Assembly: GCA_025839675.1 (NCBI GenBank)
Contig: CP104013.1
Coordinates: 3,900,001-3,932,000, forward strand
From: Candidatus Lokiarchaeum ossiferum
GTDB taxonomy: Archaea; Asgardarchaeota; Lokiarchaeia; Sigyniarchaeales; Promethearchaeaceae
DNA length: 32,000 bases
Direction of reading: 5' to 3'
The notes beneath the pieces were generated by a model. The model was not told the DNA's origin. It made no database searches and worked only from the letters and a program-made list of their open reading frames with translations. The position numbers and the translations under genes are program-made. Below, one piece after another: positions 1-32,000 of the stretch. The first letter of the stretch is position 1. Every line of letters begins with the position of its first letter.

Positions 1-15
1 CATAAGGCGGCTAAG

Positions 16-1143
16 ATGTTGAAAAATGAATTGGATGATTTTTGTGATCAGACCTATATAGAAGAATTTGCTGTACGTCCAGAATCATTTTTAGGTTTTA
101 CAAAGTTGATAGCGATTTGTTATATAATTTCTGCAATATGTGTTCTCATTGGAAGAGAGGGAATTTATATCGCCGCTCTTAGTTTATTCATTGGGTTACT
201 GGTTGCCTTAAGTCAGTTCATATTTTATTGGAAAATATTTGATATTTTTTATCAAAAGAAGAAAGGATTCAACGTTAGTGGTATATTAGAGCCTGCGGGT
301 GAAGTAAGGCAGCAAATTATCTTATCTGGGCATCATGATAGTGCTTTTGAATTCAACTTCCTTAAAAAAAAAGCGCAACGATGGTATAGCCCGCGGATAT
401 TTTTAGGAATGATCATGTTTATCGTTGCTAATGTGGCCAGCTATATTTGGTTGATCGATCACCTCATTATAGGCCATGAACCGAGTTATGTCATCGCAAT
501 TAAAATCGCTTTTATAATTGGCTTACTTTTCGTCCTCCCTTTTTATTTCTTCATTGGGAAAAAAGGAACTCCTGGAGCGGGAGATAATTTGATCGCCTCA
601 ACTATGGCAATTAAAGTTGGAAAAATGTTTGCCGAAGAGCGAAAACATCATGTCCCCTTATTAACTCATACAAGATTAATCATTTTAAGTAATGATGCTG
701 AAGAAGCGGGATTACGAGGTGCGAACATTTATTGTAAACATCATCGCAAAGATCTACAAAGTATTCCTACATTTGACTTCAATCTGGATAGCATCTATAA
801 ATTAAGTGAGCTGCAATTTATGTCTTCTGATATCAATGGAACGATCCGGTTATCCAAAGATATGGCAACTGAATGTAGAATAATTGCTGAAGAATTTGGT
901 TTTCATGCAAAAGTCACTCCTATTCCTTTTGGCGGAGGGGGAACAGATGCTGCTGAATTTTCTAAGATTGGGGTCGAATCTACCACTTTGATTTCGATGT
1001 CAACAGATCATAATCGCGAAGGAATTGTTTATCATACGATGGATGATACAGTTGAAAATATTGAGCCGGAAGCGGTTGAAGCTTGTTTGAAAATCATGGC
1101 ACGCTATATCATGAAGAAAGAAAAGGAAATTTCTAAAAACTAA
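16..1143 (+). CDS. Membrane-anchored M28-family zinc metallopeptidase (aminopeptidase-like)
   Basis: 375-aa ORF with ATG start. The N-terminal half is hydrophobic (several likely TM helices). M28-type motifs follow: GHHDS, NDAEEAGLRGA, GGTDAAEF, VYHTMDDTVENIE. Confidence 0.75.
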   Translation: MLKNELDDFCDQTYIEEFAVRPESFLGFTKLIAICYIISAICVLIGREGIYIAALSLFIGLLVALSQFIFYWKIFDIFYQKKKGFNVSGILEPAGEVRQQIILSGHHDSAFEFNFLKKKAQRWYSPRIFLGMIMFIVANVASYIWLIDHLIIGHEPSYVIAIKIAFIIGLLFVLPFYFFIGKKGTPGAGDNLIASTMAIKVGKMFAEERKHHVPLLTHTRLIILSNDAEEAGLRGANIYCKHHRKDLQSIPTFDFNLDSIYKLSELQFMSSDINGTIRLSKDMATECRIIAEEFGFHAKVTPIPFGGGGTDAAEFSKIGVESTTLISMSTDHNREGIVYHTMDDTVENIEPEAVEACLKIMARYIMKKEKEISKN

Positions 1144-1238
1144 TTTTTTTCTTAATGCAATTTTTCCATGTATTTTATCTTTATTGGGTGTTAACACATC
1201 ATAGTATAATTTATTTGACTGTACTGTGAAAGAAAAAT

Positions 1239-1889
1239 ATGGCAAGAAAAAAATCAAAGATTAAATTAAAGAAGAATAACACTCATTCTACGCTCAAAGC
1301 AGTTTCATTAAGTGTATTTTTAACTTTGCTTATCGTGGGAGCAGGAGGTTATTTTGGTTTACCCTATATTTTTCCAAATCTTACTGCAGATCTATCTAAA
1401 TATGACGATAATATTGAAAATACAGATGAAGGTATTCTTTTACAATCAATAATGGTGGAATCGTGGGATTTTGCGTACATTGAAGACTCTAGTACAACTA
1501 ACTATGAACTCGTAGCAGACATGAATCTATCTATCTCGATTACTGCAGGATCAAAAATCAGAGCTCAATTTTCAACCCCCTATGTATTAGAAATTTATGA
1601 CAATATGCAAGGTTTGCTTTCATTCTGGCTTAATCTAACGGTGGTTGGTGTGAAGAAAAAAATGGCCGAAATTTATCATTATTCAGATATAGCAACTGGT
1701 ATTTACACGCGTTTAAGCAGCTTTGCATATTTAGAAGTGTTTACTGATCCCCTTCCTCAAGGCACCTATGAAATCCGGCTTGAATGGATATCGGAATCTG
1801 ATCGTGCTGGAGATAATATCCTAATGTTTAGTCGTCCCAGTTTCTTTAATTACACTAGATCCCTCGTAGTTCAAGAATTCAAATCATAG
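1239..1889 (+). CDS. Hypothetical membrane-anchored protein (basic N-terminus, single TM, extracytoplasmic beta-rich domain)
   Basis: 216-aa ORF with ATG start. MARKKSKIKLKKNN is followed by the hydrophobic stretch AVSLSVFLTLLIVGAGGYFG. No family motif recognised. Confidence 0.5.
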   Translation: MARKKSKIKLKKNNTHSTLKAVSLSVFLTLLIVGAGGYFGLPYIFPNLTADLSKYDDNIENTDEGILLQSIMVESWDFAYIEDSSTTNYELVADMNLSISITAGSKIRAQFSTPYVLEIYDNMQGLLSFWLNLTVVGVKKKMAEIYHYSDIATGIYTRLSSFAYLEVFTDPLPQGTYEIRLEWISESDRAGDNILMFSRPSFFNYTRSLVVQEFKS

Positions 1890-1896
1890 GAATTGC

Positions 1897-2889
1897 CTAT
1901 TTTTTTTCAAGAATAATGTTATTTTTTCCATAATATTTAATCCATAAAATTATTTTATCATAAATACCATAGCTCAACGCTTCTTTATCCGTTAGAAGTT
2001 CATGATAGGCCTTGGGGATGTAAGCTAAAAGTTTATTTTTGGTTTGGATTAATGAAATAAATTCCTTAATGCCTTGGAAATCAATGATGTGATCATTTTC
2101 TCCAAAAAACACAAAGGTTGGACAGAAATTGTCGAAATTTAAATTCTTTAAGTTGTGCACCATTTTCACTGCTTGGTAATAATAACGAGGGGAAACATCA
2201 ACTAAACGGAAGGGATCATTTTGTTGGTATTCAATATAGGCTTTGGCTTTTGTTGAAAATCTTCCCTTGGAAGCATTATGGATGCTTTGCTTTTCAACAC
2301 CCTTAAGGATCGCTCGGGTTAGGGCCGCTTGGATCATGGCAAATTCTGTCACTGGCCATGGTTTTACGGCCGGTGCAAGAAGTACCAATGATTGAATATT
2401 TTTGGGGTTTTTTGCAGTATATGTTATTGCTATTGCTCCTCCCATGCTTTCAGCAACAATATGAAGTGCGAGACCCACATATTTTCTTTTTAAGAAAGCG
2501 ATAAATTCTTCTAAATCTCTTATCCATAATTCAAATTCCTTAATATCGCCTCTTTGATCAAGTTTCTCCCAACTTAAACCATGACCGCGTAAATCAAGTG
2601 AAATTATTTCCCAATTGAATTCAGCCAAATGATCGGCGAGCAAAACAAATTTTTCTCCATGAGAATGCAATCCATGGAGGCATAATACCAAGCGATTTGG
2701 AGGAAGGGCGGAGTATTTTTTCCATATCCGATAGTACAGTGAAAAACCATCAGATGTCTGGAATTCTTTACCTTCACACTGGTATTGATCACTATGCGAA
2801 CGTAAAATATCCAATTTCTGATTTATTTGTTGGGCACTCAGAATCAATTGGGTTTTTTTCAAAGGTTTGATATTTGGAACAAAATCCAT
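1897..2889 (-). CDS. Alpha/beta-fold hydrolase, lysophospholipase / monoacylglycerol-lipase-like
   Basis: 330-aa ORF with ATG start. Oxyanion-type HGLHSHG, nucleophile elbow AESMGG (G-x-S-x-G variant), late acidic residue and His (ENDHII, AYHELL) consistent with a Ser-Asp-His triad. Confidence 0.75.
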   Translation of the reverse strand: MDFVPNIKPLKKTQLILSAQQINQKLDILRSHSDQYQCEGKEFQTSDGFSLYYRIWKKYSALPPNRLVLCLHGLHSHGEKFVLLADHLAEFNWEIISLDLRGHGLSWEKLDQRGDIKEFELWIRDLEEFIAFLKRKYVGLALHIVAESMGGAIAITYTAKNPKNIQSLVLLAPAVKPWPVTEFAMIQAALTRAILKGVEKQSIHNASKGRFSTKAKAYIEYQQNDPFRLVDVSPRYYYQAVKMVHNLKNLNFDNFCPTFVFFGENDHIIDFQGIKEFISLIQTKNKLLAYIPKAYHELLTDKEALSYGIYDKIILWIKYYGKNNIILEKK

Positions 2890-3448
2890 ATATAATATTG
2901 GGAATTCGGAATTTTAAGAATAACGCTTTCCCATTTTTTTTGTCGTTCAGTATACAAAACTTCAAAAAATTTAAATATTTAAAATGACTATTTTTGCTTA
3001 GTAATATATACGAGGTGTATGCTGAATGATGGTAGAAGGAAAAGATCGGAGAACTCTCATTTTTGTGAATAATCAACATACACTTAAGAACATCTTGTAA
3101 TTAACTGACTGTTTATTGTTGTTCATTTCATATTTGTGCAGATTTCATCTAATAAGGCACATTAAGCCACAAATTATTATGATATAGTGTGGAAATTATG
3201 GTATAATTCTTGTAATTCCTTATTCAGATGATTTTCTCCTTAAATTTTCCTTATTGGTGCTTGGAGAAAGATTAATTCAAAATAATCCGATTTTCGTTAG
3301 TTTGAATCTATTTCTTCCCATTAAATTGATTTATCTGATCAAAAATTCCCCCTCATTAACAAATGGGGATAAAGATCTTCGACTCTATTGTGTACGTATC
3401 ATTTTTTTTCTGAAAACAACAAAAATAATTCAAAGTGAAATATCAATA

Positions 3449-4414
3449 ATGGACAATAGTCATAATCAAAAAATTGGATTCGATTTTTCCAAAGACGGAA
3501 TCAATTTTGACTCAATAGCTCAAAATCGTCTGTTTAAGTCGAAGTTCCAGCTTAAAGAAATAACCGTAGCTCAAGCAAAAGAACAATTGCTAGCGACACA
3601 GAAAATTGACAAAGTGCTTAAAGTCATAGGGGGCGGCAAAGAGGCAACTGTCCTCCTCGCACAAGAAAAAGATACAGGTGATTTGGTCTGTGCTAAAGTT
3701 TTTCGATATTATACAAGTACTATCCGAAAAAGATTACAAGGTACCAGACACATCTCCGAAAATGGGATGGCCGGAATTGCTGCTTCTCAAGAATATTGGA
3801 ATTTGGATGGTTTGTATAAAGCAGGAATTCCTGTGCCCAAACCTCGATTACTCCTCAATAATATTGCAATCATGGATTTTATTAGTTCCGAAGAAGATGA
3901 AACTGTCCCAGCTCCTCTCTTAAGGGATGTGGATATTCGAAATTATGGAAATCCTGAAGAAATTTTCTATGAATCAATAGGATTACTCGCTGATATGTTC
4001 CTTAAAGCTCACTATATCCATGGTGATTATTCAGATCATAATCTCTTGATAAAGAAAGAAGGGCTGATTACCATGGATGTTTCACAATCCGTGGAATATA
4101 ACCAAAAGACATTTATCAACACTCCCGTTCGTATCCGTATTGATCATGCTGTAGATATGCTACGTGTAGATATAGAGAATATTAATCAAGCATTCCGCAA
4201 GAATTACCGGCTCCATATGAATACTGAGGAAGTTCTTAAAGAAATATTGGATGAACTCCCTCAAAATTTGCAATCATATCTTGGGAGAACTGAAGATATT
4301 CCCTTCTATTCCGAAGGGTTTTATGCCCCAGAAATATATGCTGGGAAAGAACAAGTTCGTCAAACTGGTGTTCGAAAACGATCAAAACGTAATTATCAGA
4401 GAAAGAAACGATGA
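3449..4414 (+). CDS. RIO-type serine protein kinase
   Basis: RIO signatures: IGGGKEATVLLA (cf. STGKEANVY), VCAKVFR, HGDYSDHNLLI, ITMDVSQSV. Basic C-terminal tail KRSKRNYQRKKR. The ORF track begins at a TTG (3254) whose first 65 codons are low-complexity AT-rich sequence, so I prefer the first ATG at 3449 (MDNSHNQ). Confidence 0.8.
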   Translation: MDNSHNQKIGFDFSKDGINFDSIAQNRLFKSKFQLKEITVAQAKEQLLATQKIDKVLKVIGGGKEATVLLAQEKDTGDLVCAKVFRYYTSTIRKRLQGTRHISENGMAGIAASQEYWNLDGLYKAGIPVPKPRLLLNNIAIMDFISSEEDETVPAPLLRDVDIRNYGNPEEIFYESIGLLADMFLKAHYIHGDYSDHNLLIKKEGLITMDVSQSVEYNQKTFINTPVRIRIDHAVDMLRVDIENINQAFRKNYRLHMNTEEVLKEILDELPQNLQSYLGRTEDIPFYSEGFYAPEIYAGKEQVRQTGVRKRSKRNYQRKKR

Positions 4415-4431
4415 TTTTTTCATTTTTTTTT
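4415..4431 (+). terminator. Poly-T tract (T6, then T9) immediately after the RIO kinase stop; candidate archaeal intrinsic terminator
   Basis: The sequence tgaTTTTTTcaTTTTTTTTT is read directly. Archaeal RNA polymerase is known to terminate at oligo-T tracts. Confidence 0.4.
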
Positions 4432-4468
4432 ATTAAACTTTTTTAATTAATCATTCTAAATTCTTGAT

Positions 4469-5080
4469 ATGAGACGATTAGTATTGTTTTCCAGCTTTGC
4501 CTTTAATCCCAACATTCAAGATGTCGTAAAAAAAATCATTCCTCAAGAAATTTCTGATAAACATATGGTCTTTATACCCGCTAATGGAATCCATAACGCT
4601 CACACTGAAATTTTGGATTATTGGGAGACAGTTGCTAAAAATCATCAAATTGGGTACACATGTGTAGATAACAGCCCTGATCAATCTCCCGACGATTTGA
4701 AATTTGCAAAACAACAAATTCGAAATGCAAATATTATCTTGATTTCTGGAGGTGATACTTATCCTATGCTTTCAAATTTTCAAAAATCGGGATTAGATCA
4801 AGCAATCTTAACATATTGGCAACGTGAAAATATCGTATTAAGTGGTTTTAGTGCAGGGGCATTACTGTTGACTCCAACAATCAATGTAAACAAAGTTCGG
4901 TTGGAAAGTTATGCTAAATTTTCGGAGGAAGAATTGAAAGCTCTTCATCTCGTTGATTTTACTATTTTTCCCCATTATGAGGAGAAGAGGCATAAAACTA
5001 TGCTCGCTCAATATCGATCTCAATATTCCACGGAAATTCGTCCTTTACCTAACGATGCTCACATTGTGATCGAAAAGTAA
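4469..5080 (+). CDS. Peptidase S51 family (dipeptidase E-like) protein
   Basis: 203-aa ORF. ILISGGDTY (cf. ISGGNTF), nucleophile context SGFSAGALLL, later FPHYEE supplying the His/Glu candidates. Confidence 0.65.
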   Translation: MRRLVLFSSFAFNPNIQDVVKKIIPQEISDKHMVFIPANGIHNAHTEILDYWETVAKNHQIGYTCVDNSPDQSPDDLKFAKQQIRNANIILISGGDTYPMLSNFQKSGLDQAILTYWQRENIVLSGFSAGALLLTPTINVNKVRLESYAKFSEEELKALHLVDFTIFPHYEEKRHKTMLAQYRSQYSTEIRPLPNDAHIVIEK

Positions 5081-5112
5081 GATCCTTTTTTTTAGCTTAC
5101 CTTATTTTACTT

Positions 5113-5895
5113 ATGCAGAATCCTGAATGGTTAAAATTGATCAAAGTTTTTTCCTTTGATTTAGGAGATACGCTATTTGAATATTTGGGGAACACACAAA
5201 CATCCTACGATAGAGAAAACCAAATTCTTTTGGAATCAATGGAGAAACATGGTTATCACATTGCTGATATACCAAAATTTCTTGATATTTATCAAAAAAC
5301 AATAAAATCAAACTATTTGGCTTTATTGAAAGAAGGGAAAGATACAAAATACATGTACGTTGTCTTAAGAAAAGTGTTTCAAATAATGGGGTGGACCGTT
5401 CCCAATGTTCCTACTCTCGTTGATATTATTCGTCCCGCTAATCTGCATCGTTTTTCAACATCTAATTTTAAACCATTTCATTATCTTCATTCCCTTTTGG
5501 AGCTTCTACAAAAAAATGGTAGAAAAATGATCTTGATTTCGAATATTCCGGAATCTTCAGGCCCTGGAGAACCTAAATTTGCAGATGAAATTTTAAAAAG
5601 GAATCACATATTTGATTTTTTCTCTTATATCATACTTTCAGGTGAACTTGAAATTAGCAAACCCAATCCAGCCATTTTTAATCAAGCCCTACATTTGACA
5701 GGTGTAAAACCATCTCAAATTGTTCATATTGGTGATAGTTATGAAATGGATGTTGTAGGGGCAGCATCTATTGGAATGAGAACAATATGGCTGACTAATG
5801 GCCATGAATTAAAGAAAAATCCTATAACACGCACTCCCGATTTGGAATTTCCTTCAATTAATGAATTTTATGAATTTCTAAATTTGTCGGACTAA
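5113..5895 (+). CDS. HAD-superfamily hydrolase (subfamily IA-like phosphatase)
   Basis: Motif I-like FSFDLGDTLFEY, motif II ILISNIP, motif III SKPNPAIF, motif IV HIGDSYEMDVVGA. Confidence 0.7.
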   Translation: MQNPEWLKLIKVFSFDLGDTLFEYLGNTQTSYDRENQILLESMEKHGYHIADIPKFLDIYQKTIKSNYLALLKEGKDTKYMYVVLRKVFQIMGWTVPNVPTLVDIIRPANLHRFSTSNFKPFHYLHSLLELLQKNGRKMILISNIPESSGPGEPKFADEILKRNHIFDFFSYIILSGELEISKPNPAIFNQALHLTGVKPSQIVHIGDSYEMDVVGAASIGMRTIWLTNGHELKKNPITRTPDLEFPSINEFYEFLNLSD

Positions 5896-5948
5896 AAATC
5901 ACCTTTTTTTGACCAAACCTTCTTAAAGCCATATTCCCAATTTATATC

Positions 5949-7082
5949 GTGAGTCTTGATTTAAGCATTTTTATTCCTAATTTCGTTGGTTTTGTCTTGA
6001 TTACACTTATTATTTTTTTTACAATCCAGAAAACAAATATCCATAGGAGTCCCATCAAATATTTTCTCTTGAATATGATCTTTGGCTGGCTTTACGCCGT
6101 AGTTGTGATTATTTACAGTTTTAATCCCTTTAATTCAGATAGTGTTCAAAAAATTTTCCAGATTATCTATTTGATGTTAATTTCTATGCAAACGATTGCC
6201 TATTTCCTATTTTTGGAAAGTATAATACGAAAAATTGTTTCTCGAATCCGATTTGCGGTTGTTTTTGTTTCTTTTTCTATTCAAATTTTTGGACAATGGA
6301 CCGTGTACGGATTTATGATCAATAATCTTGATCATTTACCACTTTTTAGAGTTATTTCATTATTTAGTAAATTGGGATATGATGTGATTCAAATATTTGT
6401 CTACGGATTCTGTGGAATTCCAACCTATCAGAAAATGTATGCTTATACTAAAGAAAGAAAAGCAAAACTATTACTCTATGCTCAGTACATTTTGTTTATC
6501 GGAGCTATAATACCTTCTGTCATTGGAATATACAAAATTTATCATAGTTTAAATCCAGTTTTAGTCATTATAAAAGTGATAGGGGATTCTTTACCAATAA
6601 TTGGGATTTTTCTGTTCTTATTTGTTAATTTATCAGATCTTAGCTTTCTCTATCAAGTTCCCTATGATCATTACTTTTTGATAGTCTCGGTAAAAAACAA
6701 TGGTTTGGTAGTTTTGAACATGAAGTTTGAAAATAAGCGCACAAACGTCAAGATTGGAGAGAATTTAATTTCAGGAATGGTTTCTGCCTTAAACGCTGTA
6801 TATAAGTCTATTTTTAAATCTACATCAAATTTCTCAGAAATTGTAAGCGATGATATATCTATGGTTTTTGAAACTGGTCAATATGTTACTGCTATGATCG
6901 GAGCCGATCAAATATCTCGAATTGTCAAGAGTGGATTGAAACAGTTTGTTCTCGATTTTGAAGATCATTATGCTGAAATTTTATCCACTCATCCGAATTA
7001 TGTAGGGGAATTTCAAGATGGAAAAAAAATGGTTAAAAAAATTTTTCCTTTTCTTATTGAACAAAAAATCCAAAGTCAATAA
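5949..7082 (+). CDS. Polytopic membrane protein with a C-terminal soluble domain of about 130 aa (possible roadblock/longin-like fold)
   Basis: 377-aa ORF with GTG start. About 7 hydrophobic segments over the first 240 aa. The soluble tail then reads HYFLIVSVKNNGLVVLNMKF...LISGMVSALNAVYKSIF...ISMVFETGQYVTAMIG. The fold assignment is pattern recognition only. Confidence 0.5.
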   Translation: MSLDLSIFIPNFVGFVLITLIIFFTIQKTNIHRSPIKYFLLNMIFGWLYAVVVIIYSFNPFNSDSVQKIFQIIYLMLISMQTIAYFLFLESIIRKIVSRIRFAVVFVSFSIQIFGQWTVYGFMINNLDHLPLFRVISLFSKLGYDVIQIFVYGFCGIPTYQKMYAYTKERKAKLLLYAQYILFIGAIIPSVIGIYKIYHSLNPVLVIIKVIGDSLPIIGIFLFLFVNLSDLSFLYQVPYDHYFLIVSVKNNGLVVLNMKFENKRTNVKIGENLISGMVSALNAVYKSIFKSTSNFSEIVSDDISMVFETGQYVTAMIGADQISRIVKSGLKQFVLDFEDHYAEILSTHPNYVGEFQDGKKMVKKIFPFLIEQKIQSQ

Positions 7083-7084
7083 GG

Positions 7085-7114
7085 AAAAAAAATAGAAAAG
7101 AAAAACAAAAAAAA
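7085..7114 (-). terminator. Oligo-T runs (read on the minus strand) directly downstream of the 1432-aa gene
   Basis: The plus strand shows A8, A5 and A8 runs at 7085-7114, which are T-runs on the minus strand about 35 nt after the stop at 7149-7151. Confidence 0.35.
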
Positions 7115-7148
7115 TAGAACTGTTCAATTCAATCCTCGAAATACTCGA

Positions 7149-10100
7149 TTATTTGCGTTTATGGAAAGCAATGCTTAGTAAAGCAATCATACTTAGTATA
7201 CCCATGACTGCCGTTGGATAACCTGGAATCGAATCGAATAAGTTTTGTACATCCTCGGAAGTGTTGCTTGTAGTATCGGATGTACTAGTAGTATTAGTGG
7301 TATCAGTATCATCGATCGTATCATCTATACTTCCATCCCATGAAACATAATTATCGGGGATATCAGAAGTAAATACCTCACCCAATTCCACTCCAGTCGG
7401 AGCAGATACTAATACTTGACGTTGCCATCGAGTCCAAGTGCCATTACTGATATAACGAGTCCCCATGAAAAAGTCCTGCAGAATACCCTCTTCATTCACA
7501 GCAATTTTCATGACAGATTCGATTCCATCACCCCTATCCACGACCATTTCAAATGTAGTTCCGCTGATCGTGAGATCTTCCGTAGTTATGGTGACACCTT
7601 CTGGTAATTCCATATAATAGTTGAGAATATCTAGTAATTCAGATTCTTGTGCAGACCAATCTGTCATTCCGATATCAAAGAATTGCGTATTAGCCAAAGT
7701 CCACATATCCTCATCACGGATTGTGCTTAAAAACCACATATTATATGCAATTCCATCTTCTTCATATTGCCAAGTTTCTGAATCCCATGTAGATGAGCCA
7801 GGTTCACGAAATCTTATACTACCAAGAAAGACTACATACTCATTGTCTGTGGATCTTACAGCACCAACAGTATATTCCATACCTCCTTTTTCTGAGGGAT
7901 CTGCTCCAGTATCTTCTTCATTCCAATAGCCTGTGGGACGGTATTCAGATTGTTCCCATTCGTATACATCCAGAGATTGAACTCCCGTAATAGATGAAAT
8001 GTCTGATTCTGATGTTATACCATAAGAACTGTTGACTAAGAAGCCTACGAAGGATTCTTCTCGATCATAACCTGAGGGCTCGTCATTTGTGTTGTTAAAT
8101 TCTTCATTTTGTTTCATGTACATATCTAAATATGCTGTCATACCATAATTGTTCACATCTAATATAACGTCTTGTTGAAAAGTCCATTCACTCCATTCTT
8201 CATAACCACTTCCATCTGACCATGAATCCGACTTTTGTTCATCAAACCGTAGTCGGATTGTATTGGTGCCGAAATTCGATGCAAATGGTTCCGGTGGGCC
8301 ATCCATGTTTCCAAACATAGTGATTATTGCATTTTCTTGTGTGGTCCAATCAACTCCTGCTGGTAATAATACAGGGGGGCCATCAATCTGGCCTAATCCT
8401 CCCATCGTCATGAATGATGCAGGATTTGTGGTATCCCAAACTAAAAATGGTTGAAATCCTTCCTTATGGTATTCCCCAACGGGTTCCAAATTAGGAGTCA
8501 TTTGCATCGTTTCCATACTCCCGACTACACCCATTACGGTCCGATTTAATGCAAAGATATGGGTGACTGTAAAACGCGCTACAATAACATTGGTTTCATC
8601 AACTTTATCATCATTATCCGAACCCCAATTATCTTCATAGCGTTCATTTTGCACGATATATGTCCACCAATCCCCTTCTACCACACCAAGTTCTGGGTGA
8701 TTTTTTGTCATTGAACCAGCAACAGAACAGTTGATAGTGAGAACTAAATCTTGGTGGAAATCTTCCCATTTATCTTCAGCCGATGAATTCCACTGCTTTT
8801 GATGGAACATTCTTACGGTTCCTACAGGATGTCCTGTGTCATGCCCTAACTGTTCAACAAACAGGTAAAAATCTTGTCCTGAATTTGCCATCGTTCCGTG
8901 GATTTCAAGAATCCCTGGTTCCCTGATTAATTCATAACCTGCAGTGAGATTGATATCGTTCTCAATAATATCTGTAATGAAGGCTTCAAATTCTGGAGAT
9001 TGGAAATTAATATTTTTATGGAAATATCCTTCCCCGATCGCAGAATCAGGATGAATCGGATCGACGCGGCATAGCACTCGGTGTCGCCGCGCGCCAGTAT
9101 TTATAACCATATCGGGCTGATCGAAAGATTCTTCAAATCCAATGATAACATCTTCCCCCGTAGCTGGATTGGAATATGCAAAACTAATCCATTCACGACT
9201 CCAAATACCTTGATCTTTATCATCATCTCCATCACCGCCATCATCATCATCTCCATCATCTTCAGTAGGAGGTTCGCCGGATCGGATTTCAATATTATAA
9301 TTCACCCCAATATTCGCCCCAGTTACCTTGAAGTACAACTCATGGGATTCACTGGGATCAATATCAACTTGTAAATAACCATCTTCATCGGAATCATCTG
9401 GATTTACTTGTCCTCCACCAGCAGGATCGATTTCAGATAGTTCAAGACCACAATCTGGATCACAATGGATTACAACTTCATAATGCCATCCTTCGTTACC
9501 CCAGAAAACGAAGTAATCGTCATCAAATTTACTAAGATCGTTATAATGAGTATAACGGGCAGGAGTATCTAACCAAAACGGATTTAAATAATCGTCGTTA
9601 TCTTCGAATTTATCCTCGCGAATATCAATCCAATTATCCCAATCATTATTTATGATGACATTGATCGAGTATGTGTCGTTCCAATATCCTTCAGAACCAT
9701 TCACTTTCAAGTAATAAAAACCAGTATAAGTCGCAGTGTAATCAATAGACCAATAGTCACGAACCATGGGATATCCCTTGATAGTATTGTAAATATCTGT
9801 ATTTTGGAGAATATCCTCTGAATTATTCATGAGATATAGATCCACATCTGCTCCCGTATAATATTCCAATTCCACTTTGATCTGATCTCCGGAATTCACA
9901 TATACTTTATACCAATCATCATCATCGTGTAAATTTAGATACTTCAAGGATAAGGGAAATCCAAAACTGTTAAGATCTGAGGCTGTGTCCATAATATCAT
10001 TATCCTCCATATAATCTGGTTTACCCCACCAATTTTCTATACTTCCGTAATTAGGGTAAACTCGCGTTGTTGAACTTTGCATTTCTTCCCAATTACAATC

Positions 10101-11447
10101 ATAATATTGCCCTACATGATAAGTATCGTTGAAATTGTAACTTGCAGAAGCATTTACCATGAAATGAATCCAACGATCGTAGTCTACAGGTTCAATAAAA
10201 ATCGAATCAATGGCATATTCATATTCAGTGGGAACTATGGTCTCTCCTGGAGTTTCTTGAATTATATCTTGAGTGGTTTCATTTAACCAATATAGTTTAA
10301 CATCAGCCCCACTGTAATATTCCGTAAAGAGAGTCAAATTTTGATAGGCATCTAAACGAGTGGCAAAATGATCATCATCATTATATGTATTTAATCCCAA
10401 CCAAATGTGATTTTCTAATGCTGGCCAATAAGTCAACTCGGTTGGATTATTGAAATCATCGTTATCTTCAAGCCAATCTTCCTCCCCAACCCATTCTTCC
10501 TCATCATATTGCTCTTCTGGATTATTATACCGTTCGAATCCCGCGGATTCGTCGTAGAATTCTTCCATTCCATCATCTGGATTATCATCACCTTCATCGG
10601 TCCATCCGTCTCCTCCATCCCCATCATCATAATTATTTTCATTGCCTTGCGGATTAAATCGATCTACATAATCCCCTGGAACAAATCCAAAACTATCGGG
10701 AACATCAAAAGAATATTGATCTAATCCTTCTCCGGGAGTATTACCATCATACCCTGCGAGCTCTAAGATTAGGATCGTCCCATTATCATTTTCTTTATAA
10801 TAGGTCATTAATCCAGTTTCTTGGTTAAACCACGCATTTACCGAGAATGGTGCGTTTAGATCATCAGATTTGTTCAACGAGAAATCGACAATATGCCACC
10901 CGGCAGAAGTTGAATATGAAGATTCGAAATCGGTGGTTGCTCCGAAAGTATCTTTGATCAATTGATCTGTGTTTTCTGCAAGAGCAAGAACACCCACATC
11001 AGTAATATTATTTTCAATTAAAATTGTATGATTGAAAAGACGATATGTAAAATCATCGACTGTCCATCTTTCATTATCTCCGGTCATATTTTCGGTCATA
11101 TCGTTCCACGTTTCTCCATCCCATCCCCAATCATCAAAATTTGAGACATTTGGGAAAAAGAAATCGTAGTGTACGAAATCATTGCTGGTATCTAGGTCAG
11201 ATACTACTAGTTTTATTACCCCATCATCAGGACCATCATCCCCATCTTCCCCTTCTCGCACATTCGTAAAGTGATAATAAAGAACATCTCCTTCAACAAC
11301 ACTAATATTACTGGTCGGATTTAAATCACTCGCCTTTACAGTAGGCATTTTTATCGGTGAAGTTCCGAAAGTCATCGGAATCCCCGAAAATGTAAGGGAA
11401 ACTAGAATAATGACACTCATTGTTAGCGAAATATTTTTTCGTTTCAT
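7149..11447 (-). CDS. Very large hyper-acidic secreted/surface protein with three PPC-like domains and a PGF-CTERM-like membrane anchor
   Basis: Uninterrupted 1432-aa ORF. N-terminal signal-like MKRKNISLTMSVIILVSLTFSGIPMTFG. Extreme Asp/Glu/Trp/Tyr/Asn richness with many N-x-S/T sequons. Three E-D-N-D...DDD[WY][YF]...ADV.LY type repeats. D/G linker DDGDDDDGGDGDDDKD. Thr/Ser-rich stalk, then IPGYPTAVMGILSMIALLSIAFHKRK at the C-terminus. Confidence 0.85.
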   Translation of the reverse strand: MKRKNISLTMSVIILVSLTFSGIPMTFGTSPIKMPTVKASDLNPTSNISVVEGDVLYYHFTNVREGEDGDDGPDDGVIKLVVSDLDTSNDFVHYDFFFPNVSNFDDWGWDGETWNDMTENMTGDNERWTVDDFTYRLFNHTILIENNITDVGVLALAENTDQLIKDTFGATTDFESSYSTSAGWHIVDFSLNKSDDLNAPFSVNAWFNQETGLMTYYKENDNGTILILELAGYDGNTPGEGLDQYSFDVPDSFGFVPGDYVDRFNPQGNENNYDDGDGGDGWTDEGDDNPDDGMEEFYDESAGFERYNNPEEQYDEEEWVGEEDWLEDNDDFNNPTELTYWPALENHIWLGLNTYNDDDHFATRLDAYQNLTLFTEYYSGADVKLYWLNETTQDIIQETPGETIVPTEYEYAIDSIFIEPVDYDRWIHFMVNASASYNFNDTYHVGQYYDCNWEEMQSSTTRVYPNYGSIENWWGKPDYMEDNDIMDTASDLNSFGFPLSLKYLNLHDDDDWYKVYVNSGDQIKVELEYYTGADVDLYLMNNSEDILQNTDIYNTIKGYPMVRDYWSIDYTATYTGFYYLKVNGSEGYWNDTYSINVIINNDWDNWIDIREDKFEDNDDYLNPFWLDTPARYTHYNDLSKFDDDYFVFWGNEGWHYEVVIHCDPDCGLELSEIDPAGGGQVNPDDSDEDGYLQVDIDPSESHELYFKVTGANIGVNYNIEIRSGEPPTEDDGDDDDGGDGDDDKDQGIWSREWISFAYSNPATGEDVIIGFEESFDQPDMVINTGARRHRVLCRVDPIHPDSAIGEGYFHKNINFQSPEFEAFITDIIENDINLTAGYELIREPGILEIHGTMANSGQDFYLFVEQLGHDTGHPVGTVRMFHQKQWNSSAEDKWEDFHQDLVLTINCSVAGSMTKNHPELGVVEGDWWTYIVQNERYEDNWGSDNDDKVDETNVIVARFTVTHIFALNRTVMGVVGSMETMQMTPNLEPVGEYHKEGFQPFLVWDTTNPASFMTMGGLGQIDGPPVLLPAGVDWTTQENAIITMFGNMDGPPEPFASNFGTNTIRLRFDEQKSDSWSDGSGYEEWSEWTFQQDVILDVNNYGMTAYLDMYMKQNEEFNNTNDEPSGYDREESFVGFLVNSSYGITSESDISSITGVQSLDVYEWEQSEYRPTGYWNEEDTGADPSEKGGMEYTVGAVRSTDNEYVVFLGSIRFREPGSSTWDSETWQYEEDGIAYNMWFLSTIRDEDMWTLANTQFFDIGMTDWSAQESELLDILNYYMELPEGVTITTEDLTISGTTFEMVVDRGDGIESVMKIAVNEEGILQDFFMGTRYISNGTWTRWQRQVLVSAPTGVELGEVFTSDIPDNYVSWDGSIDDTIDDTDTTNTTSTSDTTSNTSEDVQNLFDSIPGYPTAVMGILSMIALLSIAFHKRK
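9282..10475 (-). repeat. Three tandem PPC (pre-peptidase C-terminal)-like domain repeats inside the giant CDS (about residues 325-445, 479-600, 613-722)
   Basis: Each unit opens with [LMF]EDND and carries an acidic run before aromatic residues (NDDDHFATRL / HDDDDWYKVYV / FDDDYFVFWG). A later G-ADV-LY element is present in units 1 and 2. Each unit closes with NxxY-type strands. Boundaries are approximate. Confidence 0.55.
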
Positions 11448-11813
11448 ATCATTAACTCCTTATTTTCAAAAAAAAGGTGTTCATGACAATTTTGGGGTAC
11501 TTCTTTAAAAATGAAATTACCGTCTGGATTCCAGACCAATTTTTGATATTTGGTTTCCAAAAAAAAATTCACAATGAAGGATGATTTCTAGCAAAATATA
11601 CTCCTACTTTGAAATTTCCCTTTAAATTCTTTTATCTCTCTGGATCACAGATAAAGTCACACTATCTTTAATATTTTTGGTTATTAAGTCATAGGGGTGA
11701 AGATAAGTGAAAAGATCATGTTCATTCATGCAAATTTTTTTGCGAAACTTCAAGAAGGGAAATAAATAGTCAAAAAAATCTTTCTCTTATTCATAGAACA
11801 AAAAGTCTTAGGT

Positions 11814-11999
11814 TTATTTTTGATAATGTTGATCAGCAAGAACAAAATTGGGGCAACTTCTATCACTTCCATAAACTTTTAAATTTAATTTTCGACATAG
11901 ATATTCTTTAGATATCCCTTTATCATCAATCATTTCATCAGCAGCTGATCCTGCTCGATAAACACTCCATCCACAATTTTTGCATATTTTTTCAATCAT
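11814..11999 (-). CDS. Small 4-Cys protein, possible zinc-binding (hypothetical)
   Basis: 61-aa ORF with ATG start in an otherwise empty 630-bp gap. CKNC near the N-terminus plus two further Cys (YLCRK, RSCPNF). No family recognised. Confidence 0.35.
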   Translation of the reverse strand: MIEKICKNCGWSVYRAGSAADEMIDDKGISKEYLCRKLNLKVYGSDRSCPNFVLADQHYQK

Positions 12000-12077
12000 A
12001 ACAAGAAAAAACTTGAATCCTATCTTCTATTTACGTTTTAAGAAAAATGTGAAAAAAAATTCCAATTTTTGTTTTTT

Positions 12078-13622
12078 TTATTTTAAAAACTCGCTTAGCT
12101 CAGAATACAAACCAGATTGATTAATACTTTCATATAGCTTTTCCGAAATCTTGAATAATTTATCATACTTTATGGTATTTTCTAAAGTCGGTTCCCAGAT
12201 ATTGGTGATATTTGCCATTTCATCGGCCGCCCTTGCAATATCATTATATTCACCAGCCCCATAAGTTGCTAATATCGCAGCACCCACTGCGGTTGATTCT
12301 TCAAGATCTCCGCGACCACATTTTAATCCTAATACATCCGCCATAATTTGGTTCCAGAGATCAGATCTGCTTCCACCTCCGGTAATTCGGAGATCCTTTG
12401 GTTTCAATCCCAGATCTGCAAACACATTGACATTTTTCTTCACTTCCATGGCTACTCCTTCCATAACTGCTCGATATATGTCTCCCGTTTTATGACCTAA
12501 CGCTAAACCAAACATTACTCCTCTGGCTTCTGGGTTCCAATGGGGTGCTCCTGCACCGATTAAATGGGGGATCATTAGTAATCCATTTGCCCCAACTGGA
12601 GATAAGGCTGCTTGTTCAGTCATCAGATCATAGGGATCTACATCTTGCCCTTTACTTTTATGAATGAAGGCTTGAATTGATTCAGCAGCTCCTACATTAT
12701 CTCTAAACCATCGTAATGCTGCTCCACTTGTAAAAATACTCGCTTCTTGAACCCAAGTGCCTGGTACTGCTGCGCAACTACAAAGTACTCTCTTTTTTGG
12801 ATCGAAGGTCGGTTTGTCAAGATACCCTAAAATAAACGAACCCGTTCCGGTGGTGCATTTCATTCTGCCCGGTTTTACGACTCCTACTCCCAAAGCGGCA
12901 CATTGTTGATCTCCTGCTCCTGAAATAACTTTGGTTTTCGTTGAGAATCCTGTTTCTGAAGAATAAATATTTCCGATTTCTTTTCCAGATTCGATTGCCT
13001 CGGGCATTTTATCTAAATCGATCCCCATTTCATTTGCAATTGTATCCGACCATTTACAAGAATTTATATCAAAAAGCATGGTTCTCGAAGCATTAGAGTG
13101 ATCTGTAATAAATTTCTTGGTCAATTTATGGGCAATGTAATCGTGGACGAGCACAAATTTATGTGTCTTATTATAAATTTCTGGTTTCTGATTTTTAAAC
13201 CACATTATTTTGGACCCGCTGAAGTATGGATCGATGGTTAACCCCGTTGTCGAATAAATTTTGTCCTCCCCGATGTGTTCTTTGATCCAATTACATTCTT
13301 TTGTGGTTCGACGATCCTGCCATACAATAGCTTTTGCTAAAGATTTGCCCTCTTTATCTACCGGGACAATTGTTTCCCGCTGATTTGTGATGGCTACACT
13401 AAGAATATCCTCATTATTGATATTTGCTCTCCGAATGGCATTGAAAATTGTTTTACGAACCGCTTGCCACCATCCTTCAGCATCTTGCTCTACCATAACC
13501 GGTGAAGGATAAAAAGACTCCCATTCTTTATAATCGTGGGCAATTTCTTTTCCTTCCGTGGTAAAAATTAAACACCGAGTACCGGTTGTGCCTATATCCA
13601 AACCTGCTACGTACTTCGTCAT
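12078..13622 (-). CDS. FGGY-family carbohydrate kinase, glycerol-kinase-like
   Basis: 514-aa ORF. Blocks match my memory of GlpK: GLDIGTTGTR, ITNQRET, AIVWQDRRT, TGLTIDPYFSGSKIMW, TDHSNASRTMLFDI, GAGDQQCAALG, TGTGSF, GAGAPHW. The exact substrate (glycerol versus another polyol or sugar) cannot be fixed by eye. Confidence 0.85.
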   Translation of the reverse strand: MTKYVAGLDIGTTGTRCLIFTTEGKEIAHDYKEWESFYPSPVMVEQDAEGWWQAVRKTIFNAIRRANINNEDILSVAITNQRETIVPVDKEGKSLAKAIVWQDRRTTKECNWIKEHIGEDKIYSTTGLTIDPYFSGSKIMWFKNQKPEIYNKTHKFVLVHDYIAHKLTKKFITDHSNASRTMLFDINSCKWSDTIANEMGIDLDKMPEAIESGKEIGNIYSSETGFSTKTKVISGAGDQQCAALGVGVVKPGRMKCTTGTGSFILGYLDKPTFDPKKRVLCSCAAVPGTWVQEASIFTSGAALRWFRDNVGAAESIQAFIHKSKGQDVDPYDLMTEQAALSPVGANGLLMIPHLIGAGAPHWNPEARGVMFGLALGHKTGDIYRAVMEGVAMEVKKNVNVFADLGLKPKDLRITGGGSRSDLWNQIMADVLGLKCGRGDLEESTAVGAAILATYGAGEYNDIARAADEMANITNIWEPTLENTIKYDKLFKISEKLYESINQSGLYSELSEFLK

Positions 13623-13705
13623 ATTTATTCACAATTTTTTTTTATATGCTTCTATTAGATCGTGTGAATTTTATAGCTTTTTAACTGGTGAGAATGAAAT
13701 AAAAT

Positions 13706-13978
13706 ATGACTAAAATGTTGGACAATGAAAATACCCTTGGAAAAATTCAAAAATACCTACATAACAAACATAAGTTTGATCGAAAGTTAGATACGCGAGA
13801 CTTGCTCGAACAACAAGATATTCTTTATAATGACTTCAAAGCTGCAATAAAATCGAATAATTCAACAAATATTCGGGAAACTTTAGGAAATTTATTAGTT
13901 GAATTGCTGAAGTATTCGAACACCAAGGAAATCGACTGGACAGATTTACTAAAAGAAAAAGTCAAACTAAATTTCTAA
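13706..13978 (+). CDS. Small helical hypothetical protein (weak MazG-like pattern without the acidic catalytic residues)
   Basis: 90-aa ORF with ATG start in a clean intergenic slot. RETLGNLLVELLKYSNTKEIDWTDLL loosely resembles the MazG helix pair, but the EExxE/D motifs are absent. Confidence 0.4.
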   Translation: MTKMLDNENTLGKIQKYLHNKHKFDRKLDTRDLLEQQDILYNDFKAAIKSNNSTNIRETLGNLLVELLKYSNTKEIDWTDLLKEKVKLNF

Positions 13979-13985
13979 AATGTGA

Positions 13986-14438
13986 TTATACAGTAGGATA
14001 ACCTGCACTATTCCAAGCAGAAATTCCACCTACCATATTATATATTTTGGAAAATTCATTGGCTACAAGAACTTCAGAAGCTGATTGACTTCGGCTCCCT
14101 GATCGACAATGAACTATTATTTCTGTATCCTTATATTCTTCGAGTTCATCCAAACGATTCTCTAACTCGTCTAACGGAATCAAGATAGAGTTATTAAGAT
14201 GTCCTGAATCATATTCACTTTGTGTACGTACATCAAGAACAATTAGATTTGGGTAATTTTTATCATCGTTAATCATCTCATATGCTTCAGAAACATTTAT
14301 ATCTTCAATACCGTCTGTTTGTCCATTATTAGGAGAAAGTTGGGGAATAAAAATAATCATAAGGATTATGCTTGCAATAACAGCAACGCTTCCGTAGATT
14401 AAGATTTTTTTTTTATTTAATTCAGAGTGTTGATCCAT
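13986..14438 (-). CDS. Membrane-anchored rhodanese-domain sulfurtransferase
   Basis: N-terminal TM (ILIYGSVAVIASIILMIIFI), then the rhodanese domain LIVLDVRTQSEYDSGHL...IIVHCRSGSRSQ (active-site loop C-R-S-G-S-R) ...GGISAW. The track start at 14477 is a TTG, so I prefer the ATG at 14438. Confidence 0.8.
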   Translation of the reverse strand: MDQHSELNKKKILIYGSVAVIASIILMIIFIPQLSPNNGQTDGIEDINVSEAYEMINDDKNYPNLIVLDVRTQSEYDSGHLNNSILIPLDELENRLDELEEYKDTEIIVHCRSGSRSQSASEVLVANEFSKIYNMVGGISAWNSAGYPTV

Positions 14439-14547
14439 GATAAACTTACATTCTAGAAACAATTTATCCCTTTTCAATTACAATTGTAAGAAGTGTATTT
14501 AATAGCAAATACGAACTAAGTTTAATCATAAGAGTGAGGGACATTTA

Positions 14548-15291
14548 GTGAGTTTAAGTAGCGAACGACCGATTATTTTTGCCCATCGGGGGGCTTCTGG
14601 ATATGAATATGAAAATTCCACTTCTGCATTTAATTATGCCATCACTTTGGGTGCTGACGGTATCGAAACGGACTGTTGGCTTTCGGAGGATGGAGAAGTT
14701 GTAGTTCATCACGATTTACTAATAAAAGCATCCCCTTCATTGAACATTCAGAAAATGACTCTCCAAGAGATTCAAAATCTTTCTTTACCAAATGGGGATA
14801 AAATTTTAAGTTTACGCGAATTGTTTGAGCAATTTGGTAGTAATGATATTCTTTCAAATCGTTTGGATCCCTTGAAGTTTAGCATTGATGTGCAAGATAA
14901 CAAAGTAGGCCCTTCGATTGCAAACTTAGTTGAAGAATTCGGCTTAATCGATAGAGTAGATCTCTGTTGTGATACTCTTTGGAAAATGAAAAACATCCGC
15001 AAAATTAATCAACGTGTTCGTTTAGTTGCATCCAATTTGGAGCACATGATCAAACCCAAACATCTTGTGTCCGGCGGAAAAATGGCTTCTTTCAAGATAG
15101 AGGCATTTAATATCAAAGCAGAATATTTTTCCCCAAAGATGAAAGAAGCTTTGAATCAATATGGTTATAAATATTATATTTGGGATCTGCATTCCAGTCG
15201 AATTTTGCGCCAATACCTCCCTTATTCTCCGGATGCAATCTATTCCAATTTTCCCGATAAGGCCATAAAAGCATTAAATTCTATGATTTAA
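14548..15291 (+). CDS. Glycerophosphodiester phosphodiesterase (GDPD family)
   Basis: IIFAHRGASGYEYENSTSAFNYAITLGADGIETDCWLSEDGEVVVHHD is the canonical GDPD N-terminal signature (HRG...EN[ST]..AF...G.D.[IL]E.D...DG..V..HD). The GTG start is forced by the proximity of this motif. Confidence 0.85.
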   Translation: MSLSSERPIIFAHRGASGYEYENSTSAFNYAITLGADGIETDCWLSEDGEVVVHHDLLIKASPSLNIQKMTLQEIQNLSLPNGDKILSLRELFEQFGSNDILSNRLDPLKFSIDVQDNKVGPSIANLVEEFGLIDRVDLCCDTLWKMKNIRKINQRVRLVASNLEHMIKPKHLVSGGKMASFKIEAFNIKAEYFSPKMKEALNQYGYKYYIWDLHSSRILRQYLPYSPDAIYSNFPDKAIKALNSMI

Positions 15292-15309
15292 AAACTGTGA
15301 GTGAAAAAA

Positions 15310-15702
15310 ATGTTTGATAATATGAAAAAAAATGTAAAAAACGCTGCGAAAAAAGCGGTTGAAGAGACTGAAAAATTTAGTCAAAAAGCAGGTCCAAAAA
15401 TCGATGAAATCGTGCGAAAGACAGGTGAAACTGTTAAAAACGCTGCTGAAACTGCATCTCCTCATCTGAAAGAAATGCAATCCACCATCTCTCATAAAGT
15501 TCAATCCGGGGAAATCATTGATGATGCAAAAAGAATCGTAAATCAAACTGCTGAATCCTTGGAACGAGTCGCTCGACAAACTGGAAAAGTTCTGCAAGAT
15601 GCTAGTAAAAAAGCATCCCCTTACATTAAAGATGCAAAGGATAAAATTGTTGAAAAAACTAAACCAATATTGGAAAAGGTAAAAGAATCATTCGAAGAAT
15701 AA
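15310..15702 (+). CDS. Lys/Glu/Ala-rich amphipathic-helix repeat protein (LEA/apolipoprotein/perilipin-like architecture)
   Basis: 130 aa from the ATG (133 aa from GTG 15301). Recurrent units: KAGPKIDEI, TASPHLKEM, KASPYIKDA, KTKPILEKV and KNAAKKA / KNAAETA / QDASKKA. No TM segment and no Cys. Confidence 0.5.
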   Translation: MFDNMKKNVKNAAKKAVEETEKFSQKAGPKIDEIVRKTGETVKNAAETASPHLKEMQSTISHKVQSGEIIDDAKRIVNQTAESLERVARQTGKVLQDASKKASPYIKDAKDKIVEKTKPILEKVKESFEE

Positions 15703-15726
15703 TTAATCGAGAGGAGTGAGTCCCCT

Positions 15727-16425
15727 TTAGAATTTTTTCTCATACGCTTTTTGCTTGACAATTTCCTTACGCTCCATGTGGCCACAATCGGGACACACCA
15801 ACATCCCAAATCCTATCTTATATCCATCCTGAATTCCAACTATTGGTCCATTACATACAGGACATGTGGGAGCGTTACTCGGGAACCATTGCCCTTTTGT
15901 GTTAGGAGTATTTTTTAATTTATTGATCCAATTCTGAAATCGTCCCATTGCTTGATATTGGTTTTTTTCCTTGGAACGTTCTTGGTAATTTTTTGGTCGT
16001 GACACAACCACCACCACTGATTTCATTTTTTCGGGACTGTTAATTAAAGTTAGAGTGGGTAAAATTGCATTATTCTTCATAGAGCCAAAGAACTCTAAAA
16101 GATCTGTTGGACCAACTGCTGCAATTGCACCTTTTCCTCCATAATCTGGATGGCGTTCAATTAAGATTTGAAACATTCGATCTCGGAAATCTAACGCCCA
16201 TATAAGAATCCAAAAGTCTGGATCCAAAGCTTTTTTTTCTTCCCCCGCAATATTGAGTAATCCCATTTCGGCATTGTAATGTTGGTGTTTTCGGGTTAAA
16301 CTATTAATATCTTCAAAGAACTGGCTTTCTATAAGGGGGTAAGGGTAAATCACGTCATTCATGTTATGCAAACTTATTTTAGTTGCAGACTTTTGCCAAC
16401 TAGTACGGGTGGAGAGGTAAATCAT
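15727..16425 (-). CDS. Hypothetical protein with C-terminal zinc ribbon, divergent from the E2/JAMM/E1 operon
   Basis: ORF of about 230 aa. C-terminal CPVCNG...x17...CPDCGH (two CxxC knuckles). The upstream domain is unrecognised (DPDFWILIWALDF, HPDYGGKGAIAAVGPTDLLEFFGS). Start is uncertain: TTG 16449, ATG 16425 or ATG 16362. Confidence 0.5.
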   Translation of the reverse strand: MIYLSTRTSWQKSATKISLHNMNDVIYPYPLIESQFFEDINSLTRKHQHYNAEMGLLNIAGEEKKALDPDFWILIWALDFRDRMFQILIERHPDYGGKGAIAAVGPTDLLEFFGSMKNNAILPTLTLINSPEKMKSVVVVVSRPKNYQERSKEKNQYQAMGRFQNWINKLKNTPNTKGQWFPSNAPTCPVCNGPIVGIQDGYKIGFGMLVCPDCGHMERKEIVKQKAYEKKF

Positions 16426-16600
16426 TAAATATGACAGTCGGGGATTCAAAAAAAGAATGTGTTTTTTTGAATGAATTCCTTGTACTTTTTATAGAAATTC
16501 CATCAATAAAATGCAAGGATCAAATTTATCAAGATCAATTTCATTAATGGTCATATTAAGATTCCTTTCAAAGAAATTCAATTAATTTATTCGGTTCTGG

Positions 16601-17410
16601 ATGCCCTCCATTATGAAAACACTCAATGAACAAATTCAAGATATTCTTACCCCTAATAATGCAATTGGGCTAATCAATCAAGAAAAAATATATGAGCTCT
16701 CACCGCTCATCCCTGTATCCATCTATTTTGAAATGATAGAAGATTTTGATGATGCTCTTCAGCAGAAATATTTAAGGTATCTTCAAATGGAAGGAATTGT
16801 GGTTTTTAATGGTATAATTTATGAGACTTCACGCGGTTTAAATTTCCAAGGACGATTGAAAGAAATTTTAACCGTGTATAATGCTCATTTCAAGCGGACC
16901 ATTGGGAATAAAAAAGCCCTTTTGAAACTCTTCGATTCCGTCACTCCCTTCGAAATTGCGAATTTAACTCAGGATAAAGTCATATTTGTTATGAAAAATT
17001 TTCGAAGATCAGACATGAAAGGATTAGTGGCTATCCGATATCTGCCAGAATATGAAATTTATTATGATAAAAAAATTTATCAGATGCCTCCATGCACACT
17101 TCTGGTTCATATCGATGAAAATTTAAATTATGACACGCCGGAAGTGATTGCAGAAGATGGTTCCAATTTTTATGAGCACCCGTTTGTCTATGCTGATTTT
17201 TATAAGTTTGGACAAAGAATATGTATGGGGTCGTTTAGTCATAGTACTGAACAATCGCAAATTTATAGGTTAAGTTTTGCTAATGCCATTAATTCATTGT
17301 TAAAACAAGCCGTACAAATATTAGTCTCTGGATATAATCGTGATGTAAACCCAGCAAATGGGCATCTTGGGACATCCCAATATGAGAAATTTATTAAATC
17401 CAAAGAGTAG
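16601..17410 (+). CDS. E2-like (UBC-fold-like) protein with an unassigned N-terminal extension of about 130 aa
   Basis: 269 aa. The C-terminal half reads YQMPPCTLLVHI (cf. E2 YPxxPPxVxF), HPF at His193 (cf. HPN) and a Cys in GQRICMGSF (Cys208, cf. G.ICLD), then helices (IYRLSFANAINSLLKQAVQIL). His-to-Cys spacing is 15 residues, against about 10 in canonical E2s. The gene lies first in an operon with JAMM and E1-like genes. Confidence 0.55.
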   Translation: MPSIMKTLNEQIQDILTPNNAIGLINQEKIYELSPLIPVSIYFEMIEDFDDALQQKYLRYLQMEGIVVFNGIIYETSRGLNFQGRLKEILTVYNAHFKRTIGNKKALLKLFDSVTPFEIANLTQDKVIFVMKNFRRSDMKGLVAIRYLPEYEIYYDKKIYQMPPCTLLVHIDENLNYDTPEVIAEDGSNFYEHPFVYADFYKFGQRICMGSFSHSTEQSQIYRLSFANAINSLLKQAVQILVSGYNRDVNPANGHLGTSQYEKFIKSKE

Positions 17411-17430
17411 AATAAAAGGAAAATATTGGT

Positions 17431-18165
17431 ATGAAGAATAAAGAGGTTGCTGTGGGGGATTCTTTAGAGAGTCTATTTTCACTTACTCCTTCAAATTGTA
17501 AAGAAATCGATGCAATGAATAAAAAACCACCATTTGATCAAATTATTGCTCTCACTGAAGAACAAGAAGAAAGACTGGCACTACGCCAGATTCATATATC
17601 TTCACGGGCTCTGCATAAAATGTTTTTCATGGCCAAAGAGGTCATTCGGCTTTTTAATGAACCTTTAGAAGTCTACGCTCTTGCAGTAGGGAATTCAGAA
17701 GTGATTGAAGACATATTAATTCCTCGTCAAATGTGTTCCCATACCTCAATTCATATAAATGCAAAAGATCTTCTCTCATTGATGCCAGAAATTCAAAAAC
17801 AAGATGTGAATGTATTGGGATGGACACATAGCCATGCGAATTTTAGCGTTTTTTTTTCAGGTACGGATACCCAGAATCAAAAGACAATTCTGGCTGAAAC
17901 TTCAAATTTTAGAACTCTTAATGGTTCACGGGTTAAATTCTGCTATGGGCTAACAGTAAATATTCACCAAGATGTTTTTGGGATGGTGAGTACACAATTT
18001 TCTTCGGGCAAAATCTATTCAAATCAAGCAACTCTGGAAATTCACAGTTCTCCGAATGATGGAGTTCTGTCTGACTTTGAAGAAGCCGCCCTTTCGCAAA
18101 TTCTCCGGGATCATATACATATATTGAAATCTTCATCTCAAGACTTTAAATCTGAACATTGTTAA
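17431..18165 (+). CDS. JAMM/MPN+ (JAB) metalloprotease
   Basis: 244 aa. Exact JAMM motif HSHANFSVFFSGTD (H-x-H-x7-S-x2-D, nt 17827-17868) with an upstream Glu in NEPLEVYALAVG. AAAGGA lies about 12 nt upstream of the ATG. Confidence 0.8.
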   Translation: MKNKEVAVGDSLESLFSLTPSNCKEIDAMNKKPPFDQIIALTEEQEERLALRQIHISSRALHKMFFMAKEVIRLFNEPLEVYALAVGNSEVIEDILIPRQMCSHTSIHINAKDLLSLMPEIQKQDVNVLGWTHSHANFSVFFSGTDTQNQKTILAETSNFRTLNGSRVKFCYGLTVNIHQDVFGMVSTQFSSGKIYSNQATLEIHSSPNDGVLSDFEEAALSQILRDHIHILKSSSQDFKSEHC

Positions 18166-18181
18166 TTATTAAGTGATAATT

Positions 18182-19039
18182 ATGGTAGAAATAAAATACG
18201 ATCGTCAAAGTCGCATTCCTCATTGGAATCAAACTGCTCTATCGGATGCATGTGTTGCCGTTATTGGCGCAGGTGCTTTAGGAAATCATGTATGTTTAGG
18301 TTTGATAGGGTTGGGAATTGGCACAATAAAAATCTATGATTTTGATGATATCGAAGCCCATAATTTAAACCGTCAATCTCTTTTTTGTGAAGAAGATATT
18401 GGCAAAAATAAAGCTGAAACTCTCGCATATCGCTTAGAAAAGCGGAATAGTAATTTAATGATATTAGGAATCAATGAAAAAATTGAAGAAGATACCATCG
18501 CTCCTGTCCTTCGAAAAGTTGATTTGGTCATTGATTGTGTAGATCGAATTTATGTGCGACGAATGATGAATCGTTACTGTCTCCGATCCAACATTCCATT
18601 GATCCATGGTGGAATTAGCTGGTGTGGAGGCCAAGTTGGTATATTAACCAGAACAACTCCATGCATAAATTGCATTTATCCCGAATCACTTCAAATTGAA
18701 GAATTGAAAAGTGTAACTTCTTGTATTCATAAACCAGAACCAAGTGTGGTCTATATTAGTCAAATTATCGCGGGGTTGATGGTGGAAAGTGTACGTCGTG
18801 CTTTGATGCCCTTTCCATCAGAAAAATCTCTTGGTTCTCAATTGTATAAAGTGGATTTTCGATTAGATCAACCCTTCTATTTTGAAAAAATATTTCGGAA
18901 GGTAGATTGTGAATGCACGTCAATTTTAAAACAAGTTGATCCTTCGATTCTAGAACAGGAAATGATTGAAAAGGCAAATCAGCAATCCCAAGAATCTCTT
19001 GATATTGCCAGCGCTCTTCGAGATGGGATTAGTTTCTAA
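18182..19039 (+). CDS. Compact E1-like adenylating enzyme (ThiF/MoeB/UBA family)
   Basis: KYDRQ (cf. RYSRQ), Rossmann loop VIGAGALGNH, YDFDDIEAHNLNRQ, KNKAE, DLVIDCVDR. Zinc motif CINC, then 17 residues later a lone Cys (TSCIHKPEP) at the position of the MoeB/E1 crossover-loop cysteine. A second C-x-C (DCECT). An alternative GTG start at 18173 would add 3 residues. Confidence 0.85.
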   Translation: MVEIKYDRQSRIPHWNQTALSDACVAVIGAGALGNHVCLGLIGLGIGTIKIYDFDDIEAHNLNRQSLFCEEDIGKNKAETLAYRLEKRNSNLMILGINEKIEEDTIAPVLRKVDLVIDCVDRIYVRRMMNRYCLRSNIPLIHGGISWCGGQVGILTRTTPCINCIYPESLQIEELKSVTSCIHKPEPSVVYISQIIAGLMVESVRRALMPFPSEKSLGSQLYKVDFRLDQPFYFEKIFRKVDCECTSILKQVDPSILEQEMIEKANQQSQESLDIASALRDGISF

Positions 19040-19074
19040 ATAAATGTAGATGCTCACCAAAAAATGTGAATATT

Positions 19075-19932
19075 ATGGATGAAGAATTAAAACGTGCCAT
19101 GGAAAAGGGTGAAATTTTAACCCTTGGAGAGATTACTCCAAAAGTCCCCGTCGATGTTACCTCCGAAATCTTAAAAGACTTAGATTTATCTCATCAGAAA
19201 ATTCGATATAATTTTCCTATTGGCATTGATTTTTCTAAGCATATTTCTCCCGCTATATATTTTCCAAGCATGGAGATTCTCAAAAAAATCTTAGAAATTC
19301 CCTTCCTAACTACCGAAGATCACTATAATTTGGAGTCACTTTTGTTACTGTTGAGCCAAGGAAAGATAAATCGGTATCGCACTACTTTGCTTTCAATGCA
19401 TTCTTCTGAAAAACAAATTGCTCCTCAGACTCCTGGCCTTCCTGATCAACAAAAGAGTTTAATTCATTTATTGGTTTTTCTATTATCGCTATCCTCTTCT
19501 GTTGAAGAAAAATGGCTCTCAAAGGATGGATTAGACCTTTATTTCCAAAAGAAGGAAAAAAAAAGTGCACAGAATAATCATGCACGTAGGTTAGAAATTT
19601 CAAGAAGTAAATTAACACTTCTTCAATATACCATTAATATTATCCTAAGAGAAATCTTAAAGATGCCTTTAAACCCATCTCAGATTGAAATTTGGGTCGA
19701 TATTAAGAATAAAATTCTTTCGCATTTCTATTCTAAAGCAGAAATACTAGTCTGCGATCTATTAGACTCTTCAGTTCGTCCCCATTTTACTGTTTTATCT
19801 GCTTTGGTCAAAAATATGTCTAATTCTTCCGAAACGAATCAAGTAAATGATCAAAATCCAACACATATTAAAACTGCTGTGAAATTTTTCCTTCCTGAAA
19901 TTTTTAAATGTCTAAATTATTTAATCCAATAA
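19075..19932 (+). CDS. Orphan, apparently all-helical protein; fourth gene of the E2/JAMM/E1 operon
   Basis: 285 aa from the ATG (GTG 19066 is an alternative). Same strand, about 35 nt after the E1-like stop. No catalytic or metal-binding motif recognised, few Cys, no C-terminal Gly-Gly. Confidence 0.5.
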   Translation: MDEELKRAMEKGEILTLGEITPKVPVDVTSEILKDLDLSHQKIRYNFPIGIDFSKHISPAIYFPSMEILKKILEIPFLTTEDHYNLESLLLLLSQGKINRYRTTLLSMHSSEKQIAPQTPGLPDQQKSLIHLLVFLLSLSSSVEEKWLSKDGLDLYFQKKEKKSAQNNHARRLEISRSKLTLLQYTINIILREILKMPLNPSQIEIWVDIKNKILSHFYSKAEILVCDLLDSSVRPHFTVLSALVKNMSNSSETNQVNDQNPTHIKTAVKFFLPEIFKCLNYLIQ

Positions 19933-19940
19933 ATCCACCC

Positions 19941-20894
19941 TTATTCTTCTCTATTTTTTGAAGAAGTGAGTTTTTTTGTAATATTCTTGAATGGGTCTGC
20001 TTCATTATTTTGAACCTCACTTTTAAAGGGTGTATTTTCGGGTTCTTGGGAGGAAGAGGGTTGTATTTTAGTCTTCTCATCCCTTATCCAGAAGGTTTTA
20101 ATAGAATTATCATCTGGATATTGAACTGCTTGGGGGTTAGAAGGCATAATTGTTTTACTTTCGGATGATGCAGGTGTAAGATTTTTAGGGCGAAATGTTT
20201 TTTCAAAAGGAGATGCTATATCATTGGGTTTGAAGAGTGTTGCGGAATCCGGAGAAGGATGAATTGTCGCTGTTGTGCGTGGTTTAGCTTGATCAAAGGG
20301 ATTTTCTTCCGATGAGAGGGATGTAAATTCTGATTTTGCAAAAGGATTAATGGGTACATCAAATTGGGGTTTGATCGTTTTATTGCTTGCTAGGGGAGAA
20401 AATGGTGTGTCAGTGCTGGAAAACTCTTTGGGCATGATTGTTTGGCTTGTATCTTCCTTCTTTTTTGGAAGTGCTGCTGCAAGATCCGCAATTTTCTTTA
20501 GTGACTCCCGAATTTGGGAAGAAACCCACGATTTTATATAGTGGCGATCTGGATGGTCTGAAATTGCTTTGGTTGTGGCAATTATTTCTTCATACGCGTC
20601 TTCAATTTTCCCCCGAGAAATCAAATTCCAGACATCTTCATCCCGATTTAAAAATTGTATATTAATATTACATTCTCTCAACAGTTCCACTCGTTGGTTA
20701 TCAAATTCCATCAAAACTGGATGTTGCTTGATTTTTGTGTAGAGTTTGATGAGTTCTACTTTAGTTTTATCAAATTCACTTTTTGTATTGATATATGAGA
20801 TACGACTGGCCAGACGATTTAGTGCAGAATGCATTTCATGGCCACTGACTATTGCTTTTTCTTTTCTCTTCTTTGACAAAACTAGCACCAACAT
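19941..20894 (-). CDS. Hypothetical protein: N-terminal helical domain plus long disordered Ser/Pro/Thr/Lys tail with six xPF motifs
   Basis: 317-aa ORF with ATG start, convergent with the operon (8-nt gap between stops). The tail contains DTPF, INPF, ENPF, ASPF, NTPF and ADPF. Confidence 0.55.
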   Translation of the reverse strand: MLVLVLSKKRKEKAIVSGHEMHSALNRLASRISYINTKSEFDKTKVELIKLYTKIKQHPVLMEFDNQRVELLRECNINIQFLNRDEDVWNLISRGKIEDAYEEIIATTKAISDHPDRHYIKSWVSSQIRESLKKIADLAAALPKKKEDTSQTIMPKEFSSTDTPFSPLASNKTIKPQFDVPINPFAKSEFTSLSSEENPFDQAKPRTTATIHPSPDSATLFKPNDIASPFEKTFRPKNLTPASSESKTIMPSNPQAVQYPDDNSIKTFWIRDEKTKIQPSSSQEPENTPFKSEVQNNEADPFKNITKKLTSSKNREE

Positions 20895-21073
20895 TTATTG
20901 TTTTTTAGTACACCTATAACACGGATCATTATATTTATTTCTATAGTACTACCATCACTACCCGCTTCGGAGTTACAAATTGATTCTCAAACGAAACGTT
21001 TTCCTCAGCGCGAAATTTACGAAAAAGAGAAATCAATTAAAATTAAAAAAAACTTGAAAAATTCATCGCTATA

Positions 21074-21331
21074 TTATTTCTCTTCAGCATATTTCTTTTC
21101 GGAAATGATGCCAACAAAAATCCCTAAGGCAATAAAAACACCCATTATAATAAAGGCCATTATGTAGGAATTTGACGGGAGAAAGCTTAAGAACGCATCT
21201 GATAGCCCCGCAAATATCTCTCCAAGTTGAATATAGATTGGTAAGACAAATGTTATTACTAATACGACGTAGGGATTTATTGGGGCTAAAAAGGCTCCAA
21301 TTTGTGAAATTATTTCGGTTAAGTTCGCCAT
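21074..21331 (-). CDS. Small membrane protein (2-3 TM), third gene of a membrane-protein operon
   Basis: 85 aa from ATG 21331 (MANLTEIISQIG...). That ATG lies 1 nt after the upstream gene's TAA and is preceded by GGAGGG at -14 to -9. The track ORF starts further upstream, inside the preceding gene. Confidence 0.5.
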   Translation of the reverse strand: MANLTEIISQIGAFLAPINPYVVLVITFVLPIYIQLGEIFAGLSDAFLSFLPSNSYIMAFIIMGVFIALGIFVGIISEKKYAEEK

Positions 21332-21332
21332 C

Positions 21333-21869
21333 TTAGAATCCCTCCGCTTCACTACTATAAGTTGTACTATAAGCATCGGCTTCTGCCTTAATTTTCGGTT
21401 CTTTTTCTTTTTCAGGTATGAAAGTAATCAAGAAATCTAATACTGTGATTGCAATATCAAAAATGACTGCTCCCATCATACCCCAGAAAAGTACTTCTAG
21501 ATTAATGTTCAATGCGAGTGAAGATTCTGTCAAAATTGCCAAAGTTACATCAATACTTGTAAAATCTACAAAGATGAATGCTCCTAAGTAAATAATCTTG
21601 AATATTACTTTTATCAATTGCCAAAAGGGTTTCATTGTTGATTTCTCATGAGCCATCTTATGAGCAAAGGTCACTCCTAACAACATATAACCAAGAGATT
21701 TAACATAAAATACCAGTTGTTCCCAATCTGTAATTTCTACTAATAAACCTCCCCAAGATAAATCTGTACTTCCATAATTAGTTAATAAATAATCAGGGAG
21801 ATAGATGTACAGAAAATATACTCCAGTTGAAGAGAGTAATGCCATTATAATTCGACCAATTAGCTTCAT
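21333..21869 (-). CDS. Polytopic membrane protein (about 5 TM), hypothetical
   Basis: 178 aa from ATG 21869 (MKLIGRIIMALLSS...). That ATG lies 1 nt after the upstream TAA. Ends ...SSEAEGF. Confidence 0.55.
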   Translation of the reverse strand: MKLIGRIIMALLSSTGVYFLYIYLPDYLLTNYGSTDLSWGGLLVEITDWEQLVFYVKSLGYMLLGVTFAHKMAHEKSTMKPFWQLIKVIFKIIYLGAFIFVDFTSIDVTLAILTESSLALNINLEVLFWGMMGAVIFDIAITVLDFLITFIPEKEKEPKIKAEADAYSTTYSSEAEGF

Positions 21870-21870
21870 T

Positions 21871-22461
21871 TTAGAATCCCTTCTCCACATCTTCACCGAT
21901 GACTAGTATTTCAAACTTAAGACCAAATTGATCCAAGGCATAGGAAATTGTAAAAGTTAAAGTCATCCGGGCTTCAAATCCGACATCAAATAAATCTGCG
22001 ACATCCCATGGGGCCGTTAAATTGAATAATTCGCCAATTTCGGTTGTATTAAGTGCAAATAAGTCCATGTCTGCACTCACTTCAATTCTTAATGATTCGC
22101 CAACTGCAATTGTATCACCCGTTGCGGGTATAGGGGTTGCGGAATCCATTTCTGTAGAATTGCGGTCTAAAACCGTTTCCCATGCTGATTCATTGTCTAT
22201 CCGCAATTCAAACTTGACTCCTAAGAGTACATCATTGATTGGGTATATTCCATTATTTTCCAGGTTTAATCCCACTTCTACGTGCAAGTCATCATATTTA
22301 ATCCGAAAATCATCGGGATCAATATCTTGAATTTGGACACCCCCATCTGCTAAATCCATCGCTCCAAATATCCCATTTACTGAATTTAATACAAATGCGA
22401 GCATTACTAAAAGTGAGAGTGCTTTAACACTCCCACGAATAATTTTTAATACGTGTGCCAT
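21871..22461 (-). CDS. Signal/TM-anchored extracytoplasmic beta-rich protein (LEA_2/WHy-like pattern)
   Basis: 196 aa from ATG 22461, preceded by AAGGAGAG. N-terminal hydrophobic ALSLLVMLAFVLNSVNG. VEVGLNLENNGIYPINDVLLGVKFELRIDN resembles LEA14-type strands. Ends ...EDVEKGF. Confidence 0.55.
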   Translation of the reverse strand: MAHVLKIIRGSVKALSLLVMLAFVLNSVNGIFGAMDLADGGVQIQDIDPDDFRIKYDDLHVEVGLNLENNGIYPINDVLLGVKFELRIDNESAWETVLDRNSTEMDSATPIPATGDTIAVGESLRIEVSADMDLFALNTTEIGELFNLTAPWDVADLFDVGFEARMTLTFTISYALDQFGLKFEILVIGEDVEKGF

Positions 22462-22897
22462 TTTTCTCTCCTTGTTTTGTTTGAAGGAAGTTAATACACT
22501 TTTGACCATTTTGCCATTAATAATTTTGGTTTATGCTTTAAAGGATAATTTGTTTTTGCATAATTAGTCTATAAGTTGTGTAAAACGCATTTGATATTTT
22601 CAAAGGAAAAATCTTCAATCCCTTCTAGAATACCCCTTTCCTTCATCTGTTCTTTCTTCTTTAATTATTTAACAATATTCCATATTTCGCCTTTGAGATG
22701 CTAATCAGAATTAATTGTTTTATAATTACTCGTAATATTTTTCCGGAAAATGTAGTAATGGTCAATTTCTGGGTCTAGATTTGCAGATTAGTGCAAAACA
22801 ATATTTAGTATGAATAATAATTCTTGAAAATTACGTTCTCCTATTTCTTTTAACTCCCAATCTTATAAATTAGTTAAAAAAAAGAAATTGAAAATGG

Positions 22898-23797
22898 TTA
22901 GGAAAAAGAAAAAATCCACAAATTTGTATCATATGAGAAAACTATTAGGGAGCCATCCGCTGACCAGTCAGGAAATCGACAATCCCCAATATCTGTGAGT
23001 AAAGAAACTTTTTCAGAAGTCAAATTCTTAATAGCAATACTTGATATTCCATCATCAAATAAATGATATATGATTTGAGTGCCATCGTTTGACCATCTCG
23101 CCCAACTTTCTTTATCATTACTATTTCCTTTTGCCAAAAATTTCAAGTTACTTCCATCAACATTAATGGAGTAAATATCTTTGGCGGCATTTTCTTTAGA
23201 GAACAGAATTTGAGTATCATCATGATTCCAAGTTGGATTAACTGCTTCGTCTGCGTTAGGTACTAATTTCGCATCCCCACCTGACACAGGTTGAATATAT
23301 AATTGCAAATAACTAGCATATACGATGTTTTGTCCATCATGGGACCAATCTGGACGAAAAGCATTACCACTCAAAGATGAAAATCTCACAATTTCTCCCG
23401 TAGCAATAGTTAAAATGTATATATAGGATGTTGAATCTGCAGTTGCTCGGGCATCAAAGGCTATTTGTGTATCATCTGGACTCCAAGTGCTGCTAAAATC
23501 CCCTGTCATCGTTGATACTACCGTCGTCAAATTTCCATCGGGAATTGAATAGATATTTAGACTCATTTTTGAAGTAGTGGGATTATATCGGGCGAAACAA
23601 ACCTTATTTCCATCATTTGAAATACTTGAATGAAAATCCCAACCGGACCCTGAATTGGTAATTTGTAAAAAATCTTCTAATCCATATTGGGACGATTGAG
23701 GCGCCCTATTAGTAAAAATTAGACCTCCGACAATTAATACTGATAACAAGCTTATGATTGATATTGCAATTCCAATTTTTTTTTTTACTTTTTGCAT
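22898..23797 (-). CDS. TolB-like PD40 beta-propeller repeat protein with N-terminal signal/anchor
   Basis: 299 aa. N-terminal MQKVKKKIGIAISIISLLSVLIVGG. Repeated PD40-type units: WSPDDTQIAF, PDWSHDGQNIVY, PTWNHDDTQILF, WSNDGTQIIY, PDWSADGSLIVF. Confidence 0.75.
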   Translation of the reverse strand: MQKVKKKIGIAISIISLLSVLIVGGLIFTNRAPQSSQYGLEDFLQITNSGSGWDFHSSISNDGNKVCFARYNPTTSKMSLNIYSIPDGNLTTVVSTMTGDFSSTWSPDDTQIAFDARATADSTSYIYILTIATGEIVRFSSLSGNAFRPDWSHDGQNIVYASYLQLYIQPVSGGDAKLVPNADEAVNPTWNHDDTQILFSKENAAKDIYSINVDGSNLKFLAKGNSNDKESWARWSNDGTQIIYHLFDDGISSIAIKNLTSEKVSLLTDIGDCRFPDWSADGSLIVFSYDTNLWIFSFS

Positions 23798-23955
23798 TTT
23801 TCTCTCGGTGCTTTTTTTTTAATGAAGTCAAACAGGTATTACATCGCTCCATTATTATCAGAAATTATGTTTTGTTACTTAAAAATTTCCAATAGAGGAC
23901 ACAATTTTTAGTACTAAATTCTTTGAACAAAATATAAAGGTAATCTATACAGTAA

Positions 23956-24504
23956 TCAACTGATCAAAGCGAGTACTCGGTCAACTTTCTCTTCCAATTC
24001 AAAATTGCCTTCTAACTTCAAAATTTTGCATGATAGTTTCTTTAACCATCCATCATGCAACATTTTACTTCGTGTGTTCATGTCTCCCTCATCATATCCT
24101 CTCGCCCAGTTCAGAAATTCTTGGGATTTTTCATACATTGTCCCCCCGGATTCAATTCTATCTCCATAACGTTGTTTCTCTCTCTCTGCTAACCTTACCA
24201 TACGTATTTTGGGAGGAATCCACAGGTAAATTACCAAATCGAAATATGAGATTAGCATATCTCCCCACCCGCACAATGATCCCGATAGCGTCCACGATTC
24301 ATGCTTGGATAAATCCTTTTTTAACATCTCTTGTCTGGCTTGTAGCTTTCGTTTAATACGAAAAGGGGGCGTAGTTGGAATCCAATAGTAATTATCTGTA
24401 TCAAAATGATGCCAGTCTAATCGTTTTGCTATGGCTTGTGCTAAGGTCGTCGTACCAGACCCGGAAGCCCCAACAATGTGAATTCGATTTATTCGTTGTT
24501 TCAT
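23956..24504 (-). CDS. P-loop NTPase, adenylate-kinase / topology-modulation-protein-like small kinase
   Basis: 182 aa. Walker A IVGASGSGTTTLA right at the N-terminus. The size and the FDTDNYYW motif are typical of the AAA_17/FlaR-like kinase group. Confidence 0.7.
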   Translation of the reverse strand: MKQRINRIHIVGASGSGTTTLAQAIAKRLDWHHFDTDNYYWIPTTPPFRIKRKLQARQEMLKKDLSKHESWTLSGSLCGWGDMLISYFDLVIYLWIPPKIRMVRLAEREKQRYGDRIESGGTMYEKSQEFLNWARGYDEGDMNTRSKMLHDGWLKKLSCKILKLEGNFELEEKVDRVLALIS

Positions 24505-24715
24505 TTCCTAAAGTCATTTCTTTTAATTGTCAAATAAAAAATTAATCTTCCCTCTCCTCCCCTTATAAAGTAGACAAAAAAATCTCCCCCGAACTCTAAA
24601 AAAAAATGTCGACCTTTTAATTCTGTCTGGGTTTCACTAAAATCATAGGTTCACAATCTAAATTTTTTTAAGTCATAAGACTAGAGATAAATGTAAGATA
24701 ATCGTTTTGTAGGGA

Positions 24716-24723
24716 TTATAAAA
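24716..24723 (+). promoter_or_regulatory. TATA-box-like element (TTATAAAA) upstream of the actin gene
   Basis: Centred about 27 nt upstream of ATG 24747. Archaeal TATA boxes sit about 26-27 nt upstream of the transcription start, so this would imply a leaderless or very short-leader mRNA. Not experimentally anchored. Confidence 0.35.
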
Positions 24724-24746
24724 AAAAATTTTTCCGTGAAAATAAT

Positions 24747-25892
24747 ATGAGCGACGATATGGACTGGTTAGCAGCTAAACCGTTAGTGGTTGATAACGGT
24801 ACTGGTATTTCAAAAAATGGATTTGCAGGAGAAGATCAGCCTCGATCCGTATTTCCAACTTTAATTGGATATCCAAAATACACATCTATCATGACAGATG
24901 TAGAACACTACACTCGGGAATATTATATTGGGGAAGAAGCACTCCAACTCAAAGGAGTCCTCAAACTTATGTTTCCAGTAGAACACGGAGTCATCGAAGA
25001 CTGGATGGCTATGGAAAAAATCTGGCATTACACTTTCTATACAGACTTACGAGTCGATCCAAGCGAACATCCGGTTTTACTTACTGAGGCACCTCTTAAC
25101 CCTCGTCCAAATCGGGAAAAGATGGCCGAAATTATGTTCGAAACCTTCAATGTGCCCGCACTGTATGTGGCTATGCAAGCAGTATTGTCTTTGTATGCTT
25201 CTGGTCGAACTACAGGGTGTGTTATTGATATTGGGGATGGGGTATCGCACGTTGTCCCAATTTATGAAGGATTTGCACTTTCCCATGCAATCTCTCGGTT
25301 AGATTTAGCCGGGCGAGATATTACCACTTACTTACAAAGATTGCTTCGACAAAAAGGATTCACGTTCACAACATCCGCAGAAAAACAAATTGTCCGAGAT
25401 ATCAAGGAAAAACTCTGTTATGTAGCTTTAGATCCTGAAAAAGAAATTATGTTATCCAAGAAAGTAGCAGGGATGGAAAAAGTGTACATGATGCCTGATG
25501 GGGAAACCATTACCGTATCTGTGGAACGTTTCTTAGCGCCAGAATGTTTCTTCAACCCAAGTGTTATTGGAAAAGAGTTGGAACCTTTGGATGATGTGAT
25601 TTGCACCGCAATTAAAGCCTGTGATGTAGATTTACGACGAGATTTGTATGGTAACATTGTGTTATCCGGGGGATCTACGATGTATCCTGGCTTGAAAGAA
25701 CGGTTAACCAAAGAAATCAAAGAGCAAATCCCCGAAAGTGTGGATGTCAAGATCATTGCCCCCCCAGAACGGATGTATTCCGTATGGATTGGTGGCTCTA
25801 TCTTGTCTTCGTTGAAGACATTCCAACGTATGTGGGTCACTCGACGCGAATACAAGGAAATGGGTCCACAAGTTATCCACCGCTGCTTCTAA
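24747..25892 (+). CDS. Actin (Asgard lokiactin-type, eukaryote-like conventional actin homolog)
   Basis: 381 aa. Long blocks are identical or near-identical to eukaryotic actin as I remember it: [135 protein letters not shown], and the terminal IHRCF (cf. VHRKCF). Confidence 0.95.
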
Positions 25893-25897
25893 GGCAG

Positions 25898-25914
25898 TTT
25901 TCTTTTCTTTTTTT
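25898..25914 (+). terminator. T-rich tract (ends in T7) just after the actin stop codon; candidate terminator
   Basis: taaggcagTTTTCTTTTCTTTTTTT is read directly, 6 nt after the TAA at 25890-25892. Confidence 0.4.
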
Positions 25915-26237
25915 CCCAATTTTTCTCTATTTTTTAAACAATTACTTTCAGTTATTTTTACAAATATACTGTCGAGTGACATTAAAGGTAGTTTAATTGA
26001 AGCTGTAATCGTATCTTTGGGAACAGGCTAAGTTTTATAACAAAAAAAGTTTGCATCCGAAAATCAGAATCATATCGAGTTGTCATATTTCTTTTTAATT
26101 CAATGGTAAAAAACGATTTGCCTATAATTTTGGGTGTGTAGTATCGGTGATTTTTATTTTTTACATAGTAGAATTCTCTTTTCTTTTTATTCAATAATAA
26201 AAAGGTATTAAAAGAATATTGCTAATATGGACTTGCT

Positions 26238-26402
26238 ATGAAACATGATGAAGCGAATCATCATAATCATCTTTGTGAAAAAGCAAAGATTAGTATTGAT
26301 GAAGCATTTGAAGAATTGGTCAAAGATCCAAAATATGTTTGTACTGGGTGTGGCCGAGTTGCTAATGACGCGAGTAGCATATGTTCACCGCGCAAATTAT
26401 AG
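26238..26402 (+). CDS. Small Cys-motif protein (54 aa), not in the supplied ORF track
   Basis: Hand translation: MKHDEANHHNHLCEKAKISIDEAFEELVKDPKYVCTGCGRVANDASSICSPRKL, with a TAG stop. ATG start. His-rich N-terminus, a CxxC knuckle plus two flanking Cys. It occupies an otherwise empty 800-bp gap on the same strand as the next Cys-rich gene. Confidence 0.4.
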   Translation: MKHDEANHHNHLCEKAKISIDEAFEELVKDPKYVCTGCGRVANDASSICSPRKL

Positions 26403-26688
26403 AACTTGAAAAAACCTAATTAAAGAGATAACTTTTTTTTCTTCCATATTATAGCTTAAGAAATCAATCAGCCACTAATTTTGATTGTTTCTATGAAAAT
26501 GTTTTCGATACAGTTGCCGCATACTTGAAGAACAGTTTTTAACTTTGTTTTTGACTGAGAATAATAAAAAAAAAAACACGGCTTCTTGCAGTTATTCAAA
26601 AGCTACAATAATAATCGGAAAAGGAACTTTTTTTGTTATTATTGTAAACGATGACCAGATTTTTAATATTAAAATCATTAATTGACCC

Positions 26689-27102
26689 ATGAAAAAAATC
26701 GGATTACGTCCCCTTGATTCCAATATAATAGGCTATTGCGGAGTTTTTTGTGGCGGCTGTCCATCCTACCATGTAGGAAATTGCCATGGTTGCCGATCAG
26801 TAGACACAAATCAAAAGCGAATATCGAAGTGGAAATGCCGAAAACGATTATGTTGTCTCGAAAAAGATATTTATTCTTGTGGTGATTGCTCTGAACTAAT
26901 AGGCTGCCGACTTAGGAAACCCTTGATAAAGTCCTACCTTAAAAAATATAATCTGAATTTGGATCAGAATGCTCAGAATCTAGCTTTAAAAGGAAATGAA
27001 GAATGGTTGATTGAGCAAAGAACAAAGTATTTATGCCCACAATGTGGGGGAGTGATGTCTCCCTACGAACTTCGCTGCATTCAATGTGGATCTGAAAATT
27101 AA
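26689..27102 (+). CDS. Cys-rich metal-binding protein, DUF3795-like, with C-terminal zinc ribbon
   Basis: 137 aa. GYCGVFCGGCPSYHVGNCHGCRS...CRKRLCCLEKDIYSCGDCSELIGC matches my memory of the DUF3795 cysteine pattern. C-terminal CPQCGG...x11...CIQCG. Confidence 0.6.
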   Translation: MKKIGLRPLDSNIIGYCGVFCGGCPSYHVGNCHGCRSVDTNQKRISKWKCRKRLCCLEKDIYSCGDCSELIGCRLRKPLIKSYLKKYNLNLDQNAQNLALKGNEEWLIEQRTKYLCPQCGGVMSPYELRCIQCGSEN

Positions 27103-27394
27103 AGTTGAAATTAACAAAAAACTGCCAGAGCTGCAGACAATTTTTGAAATTTTTAACTTGGATTAATGAAACAAAAATATTTACTTGACAATTTATATCT
27201 CGTAAAATCATTTGCAATCAAAAATATGTAATATATGAAGAATTTCTGATAATTGCTTCTGGATGGATTGAAAGATGGATTTTTTTTTTTGAGAAATAAT
27301 TAACTATCTTCATTTGTCGGAGAGTTTTTCTATGGCAATTTATATAGACAAAGTGTTTTATTATTAATACCCATAATGATGAGATAAGATTAAG

Positions 27395-28789
27395 ATGAAA
27401 TCCCTTGAAAAATTACTAACTCCCAGAATATCAAACAAAAAAAAATTAATCGTATTAAGTTCGATCTTTGTTTTAATCATCCTTACATGGATTCCAATTA
27501 TGATCAATCCATTGAATGCGATAAAAACAGAGTATCGAACTATGAGTGAGGAACCTATTCCGTTTCTTTATGGACACACAACAGTCATTTCTAATATTGA
27601 CCCACATTTTACCAATAATCCAGAAGCAATTAATTTGATTTTCCAAGTGTGTGAAGGATTATATGTGAATAAATGGAACGGGTCTGAATTTAATATTGAA
27701 AACCAATTAGCAGCAAGTAGTGAAAATGATGAGTTGGGAATGTGGTCTGAAGATATGCTTAATTTTACCGTTAATTTAAAACATGAAATCTACTTTCATG
27801 ATGGAAGTTCGTTTAATGCATCAGTTGTTAAATGGAATTTTGATAGGTTAAGTACTTTTCTACAAAATACTACTGGAAATTATCCTGAATTTGCAGATCT
27901 TTATTATTTCACAAATGAATTCAATTCCAATTCTGAGTTAATAATAAATCGAACTGAAATTGTGAATAATTTCCAAATTCGCTTTGTCTTGAATACCCCT
28001 TACTCAAATTTAACCGACCTATTATGCCATAGTAGTGCAACCATGATGTCTCCTCAAATTTTGAATAGTGATACTCTTAACAAATCCGATACTCTTTTAG
28101 TTGGCACGGGGCCGTATTTGCATGAATTTTCATCAGATATGTTGGAAATCTTCTCATATAATCCTTTATTCTCTGATATCTTTCCTGATATCTCAGAAAT
28201 GCATTGGATTCTTTATGATGATCCATTAAACTTAAATCTCGCCATGCAGTCAGGGGATATTGAAATGATTAGAAATCCATCTTTCAATCAAACTCAAGAA
28301 GGATTCTTTGATATAACACCCACAATTGATTCTCAATGGAATGTAGCTCATTTCTCTTGGACAAGTAATGTTTCTTGTAATAAGAATGGGGCAATTAACT
28401 TCTATAATACGGGTTATTTGAATCAACTATTTCCTAAATGTTGTATATGGGGAATTAATTATTATATCCCGCTCGTGGTTACGAATATTGGTGCATTAGT
28501 TTTAATTGGGCTAATTTCCTCAATCTCAATTATGCATGAAGTTGATTTCATTGATGACAATTCCGCGTTAGTTCAAAAAATGAAACGTAAATTAGTTTCG
28601 TCATCGATTTTAAAATGCAGTTTATCAGTCTTAGTTGTAGTCAGTTGTTTTTCACTTTTGAATTTCATGGTCTCCTGGATGATAGATGATTTTTTCCCTA
28701 TAATAGTTCTAGCTTCAATCATTTTCCTCTTCTATACTATTCGAGATGGGATTTTATTTTATCAAAATTCTAAAAATCAGCAATTGTAA
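27395..28789 (+). CDS. Solute-binding-protein family 5 (OppA/DppA-like) domain protein with N-terminal anchor and about 3 C-terminal TM helices
   Basis: 464 aa. N-terminal hydrophobic LIVLSSIFVLIILTWIPIMI. SBP_bac_5-like blocks: ISNIDPHFTNNPEAINLIFQVCEGLYV, NFTVNLKHEIYFHDGSSFNASVVKWNFDRL, LVGTGPY. The C-terminal third is hydrophobic (GALVLIGLISSISIM, LSVLVVVSCFSLLNFMVSWMI, FFPIIVLASIIFLFYTI). Confidence 0.6.
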   Translation: MKSLEKLLTPRISNKKKLIVLSSIFVLIILTWIPIMINPLNAIKTEYRTMSEEPIPFLYGHTTVISNIDPHFTNNPEAINLIFQVCEGLYVNKWNGSEFNIENQLAASSENDELGMWSEDMLNFTVNLKHEIYFHDGSSFNASVVKWNFDRLSTFLQNTTGNYPEFADLYYFTNEFNSNSELIINRTEIVNNFQIRFVLNTPYSNLTDLLCHSSATMMSPQILNSDTLNKSDTLLVGTGPYLHEFSSDMLEIFSYNPLFSDIFPDISEMHWILYDDPLNLNLAMQSGDIEMIRNPSFNQTQEGFFDITPTIDSQWNVAHFSWTSNVSCNKNGAINFYNTGYLNQLFPKCCIWGINYYIPLVVTNIGALVLIGLISSISIMHEVDFIDDNSALVQKMKRKLVSSSILKCSLSVLVVVSCFSLLNFMVSWMIDDFFPIIVLASIIFLFYTIRDGILFYQNSKNQQL

Positions 28790-28812
28790 ACTTTTTTTTT
28801 TTCCAAAAGCTG

Positions 28813-29496
28813 CTATTCTAAAATTGAATATCCACACAATTTCAATTTTTCTTTTAGTTTTGCTTCCCAATTATCATCGAATGGGCAATAGAGACTTTGT
28901 TGCAAATCTGACGGAATATCAACGGACTCAGTATCATGATAAAGTACCATGACTTTTTCTAATGTCAATTTACCAGCCAGATAACCAAGATCAAAAAATA
29001 AATTCTTTCCCAATGTAGATCCACTATTTAGATTAGGGGATATAACGAAAATAATGAAACCTATATCATTTTTCGACTTCAATCTATCAATTACTGATTT
29101 TCGGGGAGTTTCATTGACATAAAAATATTTTGGAATAAATCGTAACTGTTTTACTGCTTTTTCAACCAATTCTTGCATTTCACTGGCTTCTTCATGCATG
29201 ATATAAATTCTTTGTTTTGACTCCAGCTCACTAATGAAGTTGCGGAGAAAATCGATTAAGTTGGGCCTATTAGTTTGAAGCCAATACATTTCTTTCATAT
29301 ACTTCGCACTGGGGGAATCCTCATGCGTAAATTTTTGACGATTCGTTATGGAAAAGGGTTTATATTGCTCTCCAAAAATCTCTAAAACCAAATTATTTGC
29401 TTTTTCAATTAATTCGGTGAATTGTTCAATTTTTGACCTTTGAATCTCATTCATAAGGGTTCGCAGTCGTGAAATGATTTTTTCTTGATCCTGCAT
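28813..29496 (-). CDS. TIR-like domain protein (COG4271 / PF10137 type) with N-terminal helical region
   Basis: 227 aa from ATG 29496 (the track start at 29589 is a TTG). The C-terminal half matches the TIR-like consensus from memory: RIYIMHEEA (cf. KVFIVHG), IGFIIFVISPN, KNLFFDLGYLAGKLTLEKVMVLY (cf. NVIFELGLFMGRLGRERV), IPSDLQQSLYCPFD (cf. LPSDLAGI.Y..F). Confidence 0.6.
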   Translation of the reverse strand: MQDQEKIISRLRTLMNEIQRSKIEQFTELIEKANNLVLEIFGEQYKPFSITNRQKFTHEDSPSAKYMKEMYWLQTNRPNLIDFLRNFISELESKQRIYIMHEEASEMQELVEKAVKQLRFIPKYFYVNETPRKSVIDRLKSKNDIGFIIFVISPNLNSGSTLGKNLFFDLGYLAGKLTLEKVMVLYHDTESVDIPSDLQQSLYCPFDDNWEAKLKEKLKLCGYSILE

Positions 29497-29632
29497 AGAT
29501 AATATATATATCAATAACTCGAATTTAAATGAAATAGCTGCGAAATTTATTGGGAAACCATTTATACATATTTGTTTCGTAAATACCAAAATTTTCTATA
29601 AGGAAAAAAGCCTAGAAATAGTAGAGAGGATC

Positions 29633-30550
29633 ATGCACATTTTACAAATTGGCGGGACAGGTTTTTTGGGGGCTCATATTGCCCAACGATTAATCGCGAA
29701 AAATCATCAAGTATCCATCCTGACACGCGATACAACACCAACTGTACTCGCAGCTAAAAATTTGCGATTTGATCCGTCCGAAGTTTCATGGATTGAAGGG
29801 GATATTTTAAATATCGATGAGATTGTGTTTTCAGAACGATATGATATGATTGTTTATACAGCCATGGTTCCCTTTAAACCCGGGCGAATTTCAAATCGAC
29901 AATTTAAAGCCTTAGAACATTTGACGCAACAGTATTTTGAGAACACAATTTCCGTAGCCCAAAAAATAGGTTGTCCATTGATTTTAACATCCGGAGCTAA
30001 TTTTGCCACCAAAGATCAAGAAATCGCGGATGAGGAATGGCCAATTGCCAGAACTGGGATGGCTGCTTTGGGGAAGTGTTATGATGAGTTGATTTCCACA
30101 GTAAAATCACAAAATATTATTCCAATAATTGAGATGCTTCCTGCCCAAATTTATGGAAATGGGGGGATGTTTCAGAAGATACTCTCCATGGCAAAAAAAG
30201 GAAAATTGGTAATTCTTGGTGATGGAAATAACTATTTACCACGCATTCATGTGGAAGATTGCGCGGATGCATATGTGCGGGTAATTGAACAAAGACCGAT
30301 AGGCAAGAAATTCATAATTTGTGATGATCAGCCAGTCACCGTCAAGAATTTTATGACTTATCTTGGACAACATTATGGAGTACATCGATATGTGAGAATT
30401 CCCAAATTTATCTTGCGGATAGCGATGGGGAAATACATTTATCACACGTTGATTATGGGTGGGAAGGTTTCAAATCAACGATTGAAGCAAGAAATCGGTT
30501 GGAAACCACGCTATCCAAGTTATAAGGAAGGAATTGATTCGCTGTTATAA
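29633..30550 (+). CDS. NAD(P)-binding epimerase/dehydratase-family protein (atypical SDR)
   Basis: 305 aa. N-terminal Rossmann motif ILQIGGTGFLGAHIAQRL and an extended-SDR layout. I could not find a clean YxxxK catalytic dyad (the region reads TGMAALGKCYDEL), hence atypical. GAGAGGA lies upstream of the ATG. Confidence 0.75.
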   Translation: MHILQIGGTGFLGAHIAQRLIAKNHQVSILTRDTTPTVLAAKNLRFDPSEVSWIEGDILNIDEIVFSERYDMIVYTAMVPFKPGRISNRQFKALEHLTQQYFENTISVAQKIGCPLILTSGANFATKDQEIADEEWPIARTGMAALGKCYDELISTVKSQNIIPIIEMLPAQIYGNGGMFQKILSMAKKGKLVILGDGNNYLPRIHVEDCADAYVRVIEQRPIGKKFIICDDQPVTVKNFMTYLGQHYGVHRYVRIPKFILRIAMGKYIYHTLIMGGKVSNQRLKQEIGWKPRYPSYKEGIDSLL

Positions 30551-30723
30551 AAATATCTCGAGAATAGCGAAGATTGGAATAGTAGATTATATTTTGCCAA
30601 ATTTTATTTTTAGGGAGTCAATAATGGAGATATTCCCAATTTGATTATAAAAAAAGTAGAAGTATAATTGAATAAAAGACGAAATTTATCAAATTTAAGA
30701 TGTAAATTCGTTTGCATCTTCAT

Positions 30724-31707
30724 TTAGCGATAAACTACACTTGAAATGCGATTTACATTTGTGATTAAAGTATTTAGCATAGGTTCATCTAAGGATTGTG
30801 CACCATCACATAATGCTTCATCGGGTGTTGCGGTTGCTTCTATAATAACTCCATCTGCACCCACAGCAATAGCTGCTTGTGCAAGGGGTGTAACTAAAGG
30901 CCGTAATCCCGTTCCATGGGATGGATCTACTATGACTGGGAGATGGGAAACCTGTTTTAGATAGGCTACGGCATTCAAATCTAAAGTGTTTCGAAAAGCG
31001 TTCTCAAAAGTTCGAATTCCTCGTTCACAGAGTATAACATTTTGGTTGCCCCCTGCTAAAATATACTCGGAGGCTAATAAGAACTCATCAACAGTGGATG
31101 ATAATCCTCTTTTGAGCAATATAGGTTTTCTAATTTTTCCACAAGCATCTAAGAGCATATAGTTTTGCATATTTCGTGATCCAATTTGTAAAATATCGGC
31201 ATATTTCGCTACTAATGGAACATCTTCTGCTGTCATTACCTCAGTTACAACAGGTAATCCAACTTCTTTTCCAGCTTCTTGCAAATATTTCAATCCTTCT
31301 TCTTCAAGTCCTCTGAAAGAATGGGGGCTTGTTCGGGGTTTAAATGCACCTCCTCGTAGAATGTGGGCGCCTGCAGCTTTCACAAATCGTGCGGCGCTTT
31401 TGATTTGCAGTTCTGTTTCAATCGCACATGGTCCTGCTATTATCGTAATAGATGAACCTCCAATCCGCGTATTTCCAATAGCGATTACAGTGTCTTCTAG
31501 CTTGAATTCTCGGGATGATAAGTGATGTTTTGATTTAATATCCTTGATTTCCTCGATAATTGGTGAATTTTCGGTCAATTTTTTGGAAACTAAATATCGA
31601 TCATCACCCCAATTAATGATTTTCACTCCTGCTTGACCTCCTCCGAGCTTTTGAATGAATTCGTCTACATCCTTTCGATTCGCATTGCGTTTTATTTTGA
31701 TTAACAT
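30724..31707 (-). CDS. 3-deoxy-7-phosphoheptulonate (DAHP) synthase, type I-beta, with N-terminal ferredoxin-like regulatory domain
   Basis: 327 aa. [58 protein letters not shown] and [10 protein letters not shown] are the classic DAHPS/KDO8PS I-beta blocks. The extra domain of about 70 aa at the N-terminus and the neighbouring trpG favour DAHPS. Confidence 0.9.
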
Positions 31708-31745
31708 GTTTCTCTTTTCCTAAGTTTAGTTTTTTTTTTTCCTGA

Positions 31746-32000
31746 TTACATTTTTAAAAAATTGGCAAGAATTAGAATTCCATTTGGTTTCATCATAATT
31801 GATTCGGGATGAAATTGAACTCCATAAATTGGAAATTCTTTATGTTTTATTGCCATAATTGCTCCATCGTCTGCCATTGCTGCGATTTTCAAATTTTCCG
31901 GTAATAAATCCGCTTTTGTAACTAACGAGTGATAACGGACCACCGAGCAAGGATTTGGAATATCTGCAAAAATTCCTTCTCCATCATGAAAAATTTTTGA
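31746..32000 (-). CDS. trpG: Glutamine amidotransferase subunit of anthranilate synthase (TrpG/PabA type), C-terminal part; gene continues beyond the window
   Basis: The frame is open to the window edge: SKIFHDGEGIFADIPNPCSVVRYHSLV...IMAIKHKEFPIYGVQFHPESI...ILANFLKM. RYHSL and GVQFHPES (catalytic His-x-Glu) are class-I GATase TrpG signatures. TrpG versus PabA cannot be separated by eye. Confidence 0.85.
   Translation of the reverse strand, partial: SKIFHDGEGIFADIPNPCSVVRYHSLVTKADLLPENLKIAAMADDGAIMAIKHKEFPIYGVQFHPESIMMKPNGILILANFLKM

Follow-up and report, generated by a model that had tools for sequence, protein, structure and literature searches.

A chromosomally fixed Lokiarchaeial operon encodes a predicted E1/E2/JAMM conjugation module with a divergent UBC-like E2 and a dedicated partner protein

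Four tightly packed genes of Candidatus Lokiarchaeum ossiferum probably form a chromosomally fixed, lineage-wide Lokiarchaeial E1/E2/JAB conjugation module centered on a highly divergent family of UBC-like E2s and on a dedicated fourth protein, ORF4, a reading that we hold with moderate confidence. Conjugation of a ubiquitin-like modifier (Ubl) by an E1, an E2 and a JAB protease is a known kind of system, and the E2-like family found here was previously unannotated. No published description of this operon was found. The initial annotation called it a candidate undescribed module, which does not hold for its kind, since the operon is one member of a broader, as yet unnamed family of archaeal Ubl-E2-JAB-E1-partner systems.

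Results

A syntenic four-gene operon

The four ORFs (269, 244, 288 and 288 aa) share one strand and fill positions 16601-19932 of the window, the 32,000-nucleotide stretch of DNA that was analyzed (Table 1). Because alignment with homologs moves the likely true starts of ORF1, the E1 and ORF4 to positions 16613, 18182 and 19075, the intergenic gaps are 20, 16 and 35 nt, in agreement with the initial annotation, whose Bil-like gene order of E2, JAB and E1 was likewise recovered. The AT-rich region preceding the operon is presumed to be the candidate promoter region of both the operon and the divergent gene upstream.

Table 1. Features of the operon and its surroundings, in window positions
Feature	Position	Strand	Basis or remark
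Rhodanese-domain gene	13986..14477
Divergent neighbor, 240 aa, C-terminal CxxC...CxxC zinc ribbon	15727..16449	-
AT-rich intergenic region, 151 nt	16450..16600	.	Common to operon and divergent upstream gene
ORF1 (NEF87_003303), divergent UBC-like E2 (predicted)	16601..17410	+	AF2 model, Foldseek, hhalign
HPF of ORF1, aa 193-195	17177..17185
Candidate catalytic Cys208 of ORF1	17222..17224
JAMM/MPN+ metalloprotease	17431..18165	+	Prok-JAB profile, motif
JAMM residues H133-x-H135-x7-S143-xx-D146	17827..17868
Single-domain ThiF-type E1	18173..19039	+	ThiF profile, motifs
ORF4 (NEF87_003306), fast-evolving partner protein	19066..19932	+	Conserved N-terminus, gene context
PIGIDFSK of ORF4, aa 51-58	19216..19239
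Convergent neighbor, 317 aa, helical N-terminal part, low-complexity tail with NPF/DPF-like repeats	19941..20894	-

The order of all four genes is kept in about 11 Lokiarchaeial genomes, including that of Promethearchaeum syntrophicum MK-D1, at protein identities of 20-68%, and the synteny extends to housekeeping neighbors. In Lokiarchaeum, Promethearchaeum and Harpocratesius, the locus occupies a fixed chromosomal position beside FGGY kinase and GDPD genes, and its GC content and composition are ordinary. The synteny with housekeeping genes therefore speaks for vertical inheritance of a cellular system and against a mobile defence island.

Membership of the two flanking genes was considered as well. 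The divergent zinc-ribbon gene adjoins the operon in all Loki-type loci (45-68% identity) and is absent from distant versions, leaving its membership in the system uncertain; it was rejected as a Ubl precursor because its internal GG is not conserved. The convergent neighbor is detectable in four Loki loci at ∼32% identity and probably does not belong to the system. Farther out, a rhodanese-domain gene 2 kb upstream of the operon is not syntenic in other genomes, and a TIR-domain protein is encoded 9 kb from the operon.

The JAMM protease and the ThiF-type E1 have intact catalytic motifs

The second protein matches the Prok-JAB family (PF14464) at an E-value of 9.4e-7 and 29.2 bits, above the cut-off of 25. 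Its E..HxHx7SxxD motif is perfect, with Glu80 in EVYAL followed by HSHANFSVFFSGTD at residues 133-146, and is invariant in 11 orthologs. The intact motif supports the initial prediction of an active isopeptidase, which probably processes a modifier precursor and/or removes conjugates.

The third protein is a member of the ThiF/MoeB/E1 adenylating superfamily (PF00899; ThiF E 4.7e-49, 167 bits) and carries a full set of motifs, including those named in the first reading of the sequence: KYDRQ, with its Arg, the ATP-binding GAGALGNH, DFDDIEAHNLNRQ and DCVD, a zinc site composed of CINC at residues 164-167 and CEC at 246-248 as its second half, and Cys184 (TSC) at the crossover-loop position. GAGALGNH, KYDRQ, DCVD, CINC and CEC are conserved among orthologs, and the catalytic residues of both the JAMM protein and the E1 are all invariant in orthologs that are only 40-68% identical.

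ThiF and MoeB are the best sequence matches of this E1, which, together with the rhodanese-domain gene nearby, would fit activation of a MoaD/ThiS-type sulfur carrier that serves the thiolation of cofactors or tRNA; ORF1 and ORF4 would then have nothing to do with conjugation. We consider this extremely unlikely. The E1 misses all NCBIfam ThiF, MoeB and UbaA equivalog cut-offs, those of ThiF and MoeB about twofold or more (ThiF, 145 versus 275; MoeB, 113 versus 266-449; UbaA, 102 versus 450 bits), and it clusters with the E1s of Ubl-E2-JAB operons, scoring 180 and 139 bits against E1s of related archaeal operons versus 95 bits against E. coli ThiF. No sulfur-carrier or cofactor genes occur in the window or in the 11 syntenic loci, MoaD, ThiS, MoaE and ThiG genes being absent nearby, and the rhodanese gene lacks synteny elsewhere, whereas in every case the JAB gene and an E2-like gene with a conserved Cys flank that of the E1.

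ORF1 is very probably a divergent UBC-like E2

ORF1 yielded no match in Pfam, NCBIfam, PADLOC or the PDB sequences. The canonical UBC family PF00179 was matched neither by ORF1 (E<=1) nor by ten distant relatives (E<=0.1), and a PDB profile search with ORF1 retrieved no E2. Other evidence favors the UBC-like assignment made by the initial annotation. The AF2 model (pLDDT 83.6) has a helix, a beta-meander, an HPx loop, the Cys and further helices in the order of a UBC fold, and E2s, among them Rad6, UbcH5c, Cdc34 and UBE2H, make up 9 of its top 25 Foldseek matches in the PDB, with 134-148 aligned columns, each match being individually weak (E 0.08-0.9). In BFVD, the model matches a type II CBASS E2 domain protein weakly (E 0.014), and unnamed viral proteins are also returned at E∼1e-3.

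The active site falls into register with that of known E2s. When the ORF1 family profile was aligned with four canonical E2s by hhalign (P=0.02), HPF paired with HPN, Cys with Cys, and QIL.SGY..NPA with LLSI..LL..PNP. Two features count against the assignment: Loki ORF1 proteins have HPF in place of HPN and a His-to-Cys loop that is five residues longer; the HPx-to-Cys spacing is 15 in ORF1 of the window and 10 in short-loop relatives (YMHPFVFRDGKMCLG), in which the His-to-Cys spacing is identical to that of HPNINSNGSICL. HPF and the candidate catalytic Cys208, which lies within RICMG, are invariant in 30 Loki homologs, and among 38 diverse relatives the conservation of the Cys208 position is 90% or higher, which supports the catalytic role that the initial annotation proposed for this residue. 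On the basis of predicted topology, Foldseek E2 enrichment, active-site register and the near-invariant Cys208, ORF1 is very probably a divergent UBC-like E2.

Upstream of the helical linker that leads into the beta-meander, the HPF loop and Cys208, ORF1 has a family-specific N-terminal domain (residues ∼20-78). The idea that this domain is a modifier fused in cis was rejected, as it is not a beta-grasp: modeled alone (pLDDT 85.6), it gave no ubiquitin, ThiS or MoaD match in a Foldseek search of the PDB (best E 0.5). Relatives with a Ubl-like gene of their own possess the domain too.

ORF4 belongs to a recurrent partner family

ORF4 has no match in Pfam, PADLOC, NCBIfam or the PDB sequences and no homology to known E3s. 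Conservation is concentrated in an N-terminal helix/strand (DEELKRAMEKGEILTLG, residues 5-21) and in PIGIDFSK; the body that follows is poorly conserved and has no detectable homology, and the protein as a whole evolves fast (19-57% identity). The family is marked by an N-terminal PIG[IV]DF motif and always sits in these E2-like systems. ORF4-like genes lie immediately 3' of the E2-like gene at loci L021 and L024 (HMM E 4e-5 and 2e-5), which have neither a JAB nor an E1 gene next to it, and a member was also noted at L013. Because the family follows the E2-like gene even without an adjacent JAMM or E1 gene, ORF4 is not the orphan that it was first taken to be, and its gene context leads us to predict an E2-binding, E3-like adaptor or a specificity factor.

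Related archaeal operons carry a candidate modifier gene

No Pfam ubiquitin or RING match was obtained among the operon or neighboring proteins, and no window ORF of at least 40 aa ends in GG or resembles the Ubl-like genes of related operons, in keeping with the initial annotation, which had found no Ubl, RING or ubiquitin gene. The same holds for the surroundings of all 11 Loki loci, where no Ubl-like or GG-ended ORF lies within ∼8 kb, and a conserved C-terminal Gly is absent from ORF1, the JAB, the E1 and ORF4, all of which have variable tails. Four more distant contexts do have a small gene shortly upstream of the E2-like gene whose product ends in GG, either bare or followed by one to five residues: ...AEEGG followed by KGF at L014, ...QDQEGG followed by LKLYM at L018, ...RRHTGG followed by A at L015, and ...RQQTGG as the bare terminus at L023. 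A JAB gene lies 3' of the E2-like gene at L014, L016, L017/18, L019 and L023, and an E1 gene then follows at L014 and L017/18. One distant E2-like protein, P0060, itself ends in ...GPGG followed by MRF.

The GG-tailed upstream genes are candidates for Ubl-like modifier genes, and because distant relatives carry them, the Loki version probably relies on a modifier whose gene lies at another place in the genome. Two observations weigh against this reading: no modifier came to light in the ∼8 kb around any of the 11 Loki loci, and the GG-tailed proteins of the relatives are unlike known modifiers in sequence. The absence of a modifier gene is thus a matter of lineage-specific gene location and not a property of the system.

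Two other explanations of the missing modifier gene were weighed. Without any beta-grasp modifier in Loki, the E1 and E2 might activate and pass on the C-terminal end of some protein or peptide other than a Ubl, or the E2-like protein and ORF4 might have been re-purposed. Activation of a non-Ubl C-terminus has precedents in CBASS, where Cap2 acts on the CD-NTase, and in microcin C, where MccB acts on MccA; the catalytic residues all remain constrained even though none of the Loki loci carries a modifier gene, and the tail of P0060 would suit such a role. This explanation is nonetheless highly unlikely in our judgment, since a C-terminal Gly is conserved in none of the operon proteins, the E1 lacks a peptide-clamp/RRE domain, and relatives pair the system with GG-tailed small proteins.

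The operon could also be the conjugation machinery for canonical Asgard ubiquitin or a UFM1-like protein, feeding the ubiquitin-ESCRT pathway. It has no modifier of its own, in Lokiarchaeia ubiquitin is encoded in genomic regions separate from those of the other pathway genes (PMC9192718), a ubiquitin gene is present in MK-D1 (bioRxiv 10.1101/2025.11.01.685982), and nine Asgard clades have Ufm1 homologues (PMC12962969). However, the ubiquitin region reported in Loki genomes has its own InterPro-detectable E1, UBC-type E2 and JAMM genes (PMC9192718), ORF1 is undetectable by UBC-type models, and the relatives have their own GG-tailed proteins, which show no sequence similarity to ubiquitin, UFM1, NEDD8, Urm1, ThiS or MoaD. 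The latter suggests, at the sequence level, a modifier family dedicated to this system, and we regard service to ubiquitin or UFM1 as improbable.

A defence role is weakly supported

The initial annotation left open whether the genes form a conjugation or a defence module; the former agrees with the type of system, and the latter finds little support. An antiviral or conflict system like Bil (BilABCD) or type II CBASS would, upon infection, attach a Ubl or an effector to proteins of the virus or the host. Consistent with this, E2-JAB-E1 is the order of BilB-C-D, and relatives place the Ubl first, as BilA is; the E1 matches PADLOC CBASS E1-E2 models at 1e-20, a score at the generic ThiF level; and ORF4 evolves fast. 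Distant relatives are found in a context resembling mobile genetic elements (L023, with a dUTPase and a DNA methylase) or alongside kinases and AAA+ ATPases (L017/18), and the BFVD viral proteins and the TIR-domain protein point the same way. Against these stand the fixed position among housekeeping neighbors in at least three genera, unlike patchy defence islands, the ordinary GC content, and the lack of an effector or sensor gene in the operon; no CD-NTase or effector domain is present in the window. PADLOC has no match for ORF1 or ORF4 and reaches only 0.013 for the JAB protein, and the ORF1 family has no relatives in IMG/VR viral contigs. Taken together, an antiviral role is unlikely.

Discussion

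From the gene set, its intact motifs and its conservation, we infer the following chemistry for the favored conjugation module. The ThiF-type E1, presumably a homodimer, would adenylate the C-terminal Gly of the modifier and take it onto Cys184 as a thioester, from which it would be transferred to Cys208 of the E2-like ORF1. ORF4 may dock on ORF1 by way of the PIGIDF motif and the conserved helix near its N-terminus, serving as an adaptor, a specificity factor or a privileged target. The JAMM protein would trim the C-terminal extension of the modifier precursor and/or reverse conjugation. In Lokiarchaeia the modifier itself would come from a gene outside the operon, and in relatives from the gene shortly upstream of the E2-like gene.

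Several known systems share parts of this scheme. Sampylation (SAMP/UbaA/HvJAMM1) likewise relies on an archaeal single-domain ThiF-type E1 and a JAMM protein with modifiers encoded elsewhere, but it operates without an E2, whereas in Loki an E2-like protein and a partner are integral, and the Loki E1 reaches 102 bits versus the 450-bit UbaA cut-off. Type II CBASS, with Cap2 (an E1-E2 fusion) and Cap3 (a JAB), resembles the Loki operon in combining E1, E2 and JAB chemistry without a beta-grasp modifier gene, in the 1e-20 match of the E1 domain to Cap2 profiles and, weakly, in the E 0.014 match of the ORF1 model to a CBASS E2 domain protein; in Loki, however, E1 and E2 are separate genes in another context, with no CD-NTase or effector and no conserved Gly-terminated protein.

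Operons of ubiquitin, E1, E2, RING and Rpn11 are known from Caldiarchaeum subterraneum and Asgard archaea (PMC5654768, PMC6043591, PMC9192718). They too encode an archaeal cascade of E1, E2 and JAMM proteins in which the E2 has an active site of the HPx...Cys type, and there Rpn11 processes the ubiquitin precursor. The Loki operon differs in having no ubiquitin or RING E3 and an E2 that UBC models do not recognize, and ORF4, which is unrelated to RING, takes the place where an E3 might be expected. In the UFM1 system (UBA5, UFC1, UFL1), as in the Loki operon, the E1 is short, with a C-terminal tail and no separate Cys domain, and the E2 has a non-canonical motif replacing HPN; UFL1, a non-RING helical partner that binds the E2 by an N-terminal helix, offers an analogy for ORF4. 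Yet neither ORF1 nor ORF4 is related in sequence to UFC1 or UFL1, the protease is a JAMM protein rather than the Cys protease UFSP, and the Loki E1 resembles ThiF/MoeB more closely than UBA5 (1e-8).

Bacterial Bil operons (BilA Ubl, BilB E2, BilC JAB, BilD E1) likewise encode the E2, the JAMM protein and a short ThiF-type E1 by separate genes in this order, and the related archaeal operons add a Ubl in first position with a post-GG C-terminal extension that a JAB could remove. PADLOC v2.0.0 (2023), whose library holds no Bil-specific profiles, returned only generic CBASS E1-E2 and JAB matches. Unlike Bil, the Loki operon has no Ubl gene in the window, its E2-like family is distinct and unannotated, with an extra N-terminal domain and the HPF motif, and it includes ORF4 as an additional obligatory partner gene. 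Finally, while Bil is patchily distributed in defence islands, the Loki locus is chromosomally fixed and probably vertically inherited within an archaeal class.

An operon conserved across Lokiarchaeia

In the window, which is from Candidatus Lokiarchaeum ossiferum, the operon comprises four same-strand genes with gaps of 20, 16 and 35 nt, a layout described in the initial annotation and reproduced here with ortholog-adjusted starts (Table). The JAB product matches Pfam Prok-JAB (9.4e-7, exceeding the gathering score) and the E1 matches ThiF (4.7e-49); ORF1 and ORF4 gave zero matches in Pfam, PADLOC, NCBIfam and PDB sequences with single-sequence and profile queries. Every motif quoted in that annotation was located in the translated ORFs. 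ORF1 carries HPF at residues 193-195 and Cys208, the JAB carries Glu80 and HSHANFSVFFSGTD, which together read E..HxHx7SxxD, and the E1 carries KYDRQ, GAGALGNH, DFDDIEAHNLNRQ, DCVD, CINC and TSC (Cys184, at the crossover-loop position), with a CEC pair forming the second half of its zinc site.

Table. Features of the window and of more distant archaeal loci (L-numbers), with identity of Lokiarchaeial orthologs to the window protein
Feature	Position	Strand	Description	Identity
ORF1 (NEF87_003303)	16601-17410, likely start 16613	+	Probable E2-like; start re-placed via ortholog alignment	50-56%
ORF2, JAB	17431-18165	+	Pfam Prok-JAB	40-44%
ORF3, E1	18173-19039, likely start 18182	+	Pfam ThiF; start re-placed via ortholog alignment	62-68%
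ORF4 (NEF87_003306)	19066-19932, likely start 19075	+	PIGIDF partner; start from ortholog alignment	27-39%, local matches, mostly first 100-180 residues
FGGY kinase		-		73-79%
Zinc-ribbon neighbour	15727-16449	-	240 aa; C-terminal CxxC...CxxC	45-68%
Convergent neighbour	19941-20894	-	Helical N-terminal part, ~170-residue low-complexity tail	~32%, detectable in 4 Loki loci
Small upstream ORF	13706-13978		Conserved
Rhodanese-domain protein	13986-14477	-	N-terminal hydrophobic segment
Large ORF	7149-11447	-	1432 aa; zero Pfam matches
Lokiactin gene	24747-25892	+	381-aa actin-family protein; Pfam Actin 7.7e-131
TIR-domain gene	28813-29589	-	258 aa; CAP12/Pycsar-type TIR effector domain (2e-9)
L013	4815-11018		Locus with tandem E2-like paralogs
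L014	6175-7773		E1 with two ThiF domains
L018	12253-13653		E1 with two ThiF domains
L019	5579-6682		P0060, E2-like protein
L021	3712-8546		Second architecture; GC only 22%
L024	3520-8433		Second architecture
L026	79-4788		Second architecture

The four-gene synteny on which the initial annotation had hinged was borne out: about 11 Lokiarchaeial genomes, among them Promethearchaeum syntrophicum MK-D1 and Ca. Harpocratesius repetitus, were seen to carry the locus in look-ups and a genome scan. The operon was found in every sampled Lokiarchaeial genus. Both L. ossiferum and P. syntrophicum MK-D1, the two that are in culture, have it, which makes it experimentally testable. The conserved order runs from an FGGY kinase (-) through a small helical ORF, GDPD and the 240-aa zinc-ribbon protein (-) to ORF1, JAB, E1 and ORF4 (+) and a 300-aa protein (-). 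All JAB and E1 catalytic residues are invariant across orthologs. The GC content of the operon (0.33-0.36) is the same as that of the remaining window, and no relatives were found in IMG/VR. Such conservation, together with an unremarkable composition and the absence of IMG/VR relatives, is a better fit to a conserved, vertically inherited unit serving a cellular system than to a mobile defence island. A Bil/CBASS-like conflict system, with which the operon shares E1/E2/JAB logic, is accordingly considered unlikely.

Several neighbouring genes were also characterized. The zinc-ribbon protein is always divergently adjacent in Loki genomes, has invariant TSWQ, WILIWA.DF and GKG motifs, and is absent from distant operon versions. 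The tail of the convergent neighbour contains repeated NPF/DPF/SPF/TPF, reminiscent of EH-domain-binding motifs. The lokiactin gene is found about 5 kb downstream, and the TIR-domain gene, which may be defence-related, lies 9 kb from the operon.

ORF1 as a divergent E2-like protein

A word-indexed search for the ORF1 family returned 31 members, all from Lokiarchaeia/Promethearchaeota and with at least 48% identity. The importance that the initial annotation had attached to HPF and Cys208 was upheld by a 30-sequence alignment of this family, in which H193, P194, F195 and C208 are invariant. A third homolog search with a diverse alignment returned almost exclusively the Loki set, owing to its word prefilter; an exhaustive profile search widened the family to 46 representatives, the distant relatives being 190-630 aa long and without a Pfam domain. 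The motif common to this wider family is Y-x-H-P-[FY]-[VL] ... [IM]-C-x-G ... Q-I-L-x-x-G-Y ... P-A-x-G-x-L, and across 38 aligned sequences Cys208 reaches at least 90% conservation. The His-to-Cys spacing in short-loop relatives (YMHPFVFRDGKMCLG) is that of HPNINSNGSICL. When the family was compared with four canonical E2s by hhalign (P=0.02), HPF fell opposite HPN and Cys opposite Cys, and QILxSGYxxxxNPA was aligned to LLSIxxLLxxPNP.

The AlphaFold2 model of ORF1 (mean pLDDT 83.6) has a small N-terminal domain at residues ~20-78, consisting of a beta-hairpin, two helices and a further beta-hairpin. After this domain come one long and two short helices, then a meander of five strands, the HPF loop, Cys208 and four more helices. 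As modelled, the order of these elements is that of the UBC fold. A Foldseek search against the PDB gave no significant match; nine of the 25 top matches were E2 enzymes aligned across nearly their whole length (UbcH5c, Rad6 in four entries, Cdc34, UBE2H, a Toxoplasma E2 and 1qcq), with E-values of 0.08-0.9 and target-normalised TM-scores of 0.33-0.41. In BFVD, the model matched a phage protein labeled "Type II CBASS E2 domain" (E 0.014). Matches spanning the whole model came from three unnamed viral proteins (A0A516M3P8, A0A1B0WLX5 and A0A516ML27; 420-542 aa), with E-values of 9e-4 to 3e-3 and probabilities of 0.98-1.0. Viral homologs of the family may therefore exist, as judged from predicted structure; pattern scans of IMG/VR found no E2-like family member in viral contigs. 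Since these lines, individually weak, are mutually consistent and agree with the gene context, ORF1 is very probably a divergent E2-like protein.

ORF4 defines a partner family

The fourth gene had been described as an orphan, a view contradicted by the recurrence of its motif in L013, L021 and L024. Loki ORF4 proteins share an N-terminal DEELKKALEKGEILxVG and, about 30 residues on, YNxPIGIDFxK, downstream of which the body is poorly conserved. In L013, a divergent version of the system, the motif recurs in the gene after the E1 (...DDELARILGSGRIIEIG ... VGVDPD). In L021 (NVPIGIDFEK; ORF4-HMM E-value 4e-5) and L024 (NSPIGVDFDK; 2e-5), it lies in genes placed directly after the E2-like gene, and neither a JAB nor an E1 gene adjoins them. 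The 247-259-aa gene after the E1 in L014 and L017/L018 occupies the same position and resembles the motif only faintly. Because the PIGIDF gene adjoins the E2-like gene even where JAB and E1 are not adjacent, the two proteins form a constant pair. UFL1, which binds UFC1 through its N-terminal helix (PMC10702826), provides the analogy from which we infer that ORF4 may bind the E2 and act as an adaptor, specificity factor or preferred substrate.

The distant loci also vary in architecture. L013 encodes two tandem E2-like paralogs, with HMF replacing HPF, and a degenerate JAB-like paralog without HxH, followed by an active 446-aa JAB, the E1 and the ORF4-like gene. In L021, L024 and L026, a ~1050-1100-aa protein without known domains precedes the E2-like and ORF4-like genes, with no JAB or E1 adjacent; the 1432-aa ORF of the window is not homologous to these ~1100-aa proteins.

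The E1 and the sulfur-carrier alternative

The E1 is a single-domain ThiF-type protein, with E. coli ThiF and MoeB heading its PDB matches. Its scores are about half of the NCBIfam equivalog cut-offs or lower in every case (ThiF, 145 vs 275; MoeB, 113 vs 266-449; UbaA, 102 vs 450), and it scores 180 and 139 bits against the operon E1s of L017 and L014, as compared to 95 bits against ThiF. No MoaD, ThiS or cofactor genes were found near it. The initial annotation had raised the prospect of an E1 that groups with MoeB/ThiF and co-occurs with sulfur-carrier genes; given the missed cut-offs, the closer operon E1s and the absence of carrier genes nearby, this combination was not seen, and sulfur-carrier activation appears extremely improbable. 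A rhodanese gene lies 2 kb upstream of the E1, a proximity that looks coincidental because the gene is not conserved in the syntenic loci. The L014 and L018 E1s have two ThiF domains per chain, an N-terminal degenerate and a C-terminal active one, resembling the pseudo-dimeric inactive/active adenylation domains of eukaryotic E1s.

Search for the modifier

The initial annotation had stated that no window ORF ends in Gly-Gly, and this was confirmed for ORFs of at least 40 aa. No credible GG was found within the last 15 residues of such ORFs, nor any credible ORF with GG within the last 10 residues in 11 Loki loci. In Lokiarchaeia, the enzymes come without a cis modifier gene. Three local candidates were rejected. 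The invariant G79/G84 at the ORF1 domain boundary suggested a cleavage site, and hence a modifier fused to the ORF1 N-terminus; residues 1-84 modelled alone (pLDDT 85.6) gave no beta-grasp in a Foldseek PDB search (best E 0.5), and the same domain occurs in relatives having a separate Ubl-like gene. The zinc-ribbon neighbour, considered as a Ubl-zinc-ribbon precursor for its internal YGGKG, does not conserve the GG, and profiles show a zinc ribbon only. The conserved small upstream ORF lacks a C-terminal Gly, its homologs terminating in ...LNF, ...NLN or ...INL, and shows no similarity to the relatives' Ubl-like proteins.

In distant relatives, a candidate modifier gene lies shortly upstream of the E2-like gene. 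L014 encodes a 181-aa protein (...AEEGG-KGF) followed by E2-like (493 aa), JAB (558 aa), two-domain ThiF E1 (532 aa), a 247-aa gene and a Ser/Thr kinase, and L017/L018 a 134-aa protein (...QDQEGG-LKLYM) followed by E2-like (467 aa), a 950-aa JAB, E1 (466 aa), a 259-aa gene and an AAA+ ATPase. In L015, a 108-aa protein (...NLQRRHTGG-A) precedes the E2-like gene; its 150-aa homolog in L023 ends ...NLQRQQTGG at the stop and is followed by a dUTPase-like gene, E2-like and JAB. These proteins fall into two families, one uniting those of L014 and L018 (z=4.6) and the other those of L015 and L023 (z=46), and no sequence similarity to ubiquitin, UFM1, NEDD8, Urm1, ThiS or MoaD was found. From their size, position and GG(+extension) terminus, we infer that they are Ubls. 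Given the upstream position of these genes, the ancestral layout is Ubl-E2-JAB-E1-partner, the same order as Bil. Separately, the E2-like protein P0060 of L019, followed by a JAB gene, itself ends ...NRGPGG-MRF, a GG with a 3-residue tail resembling modifier precursors.

Proposed mechanism

An E1/E2/JAMM conjugation cascade using a trans-encoded modifier is the most likely mechanism, a reading held with moderate confidence. A gene at another place in the genome would supply a small modifier with a terminal Gly, which the JAMM protease would mature and the E1 would adenylate and load onto Cys184. The modifier would then move to Cys208 of the E2-like protein, ORF4 would help deliver it to targets, and the JAMM protease would also reverse conjugation. 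It is improbable that the operon instead serves a canonical Asgard ubiquitin or Ufm1-like protein encoded elsewhere (PMC9192718, bioRxiv 10.1101/2025.11.01.685982, PMC12962969), a reading against which the relatives' own GG-tailed proteins count. A modifier-less variant charging a non-Ubl C-terminus would suit the missing cis gene and is rated very unlikely; the relatives' candidate modifiers point the other way.

Significance and comparison with known systems

Where the origin of ubiquitin signalling in eukaryotes is concerned, Asgard archaea are the reference point. A broader reading, offered tentatively, is that Ubl-type conjugation in Lokiarchaeia and other archaea includes a third, independent pathway, beside the eukaryote-like ubiquitin cascade and sampylation, with its own E2 family, a PIGIDF partner and a sequence-orphan GG-tailed modifier family; the Loki modifier gene would have become uncoupled from the operon, or a non-beta-grasp substrate would be charged. 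The PIGIDF protein would then be a non-RING E2 partner, a new kind of E3 or adaptor. If true, the closest relatives of eukaryotes would have a new route of post-translational signalling, and a core, vertically inherited one in cultured Asgard archaea. Several protein families are defined here: a new E2-like family bearing an additional N-terminal domain, a new E2-associated family whose members are candidates for a non-RING E3 or adaptor, and two GG-tailed small-protein families without sequence similarity to known Ubls.

Searches of freely available full text turned up no account of the operon, nor of the ORF1 or the ORF4 family. Asgard ubiquitin-system surveys rely on InterPro UBC, ThiF and JAMM signatures (PMC9192718) and are expected to miss ORF1 and ORF4, and with them a further E1/E2/JAMM cascade, since no family model matched them in Pfam, NCBIfam or PADLOC. 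The cascade logic resembles that of Bil and of the ubiquitin operons of Caldiarchaeum and Asgard archaea; with type II CBASS the resemblance is partial. By the features tested, the Loki operon falls outside all three: it has no Ub, RING or CD-NTase gene, no UBC profile match and no cis Ubl, its E1 and E2 are unfused, and it has an extra obligatory partner family. The general logic of E1/E2/JAB conjugation is familiar; the operon is specific and conserved in cultured Asgard archaea.
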